In this document: one piece after another, positions 1 through 64,000 of the stretch
Layout: the number at the start of each line of letters is the position of its first letter
Position numbering within the stretch: the stretch's first letter is position 1
NCBI GenBank assembly: GCA_965205025.1
Contig: CBDBFU010000015.1
Span: 352,001-416,000 of the forward strand
DNA: 64,000 nt
Direction of reading: 5' to 3'
Source of the DNA: Candidatus Poribacteria bacterium
GTDB lineage: Bacteria; Poribacteria; WGA-4E; WGA-3G
Notes under the pieces: model-generated
The model's input: only the letters and a program-made list of their open reading frames with translations
What the model was told of the DNA's origin: nothing
Databases searched by the model: none
Made by a program: the position numbers and the translations under genes

Positions 1-2805
1 TGGCGGAGCGAGAGTTTCATACGGGAAAGGTTCATCGTCTAATGCCGAGAAGTATTTCACAAGTGCTGTTGCTTCATCATCTGACATACCGAATGATGGC
101 ATCCGTACCTTAAGTCCATACCTTAATTCAGAAGGATTTTTCAGGAATTCAAATAACCAGTTAGGGTGAACGCGTGCACCTTGTGATTGAAGAGGTGGAG
201 GTGATAACTGTTTCGCAGTAATCTGATCCAAACCTTCGTGTGCTATGATAACATCGGTATAATCTCCACCTTCACCCTCAATAACATGACATCCGGTACA
301 GTTATATTTTTCCACGATCCGTCTGCCAGCATCGATCTGTTTCTGTTTTTCAACGCGTTCAGGTTCAACAGCGTGGTCAAATATATAATTGAGTGGGTAT
401 GGCTGTGGTTGGAAACTCTTTAACAATACGGCGATAGACTTTGCTTCATCATCACTGATTTGGAAAACCGGCATACGGGAAACAATCCGACGGGTTTGAT
501 ATTGGCGAGGTTTGGTAATCTTCCCAATTGTCCAACCGTGCCAACTATGATCAATATCCACTGTATCACCAAAATCAAGTTCTTCGGCAAGTTTTGCACC
601 GAATTCACCAAGATCCGCCCCCACCTTCGATTCATTCTCGAATCCTGGTATTTCGTGACATCCGAAACAACCGTAAGTCCTTACAAGCTTTTCTCCTTCA
701 TTAGGATCTACTTCACCAATCGAAGTGGAAGTGGCAATTGTAGTTGGCTTCTGTAGATTCATCAGATATGCTACGACATTGTCTACCTCACGGTTACTCA
801 AGCGTAGACTTGGCATCGCAGTATCTGGATCATAAGCCTTAGGATTTTCGATCCATTGTTTGAGATATTGAGCGGTAACTTTTGTGCCTACACTGTCTAA
901 TGCTGGTGCAAAATCAGTTCCTAAGCCATCAACAGCATGACAAGTGAGACATCCAACTGTTTTTACAGTTTCTTCACCGGCACTGATTGCATTCTCAGAT
1001 TTTGAGTATTGCTCAGATGAATCGTCTAATGTGTCATCGGTCATTTGTGAAAGATAAGCTGCAATAGATTTTACCTCATCCACTATACGAACGACACTTT
1101 CCCTTGAGTAAGGATATACAGTACCATCATCTGCTTTAATCTCATATCCAGTCTGAGTTTCGGTTACTATACCTGTGCGTTGTCGACCATTCTTGAAGTA
1201 GACAACCTGGCTCATTCCCTCAGCAGGGAAGAAATTAGGCATGGTTGTATTTGGGAGATATGCTTCTGGTGTTTTAATCCAACTCTCAAGCCAGGTAATA
1301 TCTTTGACTTTACTTCCAACTTTTTTCAGGGATGGTCCTACTTTTTCTATATTCTTAAGGGCACTATATCCTTCAACCGCATGACATCCATGGCATCCAA
1401 GGTTTTCAAAGAGATCCATTCCTTTTGTAAGATTTGGAGCGTAATCTACTGGTACATTTGTATCCGAATCAACACCATAATCTAACTTCATTACACCATC
1501 ATGACAACGTCGACAATTTGACTCCATATAACCTTTTTTCTCTTCAGAAGTTCTTCCTGTATGTTTATCCAAACCGAGCACAGGTGTGAGCCAATATTCT
1601 GCATGAGTTAAGGCATGTGCAGCTTTGGCAGTTAAGGCGCGTCCTTGACCACCGTGACAGGGGGTACATCCGAATCTTTCAACTGGATGTTTAGCGAGTA
1701 AAACATCTCTATGTGGATGTGTCTGAAGAACTGGGTCATAACCAGTTTCGTATGAAATCTCTATGTCACCAAATACATCAATATCAGTAAGTGTGAGGAG
1801 TCCGGTTTCAGTAAGTTCATATTCTTCAGGTTCAGCATCAAACCCGTCAATTACGACTGTCTCACTACCAAGTTTTACTTTGGGATGTTTTAGTTGAAGT
1901 TTCACAAGTGTTTCGCCATCACCTTCAACTTCTTCAAATAACTCATCACCAGAGGTTTCATATCCACTCTTATCAACAGAAAAATGACATGTAGCACACC
2001 TATCAGCGGTATAATCGAATTCCTCAAGGTAATATTGGACAATGGTGCGTGTTTCTCGAAATGGATTTTCTAATAAACTACCGAGAAAAGTCCGTTTGAT
2101 ACCACCAACGTCTGCTAACTTCTCTTCAAGACGAGAAACAAGCTCAAATTGTGCTTTTTCAGCTTCAAGAACTGACAACGATGCTTGAGAGGCAGTGATC
2201 CCATCTTTTATAGAGGTATCTGTGGGTTTGTATTTTTGTGCAATTAGGTAGGTACTTAGAGCATTGGTAGGATCGTTATTATTCTGATAAAAATCGGCAA
2301 GAGATTTATTTACATCAGCATAGACAGCTTCAGCTACCAGAACCGCTGAAGTCAATTCCCCTTCAATTCGTTGTTCAAACTCATCAAGTTTCTCTTTCCA
2401 TTTTTTGACAGTGTCAGTATATTCTCCGTGTGCTTCATGAAGACTATGTTGATATTTATAATTGATTGCATCTGATTTACTCTGTTCAAATTTCCTGTCC
2501 TGCATTGCTTCATCCAATGCGACTTTCTTATCTTCAATATCCTTTTTCAGTTTTCTCAATTCATTTGCATCTAAGTCTGGTTTGGAGGGTTCTTCAGGTA
2601 AATTATCCTTAGCTATTACCAATTCTGCTTTTGTTTTCTCATACTCATATTGGTAAAACTGTTGCTGTATCTCTTTCCAAGGTCGACGGGTAATCATCTC
2701 ACTCCAGAAACCCCATATAGTTACCAATCCTAACAGTGCTGATAGAATAAAAAACAATACAGAATAAGATTTACTTTCAGCGGGAATTTCTTTCTTGCTC
2801 CTCAC
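1..2805 (-). CDS. Membrane-anchored multiheme cytochrome c of the Rieske/cytochrome b operon (runs off the left edge; not in ORF track)
   Basis: Manual translation from GTG at 2805 with GGAGG RBS; N-terminal TM helix; same frame at both ends; CxxCH motifs CATCH (~1990), CTPCH (~1660), CRRCH (~1508), CHGCH (~1388), CLTCH (~944), CFGCH (~602), CTGCH (~293). Confidence 0.9.
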   Translation of the reverse strand, partial: MRSKKEIPAESKSYSVLFFILSALLGLVTIWGFWSEMITRRPWKEIQQQFYQYEYEKTKAELVIAKDNLPEEPSKPDLDANELRKLKKDIEDKKVALDEAMQDRKFEQSKSDAINYKYQHSLHEAHGEYTDTVKKWKEKLDEFEQRIEGELTSAVLVAEAVYADVNKSLADFYQNNNDPTNALSTYLIAQKYKPTDTSIKDGITASQASLSVLEAEKAQFELVSRLEEKLADVGGIKRTFLGSLLENPFRETRTIVQYYLEEFDYTADRCATCHFSVDKSGYETSGDELFEEVEGDGETLVKLQLKHPKVKLGSETVVIDGFDAEPEEYELTETGLLTLTDIDVFGDIEISYETGYDPVLQTHPHRDVLLAKHPVERFGCTPCHGGQGRALTAKAAHALTHAEYWLTPVLGLDKHTGRTSEEKKGYMESNCRRCHDGVMKLDYGVDSDTNVPVDYAPNLTKGMDLFENLGCHGCHAVEGYSALKNIEKVGPSLKKVGSKVKDITWLESWIKTPEAYLPNTTMPNFFPAEGMSQVVYFKNGRQRTGIVTETQTGYEIKADDGTVYPYSRESVVRIVDEVKSIAAYLSQMTDDTLDDSSEQYSKSENAISAGEETVKTVGCLTCHAVDGLGTDFAPALDSVGTKVTAQYLKQWIENPKAYDPDTAMPSLRLSNREVDNVVAYLMNLQKPTTIATSTSIGEVDPNEGEKLVRTYGCFGCHEIPGFENESKVGADLGEFGAKLAEELDFGDTVDIDHSWHGWTIGKITKPRQYQTRRIVSRMPVFQISDDEAKSIAVLLKSFQPQPYPLNYIFDHAVEPERVEKQKQIDAGRRIVEKYNCTGCHVIEGEGGDYTDVIIAHEGLDQITAKQLSPPPLQSQGARVHPNWLFEFLKNPSELRYGLKVRMPSFGMSDDEATALVKYFSALDDEPFPYETLAPP

Positions 2806-2889
2806 GAAATGTATAACCTCCAAGTGAATCGATATTTACGAACAATATTGAGAACTGAATTTTATCTCTAAATTTAGATATATAAGATA

Positions 2890-3756
2890 TTAGATATTAA
2901 ACCAAGGGGTTACCCAAACATATTTTATATTTAATGCTAATCTCAAGAACATCTTTATGGGTAACGCCATCATTGACAAGAACAAAAAGGAGACAATAAC
3001 GTATCTTACCAGTCCAAGTTGTTGAATGAATTGGCTTGTTTTTCTAAATATGATATAGACGAGGGGACCGAGTGCGAAATATCCAGATACAACGACGAAT
3101 CCGAAGAAACTTGCTGTAACGTCATTACGTATACCGAAAAGGTAGGATAAGTTGATATTAGTTAAAGGTACAATCAGGTGTGGATCCCACTTCTCCCAAG
3201 GCATAAAGATATTCCATCCTGGTCCTCTTAGGAATGTACCGACTATCATCAATACAATCCATAGTATTAGGAATCCGAAACAGAATACTGTAATAGCAAA
3301 TGGACGTTCTTTAAGTGTGTAATACCCTTTTCCTTTAGGGTTGATATCGATATAAGGAATTGCTACCAAACCAGCAATTATAAGCCCTGGTAAGACGACC
3401 CCAGCAATCCAAGGGTCGAAATAGACTAACATCTCCTGTAGTGCGAGGAAATACCACGGTGCTTTGGATGGATTAGGCGTCTTGGCAGGATCACTCATTT
3501 CTTCCAGAGGAGCGTCAATCATAATTGACCAGACACCAAGAACTAACATGACGATTATAGCACAGACAAATTCGTTACGACATAGATATGGCCACACGTA
3601 AACCTTATCATTCAGTTCCGCATCTGATGGAACACCCATCCGATCTGTTTGCCTTGCCTGTTTATATGATAACCAGAGAAAGTATGGTACCAGAAACAAC
3701 ATAGCCAAAATCGGAACATTATCAGGTTTCGATATTAATGCTATAATATTCTCCAT
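2890..3756 (-). CDS. petD: Cytochrome b C-terminal subunit (PetD/subunit IV-like) with extra TM helices
   Basis: DPAKTPNPSKAPWYFLALQE, a variant of the PEWY region; multiple TM segments; follows cytochrome b6. Confidence 0.8.
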   Translation of the reverse strand: MENIIALISKPDNVPILAMLFLVPYFLWLSYKQARQTDRMGVPSDAELNDKVYVWPYLCRNEFVCAIIVMLVLGVWSIMIDAPLEEMSDPAKTPNPSKAPWYFLALQEMLVYFDPWIAGVVLPGLIIAGLVAIPYIDINPKGKGYYTLKERPFAITVFCFGFLILWIVLMIVGTFLRGPGWNIFMPWEKWDPHLIVPLTNINLSYLFGIRNDVTASFFGFVVVSGYFALGPLVYIIFRKTSQFIQQLGLVRYVIVSFLFLSMMALPIKMFLRLALNIKYVWVTPWFNI

Positions 3757-3878
3757 ATCTAAATCAATTCTCCTTTAACTCTGAATTGTCTATAGTTCTC
3801 GTCTAACCTAATTTTATTACCACAGTCATAAAGAGCAATCTTATTTAACTTATCCAATGTATAGCATGTGTCCATTAC

Positions 3879-4652
3879 TTATAGAGGACCGGAGATACCA
3901 CCGTCTTTACGGACACGCCAAAAATGTAACGCCATTAATGCACTTGCAGCCAATGGGACTGCGACACAATGTAGAATGTAGAATCGTAATAGTGTTGACT
4001 CACCTACCATTGTTCCACCGAGTAATGCGAACCGTACATCATTAGATGTTGTTACTATGTCTGTTGGTGTGAAGGGACCTTCATTACCTAAGACCGGTGT
4101 CGCGCTAGCCATGTTAGTCCCGACTGTAACTGCCCAAAATGCAAGTTGGTCCCAAGGTAACAAATACCCCGTAAAACTCAAGAAAAAGGTGATAAGTAAT
4201 AATATGACACCGACTGCCCAATTAAATTCGCGAGGCTTCTTGTATGAACCTGTTAAAAAGACACGGAACATATGAAGCATCACAGATATTACCATTCCAT
4301 GTGCAGCCCATCGATGCATATTTCGTAGGAGCATACCAAAAGGAATATCAAATTCGAAGTTTTGGACATCTTTGAAGGCGTATTCGGCAACTGGACGGTA
4401 GTAAAACATTAACAAAACACCGGTAACAGCAGTCACCAAAAACATGAGAAATGTGATACCTCCCATGCACCAAGTGAATCTAAAGTTTAGGGCGTGGCGT
4501 GAAATGCGGGGTGGATGTAAGTGAAGCCAAACGTTCTGTAGTATTTGTAGTGTGTAGCGTCGGCCGGTGTCTTCATAACCGTGGCGAAAAATTGATTTCC
4601 ATATATCGGAATCGGTAATCTTTTGTTTTAGTCCTTTACGTTCTTCGTTCAT
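3879..4652 (-). CDS. petB: Cytochrome b6-like N-terminal subunit
   Basis: WCMGGITF, RNMHRWAAH, SFTGYLLPWDQ, RFYILH, HFWRVRKDGGISGPL. Confidence 0.92.
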   Translation of the reverse strand: MNEERKGLKQKITDSDIWKSIFRHGYEDTGRRYTLQILQNVWLHLHPPRISRHALNFRFTWCMGGITFLMFLVTAVTGVLLMFYYRPVAEYAFKDVQNFEFDIPFGMLLRNMHRWAAHGMVISVMLHMFRVFLTGSYKKPREFNWAVGVILLLITFFLSFTGYLLPWDQLAFWAVTVGTNMASATPVLGNEGPFTPTDIVTTSNDVRFALLGGTMVGESTLLRFYILHCVAVPLAASALMALHFWRVRKDGGISGPL

Positions 4653-4710
4653 TATCTTCCTTTATATCTATTGATGCGAACATTGACCCTGACGCAATTT
4701 CAACCTGATA

Positions 4711-5199
4711 TTAGACTTTTAAAGATGCCCCAGCATCCTCCCACTGACCTTTTTCACCTAAAAACTTGACTGATTTGTCAATTTGAAGCTGTCCATCTTC
4801 TGCCAAGGTTATTTCAACCCTTTCAAGAGGTCTTGGTGCTGGTCCTTCATAGTTGACCCCATCCCGGTCAAAACCGCTACCGTGACAAGGACACTTGAAT
4901 TTACTTTCTGAACCGAGCCAGCGAGGCGTACAACCAAGGTGTGTACAAGTTGTAAGAAGGGCATAAAATACACCATCTTCTCGTCTTACAATCCAAACCC
5001 CGAAGGGATCTTTTTTGAATTTTTCACTCACACTCCCCGGTGGATATTCTGCAGGAAAACCTGCCTTAAAGATAGATGATGGTTCATAGAGAACTCGTGG
5101 ATAAAGGTACCTAACTAACCCCGGCCCAAAACATAAACCGAGGGCAGCAGTAAAACTTCCCCAACCCAAGGATCTGAAGAAACTACGTCGAGACAACAC
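4711..5199 (-). CDS. petC: Rieske [2Fe-2S] subunit
   Basis: Tat motif SRRSFF; CTHLGC and CPCHGS boxes; GPAPRPL. Confidence 0.93.
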   Translation of the reverse strand: MLSRRSFFRSLGWGSFTAALGLCFGPGLVRYLYPRVLYEPSSIFKAGFPAEYPPGSVSEKFKKDPFGVWIVRREDGVFYALLTTCTHLGCTPRWLGSESKFKCPCHGSGFDRDGVNYEGPAPRPLERVEITLAEDGQLQIDKSVKFLGEKGQWEDAGASLKV

Positions 5200-5370
5200 T
5201 TATGCCCCCTATATAAGTATCACAGAATTTAGTTTGCAAAAGTATATCACAATATAGGATTGTTTGCACGAATTTCAGCGTCTTAAAATTAATGTATCAC
5301 GGATATCCGTGATTTAAATAACTGGCTTCCAACCTTAAATGACAGCGGTTTAGCGATTGAATCTTAATAC

Positions 5371-5406
5371 AAAAAGAGGGACATATATTTATATATGTCC
5401 CTCTTT
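5371..5406 (-). terminator. Intrinsic terminator after the PPC-domain gene
   Basis: Perfect inverted repeat AAAGAGGGACATATAT/ATATATGTCCCTCTTT ending in a T-run on the minus strand. Confidence 0.8.
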
Positions 5407-5453
5407 GAATCTTCTAATCTCTATAAACAGATTTGGTTCGTATAAACCAATCT

Positions 5454-7944
5454 CTACTTAATGATTTTCACATTGATAATTGGACTTTCTTGTACGAATG
5501 GAGTGCCATTGATAACTGCAGTTCCACGGAACTTCACTTGATACGTCTTTGCTTCTAATGTACTAATTGCTTCAAGATCGACTTCAACATCATTCTCATT
5601 CATAGGTATTGTAGCTTCAGGAACGGTAATCCCTTCTGGTATCAGTATAGGAGTAATAGTTACGATATCCGTGAAACTTCCACGACGAACAATACTCATT
5701 GTGAGTGTGGCAGATTTCTTAATGGGATCGACTTGTTCCGCTGTTTCAATATCAGTATTTTCAGTTGGCGAAGGATTTGAGACAGGTACAACCGCTGCAT
5801 CTCCTTCTACAGCAGCAACAGGTTCATCCGCAGTTTTAGACTTTGGAAACACAATGCTAAAACGTAAGGGTTCGATTGTAACTATAAATGGTGCTTCAAG
5901 GACAGTTAGTGGTATAGCCGGTGTGGCTTCAGTATAATTTTCACGGTTTATATTTGCTGACCCTGTCACAGAAATATAACTTGTACCTGGAGTAGGAACT
6001 ACAGAAAACTGTTCTCGGCGTTCAACTGTTCCAGCTCGAAGAGAAATCATAGTACTATTTTTTCCTGCCGAGATAGTGGCTTTTCCACCAGATACCCTTA
6101 CTGGAATACCTGCCACATTTAATGCAATCGCATCATTAAACCCTTCCCTGCGATGTGCAATTACATGGAAATTTGTCGTTTTATTATGAACAACATTTAT
6201 ATCAATATCTGCTACTTCAAGTGTGAAAGGAGGTGCTTCCATCACCGTCAACAAAATCTCTTTTGGAGTTGCTGCAACTTCTATGCGACGACCACCGATT
6301 GAACCAACCCCTACAATAGAAAAAGTATGTAGACCTAAATCTGCATCGTCAGGAGCAGTTATAGTTAACATCGCTTGATTCTGTGTAGGATATAAGATTG
6401 TTGGACTTACAATAAAACCTTTCGGTAGATCGGGTGAATAAAACTTGAGTCCACCCTTGAATCCATCTATCCGAGCTGTTGAAACGGTCATGACAAATGT
6501 ACCACCACGTGAAATACGTGGGTTATCTGTACTCACATTAACCTGAAACCGCGGATTTAAAGGTCGTATCGTAAGTCTATATGGATAGTCTCCACCCCCA
6601 CTGTTATTCAGGTCACGAACAGAAATACCATAATCACCTGCATCTGGAGCAGAAAATCCGATAATTGCATCTGTTCCACTGGCGTCATCATTTACACTGA
6701 TGACTTGTTCTTCAATATCCTCTTCAGATTCACCTTTTTTATGTGAGTATATCGTTAATAAAGGATCTAACTGTGATCGAAATTGCCTGGATTGTACTTC
6801 GATTACGAAGGTTGCGCCTTTTTCCACTGTGATAGAATATCTGTCAACATCCCCGGCTTTTTCTATTTTCCCATTCACTGTTATTGGTGTACCTATTTTG
6901 GTCTCTTCTTTTAATGTATTATTGGGTTCAGTTTCATTCGTCTCGTTAAACTCACCAATAGCAAAAGGGTAAGGGTTCGTCTCTAATCCTTTTTCAGTAT
7001 TAACACGTAATTCCTGAATTCCAGTTGAGGCATCTGGAGATATATTAAGTTGTAACGTATTAAGAGATCCTAAGTTTGCCCCAGCGACAGTAACATTGTT
7101 TGCAGCACCGCGTTTACCTCCGAGAGGGAAAACACTCTGTAGATATGGCAACTCTCCAATGCTTAATCTATATCTGTGATTTCCACCGCCTTGATATCGA
7201 ACATCCCGTAAATATAGTGTGTATTCACCATCAGTCTGTGTTGTGTAATCAATAAAGGAGTCTAAGCCATTTCCATCTTGACTCTTGACAATTTCATTTC
7301 CTGCTGGGTCATATAATTCAATATAGGAATCTAATGCTGATCCCATACGTTGGGCATTAATATCACAGATTAAACGTGCACCTTTTCTGAGATTAAATCG
7401 AAAATAATCCACATCTTCTATAGAGTTAACAGTACCATTGACGGTGACAGGTAATGTTAACACATTCGCTGCATCCATCATACCATTCGGTTCCTGTTCC
7501 ATCATCTCAGGTAAATCACCGACAATAAAATTTTGTGCATTGGAAACACCGTTAGGTGTTATTAACCGTATTTGATGGTTACCTAATGGAGCATCTTCTG
7601 ATATTTCAAATGACAGAACCAGGCGTGGATTTGTCGGTACATCACCAGAGATGCCAGAACCATTAAAACCTAACTGATGCAGACGGAGCTTTGTGCTTAA
7701 TAGTTGCCGTTATACCCTGATTGTTAAACCATATCTCTGCCTTCTCATTAATATTCTTCCCTTCAAGAGTAATATCAATTGTTTGTCCGCGTTGCGCAGC
7801 ACGGGGTGTGATATTTGTCAACTGCGGGGCAACCTGTGCATGTGTGATACCTGCAGCCAAAAAGAGAATCAGGACTATCTGGAAAAGTGATTGCAGTTGT
7901 TTGTGTCCTGTTTTTGCTTTCATACAAAGTGATATATCAGGCAT
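5454..7944 (-). CDS. Secreted multi-PPC (pre-peptidase C-terminal)/Ig-like domain protein of the DUF1501 cluster, frameshifted at ~7665
   Basis: ORFs 7663-7944 (signal peptide, PRAAQRGQT) and 5454-7505 join into ~829 aa if one T is removed from AGG-TTTT-AAT; the gap reads NGSGISG...TPNGVSNAQNFIVGDLPE; EPN and DVDxF/Y motifs. Confidence 0.8.
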
Positions 7945-8054
7945 TTTTAATTACCTCTCTGCCAATCATTTACTGGGTCAAACTATGGTGAAATGTATCC
8001 CATAAGATGTGTCTTGACCACATAACAATCCGCCATGTTAATTCTTCCCTTTTA

Positions 8055-9227
8055 CTAACGAAAATGTAATGATGCTCCCGCCGTGAACTGTAATCGGTTA
8101 ATAAGTTGTATCCCTGTTAGATTTTGGTTTTGGTACACCGGTACCTGAATCTCAAATGCCAAACGGTTCTGTTGAAAATGCGTCCCTGTGGGGATTACAA
8201 AATCAGTTGAAAGAGCGATATCAAGCTGCGTGTTGCCCTGGGAATCTATTTGGTAGATTGGACTTCTGTTTTGATTCAACTTAGGATCGCTGCTGCTAAA
8301 AGCCGTTTTGTGTGAAAACAGAAGCCGTCCTCCAAACTGGAACCAATTGTTTACACGTTGTGTGCTCCAAGCAGTCACAGTGAAAGTGTTGCCATGCCGA
8401 TATTTGTGCACATTTTGATGTAAAGGTAAGGAACTGAGCAATTGACCACCATAACTCCAGTCCTCTCTTGTGCCAAAAAGAGTGACACCTGGGCGCGCTT
8501 CATAGGAACCACTACCCAGTTGCATTGGGTAAGGTAACATCTGACCGTCATCACCCGTTTCTACGATACTCCCAGTTGGTAATGAAATACCGATGTTTCC
8601 AGTGATTATAAAGTACTCTTTTCTTAACAGCGTGAGCAACGTGTCAAATTTGATATCGCCAAAACCTTCACTATCTAACCTATATATCCCTTCAGGGTGA
8701 TTTTGATATACTCTTTGTTGCTGATATGAACCTTCCATTTCCATGATATGCTCATGATAATTTATTATCGCCATCAAAGTAATATGGTCGTGCGGGGTGT
8801 AGATGGCACTTTGCATTTGTGTTGACGTAATCATATACTCTGGTACCAGACCATAATCTTTTTGCACATCTAATGTTTTAAGCATGTCTGTGTCAGACTG
8901 CAATGCCTGAAAACCTATCACTGTGCCTCGGAAACTGTACATTACATCACCTGTTTTATGTCCGTGGGTGGCTATTACACCAATAGGTGCGTTTTCATCA
9001 AGGCGAGTAGGTGCGTTTTCATCAAGGCGAGTAGGTGCGTTTTCATCAAGGCGAGGTGATAAAGTATCCGCAAAAGTTATAGGCAATATAAATAAAAGAA
9101 GAGTAATACTGAGTGCAATTCCCAAAACTTTTTGTTGCTGACATGACATTTTGAATAACATAATAATCTCTCCATTTAATTCAGATACCTGTGTGAGAAT
9201 CTGCAATTGTAGAAGGTTTGTGTTCAC
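8055..9227 (-). CDS. Putative outer-membrane beta-barrel 'transporter' (MetA-pathway of phenol degradation-like); true start probably ~9161
   Basis: APIGV..HxHxxG, EGFGDI, GISLPTGS, LPYPMQLGSGS, FEIQVPVYQN, aromatic C-terminus. Confidence 0.6.
   Translation of the reverse strand: MNTNLLQLQILTQVSELNGEIIMLFKMSCQQQKVLGIALSITLLLFILPITFADTLSPRLDENAPTRLDENAPTRLDENAPIGVIATHGHKTGDVMYSFRGTVIGFQALQSDTDMLKTLDVQKDYGLVPEYMITSTQMQSAIYTPHDHITLMAIINYHEHIMEMEGSYQQQRVYQNHPEGIYRLDSEGFGDIKFDTLLTLLRKEYFIITGNIGISLPTGSIVETGDDGQMLPYPMQLGSGSYEARPGVTLFGTREDWSYGGQLLSSLPLHQNVHKYRHGNTFTVTAWSTQRVNNWFQFGGRLLFSHKTAFSSSDPKLNQNRSPIYQIDSQGNTQLDIALSTDFVIPTGTHFQQNRLAFEIQVPVYQNQNLTGIQLINRLQFTAGASLHFR
8984..9055. repeat. 24-bp in-frame tandem repeat x3 (RLDENAPT)
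   Basis: TAGGTGCGTTTTCATCAAGGCGAG three times. Confidence 0.95.
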
Positions 9228-9302
9228 AAATTACCCTAAATCAGAAATTTTAGACTCTCCACTAATAACTTCCAAATAATGAATTACCAATGAACTATTA
9301 GA

Positions 9303-9338
9303 AAGCCTGCACTTGAACTACTTTCAAATGCAGGCTTC
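9303..9338. terminator. Hairpin downstream of the DUF1501 gene (possible terminator or stabiliser)
   Basis: AAGCCTGCA...TGCAGGCTT inverted repeat. Confidence 0.5.
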
Positions 9339-9353
9339 AGAATTATTAGTTAA

Positions 9354-10802
9354 TTAAAAGATACCTGTAATCACTTCACCTTTAACCAATTCGCGTGGTT
9401 GGTCTAAATGGTTCATTACGATGGTATGCGGATCAATTCCGAGTGTATGGTATACCGTCGCAAGTATATCACGTGGATGCACTGGGTTTTCAAGAGGTGT
9501 TGAACCAGTAGCATCGGATTTACCGTATACCTGACCACCTTTGACACCAGCACCAGCGATAAGACCAGTATAGCAATACGGCCAATGATCACGTCCATCA
9601 GGGGCATTACCGTTCCCTGAAGTACTGATACCCATACGAGGTGAACGTCCAAATTCACCAATTGCGAGAACAAGTGTGCTCTCTAACAATCCCCGTTGAT
9701 CTAAATCTTCAAGTAGTGAAGAAACTGCACTGTCTAACTTCGGACAGTGAAGATTTTTCAATGGTCCAAAGTTTGCTGCGTGGGTATCCCATGCAGTAGT
9801 ATTTGGATTACCGTTAGCAACTGATGGCCAGTTCACCTGTACAAAACGAGTGCCAGCTTCTACCAAACGTCGTGCCATGAGTGCACTCTGACCGAATGTA
9901 TGACGACCATACTTATCGCGCATATCATCTGATTCTTGTGTTAAATCAAAGGCATTTCGTGCCTTCTGAGATAAAATCAGATCGTACGCTTTTTCATAAT
10001 ACTCATTCAATGCGAAGGAATCGGCTACCTTGTCAATTTCTGGCATATTAGCGTTAATCGTTTCAAGGAGTGTTTTCCGACGTTGTAAACGCATCGGTGG
10101 CACTTCTGGACGGAGTGACAGATCGTCAAGATTGATCTCTGTGTTCGGATCTTGGAAGAGGAAGTATGGATCATAGGCTCTACCAAGGAAACCAGCATTA
10201 CCACCCTTACCAATGATACCACTTTCTTGCATTGGTCGTGGAAGTTGAACAGCAGCCAACATCGGTTCTTCTGGTGGCTTAAACTTAGAAATATGTGCTG
10301 CAGCATTTGGATGATCAATTGGAGACGGTGGATCAAGTTGTCCAGAAGGAGCAACTTTATCTGGTGTTTCACCTGTTACCATTTGATACATAGCAGCCGT
10401 ATGATTAAATAAACCTGCAGGTGTATAACTTACTGAGCGAATCAGACAGGCTTTATCCATCTGCTGTGCCAATTTCGGCATCGTTTCTGACAACTGAATG
10501 CCAGGTACGTTTGTTGGAATAGGATTAAACTCACCTCGGATATTTGATGGTGCATCCGGTTTTGGATCCCAAATATCTATGTGACTGGGACCGCCTTGCA
10601 AAAATAACAGAATGACAGAATTTGCTTTGCCCCAACCGTTTAGAGGCTTCGCGGCATCAACTGTCGTACTTGCCTTTGCTTGGAGTGACAATACTTGTGG
10701 CAAACTTATGCCCAGCATCGCGGCGCCACCCACGCGGAAAAACTCTCTACGTGAGAACCCGTCACATAATCTCCCGGGCGCTTGTGGTAACGATAACATC
10801 AA
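9354..10802 (-). CDS. DUF1501 domain protein
   Basis: Tat-like SRREFF; LFLQGGPSHIDIWDPKP, ARRLVEAGTRFV, WDTH, GEFGRSP, GRDHWP. Confidence 0.92.
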   Translation of the reverse strand: MMLSLPQAPGRLCDGFSRREFFRVGGAAMLGISLPQVLSLQAKASTTVDAAKPLNGWGKANSVILLFLQGGPSHIDIWDPKPDAPSNIRGEFNPIPTNVPGIQLSETMPKLAQQMDKACLIRSVSYTPAGLFNHTAAMYQMVTGETPDKVAPSGQLDPPSPIDHPNAAAHISKFKPPEEPMLAAVQLPRPMQESGIIGKGGNAGFLGRAYDPYFLFQDPNTEINLDDLSLRPEVPPMRLQRRKTLLETINANMPEIDKVADSFALNEYYEKAYDLILSQKARNAFDLTQESDDMRDKYGRHTFGQSALMARRLVEAGTRFVQVNWPSVANGNPNTTAWDTHAANFGPLKNLHCPKLDSAVSSLLEDLDQRGLLESTLVLAIGEFGRSPRMGISTSGNGNAPDGRDHWPYCYTGLIAGAGVKGGQVYGKSDATGSTPLENPVHPRDILATVYHTLGIDPHTIVMNHLDQPRELVKGEVITGIF

Positions 10803-10862
10803 TTATTTCCTCCATTATAGTGATTGCTTCTAACTTAAGAAGTTCACTAATTGGTTTTGGGC

Positions 10863-13349
10863 TTAACGGTTGAATAGAAATGCGGGACTGTTGAGTAATG
10901 CCCACATCAGATCTTGCGCACCTTCCTCTTTTGATTCGGCTTTTGCAAGAAATTCTACCGCTGTCGCATATTCAGTTTTCTGTGGTAACCGGGCAAATGT
11001 TGCAAGATACAACTCCTCAACCAAAGTACGATCATCTTTTTTGTCTTTGATGAGTTGTGCAATTCGTCCATTTGGATCAATAATTGCATCCGCAACAGTC
11101 GGACCGTTAATTAGGTTCATGGCGTGTGCTAAACTAACTTCAGTTGTCCGTTCACATTCACACGAACTTTCCCGTTCAGGACGACCAAACAATTTTAGAA
11201 AACCGTCATCCTTAACTTGACTGTCCGGTAATTGTACTGCACGAAAACTTTTCGGCACACCTTGAAACTTAGGTTGACTTCCAGTAGCAACACCAATCGC
11301 ATCCAACAATTGTTCTGCTGTCAAACGACGGGCAGTTGCGTGTGAGAAATTAATACTATCAGATTTATTCCACTTATTCGTTTTAATACTCTGTTGATAT
11401 GTGCGAGATTTGGCAATAGTCTTCATGATATGTCTAATATCAAAACTATTTTCCACGAAATCTTTGGTTAAGGCATCAAGTAATTCAGGATTGCTGGGTG
11501 GATTACTCGTACGGATATCATCCACAGGTTCAATAATACCGCGTCCCATGAAATAACTCCATATACGATTTACACCTGCTTTAGCGAACATTGGATTTTC
11601 TGCAGATGTTAACCATTCAGCAAATGATTCACGCCTATCCTGAGCTTCCTCTTTGATTTCTCCGAATGGTACTGAGGCTTCAACAACTGCTAATGTCCTT
11701 GGGTGTTTGACTGGTGTCGGATTGAAACTTGTATATACAATCTCTTCACCAGGTAATCGGCCATTTTTCAATTGGACATCGGCAAAAAACGCACCCAATT
11801 CGTAGTATTGATTTTGTGTCCATACTTCAAATGGATGGTCATGACATTTATTACATGAGAATCGTACACCAAGGAATAACTGTGTTGTGTTTTCCACTGC
11901 AGCCGTATATTCACGGGACACACGGAAATAACTTGCAGCAGGATTGGAATATGCGCTACCGGTTGCGGTAATCAAGTCATATACAAACTCGTTATATGGA
12001 CGATTTTCAGTAATTTCGTCATGTAACCACTGTTGGAATAACCACATTCCGCGTTCACCGAGGAACTTACGGTTTGACTGTAAAAGGTCTCCCCATTTAT
12101 GTGTCCAATGGTCAACATATTCTGTTGTTTCTACCAATGAATCAATAAGTTTTTCCCGCTTATTCTTAGATGCGGTTGTATCCATCAAGAAATTACGTAC
12201 CTGTTCAGGAGTAGGTGGGAGTCCTGTCATATCAAAATAGATACGACGTACAAATTCTTCATCCGTACAAAGTTCAGCAGGTAAGATTTTTAGTCGTTTC
12301 AGTTTGTTGTGAACATGTGTATCAATATAGTTATACACAGATGTTTCTGCCCACTCGAAACCACTTCTATCTCCCATTACGATAATACCATTTGTACTGT
12401 ATGCACCTTCATAACGGGTTAATATGGCAGTCTCACCTCTACGTTCAGCTGTTACAACACCATCGTCTGTCACTTTAGCAACATCATTTAAACTACTGGT
12501 GAACTTTGCTTCACGGGTCACATCACGGGTCGAACCATCAGCATAGTGTGCGATTACCAACATCTGTTGTTTGTATCCTGGCATTGATAGTTCAGCTGAA
12601 TCAGGTATAACCTCTAACCTTTCAACACGTTTTGTTTTTCCTACATCGGAAACCACCCCTTCACTTATCCACTGGTGGATGAGTTTATAATCACGTGAAT
12701 CAGGTTTAATTACCTGACCCCCTTTATGTGGCACCTCTGATGTCGGCTTGAGTAACATTAAACTCTGTTCAGGGAATGCACGGTTAAATCTTCTTCCTGT
12801 AATGTCTTCAATGAGTAGTTCATAATCGAAATCCGGATCATATCCACGAAGAGATAGTTTAAATCCGTTTTTACCTTTTGCAGAACCATGACAGGTACCG
12901 TTGTTACAACCTGCATGACTCAAAACCGGCATAACATCGCGTACAAAACTCACCGGCGATGCATCAATACTCTTGACTGTTACAGGCAATTCGGTGGTAA
13001 TATTCTTCACCGAGACGGTAATACTGGATGAACCTACTTCTTCTGGAAAGATATAACCATCTTCATGGATCTTAATGCCAGTAGAAGGTTTTAGTTCTGC
13101 CCATGTCGTCACATCAACCCAATTACCATCTTTTGTTTGACCGGATACAAGAATCCGGCGTCCATCTCGTGCATGTTCTAACGTTAATGATTCTGGATGA
13201 ACCTTCAATGCTGTTATTTCTGGTACATCTACACTTTGAACATTCTCCTCCATCTGAGTGATGCCTACGTTAGCATTTATCAAACAAAAAAAGAACACAA
13301 CAAGTAGTGTAGTTGCCAAATTATAACTGAGTTTCACATTAACCTCCAA
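10863..13349 (-). CDS. DUF1549/DUF1553 (PSD1) protein with Ig-like domains
   Basis: SFVRDVMPVLSHAGCNNGTCHG, GFKLSLRG, CNKCHDHPFE, GRGIIEPVDD, FGRPERESSCECER, DLMWALLNSPAFLFNR. Confidence 0.92.
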   Translation of the reverse strand: MEVNVKLSYNLATTLLVVFFFCLINANVGITQMEENVQSVDVPEITALKVHPESLTLEHARDGRRILVSGQTKDGNWVDVTTWAELKPSTGIKIHEDGYIFPEEVGSSSITVSVKNITTELPVTVKSIDASPVSFVRDVMPVLSHAGCNNGTCHGSAKGKNGFKLSLRGYDPDFDYELLIEDITGRRFNRAFPEQSLMLLKPTSEVPHKGGQVIKPDSRDYKLIHQWISEGVVSDVGKTKRVERLEVIPDSAELSMPGYKQQMLVIAHYADGSTRDVTREAKFTSSLNDVAKVTDDGVVTAERRGETAILTRYEGAYSTNGIIVMGDRSGFEWAETSVYNYIDTHVHNKLKRLKILPAELCTDEEFVRRIYFDMTGLPPTPEQVRNFLMDTTASKNKREKLIDSLVETTEYVDHWTHKWGDLLQSNRKFLGERGMWLFQQWLHDEITENRPYNEFVYDLITATGSAYSNPAASYFRVSREYTAAVENTTQLFLGVRFSCNKCHDHPFEVWTQNQYYELGAFFADVQLKNGRLPGEEIVYTSFNPTPVKHPRTLAVVEASVPFGEIKEEAQDRRESFAEWLTSAENPMFAKAGVNRIWSYFMGRGIIEPVDDIRTSNPPSNPELLDALTKDFVENSFDIRHIMKTIAKSRTYQQSIKTNKWNKSDSINFSHATARRLTAEQLLDAIGVATGSQPKFQGVPKSFRAVQLPDSQVKDDGFLKLFGRPERESSCECERTTEVSLAHAMNLINGPTVADAIIDPNGRIAQLIKDKKDDRTLVEELYLATFARLPQKTEYATAVEFLAKAESKEEGAQDLMWALLNSPAFLFNR

Positions 13350-13392
13350 GTGTGATATGAAACTGAATGTGTGTAATATCCGCTTAAAATAT

Positions 13393-14211
13393 CTACCTTT
13401 CGTTCTTTAACTTACCCCATACAATCGGTAACTTACCGTGTGAGGAAACATCTAAATATTCTGATTCACTCGCTAACCAGTTAATAATATTTTCTGTCAC
13501 TTGATGCAAATTATCTATACTCTCATTATTCTTATGATAGTTGGGAAGACGCCAATTCAAATTAAAAACTTTTCCGTTCCCAGCTTTCCAATATCCAAAA
13601 GCAGCGATTCTATCTGTATAATTTATCCCACCTTCCCAAGCATGTGCCATTGTAGTGAAATTCTTCCATAGCTTATCGTAATAGTCACCACTCTTAGGAA
13701 AACCTGTAGAATTCAGCTGTACTCTATCATTAATTGCTGGATCTTTTCCGTCTACGTTTTTAAGTCCTTCAATCAATCCACTATCAATAGTTTCTTTTAA
13801 AACATTTATACCGACATTACTTCCATCATCCACAATAGGACCAAAGGCTCTGGGTTGTGCATCTTCAAGACCCAGAGGAGTAGCATAACTAAAAGCCTTA
13901 CCTGTTAATAGAAATGCACCACCACTTTCTACATATTCTAAGATTGCATCAAGCTGTGCATTAGACAATGCACCTGGATCGGAATCTCCATCATTCCACC
14001 AGACGACTGCATATTTCTTAAATGTAGCACTATTTATCTCAGCTTTTCCCAATTCCGTTGTGCTAAAGGTGTCTTTAGCAAATTCCAGTGAAGGTTTTGT
14101 AAAATCTCCTAAGTCACCAAGGCGAAGAAAACCTAATTCCAATTGAGCATCTACTGAATTTAAACCACATATTAATAATATAGTCAAGGATAATAGCAGT
14201 ATACGATACAT
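13393..14211 (-). CDS. Secreted protein, possibly GATase1/ThuA-like fold, with Poribacteria-type C-terminal tail
   Basis: Signal peptide; 'YVESGGAFLLTG'; ends DVSSHGKLPIVWGKLKNER. Confidence 0.55.
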   Translation of the reverse strand: MYRILLLSLTILLICGLNSVDAQLELGFLRLGDLGDFTKPSLEFAKDTFSTTELGKAEINSATFKKYAVVWWNDGDSDPGALSNAQLDAILEYVESGGAFLLTGKAFSYATPLGLEDAQPRAFGPIVDDGSNVGINVLKETIDSGLIEGLKNVDGKDPAINDRVQLNSTGFPKSGDYYDKLWKNFTTMAHAWEGGINYTDRIAAFGYWKAGNGKVFNLNWRLPNYHKNNESIDNLHQVTENIINWLASESEYLDVSSHGKLPIVWGKLKNER

Positions 14212-14561
14212 TTTTCCCCCTAATTATACACTAATTAGAATGTATAGTGTATAAATTTGGTATCTTGATTGAATGTATTACCTCTTATTGAAATATTTCA
14301 GAAACCGATGTTCTCACAACTATGATGGTCAAGATTGTGATGTTTGCATCATCTATGTCCCAACCATCATCTTTAATTTATCTGATCTTGTTCCTATCTT
14401 TTTAAAAGATTATCTCTAATTATCACACTTTATTCAATACAATGCAATAAAATTAAGTATATAGTTGGCTAATTACTCCAACTAATTAACGTGAGTTCAC
14501 TGTAAAATTGAGAATCTATATGAATTCTTGTTGTTTCTCTCTTTTTCATCCTTGATGAACT

Positions 14562-16014
14562 CTACATTGGACCGACTCGTTCGGGACCTTTATCCATAGC
14601 AAACATAGAGGTATCAAAACTTCTTTTTAACAAATCTAATTTCGTGCCTTGCATTTCTTGCACATGCCACAAGTTGTTAAATTCATGAGGATCATCAATT
14701 AAATCGTATAGTTCACCTTCTTCATGTCCATGATATGTTACTATCTTATAACGTTTATCCCTAAACATAGTTGCGAAGGAATGGTTCCGCATCCCGAGTG
14801 CATCATAAAACTCACACCGAACAGATGATCGATGTTGATCCGGATCTACTTCCCCTTGAAGGATAGGTAATAATGACCGACCATGCATTTCTGTTGGAAC
14901 TGGTAAGCCAACTAATTCTAATATTGTCGGAACCTTATCTACAAGTTCTACCAAAGCATCACTTTTTAATCCACTTTCGAAACGCGTTGGACACGAAAAA
15001 ATCAACGGCACACGCACTAACCCTTCATAGAATCGACATCCTTTTTGAATTAGTCCATGGTCACCAAGCATCTCGCCATGATCACTTGTAAATATGATAA
15101 CAGTGTTTTCACGTTCTCCCGTTTCATTCAAGACATCTAATATCCTACCCATCTGGTCATCAATTAGTTTTATCATTGCATAGTATGCAGCAATTAATGT
15201 CTTTGCATCTCTTGCTCCAACCGTTTGATCAGGTTTTCTATTCGGTGAGTGGGGTAGTATAGGACTTCGAATATCCAATTCATCTGGTGTTCGGACTTTC
15301 GACTGAAAATCTATATCTGTTAACTTACGTTGTTGTTCTAAATCACTCTCCTTAAAAAAGTGGTTCTGGCATATCATCGGGATTAAATTGTTCTCTATAA
15401 AACTGTGGTGGATTAAATGGTGGATGCGGATCATAAATATTGACACTCGCAAGCCACGGTCCTTCACGTTTTTCACGAATAAACTCAATAGTCTTCTCAG
15501 CACACCATGTCGTCTGGTGTAATTCTGTAGGCACACCTTCTGGATTTTGTGTTAATTCACCGAGAATAGCACCTTTTGTACGAACCCAATCCGCATAGTC
15601 ATGACCTATTTTCCAATCATCTCTCGGTGCATGGCTATAGTGCCAATATCTATATCCGTCATTGACCCGTGGTTCAATCCTACGGAATGCACTTGCTAAA
15701 TGTAATTTGCCAATCAAACCACAGTCATATCCATTATCAGCAAGTGTCTTGGTTACAAGTGGATATGTCTCTGGATAAAAGTCGTTGCCATTACCATTAA
15801 CATGTGTCGCACTTGGATACATACCTGTTAAGAAACTTGACCGACTCGGCGTACATATAGGACTTTGACAATACGCGTGTGTAAATGCTACTCCTTCTTC
15901 AACTAAACTATCAATGTTTGGTGTTGAAACATACGGATTGCCAAGAGCGGCTATTGTGTCATAACGCTGTTGATCAGTACATATCCAAAGGATATTTGGC
16001 TTTTCAACAGACAT
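14562..16014 (-). CDS. Formylglycine-dependent sulfatase, frameshifted at ~15355
   Basis: KPNILWICTDQQR, CTPSR, GKLHL, YDPHPPF in the 5' ORF; SDHGEMLGDHG in the 3' ORF; joined by removing one T from CTTTTTTAAG (~483 aa). Confidence 0.88.
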
Positions 16015-16035
16015 ATATTTAACTCTCTTGTGGAA

Positions 16036-17634
16036 TTACTTTTTAGTTGCTGTAAATCCAGCTGTTTTTATGACTTTTGTCAATTCTTCAACAGATAAAG
16101 TGTCTTTCCGTACTTTAACGGTAGCAACATCGGGTAGAGAGACTTCAGCACTAATTACATTCTGATTTTTTGTAAGTGCATCCTGCACTTTTGCAACACA
16201 AGCTCCTCACGTCATACCTGATACGGCTAATGTGATATCCATACTTGCAGTTGTCTCTATCGGGACAGACATGAATATATTTAACTGTTGACCGGAAATT
16301 GCATCGAATACACGAACTTTTCCATCAAAACCACCGGCTGCAATTTGATTACCATCAGGACTAAATGCAACTGCGAATACACTCACAGTATCACCGGGCA
16401 ATGTAAGAAGTTTTTTGCCATCAACAACATTATATATACGTACTTCACCTGCAGAACTTCCAGTAGCAAATTTACTCCCGTCTGCAGAGAATGCGACTGT
16501 GTCAATGGATCCACCTTGTGGTTCGTATGCTTTAATCAGATTAAAATCGGTATTTCCAACATCTCTACGGGTTTCACGGAACATCTTATATAGACGTGGA
16601 ACTCGGTCTTCGCCGACACTCATGACCTGATCAGCATTTGGATGCCGTGCTATTGCGTTTATCTCTCCATAACCTTTATTACTTGAATTGACATCGTCTA
16701 CAAACGAACCTGTATCTACCTCAACCAATTTAAGTGCCGTATCTCGACTGCAACTTACAAAATGTGAACCGTCTTTAGAAAATACAGTGCCAAACACCCA
16801 GTCTCCATGGTTATCAAATTTAACGATTTCCTTCTCATCAGCAATAGTTATTACACGGACAGTATTATCAGAACACCCAAAAGCAACCTTACTGGCATCT
16901 GAAGAGATGGAGAGTCCATATATTGTGTCATAGGTTGAACGGATGTTTTTAATGAGTTTATTTGTTTCCGTATCCCACAATTGGACTTCACCAAATTGTG
17001 CTGGAGAACCACCTGCTACACCAATTGTCTTGCCATCCATTGTATAGACTATAGATTGGATTCGTCGGGCATTACCTACTAATCGTGCTTTTACTGCATA
17101 ATTCGTAGTATCATATAGTAAGACTTCACTAACACCTGAAATAGCGAGTGTATTACCATCGGGTGAATAAGCCATCGCAGATACAACTGGGGGTACAGTG
17201 TAACTCGGATAGTTTGTTTCACCGGTATTATCTACTTCTTCAGGGGTATCATCGTTAGCCCCTTCAAGAATCCAACGTTTAAAAAGTGCTACCTCTTCAG
17301 CAGTAAGGGGTTCTTGGTTTTGAGGCATTGCTGGCGGATCACCTGAAATAAGTTCTATTATCAAACTTTCATCTGGTTTTCCAGGAATGATTGCTTCTCC
17401 TGCCATCCCACCACGTTTTAACTCCTCATAAGTAGTAACAATTAGATCAGCATTTGGATCACCAGGATGATGACATCCTTGACAACTTCTTTTTAGAATA
17501 GGAAAAATCTGTTTATGGAAACTTACGGGTTCTTGTTTACCATGATTGTCGGCAAATACAAATGGACTTCCTAAAACAAACAGAAGAAGACATATTGTAA
17601 TTAAAAACTGAACCCTAAATTCTGATGATTTCAT
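16036..17634 (-). CDS. Predicted selenoprotein: signal peptide + planctomycete cytochrome c + WD40 propeller + C-terminal HMA domain (Sec at UGA 16207-16209)
   Basis: CQGCH heme motif; WD40 repeats; in-frame continuation past TGA: TLAVSGMT-U-GACVAKVQDALTKNQNVISAEVSL...IKTAGFTATKK to TAA at 16036. Confidence 0.82.
16170..16201 (-). promoter_or_regulatory. Bacterial SECIS-like hairpin
   Basis: AAGUGCA-GGA-UGCACUU stem-loop, first loop G 24 nt after the UGA; possible lower stem UUGU/ACAA. Confidence 0.7.
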
Positions 17635-17855
17635 ATTGTTGAAACTCCCTACCTTCCAGTTCTGGAGACAATTAAAACTGTAATATTCACCATAAGTCGC
17701 TATCTTATATTTTTAATAATTATATCATAATTCGGTAAAAATTCAATTAAAACCGTCAGTTTTAAGGTTTTTGGCAACAAATTCTACGTGTAATCAACAA
17801 TCATTGAATGTCATAAGCGAGTGTCCGAAACATCGGTTGCGTCCGACACTACTTC

Positions 17856-17885
17856 TGTAGGAGCGACCTCCTGATCGCTCCTACA
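17856..17885. repeat. GTAG-type REP-like palindrome
   Basis: TGTAGGAGCGA-N8-TCGCTCCTACA perfect inverted repeat. Confidence 0.75.
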
Positions 17886-17951
17886 AGTAAAGTGTCTATA
17901 AATCTAAAGTTTATTATATGTTAGATGTATGAATAATGTGAATGGAAAAAG

Positions 17952-18080
17952 TGTTAATATTTATTGTTCTGAGATGATTACGCTTTCACGGAAACCTTCA
18001 CGGAGCAATTTTACGAAACCTTATTCTATAAGGGTTTAAAATTTAATAACCCTAATTCTCCGTGAATCACATATGTTAAT
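17952..18080. repeat. ~130-bp dispersed intergenic element, copy 1 (inverted copy at 23977-24106)
   Basis: Shares CTTTCACGGAAACCTTCACGGAGCA, CCTTATTCTATAAGGGTT and TCCGTGAATCACATA with the reverse complement of 23977-24106. Confidence 0.85.
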
Positions 18081-18125
18081 ATTTATATAACTTATATAAA
18101 TGGATGCATCTTTGGTTTCATCTGA

Positions 18126-18224
18126 TACCATTTTTATAGATGTTTATCCCATGAACAGTTGATATAATACGGGACTTGAAATACTGCACAAAACTGAAAG
18201 TTTATAATACATTTAGAATTGGTA
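18126..18224. mobile_element. Diverged MITE-like element related to 25920-26032
   Basis: Ends TACCATTTTTA / TAGAATTGGTA; internal CACAAAACTGAAAGTTT shared. Confidence 0.6.
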
Positions 18225-18457
18225 TTAGGAACATTTTATGTGGTATTATTGTATTTAGTTTCTTTTATGGGTTGTAGCAACACCGATGCAGAGACCATGG
18301 ACACAAGGAATTGTGGACGATCTACACACGCTTGATATAATTATTTTGTATACGTTATCTGAGAGTCGTGAGTATCAAGCTGCTGTAAAGAGGTAGAACT
18401 TGACGATGAGAATGTGAAGGAAGCCGTGCAGCGTTTTTCAAAAAATGATGGAATGTC

Positions 18458-19096
18458 TTGTTGGAACACCGATCAAAGTTTATACAACCAGAAATATGTT
18501 TAAGGATGATTATGATACCAAAAAACACATACTATTTGATTGCTTACTTCATATTACATATAGCTATATTTAGCGGTTGTTCAGCTATACCAAAATACGA
18601 TATAGGTGAAGTCATAGAAGTATTTGTAGATGATCCAGACAAAATGCATGACGTTCTCTTTGATTCTATCAAACATAAAGGCAACAATATTAAAATAATG
18701 ACTGCCGAACCCCCAGTGGTAGACTACATATCGGCAACTGGGAATACCTATATTAAGCTAAGGATACTAAGAAAATTAGACGATCCTGTCTATGACTACG
18801 AGGCATTATACCCTCATACCGATTATAAAGAATACGAAATTGGTGAAGTGCTTATAGGTCTCCTTAGAGGTAGAGAGTATCATAAAGCTCGTTTTAAAAG
18901 TGTAACAGAACACAGATTTGTACAACGTGACGGTAATATCATCAAATTAATATTCAACGAGCCCACAATGACGCATTTAGTGACCACACACAGTAGATTT
19001 GAAGCAACTAAGATAAGAATAAAGATTCTCAAGAAAGTAAAAAACAAAAACTACGACTATGAAGCACTATACATCAAAACTTTAGGAAGATACTGA
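18458..19096 (+). CDS. Hypothetical lipoprotein with two internal repeats
   Basis: Lipobox-like IFSGC; YxIGEV...IxILxK...YDYEALY occurs twice; true start probably a downstream ATG. Confidence 0.6.
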   Translation: MLEHRSKFIQPEICLRMIMIPKNTYYLIAYFILHIAIFSGCSAIPKYDIGEVIEVFVDDPDKMHDVLFDSIKHKGNNIKIMTAEPPVVDYISATGNTYIKLRILRKLDDPVYDYEALYPHTDYKEYEIGEVLIGLLRGREYHKARFKSVTEHRFVQRDGNIIKLIFNEPTMTHLVTTHSRFEATKIRIKILKKVKNKNYDYEALYIKTLGRY

Positions 19097-19268
19097 TTAC
19101 AAATCGAACATAAAGAATTATTTGTAATTATTATGTAACAAATTGTAGCATGATAAACGTATTTGTATAAATAAACCTATAATTTTTTGTTCACCGAATC
19201 AATTCCTTTTCATCTCAAGAATAGGCATGAATTATATGGAACACACATCATTCTGAGGAGGCTACTTT

Positions 19269-20258
19269 ATGGATCGAAACTTCAACATGATCACTATATT
19301 TACCATCTTTCTATTTACACTTATTGTGATAGGATGTCAAACAGATCAATCTGATAAAAGTACAAACTTAAATACAAGTCAAGCAGAAAAACTTAATGTC
19401 GTCGCAACAATCAGTATGATAACTGATATAGTGGAGAATGTGGGTGGTGACAGAATAAAAGTAACCGGTATTATTGGCGAAGGAGTAGACCCACATCTAT
19501 TTAAACCAACAGCAAGAGATACACAACGACTTCAAGATGCGGATATCATTTTTTACAACGGACTGCATCTTGAAGTGAGAATAACCGGGACAGTCCTTGA
19601 TAAAATGAAAGATAAATCCAAAGCAATTGCTGTCACTGATGGCATTGACAGATCACAACTTCGAGCAACTGAGGAATTCATAGGAGGTTATGATCCTCAT
19701 GTATGGCACGATGTGAGAATATGGATGAAAGCAACTGAGACAGTAAGGGATAAATTAGTTGAAGAAGATCCAAAGAATGCAGAATATTATCAAACGAACA
19801 CAAAAGAATATTTGACAAAGTTACAGAATCTACATAACGACCTACTTCGTCTTGTGTCTCACATACCTTTAGAAAAAAGAGTTTTGATAACAACACACGA
19901 CGCATTTGGTTACCTTGGGAAAGCCTACGGTTTTGAAGTACGTGGATTAATTGGAGTGAACACCGAAAATGAGGTGGGTATCGCAGATGTTACTGAGCTT
20001 GCATCCTTTATTATTAATCGCGGAATATCTACGATGTTCGTTGAATCATCCGCTGCACCACATGGTATAAAAGCCGTTCAAGCTGCTGTTCAAGCCAAAG
20101 GTTACAATGTAAAAATCGGTGGCTCTCTATACGCAGATGCAATGGGAACGCCAGGAACATCAGAAGGAACATATTTAGGCATGATGCGTTATAACGTTGA
20201 TCTCATTTCTAATTCACTACAAACCGAATTAGAATTGGCATATTTTGAGAAAGAATAA
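19269..20258 (+). CDS. Mn/Zn/Fe ABC substrate-binding lipoprotein (TroA/MntA family)
   Basis: GVDPHLFKP, NGLHLE, YDPHVW, THDAFGY, LYADAMG. Confidence 0.92.
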   Translation: MDRNFNMITIFTIFLFTLIVIGCQTDQSDKSTNLNTSQAEKLNVVATISMITDIVENVGGDRIKVTGIIGEGVDPHLFKPTARDTQRLQDADIIFYNGLHLEVRITGTVLDKMKDKSKAIAVTDGIDRSQLRATEEFIGGYDPHVWHDVRIWMKATETVRDKLVEEDPKNAEYYQTNTKEYLTKLQNLHNDLLRLVSHIPLEKRVLITTHDAFGYLGKAYGFEVRGLIGVNTENEVGIADVTELASFIINRGISTMFVESSAAPHGIKAVQAAVQAKGYNVKIGGSLYADAMGTPGTSEGTYLGMMRYNVDLISNSLQTELELAYFEKE

Positions 20259-20278
20259 ATAGAATATACGTGATCTTA

Positions 20279-20319
20279 ATCCACCGAATGAAGACATTTC
20301 ATTCGGTGGATATTTTTTT
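20279..20319 (+). terminator. Intrinsic terminator after the TroA-like gene
   Basis: ATCCACCGAATGAA / TTCATTCGGTGGAT followed by ATTTTTTT. Confidence 0.85.
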
Positions 20320-20571
20320 GCAACCTTTTTGTATTATCAACGTTTTAGTACGGAAATGTTCGATCCTTTTTAATAAAATATACAAGAAAATTAAATTGGC
20401 ATTCTTACTTAATACAACAGCAATATCCAAATATTCAAGAGAGAACAATCCATATAAATCCAACTGAAAGAATAGGTATAGTAAAATGATTAGTTATCTG
20501 ATGATATTCTTAATTATTAAGAACTTTACTGAAAAACTTGGTAGAAAGTAACATTTCCAAGTTTAACCTTG

Positions 20572-20611
20572 AAAACCCTATCTCCATCCATTGATTGGAG
20601 ATAGGGTTTTT
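20572..20611. terminator. Orphan, potentially bidirectional terminator-like hairpin
   Basis: AAAACCCTATCTCCA / TGGAGATAGGGTTTT. Confidence 0.65.
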
Positions 20612-20863
20612 GTATTACAGATTTGACAGTGTGGTTGGTATTATAAATCTAATTTAATGAGTTGTGCCACATAACTTATTGTTAATCATTCCTTCCACTC
20701 TTCTCTGTCTAATCTGCGATTTAGACAAATTTACTAACAACTAACAACTAATAACTAAAAACCGACAACTGATTGCTGAAAGCAGATAGCTAATTAACAC
20801 ATTTGCAAATTCCATCCCCATTAGGATATACTTAACACGAAAGACATAGAAGGAATACATCCA

Positions 20864-22042
20864 ATGCGAATCATCTTTTATACAGGTAAAGGCGGAGTAG
20901 GAAAAACAACTATCTCCGCAGCCACAGGTATGAAATTGGCATCACTCGGTTATAAAACAATCGTTATTTCTCTTGACGTAGCACATTCCCTAAGAGACTC
21001 ATTTGATAGTGAAGAAAAACTCATCGCACAATCCAACGAAAAACAGATACAAATTGCAGATAACCTCTGGATACAGGAGATAAACGTACAAGAGGCAATC
21101 GTTGAATACTGGGACGAAGTATATAACTACCTACGTTCACTGCTCAACCGCTCCGGCCTTGAAACCCTCGTAGCTGAAGAAATCGCAGTATTCCCCGGTA
21201 TGGAAGAAATATGTGCTCTCCTCTACATAAACCAATACGTCCGTGAAAACAATTACGATGTCATAATCCTTGACTGCGCACCAACAGGCGAATCCCTACG
21301 GTTTGTTAGTATCCCCACCACCCTTGAATGGTACATGAACCGAATCTTCAAATTAGAACGAAATCTCGCCAAAATCGCCGGTCCACTAATAGAAACCGTC
21401 AGCTCTGTTCCAATACCAAAAGACGCATACTTTCAAAATATACAAACACTATTCGATAAACTTGAAGGAATAGATAAAATACTCACCGATCCAAAAATTA
21501 CAACTGTACGTCTTGTAACAAACCCAGAAAAAATTGTAATCAAAGAAACACAACGAGCTTTTATGTACTTTTGTCTATACGGATTATGTATTGATGCAGT
21601 TATTATAAACCGGATTTTTCCAGATGGTGTTGATCTCGAATTCTTTGAAGTTTGGAAACAAACACAACAACACTATATAGACGAAGCAAATAATTATTTC
21701 TCCGATGTTCCTGTATGGAAAGTAAACCTATTTGGAGACCAAATTATCGGGGAAAACGGTCTACGGAAACTTGGTGATGTACTCTACGCAGATATAGATC
21801 CAGCAGAACGGTTTGCCGACCAAAGTCCATACAAATTTACGAAAACGAATGAGCTGTATCAACTTACTATGCAATTGCCCTTCTTGACGAAAGATGAAGT
21901 AAATCTAACAAAACACGGAGATGAACTCATTGTTACAATCGGTGGGTTTAAACGGCACGTCGCAATTCCACGAAGTTTGGTAGACAGTAAAGTCTCTGGA
22001 GCAAAATTAACAGGGCAGCAACTTGTTATCACATTCAAGTAA
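20864..22042 (+). CDS. ArsA/GET3-family ATPase with C-terminal HSP20-like domain
   Basis: GKGGVGKTT, SLDVAHSL, FPGMEE, DCAPTG, DELIVTIGGFKRH. Confidence 0.9.
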   Translation: MRIIFYTGKGGVGKTTISAATGMKLASLGYKTIVISLDVAHSLRDSFDSEEKLIAQSNEKQIQIADNLWIQEINVQEAIVEYWDEVYNYLRSLLNRSGLETLVAEEIAVFPGMEEICALLYINQYVRENNYDVIILDCAPTGESLRFVSIPTTLEWYMNRIFKLERNLAKIAGPLIETVSSVPIPKDAYFQNIQTLFDKLEGIDKILTDPKITTVRLVTNPEKIVIKETQRAFMYFCLYGLCIDAVIINRIFPDGVDLEFFEVWKQTQQHYIDEANNYFSDVPVWKVNLFGDQIIGENGLRKLGDVLYADIDPAERFADQSPYKFTKTNELYQLTMQLPFLTKDEVNLTKHGDELIVTIGGFKRHVAIPRSLVDSKVSGAKLTGQQLVITFK

Positions 22043-22071
22043 ACCTTTAACAAACTATAACGTCACATAAT

Positions 22072-22800
22072 ATGGCATCATTAAAAAACAAATTAAATAC
22101 AGATAAACCTGTATTTACCGTAGCCTTAACCACTTTATTAACGTTTTTAGTAATATTTATTGTTCCAGTGAAATCGTTCGGAATTAAACCAATTTGGTGG
22201 CTTTACCCTAACATACTACTCGCAAGCATCTGGTTTGCTTATCACATTCGATTAAAACCTGATTATACTGAAGATGAATCCTCCCAACTCCTAATAAGAA
22301 GTGTTTTCTTCGGCTGTGCAGTAGTATTAACCTACCTACCACTGGATTGGCTATTTTCAAGAAAAGTAAAGTTCATCGTTTACGGTAGTCTTGATTTCTT
22401 GGGAAATGTCACAACACCAATTGGTATAATATTAAGTTGGGTAATATTCGGCACAGTTTATGTTTACTGCTACCATCGCCTTAAAATGTTTGGTCTACAC
22501 TCTTTACTTGCATCAAGTATTACAGGATGCGCAGCTGCAATCGGAGGGGTAATTATTTATGCACTCGGAAAGAAATTATGGGATTGGAATGCACTATATC
22601 TACAGAATATACCGACCATCGCATCGGTTCCCATTTTTGTTCCGATCACATACTTACTCACTTTCACACTATACCCCTACTATTTTTACCGAAACCAGCA
22701 TGCACTAATAGCAGGCATAAGATGCGGACTTTTCTTAGGTATAGTTATGTTTTTGAGTTTTCTACTTTTTTGGAGAATCCCAAATCCAAGTTTAGGCTAA
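22072..22800 (+). CDS. Multi-pass membrane protein of unknown function
   Basis: About 7-8 hydrophobic segments; follows the ATPase closely. Confidence 0.7.
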   Translation: MASLKNKLNTDKPVFTVALTTLLTFLVIFIVPVKSFGIKPIWWLYPNILLASIWFAYHIRLKPDYTEDESSQLLIRSVFFGCAVVLTYLPLDWLFSRKVKFIVYGSLDFLGNVTTPIGIILSWVIFGTVYVYCYHRLKMFGLHSLLASSITGCAAAIGGVIIYALGKKLWDWNALYLQNIPTIASVPIFVPITYLLTFTLYPYYFYRNQHALIAGIRCGLFLGIVMFLSFLLFWRIPNPSLG

Positions 22801-23194
22801 GACATATTCGCACTTGTACTTAAACAGATCATTAAAAAATAACTTTACAATTAAATAAAATTTAATGAAGAAATATAAGTTTAAAGGATCATATATTCTG
22901 TATGAGGGAACTCCGATTCCAACGAATTCCATGGGGAAATATACGGCATACCGAACAATACATAAATGAAAATAAAAGACACAAAATTCCTCACTTTTGA
23001 AAATTTTCGTAACCTGAAAAAAGTGACTATAAACCCACTGTAGGACTGGCGGGATCGCGTGTTTTCTAATGTCACACCATGTGACAAAAAGTGTAACTTT
23101 TCTAAACGACTAGAAACCATTAACTTTACTATAAGTTAATTATTAAAAATCTTTATATTGCTCTAATAACTATAAAACATACGTTAGGAAGAAA

Positions 23195-23758
23195 ATGTAC
23201 GATTTAAATCAAGAAAAAAGAATACGTTCAACAACAATATTAGCTGTACGAAAGAACGGAGAAATTGCTATTGGCGGAGATGGGCAGGTTACATTAGGCA
23301 ACACGGCTATTAAACACGGGGCGCAAAAAATAAGAAAAATATACAACGAACGTGTTCTCATCGGATTTGCAGGATCAGTTTCTGACGCACTCACACTTTA
23401 TGAAAATTTGGAGAAGAAATTAGAACAATATCGTGGAAATCTACAAAAAGCAACTGTAGAACTCGCAAGAGACTGGCGCAGTGACCGTATATTAAGACGC
23501 GTTGATGCCTTGATGATTGCTATTGATGAAAAAGATGGATACCTCATCTCTGGGACCGGGGATGTTATCGTACCAGATGATGACGTTCTCTCAATCGGTT
23601 CAGGTTCACCAATTGCCCTTTCCGCTGCCAGAGCATTATTAAAGTATTCAAAACTATCCGCTTCGGAGGTAGTTGCCGAAGCTTTAAGAATTACCAGTGA
23701 AATTTGCATTTACACAAACGCACAAATTGAAATAGAATCATTAGAAACAAATGAATAA
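23195..23758 (+). CDS. hslV: ATP-dependent protease subunit HslV
   Basis: STTILAVRK, GDGQVT, GFAGS, IGSGS, ICIYTN. Confidence 0.96.
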   Translation: MYDLNQEKRIRSTTILAVRKNGEIAIGGDGQVTLGNTAIKHGAQKIRKIYNERVLIGFAGSVSDALTLYENLEKKLEQYRGNLQKATVELARDWRSDRILRRVDALMIAIDEKDGYLISGTGDVIVPDDDVLSIGSGSPIALSAARALLKYSKLSASEVVAEALRITSEICIYTNAQIEIESLETNE

Positions 23759-23827
23759 AACTGAATTATCAGGGTTATTTAATTTTCGATATTTTGGTAA
23801 TTATGTTCACACACGTAACTGCTGTTT

Positions 23828-23895
23828 GTAGGTTGGGTAGAGCGGAGCGAAAACCGATACGTTTGGTTCATGTTGGGTTCCGAAAACTCAACCCA
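23828..23895. repeat. GTAG-type REP doublet (REPIN-like)
   Basis: GTAGGTTGGGTAGAGCGGAGCGAAAACC ... GTTGGGTTCCGAAAACTCAACCC. Confidence 0.6.
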
Positions 23896-23976
23896 TAGGA
23901 TTCTATATCAAAATACCGTACTCCAGCGGAGTACTATGTCTATAGAAAACTTAATACACACTTAAGTTATAGCATA

Positions 23977-24106
23977 ATTAACGTATGTGATTCACGGAAA
24001 ATCGATCTACTTTAAATTATGAACCCTTATAGAATAAGGGTTCATAAAAATGCTCCGTGAAGGTTTCCGTGAAAGTGGAAACATTTCAAGACGACAAATA
24101 TTAACA
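23977..24106. repeat. ~130-bp dispersed intergenic element, copy 2
   Basis: Inverted homolog of 17952-18080, between hslV and hslU. Confidence 0.85.
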
Positions 24107-24188
24107 GTTATAAATATTAAATTTATGTTTATGGTTTTCAGAAGCTAACGTACAAGGAGAATATCAAACGTTTATTCAGGAGGAAACT

Positions 24189-25676
24189 TTGGAGAAACAA
24201 ATTGCTGAAAAAAGAACTTTAGAACAAGCACTTACCCCAAAGCAGATTGTCGAAGAACTTGACAAATACATCATAGGACAATATGAAGCAAAACGCAGTG
24301 TCGCAATCGCTTTAAGAAATAGGGCAAGACGACAAATGCTATCTGAGGATATGCAAGATGAAGTCGCACCAAAAAACATCATTATGATAGGATCAACAGG
24401 GGTCGGCAAAACGGAAATTGCACGACGACTCGCTCGACTTGTTGATGCTCCGTTCATAAAGGTTGAAGCGTCAAAATACACCGAAATCGGTTATGTCGGA
24501 CGGGATGTCGAATCTATGATACGGGATCTTACAGAACTTTCAATTAGTAAGGTCAAAGAAGAACAGACTGCCGCTGTTGAAGAAGCCGCATTAGAATCTG
24601 CAGATGAACGCCTATTGGACTGCCTTTTTCCCACACCTCGAGCCCTAAAAAATCAGAATGAAAACAGATCTGATGAATTAGATATAGAGGACATTGAAGA
24701 TCTTGATATGGATGAAGCAGTCGATATGCAATTCCCGTTTGAATTAGACACTGACGAAGAATCAGATGAAGCATTAGAAAAACGCCGAGAACGCCACGAA
24801 AAAACACGAGAAAAACTACGAAAACAACTAAAGGACGGGAAATTTGAAGACCGACCTGTAGAAATTAATATGAAAAGTCGCAGTATGCCTTTCGTGGAGA
24901 TATTCTCACCCGGTGGCATTGAAGAGATGGATATCAACTTCAAAGATATGTTCAGTAATCTACTGCCAAATCAGACAAAAAAACGACGAGTGCCTGTCTC
25001 TGAAGCAAGACAAATTCTCATGCAAGAGGAAGCAGAAAAAATTATTGATATGGATGCCGTCATAAGCGATGCTATCGAACGGGTCGAAAATACTGGGATC
25101 GTATTTCTGGATGAAATTGATAAAATCGCCGGACGGGAATCACGACAGGGACCTGATGTTTCACGCGAAGGTGTTCAACGGGATATACTCCCTATCATTG
25201 AAGGAAGCACTATCACAACAAAATACGGTTCCGTACGAACACATCATATCCTCTTCATCGCAGCCGGTGCTTTTCATGTCTCAAGTCCATCTGATCTTAT
25301 CCCAGAACTCCAGGGAAGATTTCCTATAAGAGTTGAACTAAAGAGTCTAAATCAGGACGATTTCAAATCTATTCTCACTGAACCAAAAAATGCTTTAGTC
25401 AAGCAATATACGGCACTTCTTGATACAGAAGGAATCCAAGCTACTATCACAGAGGATGCAATTAACGAAATTGCTGCCCTCGCATTTCAGGTAAACGAAT
25501 CTGTGGAAGATATTGGGGCACGAAGACTCCACACCATCATGGAAAAGCTATTTGAAAATCTGTTCTTCGAAGCACCAGATCTGGAAAAAGAGGATATTAC
25601 AATTGATGCAAATTATGTAAATGGTGAATTAGCTGAGATCGTAAAAGACCAAGATCTCAGCAGATATATCCTCTAA
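24189..25676 (+). CDS. hslU: ATP-dependent protease ATPase HslU
   Basis: [52 protein letters not shown]. Confidence 0.97.
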
Positions 25677-25744
25677 CCATTTATCGTTTGGTCCAATATA
25701 ATTCTTCGTGGGGATGGGGTCTCCCCATCCGTTGGTTGAATATA

Positions 25745-26052
25745 ATAACATTTTCAATTGATAGATTTACATTATGACTTACTTGATACAGGGATTATCA
25801 TATACATATTATGAGTCCCGTAGGGACGGAATGTCTATAGCAAAGATGGTTGCTACACACTCTTGAGTCCCGTAGGGACGGAATGTCTATAGCACCCGTA
25901 GGGACGGAATGTAAACTAATACCATTTCTAATTGAAAATGTCTCTTTTTTGTACCACAAACTTTCAGTTTGTGACCTGAAAAATGGCTACCATAATAACC
26001 GCCTAATGAGACAATAATTTATAGAAATGGTATAATTAAGTAAAATTGGTAT
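25745..26052. mobile_element. MITE-like element A, copy 1, with internal CCCGTAGGGACGGAATGT repeats and a nested MITE
   Basis: Both ends match 28749-28968; flanked by REP-like GTRGGGAYGGGGTCTCCCCRTCCGTTGG on both sides. Confidence 0.75.
25920..26032. mobile_element. Nested 113-bp MITE with 11-bp TIRs and TAA target duplication
   Basis: TAA-[TACCATTTCTA...TAGAAATGGTA]-TAA; empty site AAACTAATTAAG present at ~28943-28954. Confidence 0.85.
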
Positions 26053-26141
26053 AACTTCGTAGGGACGGGGTCTCCCCGTCCGTTGGAGGGAATCCGATCC
26101 CCGACATACTTTCTTACATCAAACACACGTTCCGTTAGGAT

Positions 26142-27017
26142 TTAACGATCACCCGTGATCCGACGCATCTGCTGTGCTGTGAGAAGTTGCTGTTCAAAAC
26201 GGGGTATACCTTCCGCTCGTTTAATGAAATCATCTAAATAACGGTTCATCATCAGATGATCCCCTTTTTTTTCATAAACAATTGCGAGTCGGAAATACGC
26301 CTCCACTTCAGTACTATCTAAAGACAATCCTTTCTCATAGGTTTGGATGGCAGGAAGCACTTCATCGGTTTGTTCATAAGCAAGTCCAAGATTGAAATAG
26401 ACTGTGGCATCACCACCATCTAATTCAATCCCCGCTTTATAATATTTTATGGCTTCCTGATAAGATTCTCTGAACAGGAAAGCATCACCAAGATTGTAAT
26501 AGGTATCTACAAAGGTAGCATCAGATTTAATAGCGTTTAGATATGCCTCTAATGCTTCATCAAATCTATCGGATAGCGCGAAAGCATAACCCAAATTATT
26601 ATTGAAGGCAGGATTATCCGGATCAATTTCAAGTGCTGATCGAAACATCTCTATCGCTAACAGGAACATCCGTTGATCTATATAAACTAAACCTAAGTTG
26701 TTATATGCATGTGGATGCTTTTCGTCAAGGGAGATGGCAGTCTGGAAGGATTCTATCGCTTTCTCATGTTCACCTAACTGATGATAGATTTTGCCTAATT
26801 CAATATGTCCTGCTGGATCAATCGGATTGAGTTGTTGTCCCATTTCAAGTTTGAGGGCTTCACGTTTCAGATCTCTTTCTTGCTGGGTTGTCTCCTCTGC
26901 AGGACATCCGAATAGATGACATATAAACACCGTTATGAGTAACAGTGAAATGACACGAATACATTGTCTTATTACATTTGGAAAGGAAGAATGATGATTA
27001 TAGACACACATACACAT
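26142..27017 (-). CDS. TPR-repeat (lipo)protein; start codon uncertain
   Basis: Repeated AYNNLG / YYNLG / YFNLG TPR motifs; LFGC lipobox-like. Confidence 0.85.
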   Translation of the reverse strand: MCMCVYNHHSSFPNVIRQCIRVISLLLITVFICHLFGCPAEETTQQERDLKREALKLEMGQQLNPIDPAGHIELGKIYHQLGEHEKAIESFQTAISLDEKHPHAYNNLGLVYIDQRMFLLAIEMFRSALEIDPDNPAFNNNLGYAFALSDRFDEALEAYLNAIKSDATFVDTYYNLGDAFLFRESYQEAIKYYKAGIELDGGDATVYFNLGLAYEQTDEVLPAIQTYEKGLSLDSTEVEAYFRLAIVYEKKGDHLMMNRYLDDFIKRAEGIPRFEQQLLTAQQMRRITGDR

Positions 27018-27830
27018 TTTTATGACCCCACGAGACCAGAAGGTGTACCGTGGCCAAACCCTGATGATGAAATACTTTACCGCACGGTTATGCCAGATGA
27101 TTACAAAAAACTTGCAGTTCCTGAAGGTGTAACGGGGACAGTTGTTGTTGAAGCCAGTAAGTGGATAGAAGACAACAAATGGATTCTGGATCTTGCTGCA
27201 AATGAACCGTATATTGTTGGGTTTGTTGGAAACTTAGATCCTAATGATGAGGAATTTGAAGACAACCTAAATCGTTTTTCTGCTAACCCACTTTTCCGTG
27301 GAATACGCCTCGGTGGTGGTCATCTTCAAGCACTCCACGATACCGATTTCGTTGCAAATATTGAAAAATTGGCTGAAAAGGAACTCACCTTAGACCTGCT
27401 TATTAATCCTGATGCTCTCCGCTTGGTACCAACTTTGGTTGAACATATCCCGACCCTTCGTGTGGTTGTTAATCACATTGCTGGTGTACGGGTTGACGGG
27501 AATCCCCCTGATACGGCTTGGGTATCTGCAATTCAAGAAGTTGGTCGTTATCCGAATCTCTACTGCAAAGTCTCCGGGTTAGCAGAACACACCGGACAAC
27601 AACCTGCTCCCGATGATGTTGCCTACTATACCCCCACAGTTGATGTACTATGGAATGCATTTGGGGAAGATAGGCTTATCTATGGAAGTAATTGGCCCGT
27701 ATCAGAACGTTTCGCACCATACGCCACAGTGCAAAAAATTGTTGAGGACTACTTTAACCTCAAAGGCGATGTTGCTACAGAAAAATACTTCTGGCAAAAT
27801 GCTAAGCAAGCGTACCAACTATCGGTTTAG
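26991..27830 (+). CDS. Amidohydrolase_2 family (sugar lactonase-like)
   Basis: IIDTHTHF, VVNHIA, CKVSGL, YGSNWPVS; AAGGAAG RBS before ATG 26991. Confidence 0.88.
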   Translation: MMIIDTHTHFYDPTRPEGVPWPNPDDEILYRTVMPDDYKKLAVPEGVTGTVVVEASKWIEDNKWILDLAANEPYIVGFVGNLDPNDEEFEDNLNRFSANPLFRGIRLGGGHLQALHDTDFVANIEKLAEKELTLDLLINPDALRLVPTLVEHIPTLRVVVNHIAGVRVDGNPPDTAWVSAIQEVGRYPNLYCKVSGLAEHTGQQPAPDDVAYYTPTVDVLWNAFGEDRLIYGSNWPVSERFAPYATVQKIVEDYFNLKGDVATEKYFWQNAKQAYQLSV

Positions 27831-28426
27831 GCAACCCAACGGATAAACTCACCAGCAGGTTTGCGGTGCGGATCCTTGATTTCATCAGGGTATCCAGTAT
27901 AGAAGAACCCAATAATATATTCCTGGGATGAATCTATTCCCAGCAGTTGATATGTCCGCTCTTCCATAGTAATTGGACCGGTGCTCCATTGCATGCCTAC
28001 GCCAGCATCCCATGCAGCGAGTTGAACGTTCTGCATCGCACAACATGCAGCAGCATAATCTTCTCGTTGTCGTTGTTCATCACCGTCCTGTAGACAGGAA
28101 ACGGCAATGATCGTTGGCTTAGACATAAACTTCTCATAAGCCAACTCACCAATCTTGGCAAGATTCTCAGCATCGACGTGATCAGGTGTACCCTCCATTT
28201 TGATTTCTTTATATCGCTCAGCGAGTATCAATTTTGTTTTTTCACCGATGACAGTAAATCGCCACGGTTCTGTAATGTGGTGATTCGGTGCCCATATTCC
28301 GTAACTGAAAACCTGTTCAATTACATCATTCGGCACGGGTTCCGGTTTAAACTTAAATATCGTCCGTCTTGTCATAATCGCATCTTTCACATCCATAAAA
28401 CTTCCTCCTTGTTGTATTATGGTCAA
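27827..28426 (-). CDS. Nitroreductase family protein
   Basis: AIMTRRTI, WAPNHHITEPWRF, AMQNVQLAAW, WSTG. Confidence 0.9.
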   Translation of the reverse strand: MTIIQQGGSFMDVKDAIMTRRTIFKFKPEPVPNDVIEQVFSYGIWAPNHHITEPWRFTVIGEKTKLILAERYKEIKMEGTPDHVDAENLAKIGELAYEKFMSKPTIIAVSCLQDGDEQRQREDYAAACCAMQNVQLAAWDAGVGMQWSTGPITMEERTYQLLGIDSSQEYIIGFFYTGYPDEIKDPHRKPAGEFIRWVA

Positions 28427-28465
28427 TTGGAACGTTGATTGAAAGCGGTAGAATATACCAACGTC

Positions 28466-29059
28466 TTATCTCAACGCATCTATTAGGTGTCCCACCGCTT
28501 CAACAGTATCCTCAATTTCTTTCTTTGGTATATTAGCAATAGTAGCATGGCTGAGCGGGTTTAAAATACGAGTCCGATACAACTCAATATCGTTAATCAG
28601 TTTCTGGTTCAACAAAGCAGAACCCCCATTTTCAGTTCTTCTCTTATTTTCAATTTTGATTGCATCCCAGAAATCTTGAGCGTCTTGTTTGTTCGGGTCT
28701 CGGCGATATTTGACTGGAAGATGTTCATCCTCACAGAATCCTCAATTATAATACCATTTTCAATTGACAGATTTACATTATGACTTAGGTGATACAAGCA
28801 TTATCATACATATTATGAGTCCCATAGGGACGAAATGTCTATAGAAAACATGTCTATCCTCTATCATGAGTCCCATAGGGACGGAATGTTTATAGAATAC
28901 CTTTTAAACTAAATTGGTTTTTTCCTATCTGGTATTTAATGTAAACTAATTAAGTAAAATTGGTATTATTTCAAACGCGGTGCGCAAATAATTGCACATG
29001 CTTTTGATACGTCCCATAAAAGCCTTAAAGTTTTTAATTTCAATTTTGGTAATTCTCAT
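28466..29059 (-). pseudogene. Remnant ABC/AAA-ATPase with HEPN-like C-terminus; internally deleted and interrupted by element A
   Basis: ATGA-coupled start MRITKIEIKNFKAF; YLRTAFE; after the insertion FCEDEHLPVKY...YRTRILNPLSH...LIDALR*. Confidence 0.7.
28749..28968. mobile_element. MITE-like element A, copy 2
   Basis: Imperfect TIRs TAATACCATTTT / AAAATTGGTATTA; two GAGTCCCATAGGGACGRAATGT repeats; homologous to 25745-26052. Confidence 0.8.
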
Positions 29060-32040
29060 GCCTTACCTTCAATGATGCGAATAGGTTTGACACTACTCAT
29101 AAAGAATAGATCAACTGCCACAGGATGCGTTTTTTCATATAATCGCTCAAAAATGTCCCGACACGCGGACATTTTATCTACCTGAATCTCTTCAAGTGAC
29201 GGTAACTGTTCATCTAATAACGGTTGAAAAAAGTGTTTGTTCCCTTTATGAAGCTCGTCTGGCAGATAAGACTCATAAACCATGCCATCAATGATTCGAT
29301 CAAAATATCCAACCATCACACGATCACGGGCGTATTTTAAATCCTTACTGTTTACCGTCGGTTGTTTCTTAAGATAAAGGATATATTCAACAATTTTGTG
29401 TATGAGTGCTCTATGCTCCGATTCCATATCAGGTATCGGAATTTGCGAGACATACCGCGGCACGAATTTTAAAAACGGACCTCGAACCTGTGGAGTCGTC
29501 CGCGCGTAAAACCATGAAACCGCACTGGTGTTCAACACACCGAGAAGCCGCAGTTCCCTTGTAGGTAATAGAGAAACAGGACTGCCAACATAATAACCCT
29601 CATCATCAAAAGCAAACGCTGTTTCACTCGCCATATCTGCATAGATACACTTCGGTTGTGTAAACCGCGTCGTATCCGTTGGAGCCGTTTGGAGTTCATA
29701 CCACTCCTGCTTTCCTGATCTCTTTTCCAGCGCGTCCCGGGACTTTTCCAAGTGTTTCTTAATAGCTGGATAAGCGTTGATGTCTATTCCTCGGTGCGTC
29801 CAGATAAGCCACTTATCTTGTGCCTCTCTCCGTGACTCGTCTGTTGGTTTCACTCGCCAACGTTGAATGTCGCGCGCCATTAGAAACGGCTTTAAAATCT
29901 CTGCTGATGATGGGTGTTCGGCAATGAGGGCATCCCGTGTCTTAAGGTGGACAATAAACGCTTCGTTATATCCTGTAGTAATTCCACTCGACGGGTGTTT
30001 GTGAAGATATTCGCTTAAAGGTTTTCCAGCGTTCCGGAATTTCTCAAGTAGTTCCAACACTGCATAAGATTCTTGGGTTTTTCCCTCAGCAGTCAAGACT
30101 CTCTGTGTTGTGGTAAAACTGTTTACTGGATATTGCTTCAACATAGCGATGATGTCTTGCGGCAGTCTAACGCTATTTCTCCGCTCAAAAGTTGCAACGT
30201 CTCTATATAAGTTGTGGAACGCGGCGACGATATCAACTCCTTTGTCTCTGGCAGTGGTCAGGTCGACTTTTGCTTTATCCCATTCTTTCAGGTGTAACCG
30301 AGCGAGACCGCGATGGCAGTAGGACTGAGCATCATCAGGACTTAGTGTTATTGACCTGTCATAGTTTTCAATAGCTTTCTCAAGATCACCTTTGAGGAGG
30401 TAAGGATTGCCGCGGTTGAAATAGGCTCCGGCATGACATGGCTCAAGGTTTATTGCTGTGTTGAAGTCAGTAATAGCCTTGTTAAACTCAGCTCTTTTAC
30501 CATAAGCAACGCCTCGATTGACATAGGCATCAACAAAATCCGATTTAAATTTTATCGCCGTGTTAAAGTAAACAATAGCCTTGTCAAAATCGCCTTTGGC
30601 GTCATAGACATTGCCAAGATTGTTAAATGCCTCGGCAAACTCAGGGTTGAGTTCAATTGCTTTGTCAAAATCTTTAATAGCACGATCCAGTTCACCCTTT
30701 TCCTTGTAAGCAACCCCACGATTGTTATAGAAAGCAGCATGATTCTTTCGCGCGGGTCCAGGCAACCAGAGGATCCCTTCGTTCCATCGCGGTTTCTGGA
30801 CTATTCTAAGCTCGGTTACGGGATGTATTCTTTTTTTCATCTGACTTTCTGGATGTACAGAAAACTGAACAGATTCCACACGATCACAGGTTGGATGTGA
30901 CTTATCGGGATTTCCTGCTAAGGCAACCTCATAAGAGTATTGATTGGGCAAAAGTCCTGTAAAGAAATCAATCCGACAACCAATATCATCACCTTGGATA
31001 AAAAAATAGAAAAAGTGCAGATGCTCCATAGAATCGTAAACAATATCTGCAGGTTCAGAATTTCTACATTGAGCGACAAATTTGTTAGGAGTTCCGGTAT
31101 AGATAAAATCCCTGATTTCAGCAAATATAGGTTCATGTCCACTAAATTTAGGATAGTGGTACAAAAAACAATGAAACGCTGTTTTTGCTATTGCCCTAAG
31201 AAATTCAGGAATAGATGTTGAATCGGATACCGCTTGAATTGCCTGTGTAAACACTTCTGGATTCTGAAGTTTCTTTGCTGGTATATCATCTTTTGCTTCT
31301 CCTTTAAAAGTATCGCAAAAATCCTGTGCTTTGCCTTGATATTTATCTTCCTCAGGAAATAAAACCAGTAAGGTATATTGAGTAATAGGTATATCTTTGA
31401 TGAACTTAGATTTGAATTCATCTTTTTTGGAAAAGAAACGATTGGCTGATTTCGGTGGAAAAATATACGTATTTCCAAAAATGCAGTATACATCATCCTG
31501 TTCATTATAGTCTGTAATGAAATCCCAATCTAAACTAATGGCATTAAATTCCTCTCGATTTTTTACGATGATTTCCCTTACAGACTGTTTACTAGTGCAC
31601 AAAGTTAAAATTATTTGAGGCTGCAAAGCTCTTACCGTATATTCGGCGGTATTTTTTTCATTACTCTCTATAGTGAAATCATGCAGCAATATATGATCAT
31701 CGTAAACAGGATTTGACAAAAATAATCTCACTGGGTTGACTTCGACCTCTCTTTTATTGTAAACAGAAGAATGTAGCGTTTTATTTTTCTGTCCTAATCC
31801 CTCCTGAATCCGTTCCCAGATATATGCTAGGGGAGATTTTCTTGACAAAACCACATCAAGTTTTCCTAAATGACTATTACAATCTTTACACAAGTGTTTC
31901 CGAATTGCCCACTTGGTCACCCCTTTCTGTCGTAAAGAATCGGGAAAAGCATGTTCTTCATTTAAATCTTTTTCTTCCTTGCAGTAAATACATTTACCTT
32001 TTATCATTGTACTTCCTCCAATGTTTATGGGACGAAACAT
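29056..32040 (-). CDS. HNH endonuclease - TPR - TaqI-like C-terminal specificity domain chimera
   Basis: CIYC..EEHAFP..CKDCN; YNNRG/YVNRG/YFNRG TPRs; GITTGYNEAF, KPFLMARDIQRW, WYELQ, LLGVLNT, IPIP; no methyltransferase motifs seen. Confidence 0.8.
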   Translation of the reverse strand: MFRPINIGGSTMIKGKCIYCKEEKDLNEEHAFPDSLRQKGVTKWAIRKHLCKDCNSHLGKLDVVLSRKSPLAYIWERIQEGLGQKNKTLHSSVYNKREVEVNPVRLFLSNPVYDDHILLHDFTIESNEKNTAEYTVRALQPQIILTLCTSKQSVREIIVKNREEFNAISLDWDFITDYNEQDDVYCIFGNTYIFPPKSANRFFSKKDEFKSKFIKDIPITQYTLLVLFPEEDKYQGKAQDFCDTFKGEAKDDIPAKKLQNPEVFTQAIQAVSDSTSIPEFLRAIAKTAFHCFLYHYPKFSGHEPIFAEIRDFIYTGTPNKFVAQCRNSEPADIVYDSMEHLHFFYFFIQGDDIGCRIDFFTGLLPNQYSYEVALAGNPDKSHPTCDRVESVQFSVHPESQMKKRIHPVTELRIVQKPRWNEGILWLPGPARKNHAAFYNNRGVAYKEKGELDRAIKDFDKAIELNPEFAEAFNNLGNVYDAKGDFDKAIVYFNTAIKFKSDFVDAYVNRGVAYGKRAEFNKAITDFNTAINLEPCHAGAYFNRGNPYLLKGDLEKAIENYDRSITLSPDDAQSYCHRGLARLHLKEWDKAKVDLTTARDKGVDIVAAFHNLYRDVATFERRNSVRLPQDIIAMLKQYPVNSFTTTQRVLTAEGKTQESYAVLELLEKFRNAGKPLSEYLHKHPSSGITTGYNEAFIVHLKTRDALIAEHPSSAEILKPFLMARDIQRWRVKPTDESRREAQDKWLIWTHRGIDINAYPAIKKHLEKSRDALEKRSGKQEWYELQTAPTDTTRFTQPKCIYADMASETAFAFDDEGYYVGSPVSLLPTRELRLLGVLNTSAVSWFYARTTPQVRGPFLKFVPRYVSQIPIPDMESEHRALIHKIVEYILYLKKQPTVNSKDLKYARDRVMVGYFDRIIDGMVYESYLPDELHKGNKHFFQPLLDEQLPSLEEIQVDKMSACRDIFERLYEKTHPVAVDLFFMSSVKPIRIIEGKA

Positions 32041-32122
32041 TATCCCATAGCACTATACCCAATAAGATTTTCAATATAATGTTTCCGAGCAACCCGTTCC
32101 CGATTTCATAACAGGTAAAGAC

Positions 32123-35101
32123 TTAACGCTTTACATCTTTCACACAACGGAAACCGAAGTCGCCATTTGAAGAAGTAGGGTAAGCATTGTCACGATCAGA
32201 AACTTCCACATCCCGAGCAAACCTAATCCAAGAACCACCGCGCAACACACGTGATGAATCAATACTCAAAAAATCATTGATAATATTTGTGACATTATCC
32301 GCACCAGCAATCGGATTACGACGTGGTGAAGTTTGGTAAAATTCATAATCATGCTTATCAAGACACCACTCCCAAACATTACCCGCCATGTCGTATAAAC
32401 CAAAACTATTAGGTGGATAACTACCAACAGGAGTTGTATCACCAATATTCCTACCGTGGTTTGCCTTATTGAAATCAATTGAATTGCCCCATGGATATTT
32501 CTGACCAGCTAAGCCTCCACGCGCAGCTTTTTCCCATTCTGCCTCGGTGGGTAAACGTTTTCCAGCCCATTGTGCATAAGCCATTGCCCCATACCAACTT
32601 ACATTGGCAACTGGATGATTCTCTTTACCAATTGGGTAATTGTTCCCATTCCAATTTTTCAGGTAGTTCCCATCGTGATATTTTTCAGGGATTCGACCCT
32701 TTTTCCACTCCGGATTGGCATCTATAAATTCCTTATATTGTGCATTGGTTACCTCGTATTGATCCATATAGAACGTATCAACATAAACAGTATGTACTGG
32801 TTTCTCGTCGTCATACGCATCACTGGCATTGCTTCCTATTTGAAACTCGCCTGCGGGAATCAAAACCATGTTGGGATCGGATGAACTTAAAATGATCTTA
32901 GTTCTATTAGGAACAACCTCTTGATAAGGAGTTAAGACTATATTGGACTCAGATGGACTTAAAGGAGTTTCTATCTTTTGAAGTGTGCCCTGCCCCATTC
33001 TAAAATGTCTCTTTACCGTCTTTCCGGGTTTATTACCGAATGCCCGCGTAATATAGGTAATAGACACAGTGTCTCCGTGAGAGAAAGGCAAAGTAACTTC
33101 TTTGATTTGCACTCGATCTCCTAAAACAACATCATCAACAGTTTTGAGCGTTTTTTTATCCACCACGTTGAGAAAATAAAAAACGCCTACCCCTCCACCG
33201 CCATCAGCTAACGGCACAAATACGTATCGTTTTCCCTCAACAGCATGTTCATGTAGAAGCATGTAATATGCAGGTCCTCTCCATCCAGCTTCACCGTATA
33301 CAGTCCGATATGTGCTATTAAAAACTACTTCTTCGTTTGAATCACCGCTTAAATCCGTAACAATGAAAGTGAATTTTGTTAATGCTTCTTTCAAAGGCAG
33401 ATCCAATTTAACAAAACCTTCTGTAGATTCTTCTTTTGAAACTTTTGAAACCGTTGACTGCTGGAGTGGTGGATGCCTCTGTTTATCAAAAGGTAGTACC
33501 GAGAACACTACCTTAAACTGCGATTCCCACGCATCCCGTTTAACAGCTCCTTTTTCAACTCCAAGTACCAACAAACCTGCATTCTGCAGCGTACTATTCT
33601 CACGAATCTTTTTCAGAAAATCATCGGTTTCTAAGCCTACCTCTGCTGCAGCGTGGGCGGCATCAAGAGGGCCTTCAAACTGCTTGACAAGCTGCTGTAT
33701 CGGTTCGCTTCCGCCAAATACACCGCCGGACTCTTTAAGCGCGCGTCTGTAACGTTCGGTATCCTCACGAATCAATTCATCCATCGTTGATTTTTCAGCA
33801 TAGAGGCGTAACCCTTGTGCTATATCGTAGATCGGATTCTGACTCTGTTCAATCACCGAACGTACTTGATCATCAAACGTTTTCATTCCTTCCGTATGGC
33901 AGCCCATGCACGATAGTCCATTACGGACAACAGGATCTCTGGCACCAGTGTCTGACACAATGTTAATCGGTGCTTCGTCAAGCCGCTCACCTGTAGCAGT
34001 GGAGAGATAGTACGCCTGTAACCCATTTGGTAGATTGAAGATAATTTCACCACCGTCATGCGTAAAATCAAGCGGATGAGTGAAGATATTCTGTGTGCCA
34101 ACATTCCCTGCAAAGTCATAAGATTTCCAATATGCACCATAACGAGATTTGTGGCGTTCCACAATGCGATTGTTGACTGAAACTCCAGAATTGTTAAAAC
34201 CAGCACGCCAGACGCGAACACCCGGGGCATTTTTTAAGTTTTCAGCGACGTTCACCTCAAGTTGGGCCTCTAATTCTCGGTCTGTTTTCGGTAGGTCAAG
34301 GATATCATGGTAAAGCGGTGGTAGTGAGGCAGTAGCAATAAACCAGTCGGCACGGATAAATGGCAATTCGCAATCCGTTTCGTTACATAACGTTGCATAC
34401 ATAGCCAACTTTAACTCAATACCGTAAGGATACGCTTGCTCAATTTTGTACCACTTATCACTTTTGATGTCCCATTCATAGTTCCGGAGGTCTATGTAGA
34501 AGATGGTCTCCTCTCGGTCAATCGGTTTCGGTTTAATGACTTCGGCACCCCAAGAGAGACTGTTTATGAGTTTCGATAAAGCAATCCGATATGCGCGGAG
34601 ATTGTCATCAGTTGCACCTGCATTGTAGAGATGCGTCAAGGTAAAATAACGTGCAAAGGAACGGTCAAAGTCGGTAAGGGATGTCACATGGGTGTGGATG
34701 GACTTGAGCATCGCCTCAGTGGTTATGAAGTCGCGTTTAGGTTTTGGGATTGCATTCCAATCTGGCGCGCCTGCCTCTATCCAACGGCGAACAGTGGCGA
34801 TTGAATCAGCGTCTAACGGGTCTTGTCCTAAAGGCATCTGTGAACCTATGTCCGTATCCCCGAGCAAGCGTAAATAGAATTCTGAGGTATCGGGTTGACG
34901 TGGAATAACTGAACGATCTTCAATTAAATTTGTATGCTTTATCGTGAGGACATCTGCATACGATCCGAATTCCCCGTGGCAATCAAGGCAATGTTGTTCA
35001 AAGATAGCCTGTGCTTGTTGAGCGAGATTCTGTTGGGCATGTGCGACTTGATAGTTGAAGAGAAGTATCAGTAGGCAAAAAATCACGTAGCAGTTTTTCA
35101 T
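32123..35101 (-). CDS. Secreted planctomycete-type cytochrome c protein with C-terminal FGE-sulfatase (SUMF1-like) domain
   Basis: CLDCH and CMGCH; RLPTEAEWEKAARGG, GLYDMAGNVWEW, RGGSW, GFRC. Confidence 0.85.
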   Translation of the reverse strand: MKNCYVIFCLLILLFNYQVAHAQQNLAQQAQAIFEQHCLDCHGEFGSYADVLTIKHTNLIEDRSVIPRQPDTSEFYLRLLGDTDIGSQMPLGQDPLDADSIATVRRWIEAGAPDWNAIPKPKRDFITTEAMLKSIHTHVTSLTDFDRSFARYFTLTHLYNAGATDDNLRAYRIALSKLINSLSWGAEVIKPKPIDREETIFYIDLRNYEWDIKSDKWYKIEQAYPYGIELKLAMYATLCNETDCELPFIRADWFIATASLPPLYHDILDLPKTDRELEAQLEVNVAENLKNAPGVRVWRAGFNNSGVSVNNRIVERHKSRYGAYWKSYDFAGNVGTQNIFTHPLDFTHDGGEIIFNLPNGLQAYYLSTATGERLDEAPINIVSDTGARDPVVRNGLSCMGCHTEGMKTFDDQVRSVIEQSQNPIYDIAQGLRLYAEKSTMDELIREDTERYRRALKESGGVFGGSEPIQQLVKQFEGPLDAAHAAAEVGLETDDFLKKIRENSTLQNAGLLVLGVEKGAVKRDAWESQFKVVFSVLPFDKQRHPPLQQSTVSKVSKEESTEGFVKLDLPLKEALTKFTFIVTDLSGDSNEEVVFNSTYRTVYGEAGWRGPAYYMLLHEHAVEGKRYVFVPLADGGGGVGVFYFLNVVDKKTLKTVDDVVLGDRVQIKEVTLPFSHGDTVSITYITRAFGNKPGKTVKRHFRMGQGTLQKIETPLSPSESNIVLTPYQEVVPNRTKIILSSSDPNMVLIPAGEFQIGSNASDAYDDEKPVHTVYVDTFYMDQYEVTNAQYKEFIDANPEWKKGRIPEKYHDGNYLKNWNGNNYPIGKENHPVANVSWYGAMAYAQWAGKRLPTEAEWEKAARGGLAGQKYPWGNSIDFNKANHGRNIGDTTPVGSYPPNSFGLYDMAGNVWEWCLDKHDYEFYQTSPRRNPIAGADNVTNIINDFLSIDSSRVLRGGSWIRFARDVEVSDRDNAYPTSSNGDFGFRCVKDVKR

Positions 35102-35152
35102 ATCTTATCTCCAATCGTCTGTCCGATAAGCAGCACGTCCTTGTGTTCTGAG

Positions 35153-35200
35153 TTAGCAGGAGTACAGAAACAAAACGTGGGTATCTAATAACAGATTCAT
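35153..35200 (-). pseudogene. 5' stub of VapC/PIN toxin
   Basis: ATGA overlap with the antitoxin stop; MNLLLDTHVLFLYSC*. Confidence 0.7.
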
Positions 35201-35439
35201 TCATCTTTCCCACGAAAGGCAGCCATAAACGATTCCGGCAATTCATCAAAATCTTCGGCCATTTTCACTTTTCCCTTCCACTGTCCACCACGGCGAGGTT
35301 TCTTGCTGTCCTGCTCTAAAGGGACCAGTTTGGCAACGGAGGTGCCGTTACTATCAAATATAATCTCTTCTCCCGCGATAGCCCGTTTAACTAACTGTGT
35401 TAAATAATCTTCTGTCTGTTCCTGTATATTAATATGCAT
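35197..35439 (-). CDS. Phd/YefM-type antitoxin
   Basis: LTQLVKRAIAGEEIIF...VAKLVP...GQWKGKVKMAEDFDELP. Confidence 0.85.
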   Translation of the reverse strand: MHINIQEQTEDYLTQLVKRAIAGEEIIFDSNGTSVAKLVPLEQDSKKPRRGGQWKGKVKMAEDFDELPESFMAAFRGKDE

Positions 35440-35529
35440 TTGTCTTACCTCACAAGGACAATTAGTCCAGACTTTTTGTCCATCTGTATAATTATTGTAC
35501 TACATGCACCTCAGGAATACAACACGTTG

Positions 35530-36333
35530 TTAATTCCAACCTGCTAATTGTAGGTAGCTATCCCAAAGCTGATCACCCCACAGAAGCACAACCACAGCAG
35601 CACCAGCAAGGAAAGGTCCAAAAGGAATTGGACTTTCACGATCCCTTTTCCAGATGACGATCAGTAAAGTGCCAATAATTGCCCCAGTTAAAGCAGATAT
35701 CCCTATTACCAAAACTAATTCTTTCCAAGCACCGAGAAACAGTCCAATAATAGCCATCAACTTAACATCCCCGCCACCCATGGCTGTTTTTCGCATTATT
35801 GCACTTCCAATGAATGCTATTAGCCATAATGCTAAACCACCTGCGAGAAAACCGATCAGTCTGATCCAGAGAAAATCTATGCTACCACGTTGGTATGCAA
35901 TTAAACCTACAATTCCTAAACCAAGAATAAAACCTGTAAGACTAATAACATTCGGAATAATATAGTGGCGAACATCAATAACAAAGATTGGAATTAGTAT
36001 AGCAACAAAAATAACAGCAAGAACAAATTCAAGCGTTTTTCCAAAACGTAAATACATTACGAGAAATAGCACTGCTGTTGCCAGCTCAACTGTTGGATAT
36101 ATGATGGAGATTTTGGCTTTACAATGGCGACACTTCCCACCTAAAAGCAGATAGCTTAATAGTGGGATATTGTCGTACGCCTTTATGGTTTGATTACATT
36201 CTGGACAAAAAGACCTTCGGGGTGAATAAATTGATTTGTCTGGAAGCGGAATACGGTAGATACAAACATTGAGAAAACTACCAATTGCTAAACCTAAGAT
36301 AAAGAGGGTAATATGTATCCAGATATCATCCAC
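35530..36333 (-). CDS. pilD: Prepilin peptidase (A24)
   Basis: GSFLNVCIYRIP, CPEC/CRHC, GGGDVKL, IPFGPFL. Confidence 0.95.
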   Translation of the reverse strand: MDDIWIHITLFILGLAIGSFLNVCIYRIPLPDKSIYSPRRSFCPECNQTIKAYDNIPLLSYLLLGGKCRHCKAKISIIYPTVELATAVLFLVMYLRFGKTLEFVLAVIFVAILIPIFVIDVRHYIIPNVISLTGFILGLGIVGLIAYQRGSIDFLWIRLIGFLAGGLALWLIAFIGSAIMRKTAMGGGDVKLMAIIGLFLGAWKELVLVIGISALTGAIIGTLLIVIWKRDRESPIPFGPFLAGAAVVVLLWGDQLWDSYLQLAGWN

Positions 36334-36336
36334 AGT

Positions 36337-36774
36337 TTACCACCAGTATTTTTCACCTTGTACAGCATCGGTGTGGTAAACCTTGCTGATTTCAGCAATA
36401 CCACCTAATTTATATTTCGTTGGAACTTTAGGATGATCTTTAGCAATACCGACTTTATACGAATCTTGAATAAGGACATAATTCCCACCCCAAGGTGTTT
36501 CAGGTACGGATTCGAGATAGTTGCCACGCCATCCGTCTATACTGGGATCAGTAACAAGTTGATTCAAATCAGTTGGATAGGTTAGGGTATGTCGGAAGTA
36601 TTTTTTTATTGCTGTTGCAATGGTTTCAACATCTATATCTGCTTGGGTAGCTTTTCGGTATTCAGACCAAGGCGGGTAAGAAAGCACCCCAATTATAATT
36701 ACGAGAACAACAAGAATAAGTAACTGAAGGCGGGTCATACCGCTGTTATTGTTCATATATGTGACTTTTAGCAT
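36337..36774 (-). CDS. GspG-like pseudopilin
   Basis: G|MTRLQLL hydrophobic N-terminus; YPTDLNQLV..GWRGNYL..PETPWG. Confidence 0.75.
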   Translation of the reverse strand: MLKVTYMNNNSGMTRLQLLILVVLVIIIGVLSYPPWSEYRKATQADIDVETIATAIKKYFRHTLTYPTDLNQLVTDPSIDGWRGNYLESVPETPWGGNYVLIQDSYKVGIAKDHPKVPTKYKLGGIAEISKVYHTDAVQGEKYWW

Positions 36775-36785
36775 TCTCCGAATAA

Positions 36786-38168
36786 CTAACTTTGTGAATC
36801 AGGTCGAACGATATTATATTTACTCATCTTTTTATATAGATTACTTCGTTCAACTTCCAAGATTTCAGATGTTTTTCGAATGTTCCAATCATTTTCTTTT
36901 AGTGCTGAGAGAATATATTCCGCCTCAGCTGAATCAACCATCGTACTGAGTGGCGTATTCGATTGATAAGTTGCTGAAGTGCCGCGTATATCAGTATTGT
37001 CATTTTCACGGGGTATGACTCCATCAACATCGTTAGGGAGTATTACTTCTCTATTTACCATAATCAGCAGCCGTTCGACGATATTCTTAAGTTCTCTTAT
37101 ATTACCTGGCCAACTATAAGACTGAAAGACGGAGTATGCCTCGGAATCGAATGCTTTTGGGGCAGACCCCATGTTCAGCTGCAACCTATCTGTAAAGTAT
37201 TTAACGAGCAATGGAATATCATCAGAACGTTCTCTAAGTGATGGTACATTTATGGGGACAATCTTTAGGCGGTAATATAGATCTGTTCTAAACTCACCGC
37301 GTTCAATTTCAGTGGTTAGGTCTTTATTAGTTGCAGCGATAATTCTAACATCAACATTTCGTATTTGATGGCTGCCAAGTCTTTCAACTTCTCCATATTC
37401 AAGTACACGTAGCACCTTTGCTTGTGCCTTTATGCTCATGTCACCTATTTCATCAAGAAAAAGTGTTCCCCCATCGGCAAGTTCAAATCGTCCTTTACGC
37501 ATAGAATCCGCACCAGTAAAGGCACCGCGTTCATGACCGAAGAGTTCACTTTCAACAAGTTCTTCAGGTAATGCAGCGCAATTTAATGGGATAAAAGGCT
37601 TATCGGATCGTTTGCTATGTTTATGAATTGCATTGGCAACGAGTTGTTTACCAGTACCGTTTTCACCAGTAATTAGTACTCCAAGGTCACTTGTAGCGAC
37701 TTGATTGATTTCAGAACGTAGTTTTATTATAGCGGGAGTTTCACCTACCATTTCATCGTCATCGACAATCTGTGTCTTGAGTATCTCGTTCTCTTTTGTT
37801 AGGCGAGAGATCTCCAATAAAGGCTCAATATTGGATAGTATTTTTTCCATACCTATCGGTTTCGTAATATATCGTTTTGCCCCAAGTTCCATAGTTTTTA
37901 CGGCAATTTCAATATCTTGTTGTGCAGACATCATTACGACATTGAGTTCTGGAAGCTGTTCAAGTAGTTTTATCAAGGTTTGAACACCATCTATACCGTT
38001 TTCCATCATAATATCCAACAATACGAGATCGATATCCTGAGTGGAACAGATTTTGATTGCCTCTTCACCACTTGAAGCGGTTATATTATTGTAACCTTTT
38101 AGAGTCAATCCTTGAGAAAGCATCTTTTGTATATTCTTTTCGTCGTCTACAATGAGAATAGTATTCAT
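36786..38168 (-). CDS. Sigma54-type response regulator (NtrX/NtrC-like)
   Basis: REC domain; GENGTGK, ELFGHERGAFTGA, FLDEIG, WPGNIREL; Fis-type HTH. Confidence 0.93.
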   Translation of the reverse strand: MNTILIVDDEKNIQKMLSQGLTLKGYNNITASSGEEAIKICSTQDIDLVLLDIMMENGIDGVQTLIKLLEQLPELNVVMMSAQQDIEIAVKTMELGAKRYITKPIGMEKILSNIEPLLEISRLTKENEILKTQIVDDDEMVGETPAIIKLRSEINQVATSDLGVLITGENGTGKQLVANAIHKHSKRSDKPFIPLNCAALPEELVESELFGHERGAFTGADSMRKGRFELADGGTLFLDEIGDMSIKAQAKVLRVLEYGEVERLGSHQIRNVDVRIIAATNKDLTTEIERGEFRTDLYYRLKIVPINVPSLRERSDDIPLLVKYFTDRLQLNMGSAPKAFDSEAYSVFQSYSWPGNIRELKNIVERLLIMVNREVILPNDVDGVIPRENDNTDIRGTSATYQSNTPLSTMVDSAEAEYILSALKENDWNIRKTSEILEVERSNLYKKMSKYNIVRPDSQS

Positions 38169-38215
38169 GTTTATTCGCCTTTAATTGAACAAGTTCAAAT
38201 TTAGGTTATATATTA

Positions 38216-40219
38216 CTATATTACATCTTGTTTAGTTGGCTCATCATTAGTTGCTTCATTCTGATTTAGTATCACAACGGGTGTGAGGTCGTTGAGATAT
38301 GTAGATTCGTTAAAGCTTATTCGTATGGTTGAACCGACATTTTCTTCTGATTCTACAGTTAATTCTCCACCGTGTACAGTGATAATCCGACGAACAATTG
38401 CCATGCCAAGACCTGTCCCATGTGTTTTGGTTGTATAATCTGGTGCAAAAAGATTCCGCTGTGTTTCCTCTGACATGCCGTATCCAGTATCTTGTACTTC
38501 AAGCGAGATATATCTACTATTTTCACCGGTATGGTTAGTGTTCCTGTTTAAACTCGTATCTACTTCCATAGCAGAATGTGTGCGAAGAGTAAGAGTGCCA
38601 CCATTCGGCATTGCTTCAATTGCATTTTTTACAAGATTCCCTACAGCTCGTTCCATCTGTTCACGATCTAATGAAAGTTCTGGTAGAGGGCTTAATTCTT
38701 TTCTCACTTTAATATCTTGTGCTTGAGACAATTCAATATATAGTTTTAAGACAGAATTAACCACATCATTCAAATTAACAGGATGCCGATCTGGGACAGG
38801 TAGTCTTGCATACTGATGGAATTCATCTATTAGACCACGTATTCTGTCAACTTCTTCAATAATTGTTTCAGTGCAAACATTAAATATCTCATCAAATATA
38901 TCTGGTCGATTTTTTGCTTCTTTTAAATTCTCGACAGATAATCGAATAGGGAATAAAGGATTCTTTACCTCATGTGCGAGTTGGCGTGCAACATCTCGCC
39001 ATACAGCGATTCTTTCAGCTGCTTTATGCTCCTCCAGACTCTTTCTTAATGCCAATGCCATCTGGTTGAATTCGTTTGCCAGTTCACCGACTTCTCCTTT
39101 AGATTGAACTGCAATCTGATAATTTAGATTACCAGCGCCGATTTCACTGACACCTCTCTGGAGTTGGCTAATCGGACGCGTAATACGTCTACTGACAAGA
39201 TAACTGATACAGTAAACAAGTACAGCTCCACCACCGACGCTCAACAGTAATATCACTCTCATCTGATCTAACCATTGGATACGACTTTCATGTGAGTATG
39301 CAATAATTAATTCCACAAAAGGCAGGCGTTGTGAATCTGAAAAAGGTGTACTTAATATATCGGTACGGACAACTGTAAATGTAGGGGTAATCGAAGTATT
39401 ATCGGATGTTTCTTCTCCATCTGGTGGTATGGTGTCTTTCAGTGACACGATAAGACCTTTGATAGGTTTGCCTTTTGCCTCTGCTGTCTGCATCTGCAGT
39501 TGCCATTCATCTTTTAATGATGTTGTTTCACCAGCGGAGTTGTTTAGAGGTATCCATTCCTCCTGTTCATCCATTCTCTTGACAAGAAAGATAGGATGTT
39601 CTGCCGGTTGACTTAGCATTGTTCCTTCTAACCATTTACGAAGGGATCTACCACCCGTAATAAATCCCCATTCCATCCATTGTGTAACTTCGACTATTAG
39701 CTGTGGATCTTCACCTTTTTCTATGATCCGTTCTCGAATTGTCCCCTTTCCTTCCTTTAAAGTTTCATCTGATTCTACTTCACCCGCATCAGGATCTTTG
39801 TGTCCGATGCGTGGATCCTCTCTACGTTTACTCAATACCAGAATTCCTTCTTTGTTGCCACATTCAAAAACATCAAAGTTGGTTTTGGGGACTTCTCTTC
39901 CGCCTCCTCTTTCAGCCCTTCGTACAGCATTAAGAATATCTGTGTTTTCACCCATTGCCTTTACTTCATCCTTAATGGAATTGACGAATAAAGCATATAA
40001 CTTTGAGATATTCGATCTTAACTCAAACAGGTCTTTATCAAGTTGATCATCAAAAGTACGATCAATTAATAGATTGGCTATAACGAATATAACAGCGAAC
40101 ATCAACAAGAACACCAGACTATAGGTAAAAAAGATCTTGTTTTGGAGCCGAAGCGTGGATAATTTGTTGAGTATTTTTCGTAAATATCCCATAAAATTTA
40201 TCCTGTTGTAAGTTTTCAA
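38216..40219 (-). CDS. HAMP sensor histidine kinase (NtrY-like)
   Basis: Two TMs, HAMP, WRDVARQLAHEVKNPL, NLVKNAIEA, DTGYG, GTGLGM. Confidence 0.92.
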   Translation of the reverse strand: MKTYNRINFMGYLRKILNKLSTLRLQNKIFFTYSLVFLLMFAVIFVIANLLIDRTFDDQLDKDLFELRSNISKLYALFVNSIKDEVKAMGENTDILNAVRRAERGGGREVPKTNFDVFECGNKEGILVLSKRREDPRIGHKDPDAGEVESDETLKEGKGTIRERIIEKGEDPQLIVEVTQWMEWGFITGGRSLRKWLEGTMLSQPAEHPIFLVKRMDEQEEWIPLNNSAGETTSLKDEWQLQMQTAEAKGKPIKGLIVSLKDTIPPDGEETSDNTSITPTFTVVRTDILSTPFSDSQRLPFVELIIAYSHESRIQWLDQMRVILLLSVGGGAVLVYCISYLVSRRITRPISQLQRGVSEIGAGNLNYQIAVQSKGEVGELANEFNQMALALRKSLEEHKAAERIAVWRDVARQLAHEVKNPLFPIRLSVENLKEAKNRPDIFDEIFNVCTETIIEEVDRIRGLIDEFHQYARLPVPDRHPVNLNDVVNSVLKLYIELSQAQDIKVRKELSPLPELSLDREQMERAVGNLVKNAIEAMPNGGTLTLRTHSAMEVDTSLNRNTNHTGENSRYISLEVQDTGYGMSEETQRNLFAPDYTTKTHGTGLGMAIVRRIITVHGGELTVESEENVGSTIRISFNESTYLNDLTPVVILNQNEATNDEPTKQDVI

Positions 40220-40247
40220 CTGGGAGATATATGATGGTTAGAGGTGT

Positions 40248-41678
40248 TTAACGTCTTTTCATTTCACTTGCGATAACTTCGGTGCGTTTTTTATATCCCT
40301 CAACAGCTGACTGATGGTAGGTTAATTCTTCTTCTGGTGCTACAACCCCGTCTGTAATATGGAGATCCTGTAATTTACCTTTAACTGCCACGGTATCCAT
40401 TAATATTCGCATTAATTCGCATACGTTGCTAATATCCCGTTTTGGTAATGTTAGTGTGGCGTTTGGGATACCTTGATCGGTAAAATCCTCCTCAGTTCCC
40501 CGATAGGAAGCGGTCTGACTGTCGTTCATTGACAGTCCTTCAAATGCTTTTAAACCACTGTTTTCATTCCCTTGAGGTATAATCAGATCTGTTCCGAGAT
40601 TCTCCCAATGTATAAAAACAATTGCTTTGTCCCTGGGACCCGCAAGGATACCGTTGAGAATAGAATGATTACTTGTGGGACCTTTTGCTGCTATTACATT
40701 AGATCCTGCTCCACGTTCCTGTATTGATTCGGTATAGAGTTGTACAAACCATTCTCCAAGACGGGTATTGTCAGCGTAGTTATAGAAGACAATATTACCT
40801 CCACCGTAGTATTTTTCTACATTATCAAGCCAAAACGCAAGGTGGTACGCAGTGTTATGATGATGTGTATATGGTAGTTTAAAATCATCATCAGCACGTT
40901 GAACACCATTTATTGCATGGTTGATTCTATCCTCTGGACTTTCATCAGATCCGGCTGTCATTGCTAAAAAGAATAGACCAACAGGTGAAAAAGCGGAAAA
41001 ACGACCTCCGACACCTTCAGGAACGGGAAGTATACCGTAAAATGGTGATTCTTGATGAAATTGATAAAGCAAGCTATTTTGTGATAATCCAGTAGTGGCG
41101 ACAATCTGGTTTCGCCATTCTCCGAATTCTTGCTGAAGTCTATCTTTTATAATCATTAGGGTAGCAAGCGTTTCACCAGTTTTTCCAGATTTGCTAATCA
41201 CATTGAAAAGAGTTTTTTGTAGCAAGTTTCGTGAATTTAGCATCTCAAGTAATGCATTCAATCGAACTGGATCAAACGTATCCCCTGTAAAATAAACTTC
41301 CGGTGCTCCTCGTTCTGTATCTGAAAGTAGATTATGGTATGGATGATTCGTGATTTCGTGAAACACACGAGCACTTAGGTCAGATCCACCAATTCCGATA
41401 GTCACAAAAGCAGAAAACTCGTCTCTTGCTTTTGTCGATAAGGTAAGCATTTGCTGAATATGTTCGGTTTGTAGATGGCTTTGCCTCCACGCCCGTAAAT
41501 GTTGCTCTAATAAGGATAGTGGTGCTCCGATCTCTTTGTTGAACAAGGACTGGATATCTTCTAAGCGTTCATCAACCCATCCATCTCCATCTGTTTCTTC
41601 TGTATCTGCACAGACAGTAATTTTAAGCCTTATACCTGTATCGCTTCCAAATTGAATATGTTTAATCTTATCATTCAT
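40248..41678 (-). CDS. pgi: Glucose-6-phosphate isomerase
   Basis: IGIGGSDL, SKSGKTGET, VGGRFS, QLYTES, QSAVEGYK. Confidence 0.85.
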   Translation of the reverse strand: MNDKIKHIQFGSDTGIRLKITVCADTEETDGDGWVDERLEDIQSLFNKEIGAPLSLLEQHLRAWRQSHLQTEHIQQMLTLSTKARDEFSAFVTIGIGGSDLSARVFHEITNHPYHNLLSDTERGAPEVYFTGDTFDPVRLNALLEMLNSRNLLQKTLFNVISKSGKTGETLATLMIIKDRLQQEFGEWRNQIVATTGLSQNSLLYQFHQESPFYGILPVPEGVGGRFSAFSPVGLFFLAMTAGSDESPEDRINHAINGVQRADDDFKLPYTHHHNTAYHLAFWLDNVEKYYGGGNIVFYNYADNTRLGEWFVQLYTESIQERGAGSNVIAAKGPTSNHSILNGILAGPRDKAIVFIHWENLGTDLIIPQGNENSGLKAFEGLSMNDSQTASYRGTEEDFTDQGIPNATLTLPKRDISNVCELMRILMDTVAVKGKLQDLHITDGVVAPEEELTYHQSAVEGYKKRTEVIASEMKRR

Positions 41679-41723
41679 TATTATTAAATCTATATTTTCT
41701 CCAAGAAAGGTATGTAGTTGTTT

Positions 41724-42098
41724 TCAAGTCCTTCCGTATTTATCATCAAGCCGAACGATGTCCTCTTCATCAAAGTTCCCAAAAGAAATCTCAAGTATTC
41801 GATATGTTTTAGATTCCCCAATAAGTTGATGTTTTGCACCTTGTGGTATAAAAACGGGTTCCATTGGTTCTGGGCGTAATACTTCATCTTCGAGTCGGAC
41901 ACATGCACCATCATCAAGCGGGATCCATAGTTCACTACGTTCGTGATGATATTGATAACTAAGTTGTTCTCCAGCGTTAACCTCTATAATCTTGACTGTT
42001 ACAGATTGGTTGAGAACATACTGTATAAATTGTCCCCATGGTTTTATGGTTGTAGATATTTCTGCTAATATCTCAGAAGGATCTTTTAAAGAAGGCAT
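41724..42098 (-). CDS. Mannose-6-phosphate isomerase type II C-terminal cupin
   Basis: KPWG, LSYQYHHERSELW, EEDIVRLDDKYGR. Confidence 0.88.
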   Translation of the reverse strand: MPSLKDPSEILAEISTTIKPWGQFIQYVLNQSVTVKIIEVNAGEQLSYQYHHERSELWIPLDDGACVRLEDEVLRPEPMEPVFIPQGAKHQLIGESKTYRILEISFGNFDEEDIVRLDDKYGRT

Positions 42099-42251
42099 AA
42101 GTATTCCATATAATTTCTAATAGATGTGTATATATAATTGTGGTAGGCTAAAGCGTGTTATCACAAGCTTTTAAAGATTATATTTTGCTATAATTTATCA
42201 CAAATACATGGGTAAAGCAAGGACAAAACTGGTGGGTAAAACTTAATCATA

Positions 42252-42713
42252 TTGACAAAAAGTCTAATGTTTGATAATATATTTACTATAGTGTATTGCT
42301 ATGATTACCCGCGTCCCTCAGTTACTGTAGATATTGTCCTGTTGACGGATGTGAAACCATATCCTGAGGTGTTATTAATCCGCAGAAAAAATCCGCCCTT
42401 TAAAAATGCGTGGGCACTCCCGGGTGGATTCTTGGAAATGGAAGAAACACTTGAGGAGAGTGCCTTACGTGAATTATACGAAGAGACAAACATATCTAAT
42501 GTTAAATTGACACAATTAGGAACTTTCGGACATCCTGAGCGTGATCCTCGAGGACGCGTTATAACAGTTGCCTATGTGGGTATTATCACAACTAAAATAC
42601 AGAACGTTATAGCTGGTTCTGATGCCGGTCAGGTTGCTTGGTATTCAACATCTAATTTACCTGAACTTGCATTTGACCATAAAATGATTATTCACACAGC
42701 TTTAAAAAAATAA
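42252..42713 (+). CDS. NUDIX hydrolase (ADP-ribose pyrophosphatase-like)
   Basis: WALPGG, Nudix box, RDPRGR, LAFDH. Confidence 0.9.
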   Translation: MTKSLMFDNIFTIVYCYDYPRPSVTVDIVLLTDVKPYPEVLLIRRKNPPFKNAWALPGGFLEMEETLEESALRELYEETNISNVKLTQLGTFGHPERDPRGRVITVAYVGIITTKIQNVIAGSDAGQVAWYSTSNLPELAFDHKMIIHTALKK

Positions 42714-42714
42714 A

Positions 42715-43047
42715 ATGAAACATTACGGTTTGACATTGAATCTAAAAGATGACCCAAAAATAATAGAGCAGTATAAAGCTTACCATCAAGAAGCTTGGCC
42801 TGAAACATTAGCTGGTCTAAAAGCAGTAGGTATAACAAAAATGAATATCTACTTGATAGGTAGACGTTTATTTATGGCAATGGAAACTGTGGATACATTC
42901 GACATAAAACGCGATTTTCCCCGGTATCTTGCGGAACATCCAAAATGCAAAGAGTGGGATCAACTCATGCGTACTTTTCAGGAACCTGTTGATGAAGCAC
43001 AAGCAGATGAATGGTGGGCAGAAATGGAACCTGTGTTTGAGTTATAG
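42715..43047 (+). CDS. L-rhamnose mutarotase family
   Basis: YKAYHQEAWPE, WWAEMEPVFEL. Confidence 0.85.
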   Translation: MKHYGLTLNLKDDPKIIEQYKAYHQEAWPETLAGLKAVGITKMNIYLIGRRLFMAMETVDTFDIKRDFPRYLAEHPKCKEWDQLMRTFQEPVDEAQADEWWAEMEPVFEL

Positions 43048-43119
43048 GTATTTATAGGATGTGGATAACTTCTTCAATATTGTTTAATTTGACAGGTTAA
43101 GAAAAGGTAAGGTTGAACT

Positions 43120-44091
43120 ATGACTATAAACTACGATTTCATTGCATTCAGCGGTAGGCTCACAGAAAATAGTTGGAGTCTTGGGATGAAAGCCATTCAA
43201 GGTGAGGTGCCATTGGACGTGGTTATACCAAGTCTAAAATCATCCAGTAATTCTGATGAGGATGATATTATCGGTGTATTAAACAAAGAAGGTATATCCC
43301 GAGAAAGTAATGATGTTATGGAACTTTATCGGTATCTCCGTCAATTAAATCCAAAATCTAATCAGGTATTTGGATTTAATGAAGTAGTGATTCGTAATAT
43401 TCATACCCGATTAAACTCTCTGAAGATTAACGATGAACTTCGCGTTCAAATCACTTATACCGAGCGAAGAGAAAACTATAGTCCAGCCACATATAATATA
43501 AAATTATTAGGTATTTATCAGGTGTCTCCAATAGATACAAGTGAACAAGTTCCTAAAGGTGATGATTCTGATAACATACAAATAGATACACCTATAGAGA
43601 ATACTCCACCAGATACACTTACAGATAATATATCCGCTGAAAATGAGACACCACAAAACACACAAGATGACACCAACCAAAGTGAAATACCTATGTTTCC
43701 AAAGGATTTTACTCAGACGGATCAAGATATTCCTGTCTATAAAACAACAAACACTTTAGAGAAGTTGATCGTTTTTACACGAACACTTCAGGCAGAATTA
43801 AATGAAACCAAGAATTCCCTTGCGATGATGGCTGAACAGATACAGATATTAGAAAGCGAACGCGAACATTATCGAGAATTACAAGATTTAATTCAGGATA
43901 TGCTTGATCGGATTACTCATACAGAAAATTTTGAAAATCGTATTATAACTCTTGAAATGGATCATATCCAACTCAAGAAATTACAACAGACATTAGAGAC
44001 ATACTTTAGAACATCCAATCGGCATACACAAATACTCCTCAATGAAATCAATGATGATACGGATGTGAATATCCCTGATTCCCAGACATAA
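43120..44091 (+). CDS. Hypothetical protein with acidic linker and C-terminal coiled coil
   Basis: 323-aa ORF with AAGG RBS; no recognised family. Confidence 0.7.
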   Translation: MTINYDFIAFSGRLTENSWSLGMKAIQGEVPLDVVIPSLKSSSNSDEDDIIGVLNKEGISRESNDVMELYRYLRQLNPKSNQVFGFNEVVIRNIHTRLNSLKINDELRVQITYTERRENYSPATYNIKLLGIYQVSPIDTSEQVPKGDDSDNIQIDTPIENTPPDTLTDNISAENETPQNTQDDTNQSEIPMFPKDFTQTDQDIPVYKTTNTLEKLIVFTRTLQAELNETKNSLAMMAEQIQILESEREHYRELQDLIQDMLDRITHTENFENRIITLEMDHIQLKKLQQTLETYFRTSNRHTQILLNEINDDTDVNIPDSQT

Positions 44092-44163
44092 ATCTTATCA
44101 GTTGATGACTATTCTAACTTAATTTCTAATTTGTGACTTACATATCTTATATCACCCCATTAA

Positions 44164-44997
44164 TTGACAGATAACCTGTGGAATGGAGACAATTCCATGA
44201 TGAAAATTGGCACTATGTCTTTAAATGTCAAAGGCACTAATGCAACTGATTTCTCTCAAATTGTTTATGATCTTGGCTTTGATGTGATTGAACTACATTC
44301 AAGTGCCTTTGAATCTACCGACGTTAACTATCTCCGCGACCTGAAGATGAACCTTATGCGAAAAGGTTTGCCATTGGGATATATCGGCATCAGTAATAAC
44401 TTCGGGAAACCTGTAGCTGAACATCCGGAACAGATAGCTTTAATAAAGCAATGGATAGACATCGCTTCATTTATGAGTTGCCCCATAGTACGTGTATTCG
44501 CTGCATACGTTCCTGCCGACTGTGACGACGAAGAAACCTTATGGCCACCAATGATTGAAGCGTTCAAAGAGGTAGCCGAATACGGATATGAATCCGGTAT
44601 ACTTGTTGGTTTACAAAATCACAACCATAATAACGTTACACGTGATGGAGATGCAGTTTTACGCGCACTAAATGGAACTGATCATCCTTATTTCACACAT
44701 ATACTGGATACAGGACAATATGCCGGGTCTCCTGGAGCGAGTGGACATCGTGGTTCATCACATCCTGACTATGATTGCTATGCAAGTATTGAGCAGACTG
44801 CACCACATGCTGTATATGTCCGAACAAAGTTCTATGAAATTGATAGCGGTGTAGAAGAATGGTTGGACTATCCGAGAGTATTGGATATTTTGCGGGGTGT
44901 TGGTTATAATGGATGTCTTTCCGTTGTGTATGAAGGTCAATCCGATCCAATTGAATCAATGCGAAAAGCAAGAAGCTATTTGGAATCCATATTGTAA
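44164..44997 (+). CDS. Sugar phosphate isomerase/epimerase (xylose isomerase-like TIM barrel)
   Basis: IVRVFA, GLQNHNH, LDTG, LSVVYEG; start probably 44198. Confidence 0.85.
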   Translation: MTDNLWNGDNSMMKIGTMSLNVKGTNATDFSQIVYDLGFDVIELHSSAFESTDVNYLRDLKMNLMRKGLPLGYIGISNNFGKPVAEHPEQIALIKQWIDIASFMSCPIVRVFAAYVPADCDDEETLWPPMIEAFKEVAEYGYESGILVGLQNHNHNNVTRDGDAVLRALNGTDHPYFTHILDTGQYAGSPGASGHRGSSHPDYDCYASIEQTAPHAVYVRTKFYEIDSGVEEWLDYPRVLDILRGVGYNGCLSVVYEGQSDPIESMRKARSYLESIL

Positions 44998-45018
44998 CAT
45001 AACTTTGTTGAGGGTTAG

Positions 45019-46122
45019 ATGAAAACACGTGCCGCGGTAATGTATGAGCATAATCAACCTGTTGTTGTTGAAGAGCTTGAGTTAGTAGAACCGAAAGCGA
45101 AGGAAGTTCTTGTTCGTACAGCTGCAAGTGGTGTATGCCACTCAGACTTGTCGGTTGTTACAGGTGCTATCTATTATGACGCTGCTGTTATACTTGGACA
45201 TGAAGGTGCTGGTGTAATTGAACAGATTGGGGAAGGTGTTTCAGATTTCCACGTTGGTGATCATGTAATCTTGTCTTTTGTAAGTTATTGTGGCGATTGT
45301 CGAATGTGTCAGATGGAAAAGGTTTGTTTGTGTGAAAGCTACGATGTTCCACGCGGGTATTTGTTAGACGGTACATATCGGTTTTATAACAGTTCTGGCG
45401 ATGGAATTCTTCAGATGGCACGTGTTGCAACAATGTCGGAATATATGGTTGTTCCCGAACAGAATCTTGTCAAAATTGATCCTCATTATTCATTAGAACA
45501 AGCTGCCCTTGTAGGATGTGGCGTGACGACAGGTGTTGGAGCGGTGTTAAATACTGCTAAAGTTGAACATGGAAGTTCTGTGGCAGTAATAGGGACCGGT
45601 GGTGTCGGCTTAAATGCAATTCAAGGGGCTGTATTAGCAGAAGCAGAACAGATTATCGCGGTCGATATTGCTGAGAAGAAACTCAACTTTGCTAAAACTT
45701 TCGGGGCAACTGATGTTGTGAATGCAGCAGAGATAGATGCCGTTGAAGGGGTTCATGAAATAACGAAAGGTCTGGGTGTTGATTACGCATTTGAGGTAAT
45801 TGGAAATCCGGATACTATCAGACAGGCGTATCAAATGGTACGTCCCGCAGGCACTGCTGTCATTGTCGGCATGGCACACCATGAAATAGAATTTAGCATT
45901 CCGGCACAACACTTCGTTTCATCTGAAAGACAGATTATTGGTTCATTTTACGGCTCATGTCAGCCACGTGTTGATATGCCGAAACTTCTTAGTTTATATA
46001 CAGAAGGTAAGTTGAAGTTAGACGAATTAATCACACGTCACTATAGTCTCGAACAAATTAACGAAGCGTTTGCCGATATGGAAGCCGGTGAAAATGCGCG
46101 GGGTGTTATAATCTTCAATTAA
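45019..46122 (+). CDS. Zn-dependent alcohol dehydrogenase (class III-like)
   Basis: GVCHSD, GHEGAG, CGDCRMC..C, GCGVTTG, GTGGVG. Confidence 0.93.
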   Translation: MKTRAAVMYEHNQPVVVEELELVEPKAKEVLVRTAASGVCHSDLSVVTGAIYYDAAVILGHEGAGVIEQIGEGVSDFHVGDHVILSFVSYCGDCRMCQMEKVCLCESYDVPRGYLLDGTYRFYNSSGDGILQMARVATMSEYMVVPEQNLVKIDPHYSLEQAALVGCGVTTGVGAVLNTAKVEHGSSVAVIGTGGVGLNAIQGAVLAEAEQIIAVDIAEKKLNFAKTFGATDVVNAAEIDAVEGVHEITKGLGVDYAFEVIGNPDTIRQAYQMVRPAGTAVIVGMAHHEIEFSIPAQHFVSSERQIIGSFYGSCQPRVDMPKLLSLYTEGKLKLDELITRHYSLEQINEAFADMEAGENARGVIIFN

Positions 46123-46191
46123 CCAGATCTCAAGATTATAATAGTCTTTCCTACCATAAACCTTAATTGAAGAAAAGTAAGACACTACTAC

Positions 46192-47031
46192 TTGCTTTGG
46201 TATAGTCCTTTCATTGTACCAGTTCACCCCAAAGAAATAGTTGAAGATCGAATTATGAAATCCATCCACAAAGCGGTTCGCGACCAGTTTAGCCAACATG
46301 CTGATTATTATGCAGAAAGCAGTGCACATGCCAAAGGCGATACTCTTGAGGTAATTCTTGACTTTGCAGATACACAAGGCACTGAAAAGACACTGGATAT
46401 TGCCACGGGAACAGGTTTTACAGCCTTCGCAATTGCCCCTAAAGTTTCACATGTAATTGCCACGGATCTTACGCCAGAAATGGTTGAAAAAGCGGCTGAA
46501 TTAGCACAAGAACAGGAAATATCCAACATCACATTTTCTGTTGCTGCTGCGGAAGCTTTGCCCTTTACTACCGGATCAATGGACTTGGTCACCTGTAGAC
46601 TCGCCCCACATCATTTTCAAGATGTACCAAAATTCTTAAATGAGGTATATCGAGTCTTACGATCTGATGGTCTGTTTTGCCTAACAGATTCCGTATCACC
46701 CGAATCAGAGGATTTAATCGCGTGGCAAAATCGTGTTGAGAAACTTCGTGACGAGTCCCATGTATTTGGATATCCACCATCCCAGTGGAATAAGATGATA
46801 CAAGATGCAGGGTTTAATATTGAGGATTCAGCACATACAAGAAATGCACAGATGTCGTTTTTGTGGTGGGTACGTCCTCAGAAGAATCCACCTGAGATCG
46901 TTAAGGAAATCCGTGATGCTTTTGCGAAACTCTCTCCGGATGATGCGAAAAAATACTATACATTTGAACCATCAGGTGATGACTTCTATTTTTCTTGGCC
47001 AATGTATGCGGTTAAAGCAAAACGCCTGTAA
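46192..47031 (+). CDS. Class I SAM-dependent methyltransferase
   Basis: LDIATGTG, AEALPF, CRLAPHHF; start probably ATG 46255. Confidence 0.9.
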   Translation: MLWYSPFIVPVHPKEIVEDRIMKSIHKAVRDQFSQHADYYAESSAHAKGDTLEVILDFADTQGTEKTLDIATGTGFTAFAIAPKVSHVIATDLTPEMVEKAAELAQEQEISNITFSVAAAEALPFTTGSMDLVTCRLAPHHFQDVPKFLNEVYRVLRSDGLFCLTDSVSPESEDLIAWQNRVEKLRDESHVFGYPPSQWNKMIQDAGFNIEDSAHTRNAQMSFLWWVRPQKNPPEIVKEIRDAFAKLSPDDAKKYYTFEPSGDDFYFSWPMYAVKAKRL

Positions 47032-47043
47032 GGAAAATCTGAA

Positions 47044-47346
47044 ATGACACAAGAAAAATTTCAAGAACATATACTAAAAGAATTAGGCGAAATAAAAACT
47101 CTCTTTATCAAAAATGAAGAAGATCATGGAAAACTTTCTACTAAATTAGAAACCGTCAAAACTGAAGTAGAATCCGTTAGAACTGAAGTAGAATCCGTTA
47201 GAACTGAAGTAGAATCCGTTAGAACTGAAGTAGAATCCGTTAGAACTGAAATGCATAAAAGTTTAAACATGCACTTACGATGGGCTATAGGAACAACAAT
47301 AGCTATAGCAACCCTTGCGTTTGTAATAGCAAAATATATAACATAA
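47044..47346 (+). CDS. Small coiled-coil protein with heptad repeat and C-terminal TM anchor
   Basis: (TEVESVR)n followed by RWAIGTTIAIATLAFVIA. Confidence 0.75.
   Translation: MTQEKFQEHILKELGEIKTLFIKNEEDHGKLSTKLETVKTEVESVRTEVESVRTEVESVRTEVESVRTEMHKSLNMHLRWAIGTTIAIATLAFVIAKYIT
47161..47250. repeat. 21-bp tandem repeat x4 plus a partial copy
   Basis: ACTGAAGTAGAATCCGTTAGA. Confidence 0.95.
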
Positions 47347-47512
47347 TTCTTTTTCTCTCATCAATCAAGTTGCTCTGTGCTTAATACCTACAAAAGAGAG
47401 GATCGGGGATTGGAATTCCCTCCTACAGAATATAAGATGGTAGTTCTGAAGATAAAGTTCCTATGTTTAGTTGACAACTATTGTCTCGCTACCACTCTCC
47501 CCAACCTACAAA

Positions 47513-48346
47513 CTATGTTCCATCTTCTCCATCTTCAGTTGCCTCTATTGATCTTATATATAAATACGGCTTGCTATAGTCGTTGACGTGTATTTGATAA
47601 TTACCCACCGAGAGCATGCCGAGGTCTATCTCAGTAGTGTATGACGGACTTAGAAATGTCTTGCTTGGATGTATCATGAGCGCACACTCGGTATTGACGA
47701 TTCGCACTTCACCCAATATATCAACGTCGATTGTATAATAGCCTGTATCACCCCACTCACTCCACCGATCATAAAGTTCAATGTGTGTCTTGAGGTGCGG
47801 AATACATTTGCTCTCAAAGTATCCGACCACACCCATCGTAACCTGAACAGGTTCAGACGTTTTAATGTAAGGTCGCGGCTCAGTCACCTCAACATCGTCA
47901 GCTGTCTTTATCGTAAAGTATACATGCTCAATGATAGGTCCCGTTTTTACATACCCTGCATCCGCAGCAATACGAAACTTCAGTAGTTCATGGCTGCCAG
48001 ACATAACTTTGTATTCACCGACATCGAGATTCCTGATCGTAACCTCTCCATACACATCCGTTACGGCGTCTCCACACAAACCCCAACCGGTAGCAACTTG
48101 CATCGTTGCCGTAAGTTGTATCGTTTTCCCGTCCCGGTCTGCGGATACTTTCGCGGATTCGCCTACACATGTGTTATGATGTGATCCAAGTACGCCAATC
48201 ACAACCGTGGCAGGTCTATCTTCAGAAACAGACAATATACCAACCTTATCTATCGGCATATTCGTTTTTTTAGGGAAAAGACTGCCACACCCTATAAATG
48301 AAACGACACCAAATAAAATGAGAATACCGATGATCCGATTTAGCAC
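47513..48346 (-). CDS. Lipoprotein with two Cys-pair Ig-like domains (paralog 1)
   Basis: FIGC lipobox; GSHHNTC...CGDAV...GEY; second domain ends GNYQIHVN. Confidence 0.7.
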   Translation of the reverse strand: MLNRIIGILILFGVVSFIGCGSLFPKKTNMPIDKVGILSVSEDRPATVVIGVLGSHHNTCVGESAKVSADRDGKTIQLTATMQVATGWGLCGDAVTDVYGEVTIRNLDVGEYKVMSGSHELLKFRIAADAGYVKTGPIIEHVYFTIKTADDVEVTEPRPYIKTSEPVQVTMGVVGYFESKCIPHLKTHIELYDRWSEWGDTGYYTIDVDILGEVRIVNTECALMIHPSKTFLSPSYTTEIDLGMLSVGNYQIHVNDYSKPYLYIRSIEATEDGEDGT

Positions 48347-48427
48347 TTTTTACCTCTTATGTTTGTATATAAATAAGCCGTATTTTTTTTCATGATTATT
48401 GTTTCCTTTGTAGACTAAAGTTAAACT

Positions 48428-48549
48428 AACGTGAGTTTGATAAATCAGATATTAATGCTCGATGCGGTTAGGAAACCGCACCTACCGGGTCTAAAGGACT
48501 GATATTTTTGGATAAATGAAACTTATTTGCCTATTACCAAACTCACGTT
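48428..48549. mobile_element. 122-bp MITE with 12-bp TIRs, 5-bp TSD and internal REP-like hairpin
   Basis: AAACT-[AACGTGAGTTTG...CAAACTCACGTT]-AAACT; internal TGCGGTTAGGAAACCGCACCTAC. Confidence 0.85.
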
Positions 48550-48610
48550 AAACTAAGTTGGGAACTCAGCTCTATACGTATTGTAAATCTACAAATATTT
48601 ACCGCTATAC

Positions 48611-50257
48611 TCAAATTTGCTTAGACACCTGATCTGCTAACCGGGTCAGTGCGCGTGACATGTCCGATTTATCAAGTATCACTTCAATCAGGACATAGTG
48701 TTGTGTCTCTGCAAGCGCGATTTTCATGGCTCTGTCAAATTCAGCTTCAGTGTGAACAACGAACCCGCGTCCTGTGCCGAGGAGTTCTGGCATACGCGCA
48801 TAGTGCCAATTCTCTATATCGTTGAAGCTGCCTTCAATGAAGGGACGTAGGGTACCATAGCCAGAATTGTTTAGGACAAGGATGATCGGATTGAGTCCGT
48901 AACGGATAGTGGTTGATAACTCGGTGCCGGTCATTTGGAATGCCCCATCTCCTACAATAACAAGTGGTCGGGAAGTAGGTTTGCCGAGTTGTGCGCCAAT
49001 TGCAGCAGGGATTGAGAATCCCATTGATGTATAATATGCAAGACTAATAAACTCCGTGCGTTCAGGGAGTCGAAGGTCCGCAGCAGCCCAAAGGCCATCA
49101 CCAACATCCGCAATCACAGTCATGTCTTCATTTAATAACAGGTTCAGTTGTTGGAACAGGCGGTGCACTGTTAGGGGTTGGTCAGGCACCATCTCAAAGG
49201 GTTCTGGCACTGTCAGCACCCATTCCAAGTCTATGTCCCCCCGTTTATGTAGTTTGGAAGAATTCAAGCCGTCAATAAAATCCTCTAATGTGACATCTTC
49301 ATAAGTAGAGTAACCGACCGAGATTCTATCCGAGGTTGCGTATACACAACGACTTCGCTCAAGATTTGATTTATATGTCCCAAAGTTCACATCTGTCATG
49401 AAAGCCCCGCAAACGATAACACAATCGGATGATTCAACAAGCATAGTGACTTCATCTCTGGCTGTCGCGCCGCCATAAATCCCCAGGTAAAGGGGATGTG
49501 CCTCTGGCATCACCGATTTGCCCAACAACGTCGTCGCCACAGGGAATTGTCTCTCTTCAGCAAGTCGAAGTAACTTGTCTTGATAACCGAATCTATGGAG
49601 TTCCGCACCAGCTAAAATAACAGAATTTTCGGATTGATTTATAAACGCAATGGCATCTGTTAAGGCAGCATCCAAAGTTTTCGGGTTACTGTGATGTCCA
49701 CCCGTTGAAGGTCGTTGATAGGCTGCTCCCGGTTCACTTACCATATCGCGCGGCAGCTCAATGTAGCCCGGACGCTTATGCCAATAAACAGCATCCAGAA
49801 CTCTATCTATCTCGTTAAAGGCTGTAAAAGGTTCGTCAAGAAGTGCAGAGGCAACAGTTATCTCGTTATAGATACGTTGCTGTGTATAAAAATCTCTACC
49901 TTTATGATGTAAAAGCGCATCCGCTGTCCGTTCCTTTATCCCTGGGCTACCACTAATAACAACAAGTGGTGATTTTTCAGCGTAAGCAGCGGTGACTGCG
50001 TTGATCATAGATAATCCACCGACACCATATGTCACGCACGCAGCTCCCATCCCCTTTGTCCGAGCATAGGCATCTGCGGCATATCCCGCCGTCTCTTCCC
50101 GCGTGGTACCGATGTGTTGAATAGGACTCCGCTCAATCATATCAAAGAACTGCACAATATAATCACCCGGTATGCCAAAAATATGGTCAATATCGTAAGA
50201 CTGTAGTTTTCTCAGAAGATACTCACCGATTGTGGTAGTCGGTTGACAATTTAACAT
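48611..50257 (-). CDS. ThDP-dependent alpha-keto acid (indolepyruvate/phenylpyruvate-type) decarboxylase
   Basis: FGIPGDY, AGYAADAYAR, TYGVGGLS, LLHH, GDGAFQMTG..NNSGY. Confidence 0.9.
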   Translation of the reverse strand: MLNCQPTTTIGEYLLRKLQSYDIDHIFGIPGDYIVQFFDMIERSPIQHIGTTREETAGYAADAYARTKGMGAACVTYGVGGLSMINAVTAAYAEKSPLVVISGSPGIKERTADALLHHKGRDFYTQQRIYNEITVASALLDEPFTAFNEIDRVLDAVYWHKRPGYIELPRDMVSEPGAAYQRPSTGGHHSNPKTLDAALTDAIAFINQSENSVILAGAELHRFGYQDKLLRLAEERQFPVATTLLGKSVMPEAHPLYLGIYGGATARDEVTMLVESSDCVIVCGAFMTDVNFGTYKSNLERSRCVYATSDRISVGYSTYEDVTLEDFIDGLNSSKLHKRGDIDLEWVLTVPEPFEMVPDQPLTVHRLFQQLNLLLNEDMTVIADVGDGLWAAADLRLPERTEFISLAYYTSMGFSIPAAIGAQLGKPTSRPLVIVGDGAFQMTGTELSTTIRYGLNPIILVLNNSGYGTLRPFIEGSFNDIENWHYARMPELLGTGRGFVVHTEAEFDRAMKIALAETQHYVLIEVILDKSDMSRALTRLADQVSKQI

Positions 50258-50327
50258 AAAATTCCTCCTTTAAGATAAGCGGAAAACCGCCTCTCGTCCG
50301 CTATCACCGTCTGCAATTCCGCTGCCA

Positions 50328-51347
50328 CTATTCGACTTTTATATCCCCCCATGCTGTGAGCAACCTATCTGATGCTGCTACGCTTAGGTTATTGAGCATG
50401 AGTTCTTCTACGGTCGGTAAGATTTGGGGACCAAGTCCTTTCACCACACCGCCAATCGCGTAGATTTTGTTATTGACAGTGCCCGTTCCCAGGAACACCC
50501 GTGCTGTTGGCATATCCGTGCTTTTTTCCCATGTATCTGTCAACGGATCGTAATATTCAACGGTTGTCAATCCGGGACCTTGGACGACGGCTGTGCCACC
50601 GATAGCGTATATTTTCGCATTCCCTTTACTTACTGCCAGTGCGGTTCTGGCAGTCGGCATATCCGCTTTTTGTGTCCAGGTGTCTGTATGTGGATCATAT
50701 TCTGAAACAGTTTTCACGGCGGGTCCTTGTATGTTTTGGACACCCCCGATCAGATATATCTTATCTCTAAAGACCGTCGCGGCCATCCCGGAGCGTGTGT
50801 TTGGCATATCCGCTTTTTGTGTCCAGGTATTTGTGAGTGTATCATATACTTCCATTGTTGCTAACACGGGACCGACATTTTGCGCGACGCCACCGAATGT
50901 GTAAATCTTACTACCGACTGCGACAGCAGCGAAAAAGGATCGCGGCGAGGGCATATCTGCTTTCTGTGTCCAGGTGTTAGTGTTTGGGTCATATTGCGTG
51001 ACGGTGCCGACTGCGGGATTCTGCGCGTCCCATCCGCCGATAGCATAAATCTTCCCATCCACAACGCATGTCGCGACCCCGGCGCGCGGTGCGGGTAGAT
51101 TTGCTTTTTTTATCCATCTATCGGTTTTAGGGATGAATGCCTCAACACTGTCAATTGGGGCAGCGAGCATACCCCCAACAACATATATTTCTTGGTCAAC
51201 CGAAGCCGTTGAGAAAAAGAGTCTTGGATTTACCATGTCTGCTTTTTGTGTCCACTGCTGTGCGTTGACACTGTTTGTCAAAAATGCTATACAGAATACG
51301 GGGAATAGCCACCCCCATTGAAAAATCGAAACTTTATATTTTTTCAT
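50328..51347 (-). CDS. Secreted Kelch-repeat protein with Poribacteria-type C-terminal tail
   Basis: Six WTQKADMP..R..KIYAIGG repeats; ends SVAASDRLLTAWGDIKVE. Confidence 0.92.
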   Translation of the reverse strand: MKKYKVSIFQWGWLFPVFCIAFLTNSVNAQQWTQKADMVNPRLFFSTASVDQEIYVVGGMLAAPIDSVEAFIPKTDRWIKKANLPAPRAGVATCVVDGKIYAIGGWDAQNPAVGTVTQYDPNTNTWTQKADMPSPRSFFAAVAVGSKIYTFGGVAQNVGPVLATMEVYDTLTNTWTQKADMPNTRSGMAATVFRDKIYLIGGVQNIQGPAVKTVSEYDPHTDTWTQKADMPTARTALAVSKGNAKIYAIGGTAVVQGPGLTTVEYYDPLTDTWEKSTDMPTARVFLGTGTVNNKIYAIGGVVKGLGPQILPTVEELMLNNLSVAASDRLLTAWGDIKVE

Positions 51348-51355
51348 AAATCCTC

Positions 51356-51841
51356 CTATGAGTTGTTTGCTTTTATTATGCCGACACGAAACGTTTTGGT
51401 ATACCCATTGACATTAAGTGTATATTCACCGGGCCGGCAGTATCCGATGAAAATGGATTCGTGGTAGAACTCGACAGCATCAGTGCAGACGTCACCAGGA
51501 CTCGACAGGTAACCGGTCATTTGGATTTCAATAACATCTCCGTCTCGCCACAAAGGGTGTCCATCTATGTCATTACGCTTAGGATAAACCGTTTCCTTAT
51601 GTCCACCGCAGCCATTCGAAAATACTGCGGTAACCACAATATTGACAGCATAAAAGTTGCTATACGCTACTTTCGTAGCGCTTATCTGAATATCATCATC
51701 AATGGCTACCCTCCCAATATTCTCGCGTTCACAACTGATAAGACCTATCGCAATGAGTATTATAAATAATGAAATATGCGTATAGACTTTTTTTATGAAG
51801 TTAGCACCTCCGTAGAATACTTTTACACTCGATGTCTGCAA
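51356..51841 (-). CDS. Cys-pair lipoprotein (paralog 2)
   Basis: LISCER; FSNGC..CTDAV..IFIGYCRPGEYTLNVN. Confidence 0.7.
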   Translation of the reverse strand: MQTSSVKVFYGGANFIKKVYTHISLFIILIAIGLISCERENIGRVAIDDDIQISATKVAYSNFYAVNIVVTAVFSNGCGGHKETVYPKRNDIDGHPLWRDGDVIEIQMTGYLSSPGDVCTDAVEFYHESIFIGYCRPGEYTLNVNGYTKTFRVGIIKANNS

Positions 51842-51897
51842 AATTATTGGCTATAATGAATAGATATGGACACGTGAATGAAAATGTCCGTATCTAT

Positions 51898-52386
51898 TTA
51901 TTGTGATGTAATATCTGGAACACTGAACTCTTTTTTAAAGTCATTTATATTGAGCTCATATTTTCCTTGTGTGCAGAAACCGATAAAGACAACTTCGACA
52001 TGAAACCCTGCGAGATCACGAATTGCTTTTAAATCGGTGTTTCGGTGTTCTGCCATCTTGACGTTGATGGTATCGTCATCGTTGTATATAGGATGTCCTG
52101 CAAATGTCATGGCAGGTGTTTCTAAAGGATATTCTGTCTTATAGTCTACGTTACCTGCGTAGCCGGCGTGGATTTCACAATGAACGATAGCGAAAACAGC
52201 GTAATGTGGTGTTTCAAAATGTTCTTGTACTGCTATAGTATATATGTGACTATCAAAAATGTGCATAGGCACTATGTCAATTTTTTCATCCCTTTCACAA
52301 CTGATCAGTATGCATATGATTATCAACACGATGAATAGCGTAGTATATTGACGCATTTTGTCTCCTTGAATGCTCCCGATAAGCAC
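51898..52386 (-). CDS. Lipoprotein (paralog 3, diverged)
   Basis: LISCER; GHP..DDTI.V.M; VFIGFCTQGKYELNIN. Confidence 0.7.
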   Translation of the reverse strand: MLIGSIQGDKMRQYTTLFIVLIIICILISCERDEKIDIVPMHIFDSHIYTIAVQEHFETPHYAVFAIVHCEIHAGYAGNVDYKTEYPLETPAMTFAGHPIYNDDDTINVKMAEHRNTDLKAIRDLAGFHVEVVFIGFCTQGKYELNINDFKKEFSVPDITSQ

Positions 52387-52398
52387 GTTGTTTTATGT

Positions 52399-53361
52399 TT
52401 ATTTTTGATATGGTTTCAAGTCCCATAGATATACATTTTTTGCTGCCGCCCCCGCCAATAGTGTGCTATCGGGTGAAAACGCGAGTGGACAGACGCCTAT
52501 TTCTGGCACTTCAAATACGGAAACAGGGACATCCCATCTGAGCAGATCATATAGGTGTATTCGTGTATTTTGCTCATAAGTATAGAGAGAGCAAGCGACA
52601 TACTGTTCGCATGGAGCAATAGCGAAACTTTCCACATATCTCTTTTCCCCTGTTTGTGGTGTCGGTTTTTGTATTGCGGACACTTGTTCACCGTGCTGTA
52701 TATTCCATAATGTGAGAGTTTGAGATTTATCTGCGGCATCCCAAAAATGTTCGCTGTCGTTTGAGAATGCTTGGAACTTGAAACCTTCATTTGTAAATCC
52801 GTCAACTGTTTTGCCTTTGCGGATATCATAGATTTGACAGGGGTGGCTGGCAAGGTATCTTCCATTTGCACTAAATGTCAGTTTGTTGCGGGTATTGTTA
52901 TTGTCTGGTTTGTAACGTCTGATCCGTTTTTTGGTTTTGACATAATTAACATTAATTCTGTTGTTTATATCTTGGTATGCGATGCGTTGTGCTGTGTGGC
53001 AATATGCTGCTGCGGTGATTTCTGACCGTAGTCGAAACATCACATAAGGTATATCCTGTCCGAGGTGCCAGAATCTGAGTTTATTTTCAATACTGGAAAT
53101 GATAAAGTATGTTCCTGCAGGTGAGACATCTACAGATAAAAACAATTCATTTTTGGTGGCATATTTAGGACGTGTGGGTTTGAAGATGTGTGGGGGTTGA
53201 TAGAGGCGTGTGATGTTCCAAAAGAAAACACCATCCCATCCATAACAAGCGATAAGTGTCTTGCCATTCGGTGAAAACCGCAGTGTCTCTGGTGGGTATC
53301 CGTGTGCTGGATTAACTTTGGTGCTACGTGTGGGTGGTCTCAAATTAAAGTTGTTCCTCAT
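52399..53361 (-). CDS. WD40-like repeat protein
   Basis: LRFSPNGKTL, LTFSANGRYLAS, LAFSPDSTLLA..LWDL. Confidence 0.8.
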   Translation of the reverse strand: MRNNFNLRPPTRSTKVNPAHGYPPETLRFSPNGKTLIACYGWDGVFFWNITRLYQPPHIFKPTRPKYATKNELFLSVDVSPAGTYFIISSIENKLRFWHLGQDIPYVMFRLRSEITAAAYCHTAQRIAYQDINNRINVNYVKTKKRIRRYKPDNNNTRNKLTFSANGRYLASHPCQIYDIRKGKTVDGFTNEGFKFQAFSNDSEHFWDAADKSQTLTLWNIQHGEQVSAIQKPTPQTGEKRYVESFAIAPCEQYVACSLYTYEQNTRIHLYDLLRWDVPVSVFEVPEIGVCPLAFSPDSTLLAGAAAKNVYLWDLKPYQK

Positions 53362-53501
53362 GTGACATGCCTCTTTGTTCAGGTAAGGTGTTGTGCGTGG
53401 CAGGGATACATGCCTCCCTACAAGGCGTTTAAGATGAAGTTCCTATGTTTAGTTGACAACTATTCTTAGTACACGCCGCTGTCAAGGCGAGATGTTAAAA
53501 G

Positions 53502-54116
53502 TTATCTTGGACAATCCCCCGGTTCAACATCGGGTGGTACGATTTGTGGCAAATGGTGTCCTGGAGGGTAACAGTCGTTAAAGGTCATGTTCTCCAAGTT
53601 ATCCGTATGGAACGTTAGGAGTTGCTCACCCGATTGAGACACGACTTTATACTCCCCCGCTCCAAGTGGACCGATATATATCGCCATACCGATAGGGACA
53701 ACAGCATCGGTGCAGACACACTCAACACCCACATGCTTCGTTGCCCAGACGGTAATCGTATTCCCGTCTTGTTCGTAAAAAGCAAGATCGGGACTGACAC
53801 AACCGTTGTGGTGATCTCCCCTAATTTTCAATATCACTTCGGATGTGGTTTTAGAATTAAATGCTTCAACGCCTCCTATAGGCATATCCACCGTCTCATA
53901 TACACATTCAACAGATAGAAGTGTATTATTTGGGTACAATACCACTTGGGGTGGGTGAAATGGTCCTATTGGTGGGTCTTCTATCTCTATCCATCTTGGA
54001 TCATCTGATATACAGTCATTATTTTCACACGGGGGTAATAATGATGTTATCTGTCGCTCGCATGCCAACAGACAGCATGCGAGTGTGATGTATAGGAGTA
54101 TGGTTATTTTTTTCAT
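53502..54116 (-). CDS. Cys-pair lipoprotein (paralog 4)
   Basis: LLACER; GDHHNGC..DGNTITVWAT..CTDAV..GPLGAGEYKVVS. Confidence 0.72.
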   Translation of the reverse strand: MKKITILLYITLACCLLACERQITSLLPPCENNDCISDDPRWIEIEDPPIGPFHPPQVVLYPNNTLLSVECVYETVDMPIGGVEAFNSKTTSEVILKIRGDHHNGCVSPDLAFYEQDGNTITVWATKHVGVECVCTDAVVPIGMAIYIGPLGAGEYKVVSQSGEQLLTFHTDNLENMTFNDCYPPGHHLPQIVPPDVEPGDCPR

Positions 54117-54143
54117 ATTCAGTTTTCTTTCCTTTGTGCGGTG

Positions 54144-56003
54144 TCATTCCACTGTGATGTTGATAGTGATTTCTTTTTCACCTGTCACAATGAAGTTGTC
54201 AACGCTGATTTCGCGTTCAATTGGGTCTGGGGGTGGCAGCACTGCTTCTGCATTCGGATCCCACGGGTCATCCCAACTGTCAAACCCGAAGTCATCTTTT
54301 TCAAAGGATAACACGACATTAATCAAGCCGGTGTCTATGATCTGATCAGCCATCCGTTGTTGGATAAGTTGCTCAAGGCTTTCAGGAGCTGAAGGTTCTG
54401 GTTCTTCTTCAGCGTCAAAGTCTAAATCAAAGTCAAAGTCAAATTCACTCATCATCGGGTCTGGTGCTCCGTCGGCGTATTGCGACGTGACAGTGAGATA
54501 GGCTTCACCTTCGGGGGCATCTTGCGGTATCTCGAAAGTGACCTCTTTTTTTACTGTGCGTCCATCAAGTGCAGCACTCCAGTGTGGCAATAGCACGATA
54601 GTAAATGTTGCGCTTTCACCGGGGTTGATTTTCTCTGGGACAACCACATCGTGAATCTCGGCAAGTCGAATCTGTGGCGTATCCTTGAAAGTGATGTCAA
54701 CCTTTTGTAAGGTGGCTTTTTCCGCAGCATTTTCTAACATATCCGAAAAAGAGTTGATACTCAAAAACATGTGTGACATCGTCGCATCCACGGGGTCTAC
54801 TGATGCGTATCGGAATCTATCTGTATAGACAGTTTCTGTTTCTTCGAAATGAAACATAACGGTTCCGTCTATTGTGCCGGGACTTTTTTCCTGCCGTATC
54901 GCAGAGAGTGTCATAGGGGCGATGACAGCGATATAAATTTCTTGCCCGTATGCCACCTCGTGAGATTTCTTTATCGCATCACTGCCATCTAACTGATAAG
55001 TGATACTGACAGGTATCATTGCGGGTGGTGTCCCTAACTCCCCGACAATCCCTGGTGTTAGGTCTTTTGTCATGGTGCCGATGGGGTCGCCGTAAGCGGC
55101 TACAGATTTATTGGTTGTATCATAACTTGGAACGAGTCCATTCACAACGGCTCTATATACTGGGAAAGCCACTTTACCGGTACCAAGCAATGGATGCCCC
55201 ATCCCAACAAATGTGCCGTCGTCATAGACTTGCGTGACAGTGCCGAAGCCGAATGCATTGACGATGTCACCTGTTACGGGAGCGATGCCGATCATATCCC
55301 CTGCAGCGAGCGATGATGTAGCGGGTGGTGCTGCTTGTGGTGCACCATCGACACCGGCAATAACGTCAATGAAATCTAAGTGTGCCCTATTTAGAAAAGA
55401 TTCTATCTTTTTGAACTGGTTGGGTTGTACCCCTGTTATCATAAACGGTATTTTCACTGGCGAATATACCGAGTTGATACCACCTGATGGTGCTGCGGGT
55501 GCGTGTTGTTCGGCTAATAAATCCCCTAATGTTTGACGATCTTTTGCGGACTCCATTGCATCAATCGCTGTGACCCAGAATCGATGGGGTGCTTTGGAAA
55601 AGCTGGTACCGTAAGCGAGTGCACCCATCACACGTCCCGGCGGACCGACAGGACTACCGGACATACCACCTGCGATGCCACCTCTTGCATCTGTGGCAAC
55701 ATCTGTCAACTCGCATTCATAGAGCGGGAAACCGTATCCGAAATCACGCACACCGCGAAAGCGTGCATTCAAGGTCACGCGACTGGTGCCATCAAGCACT
55801 GTTACTATCTGAACGAGAGTGTTATCTGCTAACATCTTAGCTTCTGATTCATACATGTTTTGTAGCACAACATCATCACCAAGCGGTGCGCCATATAAGC
55901 CTTGTGTATCAAGTGTAGCTGGATCATTTTGTTGTAATGGATCTTCTGAACAACCGAAAAGACATAGCATTAGTATGCCGATGAGTGGAAAAAAGCGTTT
56001 CAT
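54144..56003 (-). CDS. SpoIVB-like peptidase S55 lipoprotein
   Basis: LFGC lipobox; GIAGGMSGSPV..GALAYG; GTVT..GMGHP. Confidence 0.8.
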   Translation of the reverse strand: MKRFFPLIGILMLCLFGCSEDPLQQNDPATLDTQGLYGAPLGDDVVLQNMYESEAKMLADNTLVQIVTVLDGTSRVTLNARFRGVRDFGYGFPLYECELTDVATDARGGIAGGMSGSPVGPPGRVMGALAYGTSFSKAPHRFWVTAIDAMESAKDRQTLGDLLAEQHAPAAPSGGINSVYSPVKIPFMITGVQPNQFKKIESFLNRAHLDFIDVIAGVDGAPQAAPPATSSLAAGDMIGIAPVTGDIVNAFGFGTVTQVYDDGTFVGMGHPLLGTGKVAFPVYRAVVNGLVPSYDTTNKSVAAYGDPIGTMTKDLTPGIVGELGTPPAMIPVSITYQLDGSDAIKKSHEVAYGQEIYIAVIAPMTLSAIRQEKSPGTIDGTVMFHFEETETVYTDRFRYASVDPVDATMSHMFLSINSFSDMLENAAEKATLQKVDITFKDTPQIRLAEIHDVVVPEKINPGESATFTIVLLPHWSAALDGRTVKKEVTFEIPQDAPEGEAYLTVTSQYADGAPDPMMSEFDFDFDLDFDAEEEPEPSAPESLEQLIQQRMADQIIDTGLINVVLSFEKDDFGFDSWDDPWDPNAEAVLPPPDPIEREISVDNFIVTGEKEITINITVE

Positions 56004-57439
56004 TTTGTCTCCTTTGTGGATTTGAGTGTCACGTTTTCTATACCCTGAACACTTTTAATATCGAGCATCAGTTCAGTGTTGTCTTGATGCGTCTGTAGCA
56101 AGGCATCAAACGATTGAACGTCAGTGATTTCTTGTCCATTGACACCGACGATTAGCGCACCACGCGGAATCTCCGCTTCGGAGCCGGGTGAGGCTTCCTT
56201 TATCTTTTCAACGAGAATGCCGCGATCCTGTTCTGTGAGATAAGCATATCTTTGATGATTGTTCTGTTCCAACTTTCGCACGGCTAAGCCAAGTGTTTTC
56301 CAAGAAACAGACTCGGTGTTCACTGTGTTTCCACTCAATTCAAGTGGCATCTCAATAGGCATTACATTGATTGTAATTTCTTGTGTTTGACGCAATATTT
56401 TAAGAGCATATTGCTTACCTATCATACTTTCCACAAAACGCATTTCCAGCTCAACGAGTCTCGGCACGCGTTCACCTTCAAATTCAACGATAATGTCGTG
56501 AGGTTTTAGATTATTTTGGACAGCACCTGTGTTGGGTGCTACCTCCATAACTTCAATACCTTGTCCGACATCTCGCATCTGTGCGTCAAGATACCCCCGG
56601 ATAACTCTGCCATGCTTCATCAGCTGCTGTGCAATTCCTTTCGCAAGATCACTTTCAACCGCTAAAGAAGCACCTTCGCCCGGATTGAGAGATGTGATAC
56701 CGATGACACCACCTTGCATATTCAATAGGGGACCACCACTACTGCCGGGGTTGATCCACGCATTCGTTTGGATGTAATTATAATGATATTGAAACAGGTT
56801 ATTTCGCTCGTGAAAACAACGGTCTTTGCCACTGACAATACCTGTTGTTACCGTATTTCTATACCCCATAGGGTGTCCGATAGCGATCGTAAATTGTCCA
56901 ATCCGCATCTGTGCCGAATCAGCCAGTTGAAGAAACGGAAAGGGTGCTGACCGTTCAATCTTTAGAACCGCAACATCCGTAATTGCATCACCCCCTATTA
57001 TGTCTGCTTCAAATGTGCTGTTATCAAATAACTCCACGATGACGCTTTTGCCACCCTCTATCACGTGTTGATTCGTTAGGATATAACCGTCTTTATGAAA
57101 AATAAAACCGGACGCAGCCCCGGATGGGTGCATCTCTTTATGTATCTCATCTTTCGTTTTTAAAACGGTAACGCTGACAACCGCAGGCATACTCTGATCT
57201 ACTATTTTCGCAATCGCTTTTTCAAAAGCACCTAAAATCTCAAACTCGTTCGGCGTTTCGGCTGCTAACGCAGGCGAAGTTAGAATAATCAAAAAAAGCA
57301 AAACGGCATACGGGTATGTTCTTCTTTTCATGGCAGCACCTCTTTTACTACTGATAATTGGGTTACAGATAAATATCAATACAGCACCGATTGCTGTATA
57401 TCTTGCGAATTTTCTGGTCATATCAGAACTCCTTGTCAA
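56000..57439 (-). CDS. HtrA/DegP-family serine protease with two PDZ domains
   Basis: ASGFIF, LTNQHV, TDVAVLK, INPGSSGGPL. Confidence 0.9.
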   Translation of the reverse strand: MTRSSDMTRKFARYTAIGAVLIFICNPIISSKRGAAMKRRTYPYAVLLFLIILTSPALAAETPNEFEILGAFEKAIAKIVDQSMPAVVSVTVLKTKDEIHKEMHPSGAASGFIFHKDGYILTNQHVIEGGKSVIVELFDNSTFEADIIGGDAITDVAVLKIERSAPFPFLQLADSAQMRIGQFTIAIGHPMGYRNTVTTGIVSGKDRCFHERNNLFQYHYNYIQTNAWINPGSSGGPLLNMQGGVIGITSLNPGEGASLAVESDLAKGIAQQLMKHGRVIRGYLDAQMRDVGQGIEVMEVAPNTGAVQNNLKPHDIIVEFEGERVPRLVELEMRFVESMIGKQYALKILRQTQEITINVMPIEMPLELSGNTVNTESVSWKTLGLAVRKLEQNNHQRYAYLTEQDRGILVEKIKEASPGSEAEIPRGALIVGVNGQEITDVQSFDALLQTHQDNTELMLDIKSVQGIENVTLKSTKETK

Positions 57440-57440
57440 A

Positions 57441-59246
57441 TCAGTCTACTTTGTCGTTTTTGGTGATAGATAATGGCTCGCTGTGATTCTTAAGAAAGAT
57501 TTTCATCTTTAGGTTCTTTCGCAATAAGGCAAGCAGCGGTTTACGGTTCTCAATAGGATTACCGAAAAGGCTCAACTTTTTTAGATTTACCAAATTCGAG
57601 AGGGATGCCACATCACGAATCCGATTATTGGAGAGATCTAAGATACTCAGTTGCGTCAGTTTGGCGAGTGAAGATACATCTGCTATCACGTTGTTTCCAA
57701 GATAAAGTTGTGTCAGTTGTGTGAGTTTTGCAAGTGGAGAAATGTCTGAAACAGTGTTGATGCTCAGATATAACACGTTTAATTGTGTTAACGCGGAGAG
57801 TGATGTTATATCTGAAATTGTGTTGTAGTGAAGATATAATGTTTTCAGTCTTTTAAATCTTGTCAGCGGGGGAACATTCGAAATACCGGTGCCGTGAATA
57901 CCTAAAAACTGCAGGTGTTTCAAGTCTTTTAGTGGCGATATATCTGAAGCAGCGGTAAAACCAATATCTAACCCATTCAGTTGTGTGAGTGCTGCAAGTG
58001 GGGAAATATCTGAAATCGGGTTATGTCCAAGCTCTAACCATCTCAGTTGTTTTAATTTTGCCAGTGGCGTAACATCAGAAATATTGTTGTGAAAGAGCGT
58101 AAGTTTTCTGAGATTTCGTGCATGTTGTAGTCCTGTGAGGTCTTTTATTTCTTTCCTTTGGACATTAAGTTCTGTCAAATTTGCGATTGTCCGTGTTGTG
58201 ATTGTGCCGACCTGTTTCTGTATCGCTGTAGCCAGTTGTGGATCTACAATGGTCACGGCTTGGGGTGGTGGAAACGGGAGCGGTTCACTGAGTTTGAAGG
58301 GCAACTCTGTGTGGTTTCCATATACATCGGTAATTCTTAGGGTTAGAGTAGAAGTGTTTGGCACTAATTGGTCTGTTACAAATTCAACGGTGTTGTCTGT
58401 CGTGCCATTGAGTTTTTTACAATCGCGTAATAAAAGGTCGCCATCCTTTTTGGGTGCGAGTAATTTGACGTGATGAATACCATCTGGATCGTCTACCTCA
58501 AAACGTAGATGGATATGATTCGGTAGCGAGGTGAGTCGTGGTTTAAGCATCTTTGCTGTTGTGTTTTGATTACGCGTCGTGGTGCCGGTGTTAAATGCAG
58601 GGTGTACGTCCAACCATTGTGCAGCACAATACGTGGTGATGTGTGCGTCATCGGTATTTAGATATATCCTATTTGCATCAGCATCTGTGCGAAAATCGTG
58701 TGCCAATCCCAAGCTGTGTCCAAGTTCATGGGCAGTTATATCAACGCCGTGTGTACCTTCAAAGCATTCACCAGAAGCAGGCACAATACCACCTTTGTGA
58801 GGTGTACTATAAAAACCGTAGCCACAGGCAACGCCATCAAGCAGTCCAGTGCTAATATCCAGAAAGATAAGGTAAATATCTTTTGACAGGTCAAAACGAC
58901 CAGGAAGTTCCTCCCAAACCGAGCTTGATTTCTTTTGATAATATGTGTCCTTGAACTCACCTTTTACAGTGTGAATGACAGCATTACCTTTTGTATCTTT
59001 TTCAAATAGAAAGGTTTTGTGTCCGAACCCGTGTGCTGCCATCAATCCTGAAAAAACCTGTTGCACATCCTTGATCATTTTGTCTAACTTCATGTCTATA
59101 TCCGGTTGTGGTGTCACATCGTTTGGGTGAAAGTAGATAACTTTGACAATAGGTCTTTCTTGTTCCTGCTGTTGCGCTTGTGTGGTGATGTTCATCCAAA
59201 AACTTAGCAGAACACATAATATGATCGGTAAACGTTTTGTTGTCAT
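57441..59246 (-). CDS. Secreted zinc metalloprotease (metzincin motif) fused to internalin-like LRRs
   Basis: HELGHSLGLAH; repeated ISDISPLAxLTQLxxLxL. Confidence 0.88.
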   Translation of the reverse strand: MTTKRLPIILCVLLSFWMNITTQAQQQEQERPIVKVIYFHPNDVTPQPDIDMKLDKMIKDVQQVFSGLMAAHGFGHKTFLFEKDTKGNAVIHTVKGEFKDTYYQKKSSSVWEELPGRFDLSKDIYLIFLDISTGLLDGVACGYGFYSTPHKGGIVPASGECFEGTHGVDITAHELGHSLGLAHDFRTDADANRIYLNTDDAHITTYCAAQWLDVHPAFNTGTTTRNQNTTAKMLKPRLTSLPNHIHLRFEVDDPDGIHHVKLLAPKKDGDLLLRDCKKLNGTTDNTVEFVTDQLVPNTSTLTLRITDVYGNHTELPFKLSEPLPFPPPQAVTIVDPQLATAIQKQVGTITTRTIANLTELNVQRKEIKDLTGLQHARNLRKLTLFHNNISDVTPLAKLKQLRWLELGHNPISDISPLAALTQLNGLDIGFTAASDISPLKDLKHLQFLGIHGTGISNVPPLTRFKRLKTLYLHYNTISDITSLSALTQLNVLYLSINTVSDISPLAKLTQLTQLYLGNNVIADVSSLAKLTQLSILDLSNNRIRDVASLSNLVNLKKLSLFGNPIENRKPLLALLRKNLKMKIFLKNHSEPLSITKNDKVD

Positions 59247-59309
59247 AACGAATATCCTCCTACAGCGATGAAGAGATAGAAGAAGTCAATAAACCTTTTA
59301 ATCTGGATA

Positions 59310-59894
59310 TTACCGTTCAGGATTTCTAACTAATTCATTTGAATTAGGTTTGATCTGAAATGTATCCTCTACCTTTTTACTCGGCTCGAAGCCATCGCCT
59401 TTTGTCCAATATGTAATAGATAAAACATCGTTGGACTTATCTATGACTGACATTTTCTCTATCCGTACACGATCCCCCAGTGATGCATAATCAATAGTGC
59501 GAAGGGTCTGCTTATCTACAGCATGAAGATCATAGAAAATACCACTTCCGCCACCTGATTCTGCTATGACGGCAAAAATATATTTATCTCCGACATCTGC
59601 ATGATCCCACAATAAACGATATGTAGTACCACCCTTATTCTCAATCTTATAAGTGTTGTCAAAAACAAGCTTTATTACCGACTCCCCACTTAAGTCCGTG
59701 CTTAGAAATGTAACTTTCTGAAGCAAAGTATCAAATTCCTGTATCTGTTTCGTGTCAGGTCTTTGGGGACCGTTTTGTGTGCGAGGTAGTTCAGGTCCAC
59801 CTACATGCTTCTGTTTAGTGTAAATCGTCCAAACGGTGTAAATAAGTCCGAGGATAAATATAATAACCAAAACGAAAATGATTTTTTTACGCAT
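59310..59894 (-). CDS. Membrane-anchored hypothetical protein; domain shared with 32123-35101
   Basis: N-terminal TM; TDLSG, GGGSGIFY.L.AVDK.TL, LGDRV. Confidence 0.75.
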   Translation of the reverse strand: MRKKIIFVLVIIFILGLIYTVWTIYTKQKHVGGPELPRTQNGPQRPDTKQIQEFDTLLQKVTFLSTDLSGESVIKLVFDNTYKIENKGGTTYRLLWDHADVGDKYIFAVIAESGGGSGIFYDLHAVDKQTLRTIDYASLGDRVRIEKMSVIDKSNDVLSITYWTKGDGFEPSKKVEDTFQIKPNSNELVRNPER

Positions 59895-60175
59895 AATGAA
59901 AATCTCCGTATTTATACCAAATTAACTTGATTCCAATCTAATTGTGAGACCTTTAAGTATCTTTGATGCGGGGGTTTTGCGTCTCCCCGCAGGACGTTCC
60001 TAAGTGAGAGTACTTATACTATAGTGCTGTTTTTTCTGCGGATGCAGCCGCCACCTGCACATTGGGCGGAAGAGGATTATTTTTTGTCTCTAAACGATTA
60101 CAGCGTACTATTTTTGACGATCCATTTATTTTTATTTACAAACTATGTTCTATCTTCTCCATCTTCAGTGAATTC

Positions 60176-62164
60176 TTAGTCGAACAACCGGAACGTTCCA
60201 TCTCTGACAATTAGTATATTCGGTTCATAAACAGCATCGCCGTCAGCATTAAAAGAGAACTTTCCCAAAATGGTATCAAGTTCACTGATATTCGCGAGTG
60301 CGTCGCGTACAGAATGTGCATCTGTAGCAGCAGCGTTTTTCAATGCTTCAGCGAAAACATGCACACAGGCATAGGATACGGCTGCGAAAGCATTTGGCGT
60401 TGTGCCGTAAGTTATTTTATATTTTTCAACAAATGTTTGGTTTCCCGGTGTGTTCGCCGTGCTCAGCCATCCCGTGAATGTAAGAGCACCCTCTGCGGCA
60501 GCTCCTGCTGCTTTTACTTCTGCATCGGTAAGAGAACTGATGAGAATAGGCACAGTAATACCGAGTTCTCGTGCTTGAATCAAGATTCCTGGTTTTTCTG
60601 GTGGCAGTGCGGACACAAAGAGTGCATCCGGGTTCAATGCTTTTATACGTGTCAATTGCTCTGTAAAGTCTATCGTACCACTTGTGTAGGTTTGTGTACC
60701 AAGCACTTCAACATTATTGTCGACAAAGGCTTGTTGTAATGCAGCATCTCGGTCTGTAGAGAACAGGTCTTTTTCATCATACAGTGTCGCCACCCTTTGG
60801 TACCCCATTCTCCTTTTTGTAATCTCAACACCTCTGGGAATAACAATATCTGTTGTCAGTGCAACCCGAAAGACAAAATCGCCTATTGCCCCAAGTCCGC
60901 GAGCACCAGCTGTCGGACTGACGGCTACAACCTCATTTTCTTGTGCGATTGGAAACGCAGCACGCGCTGAACTCGATGAGGCGGGTCCCAGAATGACAGA
61001 CACACCCTGTTCGTGAATTAGTTCCTCAAACACCGCCACTGCCCCTTCCGCAGTGCTGTTATCGTCTGCGATAATGTAATTAACCAGTATATTATCCTGT
61101 GCATCACCATACTTGCCAAAGAGTTCTTCAAAAGCTAAAACAAAACCTGTTTTCATGATCTCACCTATCTCGGCTAAATGTCCTGACAATGGCAAAACCA
61201 GTCCAACATCCATGTTTACATAGGGGCTTATCGGGGAATCGGGTGGTTTCTCCTCTGAAATACCCGGTTCAGAGGAGCCTTCCTCGTGATGCGATAATTC
61301 CGTTGTATACATGACCGACAATACGGGTTGACCAAAATTCTGTGAAACCTGCACTAAATCTAATATATTTATCTGACCATCCGCATTCACATCCGCTTTG
61401 CGATTCGTATCGGTGATAGGTTCTCCGAAAACGGCAGCAACGCGCGTCAAATCCAAAATATTTACAACACCATCCGCATTGACATCACTGGGAAGCTGTT
61501 TGAATGTTGCTACATTATTATGAAGTTTCGAATTTAGTTCCTTATCGTCTGCACCAAAGAGTGATATTCCTACTAAATTGATAACCATTGGCGAATCGGG
61601 ATTGATCACATCAAATGACAACGATGCGAGCGTGCCATCGCCACCTGAAAATGTGACCGTGCCATCTGAAGCAAGTGGCGCTGAACTCAACACAGTTATG
61701 ACTTGAAACTTTAAATCAGACGGATCCACATCGGTGTCTACATCTGGCAATATTCCAATCAACGCGGGATCCGGTATTTTAAAAAAGAAATCTGATAATG
61801 AAAGCGTCTGGGCGTCTTCACCTGGTCCAAAAGCAACAGACTGTCCCGTGGTTGTTGTTTTGTCGATGCTGAGTTGAAGTTCGTAGGTATCATTGTCCCC
61901 CAACGCAGGACGAATAAAGATGCCATCGGGAGGCAGGTAATCTCCTTGTGTGGTGTCAACATATTTCAAGACAGTTGGATCATAGGCAACCAGTAGATTA
62001 TAACCTGCGACTCCTTTCCCGTCTGCCAAGTGAATATCAACTTTTATTTTTGGTAAAGTCACGTTGGTATCATGTTTAAGAGATACCACCATTTCAGCAT
62101 AACTCAGTGCTGTCCAGCCTAATAACAAGATGGTTGTCAATAAACCGCAAAATGTTTTTCTCAC
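60176..62164 (-). CDS. Cohesin-like + dockerin + branched-chain amino acid ABC substrate-binding domain fusion
   Basis: YDPTVLKY..GDYLP / GDGTLASLSF; DVNADGVVNILDL and DVNADGQINILDL; VGLVLPLSG, ILGPASS, GDFVFR. Confidence 0.85.
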   Translation of the reverse strand: MRKTFCGLLTTILLLGWTALSYAEMVVSLKHDTNVTLPKIKVDIHLADGKGVAGYNLLVAYDPTVLKYVDTTQGDYLPPDGIFIRPALGDNDTYELQLSIDKTTTTGQSVAFGPGEDAQTLSLSDFFFKIPDPALIGILPDVDTDVDPSDLKFQVITVLSSAPLASDGTVTFSGGDGTLASLSFDVINPDSPMVINLVGISLFGADDKELNSKLHNNVATFKQLPSDVNADGVVNILDLTRVAAVFGEPITDTNRKADVNADGQINILDLVQVSQNFGQPVLSVMYTTELSHHEEGSSEPGISEEKPPDSPISPYVNMDVGLVLPLSGHLAEIGEIMKTGFVLAFEELFGKYGDAQDNILVNYIIADDNSTAEGAVAVFEELIHEQGVSVILGPASSSSARAAFPIAQENEVVAVSPTAGARGLGAIGDFVFRVALTTDIVIPRGVEITKRRMGYQRVATLYDEKDLFSTDRDAALQQAFVDNNVEVLGTQTYTSGTIDFTEQLTRIKALNPDALFVSALPPEKPGILIQARELGITVPILISSLTDAEVKAAGAAAEGALTFTGWLSTANTPGNQTFVEKYKITYGTTPNAFAAVSYACVHVFAEALKNAAATDAHSVRDALANISELDTILGKFSFNADGDAVYEPNILIVRDGTFRLFD

Positions 62165-62420
62165 GATTATGTTCTCCTATGTTTGTACCGTAAACTTTCC
62201 AGTTTGCGGTCTTTTCTGTAGAATGTTTTTCTCACGATTATGTTCTCCTATGTATATGCACGGGTTTTGTGTCTCCCCGCAGGTGTTGAATCGTTTTTTG
62301 TTCATTTTCACATGTGCCAGTTTTTTTTACACGCCACTGGCGGGGACGAGGTGTTCAGATAGGCGTCTGGTCTATGGGTTAGGGGAAGAGGTATAGACCA
62401 GACATAAGGACGTGCAACTT

Positions 62421-62924
62421 TTACCAACCTCTGCGTTTCTTGATGATGGCATGAATATCAGTGTGGCAGTCCTTACAGAGCGAGACAAGATCGGATAGCG
62501 GTTCTTTGCCAATGTTGTCATAGCGTTTGTGATGCACGACGGAGGCGTTGGCACCACATACACATAAGTATCCATCGCGTTCTAAGACAGTTATCCGTTT
62601 GGCACGCCATGTATCCGTTTCTATATATCGCGGATAATGCTTGTCCCAGTTTCTGCTGATAAGTTCGTGCCAGTTTATTTGTGTTCCTATCCCTTTCAAT
62701 ATATCTCGTCCATCCGATGTAAGCCTGTATTTCCCTCTGCTGACAAACTCTATCGCCTCCATATCGCGTAGCTGGGTTAACGTACATAAGACGGTGACAG
62801 TCGGTGTGCTGGCGTTGGGATATTTCTCTATCAAACGATCGAGGTATTTCCATATATCTTTTGATGTGAATTCCTCCTGATTTATTTCTAATATAATTTG
62901 TGCGACTTCGCTTTTCCAACTCAT
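62421..62924 (-). CDS. DpnI-type winged-helix + HNH endonuclease
   Basis: W..V..EFT..DI..YP...LTQLRD..IEFVSRGKYRL; CVC..VHHKRY..LVSLCKDCH..IH. Confidence 0.72.
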   Translation of the reverse strand: MSWKSEVAQIILEINQEEFTSKDIWKYLDRLIEKYPNASTPTVTVLCTLTQLRDMEAIEFVSRGKYRLTSDGRDILKGIGTQINWHELISRNWDKHYPRYIETDTWRAKRITVLERDGYLCVCGANASVVHHKRYDNIGKEPLSDLVSLCKDCHTDIHAIIKKRRGW

Positions 62925-63125
62925 TTTTAGTTATCGTCTGTTCCACATCCTAAAATTGTGATGGTAAGTATGCCAAAAATACTTGTGCCTAAAGTTCTCA
63001 TAAACATAATTTCTTCTTTCTTTGAGTACGGGGGTTTTTTCGTCTCCCCGAAGGACGCCTTAGGAGGAGTAGATTGTTTTTTAGAGACCCCACACAATCT
63101 ACAAAGCGAGGAAGCGAAAGTACTA

Positions 63126-64000
63126 TTACTTTAGAATCAACATCCTGCGCGTGGCGGTGAACTCACCCGCAGTCAACATATAAAAATACAAACCACTTGC
63201 CACAGGTTCACCGTGTGCATTTCTGCCATCCCAATACGCAGCACGACTCGGACTATTATAAAAGCCTGCGGATTGAAAACCGAGCGAAAGGGTACGTATC
63301 AGTTTCCCCGAAGTATCATAAATGGAAATAGATACATGACTCTTTTCTGTGAGTTGATAAGGTATCCAGGTTTCGGGGTTGAACGGGTTCGGGTAGTTCT
63401 GCAACAACTTATTCTGTTGCGGTTTACCGATGCTATCAAACTTGACAGATAATAGTGCGTTTGCCAGGTTCTCAGGTGTCACTTTAATACTGCGGGTTTG
63501 TGATTCAACATTGCCTCCCGGACCTATGACGCGTAATTCAATCACGTCTCCAACTTTGACAACGCTCCGCCGCGCTAAGTCGGCAGTTGCAGCAGCAAAG
63601 TAATTACCTCGCACCGAGGCGGTTATCTTGCCGTTTGTTCTCAAGTTACGGACGATGACCTTGTAACCGTCAAACGTTGGTTTGCCTTCCAATTGTCCAC
63701 TTACCACGAATGCCCAGGCTTCTTGGACAACATCCCCTGTCAAGGGGGTAATGGCAGATGGTGCAGCAGAAGTCTCCGTTTGATTTGTCCATCGTGAGCC
63801 GACAAAGGCAAAATTGCGAGTCTGTGGGACATTGACAATGTACCCTTTTCCACCTTCAATAGCGAATCCATCGTTTGGTGCATCTGGTGTCCACCCGATG
63901 AACCGTTGTTTTTCAGCATCAAGTGCTATGACAATAGTCGCACCAGCTATCCCAGCAAGTGATTTTGCAGTCATCGGTTTCGGTGGTGCTAAAGGCACAG
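63126..64000 (-). CDS. 3' part of a large secreted protein with C-terminal FlgD-Ig/T9SS-like sorting domain (truncated by window)
   Basis: LLQNYPNPFNPETWIPYQL, AAYWDGRN, VASGLYFY, TRRMLILK. Confidence 0.88.
   Translation of the reverse strand, partial: VPLAPPKPMTAKSLAGIAGATIVIALDAEKQRFIGWTPDAPNDGFAIEGGKGYIVNVPQTRNFAFVGSRWTNQTETSAAPSAITPLTGDVVQEAWAFVVSGQLEGKPTFDGYKVIVRNLRTNGKITASVRGNYFAAATADLARRSVVKVGDVIELRVIGPGGNVESQTRSIKVTPENLANALLSVKFDSIGKPQQNKLLQNYPNPFNPETWIPYQLTEKSHVSISIYDTSGKLIRTLSLGFQSAGFYNSPSRAAYWDGRNAHGEPVASGLYFYMLTAGEFTATRRMLILK

Follow-up and report, generated by a model that had tools for sequence, protein, structure and literature searches.

A gene on the minus strand of the window, a stretch of 64,000 nucleotides from a Candidatus Poribacteria bacterium, very probably encodes a genuine selenoprotein of 532 residues, in which an apparent stop codon (TGA) is read as selenocysteine (Sec). 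From its sequence the protein is predicted to be exported by an N-terminal signal peptide and to comprise a PSCyt1 domain (c-type cytochrome, one haem), a seven-bladed WD40 β-propeller and a C-terminal heavy-metal-associated (HMA) domain with the motif U476xxC479. The gene and its parts are given below.

16036..17634, minus strand: selenoprotein CDS of 532 codons and a TAA stop, by read-through of an in-frame TGA
17634..16207, minus strand: open reading frame as called from the sequence (ORF list), 475 residues, ending at the TGA
17551..17634, minus strand: predicted Sec-type signal peptide, residues 1-28, MKSSEFRVQFLITICLLLFVLGSPFVFA then DN, by inspection
17323..17484, minus strand: PSCyt1 c-type cytochrome domain, residues 51-104 (Pfam PF07635, 36.7 bits, cut-off 22)
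16255..17187, minus strand: seven-bladed WD40 β-propeller, approximately residues 150-460 (Pfam WD40, 96.8 bits)
16054..16233, minus strand: HMA domain, residues 468-527, motif G-M-T-U476-G-A-C479 (Pfam PF00403, 39 bits, cut-off 24.8)
16207..16209, minus strand: UGA codon, U476; a TGA column in 36 of 36 aligned TGA-type orthologues, TGT or TGC in nine Cys-type ones
16174..16190, minus strand: putative SECIS hairpin AAGUGCA-GGA-UGCACUU, within the codons K482-V-Q-D-A-L487 of HMA helix α1

The preliminary description had the open reading frame ending at SGMT-TGA and running on to a TAA at 16036, with the TGA at the first Cys of the HMA motif GMTCxxC and a 532-residue product with Sec476. The minus-strand codons at the site (...GGT ATG ACG TGA GGA GCT TGT GTT GCA AAA GTG CAG GAT GCA CTT...) bear out this reading: the TGA occupies 16209..16207, the frame after it stays open to the TAA at 16038..16036 and the read-through translation has 532 residues with U476. 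The public databases annotate the gene as a 475-residue protein. All the 120 database homologues listed stop at the TGA, with 440-494 residues and at most 89% query coverage, and are named 'hypothetical' or 'WD40 repeat' proteins.

The signal peptide has been recognised by eye from its charged n-region, hydrophobic core and small residues ahead of the cut, and a SPF.xAD(N/G)H motif at this peptide is kept among the orthologues of the genus. The PSCyt1 domain has a predicted haem-binding motif, C51-Q-G-C54-H55, with M103 as the candidate axial ligand; C51, Q52, G53, C54, H55, M103 and P104 are invariant in 38 sequences. The AlphaFold2 pLDDT of this region is low (40-67) because the model has no haem, and the placement of the haem domain in the model is not reliable. 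The propeller has pLDDT values mostly of 85-96 and a Foldseek TM-score of 0.91 (target-normalised) to 7bie_A, a 7-bladed propeller. The HMA domain of the model has, by DSSP, the β-α-β-β-α-β fold at pLDDT 78-92 (β1 464-472, α1 477-488, β2 493-499, β3 503-509, α2 515-524 and β4 528-531), and U476 lies just ahead of helix α1, as expected for the metal motif of this family. Searches of the PDB by sequence and with Foldseek returned only generic WD40 propellers and an HMA domain of ATP7B, the architecture as a whole being absent there.

An orthologue has been identified in 133 of the 176 genomes of the phylum searched, and the annotation is thereby corrected for a gene present in most of the Poribacteria genomes examined. 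Of these 133 genomes, 115 have TGA at the site; Cys stands there in nine, and the HMA domain is missing from the remaining nine. In 112 genomes the match reaches approximately residue 530 and contains exactly one TGA, and in three more of the 115 (G042, G048 and G057) a TGA-type HMA domain lies beyond a longer linker. The motif GMTUxxC has been seen directly in all 36 TGA-type loci fetched by protein similarity and also in 35 long-form loci found by a DNA pattern. The nine Cys-type orthologues have TGT or TGC at the TGA column of GM(T/S)CxxC, and these are the Cys/TGA pairs for which the preliminary description had proposed to look. The dN/dS ratio is 0.118 for the tail, or 0.089 when the hairpin is left out, and 0.06 for the body; the tail is coding and under purifying selection. 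The nine orthologues without an HMA domain belong to other genera and end after the propeller.

Proteins with an N-terminal haem c domain and a propeller are common in the phylum and in metagenomes, and the available part of PMC3909097 refers to such proteins of Poribacteria as 'WD40 repeat protein' or eukaryote-like repeat proteins. They share this scaffold with the present protein and differ from it in the tail, since none of the eight more distant PSCyt1 and WD40 homologues scanned has an HMA domain, nor did these yield further Cys forms. In the homologue search with the whole protein, no match listed aligned past residue 480, the matches being mostly giant WD40 proteins. The Sec-HMA tail is confined to the present orthologue group. 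Among the abundant 'eukaryote-like' WD40 proteins known from sponge symbionts, at least one is by prediction a periplasmic cytochrome-linked protein.

The genome encodes the machinery for selenocysteine insertion. The gene for SelB (366 bits, cut-off 242) lies beside a tRNA-Sec (78.5 bits, cut-off 47), and selA (599 bits) and selD (364 bits) are likewise above curated cut-offs; the selD gene itself has an in-frame TGA. As to the sequencing data, a contig of run X1 spans 16174-17298 with zero differences in the region containing the TGA; X1 may be the window's own sample and is therefore not independent support. None of the 40 differences listed for runs X3 and X4 touches 16207-16209, and the codon recurs among the genomes of the phylum. 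All four runs were compared as contigs.

The hairpin following the UGA consists of a 5' arm AAGUGCA (16190..16184), a loop GGA (16183..16181) and a 3' arm UGCACUU (16180..16174). It was described beforehand as a perfect hairpin of 7 bp with its loop G 24 nt past the UGA, and indeed its seven pairs are all perfect and base 24 after the UGA is the first G of the loop. The bSECIS model, as given in the available part of PMC13188914, has a loop of 3-9 nt, a stem of 4-16 bp, a G in the first two loop positions, a spacing of 16-37 nt, an energy of at most -7.5 kcal/mol and a loop of the form N1-G-[G|U]-N-N2. The hairpin agrees with the model in every respect (A-GGA-U loop, 7-bp stem, spacing of 23 nt, -9.9 kcal/mol), its 3-nt loop being the smallest size permitted. 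For the 60 nt that follow the UGA, the folding energy of -9.9 kcal/mol corresponds to z = -0.25 and is equalled in 78 of 200 shuffles; for the 25-nt hairpin alone z is -2.45 and six of 200 shuffles equal it. Folding energy was dropped as evidence for a SECIS because the 60-nt fold is no better than the shuffles, and conservation has therefore been used instead. What is beyond chance for the hairpin is its conservation together with its association with the TGA, not its energy alone.

The six codons of KVQDAL have the lowest synonymous diversity of 382 six-codon windows (0.081, against a mean of 0.671). Within them V483 is GTG in 36/36 loci, Q484 CAG in 35/35, A486 GCA in 35/36 and L487 CTT in 36/36, and these are the sole one-codon columns among the 16 Val, 5 Gln, 12 Ala and 16 Leu conserved columns. 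The core GUGCAGGNUGCAC is retained in 33 of the 36 TGA-type loci, the other three being one base off each. This 13-nt core occurs exactly three times in the genome of 5.66 Mb, each time 21 nt after the in-frame TGA of a GMTUxxC motif. The codon following CAG begins with G in all the Sec forms (D, G, A or V), whereas it begins with A in all the nine Cys forms (N, S or T), and the GG of the loop is thus specific to the Sec forms. The loop of the SECIS demands a G-initial codon for the residue two positions past the conserved Val, and here an RNA signal clearly shapes the sequence of a protein. In the Cys-type orthologues the hairpin is weakened to 5-6 bp in six of nine and lost in three; since six still fold a weaker hairpin there, its invariance is in part driven by the protein. 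No compensatory double change has been observed among the orthologues, and the structure is supported by invariance and not by covariation. A scan of 15950-16350 with Rfam, a collection in which bacterial SECIS elements are poorly covered, returned four chance-level matches at E up to 10 and no SECIS family. Loss of the downstream frame and of the hairpin among homologues had been named beforehand as grounds for abandoning the selenoprotein reading, and both are conserved among the orthologues. Reads with TGT or TGC and a genome devoid of Sec machinery had been named likewise, and neither is the case here.

These observations bear on two other explanations of the codon. Termination at the TGA, with the HMA-coding tail left as a relic that is not translated or as a small gene of its own, would accord with the gene callers behind all the 120 listed database proteins, which ended at it, and with the use of TGA as an ordinary stop elsewhere in this genome, where it closes 384 of 2206 long frames (17%). 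This explanation is nevertheless very improbable, as the tail is in frame with no second stop in the 115 genomes at a dN/dS of 0.12, a start at the GTG of V483, the only one inside it, would drop the metal-binding motif, the Cys forms encode the HMA domain within one uninterrupted ORF and a relic would not retain a SECIS hairpin under synonymous constraint. More improbable still is read-through independent of selenium (UGA as Trp or Gly, or near-cognate suppression) or a sequencing error, for which nothing specific speaks. The share of long frames closed by TGA, the orthologues of family f4 that end their ORFs with TGA, the homologues that align Cys and not Trp or Gly, and the complete Sec machinery argue against such read-through, and the codon is confirmed in short-read contigs and in 115 genomes, which argues against an error.

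Four HMA domains have been identified in the genome. Three of them have a TGA, all the three with export signals, and the only Cys-type domain is the N-terminus of a Cu P1B-ATPase and is cytoplasmic. Besides the present protein, the TGA-type domains are found in two small Sec-HMA lipoprotein genes.

G000:C23:110639-111016: small Sec-HMA lipoprotein gene, GMTUxxC, Pfam HMA 37.8 bits
G000:C23:111128-111487: small Sec-HMA lipoprotein gene, GMTUxxC, Pfam HMA 38.7 bits

The two resemble the present gene in the GMTUxxC motif and in an identical 13-nt SECIS core at equal spacing, and differ from it in that each encodes a separate small protein (120-126 residues) with a lipobox signal and lacks the cytochrome and the propeller. 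A Sec codon with a SECIS within HMA helix 1 is thus a portable unit: in this genome at least three genes use it, and it is also found in a few MAGs of Verrucomicrobiota and Planctomycetota.

Sec-containing HMA-like proteins belong to previously predicted families, as the preliminary description had stated (NF041115, NF045683; available parts of PMC2398784 and PMC13188914). The fusion of haem c, propeller and Sec-HMA appears to be new, no description having been found in the literature or the curated models searched, in line with that description. NF041115, 'metal-binding (seleno)protein', shares the HMA-type fold and a Sec as the leading residue of the metal-binding motif, and the HMA part aligns to positions 5-70 of the 74 in its model; its members are small stand-alone UxxU proteins, whereas here a UxxC motif lies in the C-terminal domain of a 532-residue cytochrome and propeller protein, and the scores are 34.7-40.1 bits against a cut-off of 95. 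The Sec families predicted from GOS include, in the available part of PMC2398784, 'cation-transporting ATPase E1-E2 (UxxC)' and 'MerP'. These and NF045683, 'MerT/CopZ fusion-like heavy metal transport selenoprotein', as far as their available descriptions go, likewise have Sec for the first Cys and a fused CopZ/MerP-like domain, but their partners are membrane transporters and not an exported haem c domain with a WD40 propeller. NF045683 is absent among the matches for the 532-residue protein, and one small paralogue scores 40.6 bits against its cut-off of 375. MerP (TIGR02052) and CopZ, metallochaperones of the periplasm or cytosol, have the same β-α-β-β-α-β fold with a GMTCxxC-type motif at the junction of loop 1 and helix 1, with Cys in place of the Sec found here. 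All the NCBIfam models of MerP and CopZ score below their cut-offs (MerP 32.8 against 92.55; CopZ about 35 against 85-95).

The gene was said beforehand to head a DUF1501 cluster, and this holds in 16 of the 20 loci examined. The conserved members of the cluster in the window are given below.

10863..13349, minus strand: PSCyt2 (DUF1549) / PSD1 (DUF1553) protein, 828 residues (Pfam 159.8 and 162.8 bits)
9354..10802, minus strand: DUF1501 protein, 482 residues (Pfam 350.7 bits)
5454..7505, minus strand: PPC-domain protein, 683 residues, the last conserved member (Pfam PPC, 53.4 bits)

The DUF1549/DUF1553 gene and the DUF1501 gene (80-96% identity) each lie downstream on the same strand in 16/20 loci. 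Of the 16 linked loci, 13 have a PPC gene after DUF1501, and the 20-kb stretches of the other three may end earlier. The orthologue translations reveal a CxxCH motif in the downstream PSCyt2 protein also. Linkage to Rieske and cytochrome b genes (2890-5199) is seen in L074; it has been rejected as a conserved association because these genes are absent within reach in L070 and L076-L080. A selenoprotein is now tied to the DUF1549/DUF1553-DUF1501 gene pairs.

In the mechanism proposed here, SelB with Sec-tRNA(Sec) would recognise the hairpin 16190..16174 inside the CDS, at its spacing of 23 nt from the UGA, and the ribosome would put selenocysteine at codon 476 rather than terminating. In the periplasm the Sec/Cys pair may hold a soft metal ion, the tethered haem could give or take electrons at the Se/S site, and the 532-residue protein would cooperate with the products of the conserved downstream DUF1549/DUF1553 and DUF1501 genes. 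The role in metal binding is suggested tentatively from the name of the HMA family. Cu(I) would be the most likely metal because the genome encodes a CopA-type exporter and neither MerA nor MerT, although copper itself is a rather doubtful assignment. Mercury handling has been placed below copper: in this genome, 95% complete, the best match to MerA (383.9) is below the cut-off of 454.45 and MerT has no match. With this protein, the few selenoproteins whose selenium probably acts as a metal ligand and not as a redox catalyst would gain a new architecture.

A more elaborate possibility, speculative and improbable as a whole, is that of a self-recharging periplasmic metal trap or metal reductase based on Sec and fed by the haem. 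A CxxC site would be disulfide-locked in the oxidising periplasm, which is perhaps why Sec is used in the exported HMA domains (3/3) and Cys only in the cytoplasmic one. The haem c would relay electrons from respiration either to the selenenylsulfide or to the metal held there, and the site would be kept reduced, or the redox state of the metal changed, before hand-over to the DUF1549/1553-DUF1501 partners. If true, this would provide the first functional handle on the very large DUF1549/1553 and DUF1501 families, as well as a selenium-dependent choice between isoforms of 475 and 532 residues.

Two other readings of the function leave the codon as Sec. A redox role in place of metal binding, with U476xxC479 cycling between selenol/thiol and selenenylsulfide and the fused haem c as the electron donor or acceptor of a periplasmic oxidoreductase acting with the DUF1549/1553 and DUF1501 proteins, is possible, if somewhat unlikely. 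Most of the UxxC selenoproteins in the table of PMC13188914, as far as available, are thiol oxidoreductases; the polypeptide that has UxxC also contains a haem c domain, in which CxxCH and M103 are invariant; the downstream PSCyt2 protein has its own CxxCH; and the distribution of Sec and Cys between exported and cytoplasmic HMA domains would fit as well. The domain nevertheless scores as HMA, a family known for binding metals rather than for catalysis, the x residues of UxxC vary freely (GA, GV, SA, PA, AG, AS, TV, VA, AL, PV) as fits a metal loop, and no redox partner domain accompanies the HMA domain in the stand-alone lipoproteins.

The UGA may instead serve as a selenium-dependent switch, giving the 532-residue protein with selenium and a functional 475-residue cytochrome and propeller protein without it, a reading which we consider unlikely and which corresponds to the two isoforms suggested in the preliminary description. 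Insertion of Sec in bacteria is generally of low efficiency, and the nine orthologues that naturally end after the propeller, without an HMA domain, suggest that the short form is viable. Both the HMA-less loci examined (L081 and L082) are, however, unlinked to DUF1549/1553-DUF1501 genes, and such orthologues may therefore do a different job. The strong purifying selection on the tail shows that the long form matters and says nothing on the use of the short form.

The gene next downstream of the selenoprotein gene, in this genus only, encodes a sulfatase.

14562..16014, minus strand: sulfatase gene (Pfam Sulfatase and SGSH_C)

It is in one frame in 8/8 relatives and in two frames in the window. 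The contigs of X1, X3 and X4 all omit one base at 15354, and the split of the frame is an assembly error at this position.

The gene on the minus strand at 16036..17634 encodes, when its internal TGA is translated as selenocysteine (U), a protein of 532 residues with Sec at position 476, as the preliminary description had proposed. In the Pfam placement of the heavy-metal-associated (HMA) domain, U476 occupies the first Cys position of the GMTCxxC motif, and the frame stays open to a TAA. The features of the gene and its product are as follows.

17634, minus strand: ATG start of the translated frame
16209..16207, minus strand: TGA codon following ...VSGMT, the end of the ORF if TGA is a stop
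16190..16184, minus strand: 5' arm of the hairpin, AAGUGCA
16183..16181, minus strand: hairpin loop GGA, its first G being the 24th base after the UGA
16180..16174, minus strand: 3' arm of the hairpin, UGCACUU
16038..16036, minus strand: TAA stop of the same frame, which continues after the TGA as GACVAKVQDAL...IKTAGFTATKK
Residues 51-104: cytochrome c domain PSCyt1 (Pfam, 36.7 bits, cut-off 22)
Residues about 150-460: WD40 repeats (Pfam)
Residues 468-527: HMA domain (Pfam, 39 bits, cut-off 24.8)

All 38 aligned sequences share C51, Q52, G53, C54, H55, M103 and P104, a pattern consistent with a His/Met-ligated c-type haem. An AlphaFold2 model built from the 38-sequence alignment (mean pLDDT 78.7, pTM 0.70) has a confidently modelled seven-bladed propeller, a WD40 fold confirmed by Foldseek, and a poorly modelled haem domain. 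Its HMA domain, likewise confident, is beta-alpha-beta-beta-alpha-beta, and U476 lies immediately ahead of helix 1.

A six-frame search (E at most 1e-100) has identified orthologues in 133 of 176 genomes of the phylum. The match extends to about residue 530 with exactly one TGA in 112 genomes (110 of the window's family, G081 and G039), reaches the same point free of stops in nine and ends near residue 462 in 12. On translation, every one of the 36 TGA-type loci retrieved by protein similarity, 32 from the window's genus and four from another family, f4, carries the motif G-M-(T/M)-U-x-x-C; three of the four f4 loci belong to the 12 genomes with short matches, where the HMA domain lies beyond a longer linker. 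The nine stop-free orthologues have TGT or TGC at the U476 column, in the motif GM(T/S)CxxC, and the nine remaining ones finish after the propeller without an HMA domain. The 133 genomes thus comprise 115 Sec forms, nine Cys forms and nine HMA-less forms, a tally that for family members outside the genus follows the six-frame matches. The 120 database homologues listed, of 440-494 residues, span no more than 89% of the query and are therefore cut at the TGA; the close ones bear the name 'hypothetical protein [Candidatus Poribacteria bacterium]' or 'WD40 repeat protein'.

The window's genome (5.66 Mb, 95% complete) encodes SelA (599 bits), SelB (366 bits, cut-off 242), whose gene directly adjoins that of tRNA-Sec (78.5 bits, cut-off 47), and SelD (364 bits). 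TGA is otherwise an ordinary stop in this genome: of 2206 stop-to-stop frames with 300 codons or more, 384 end at it. The selD frame (contig C4, 104148-105074) itself holds an in-frame TGA, in …VKCAGUASKLAPG…, and SelD of the same organism is probably also a selenoprotein; the fold downstream of that TGA appears unlike the one in the HMA gene.

The part after U is coding. The 36 TGA-type orthologues were aligned by codon, and Nei-Gojobori comparisons between pairs from a random draw of 14 put dN/dS at 0.06 for the body of the gene, 0.118 for the 56 codons after U and 0.089 for this tail without the hairpin codons.

The hairpin AAGUGCA-GGA-UGCACUU is present exactly as first described. The 60 nt after the UGA fold no better than chance (-9.9 kcal/mol, z = -0.25), with the 25-nt hairpin by itself at z = -2.45; folding energy alone is not evidence for the element, and the evidence lies in constraint. 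Codons K482-L487 have a synonymous diversity of 0.081 against a mean of 0.671, the lowest among 382 six-codon windows, and all five lowest windows overlap them. Val, Gln, Ala and Leu are conserved in 16, 5, 12 and 16 columns, respectively, and in each of these sets a single column keeps to one codon: V483 (GTG, 36/36), Q484 (CAG, 35/35), A486 (GCA, 35/36) and L487 (CTT, 36/36). Of the 36 orthologues, 33 keep the 13-nt core GUGCAGGNUGCAC unchanged; each exception differs by one base, giving a U.G pair in L045 and an opened closing pair with a 5-nt loop in L031 and L055. Compensatory double substitutions were not seen in the orthologue comparison. The published bacterial SECIS model (PMC13188914, Fig. 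2 legend) calls for a 3-9 nt loop of the form N1-G-[G|U]-N-N2, a stem of 4-16 bp, a spacing of 16-37 nt and an energy of at most -7.5 kcal/mol; with its A-G-G-A-U loop, 7-bp stem and 23-nt spacing, the hairpin agrees with it on all four counts.

The nine Cys forms have drifted to the codons GTA (Val), CAA (Gln) and GCG (Ala), and to CTC, CTA or ATC at the Leu position. The hairpin is lost in three of the nine; since a weaker version of 5-6 bp with a G.U pair persists in the other six, part of the hairpin either follows from the K-V-Q-x-A-L helix or is a remnant of an ancestral Sec form. None of the nine has GG in the loop; this GG and the strict choice of codons are specific to the TGA forms. 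Residue 485 (16182-16180) is D, G, A or V in Sec forms, with a codon always beginning with G, and N, S or T in Cys forms, with a codon beginning with A in 9/9; the SECIS loop GG seems to dictate the residues permitted there. The interpretation of the TGA as Sec within an HMA domain is upheld by the Sec machinery, the conservation of frame and hairpin, the selection on the tail and the hairpin constraint, making this a well-supported predicted selenoprotein gene.

Over 16174-17298, contigs of sequencing run X1, possibly the source sample itself, show no difference, and longer contigs of runs X3 and X4, which come from relatives about 94-96% identical, cross the TGA codon. Numerous short contigs match 16171-16225 only. 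Contig depth in X1 rises to 668 at 16124-16225, compared with about 36-65 on either side, owing to many short, unrelated contigs whose match is confined to the roughly 50 bases of GMTUxxC and hairpin. This pattern fits a nucleotide-conserved Sec-HMA/SECIS unit common to several genes.

Four HMA domains are encoded in the window's genome, three with a TGA. The 13-nt core occurs three times in the whole genome, both strands counted together, each time 21 nt after the in-frame TGA of GMTUxxC. Besides the window gene, it is found identically in two adjacent tandem genes of contig C23, each with one HMA domain; their lipobox-type signals are LTGC and VMGC and their motifs GMTUGSC and GMTUGNC.

C23, 110639-111016 (L191:2639-3016): small lipoprotein gene of 126 residues
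C23, 111128-111487 (L191:3128-3487): small lipoprotein gene of 120 residues

Standard gene calling would cut short these small genes as well. The sole Cys-type HMA domain is N-terminal in a copper P1B-type ATPase (TIGR01511, 613.7 bits, cut-off 397); in that family this domain is cytoplasmic. An independent DNA-pattern scan gave at least 108 matches; the 80 loci fetched, among the matches listed, comprise 35 of the long form, 33 small forms, often in tandem pairs, and 12 chance matches that lack the HMA motif. The 35 long-form loci, from named Poribacteria MAGs, share GMTUxxC. Many Poribacteria MAGs have the small genes in tandem pairs. Outside Poribacteria, small Sec-HMA genes carrying this core are also seen in an Akkermansiaceae MAG (L103), a Planctomycetota MAG (L128) and an uncultured bacterium (L091), which implies that the unit is old or has spread horizontally within the PVC-type lineages. 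Locus L122 (JAJEBZ010000016.1, match 1801-1834) has KGMAUGVC near the N-terminus and a frame open for 437 codons more, possibly a further Sec-HMA fusion of different architecture.

CxxC is the site through which HMA domains bind soft metals, as established for MerP, for CopZ and for P1B-ATPase N-termini. Periplasmic Cu(I) handling is ranked first among the possible roles, since the 95% complete genome has no MerA above cut-off, no MerT and a Cu exporter. A haem-linked selenol/thiol redox role for U476/C479 is a serious alternative to Cu(I) handling. None of the NCBIfam models for metallochaperones and selenoproteins reaches its cut-off, and the protein is therefore assigned to none of those families.

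Sec-containing HMA-type proteins are already predicted, as the preliminary description had stated: the GOS selenoproteome lists 'MerP' and 'cation-transporting ATPase UxxC' (PMC2398784), and MerT selenoproteins appear in a 2022 preprint (10.1101/2022.07.06.499078). The preliminary description knew of no account of a haem-c/propeller/Sec-HMA fusion heading a DUF1501 cluster, and the open-access main texts searched contain no description of the fusion. The full-text query combining selenoprotein, heavy-metal-associated, SECIS and bacteria returned no paper; the three papers retrieved for Poribacteria with selenocysteine have nothing on this gene by title or passage; 'WD40' is absent from the available text of the selenoprotein review (PMC13188914); and the available part of a single-cell genomics study of Poribacteria gives WD40 proteins as eukaryote-like repeats, with selenium unmentioned (PMC3909097).

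The gene heads a DUF1501 cluster, as first proposed: of 20 loci, each 20 kb long, 16 have a DUF1549/DUF1553 (PSCyt2/PSD1) gene downstream on the same strand, followed by a DUF1501 gene and, in 13 of the 16, by a PPC-domain gene. These genes directly adjoin the Cys form G044 and the four Sec forms of f4. Members of the window's genus have an inserted sulfatase and a 272-residue gene, some lacking one or both, and in two members the gene lies elsewhere. The linkage is absent in both HMA-less forms examined. Downstream of the cluster, within 2890-5199, are three further genes.

4711-5199, minus strand: Rieske gene
3879-4652, minus strand: cytochrome b N-terminal gene
2890-3756, minus strand: cytochrome b C-terminal gene

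Their adjacency is seen in one relative, L074, but not in L070 or other families, and was rejected as a conserved linkage. The sulfatase seems split into overlapping frames, 16014..15352 and 15536..14562 (overlap 15352-15536); it is a single frame in all eight relatives, contigs of three runs omit one base at 15354, and the split is an assembly error in the T-run around that position. Divergently upstream, on the plus strand, lie genes for a ZnuA-type periplasmic metal-binding protein (19269-20258), with a ZnuA match on the opposite strand in seven of 13 genus loci, and then an ArsA-type ATPase (20864-22042).
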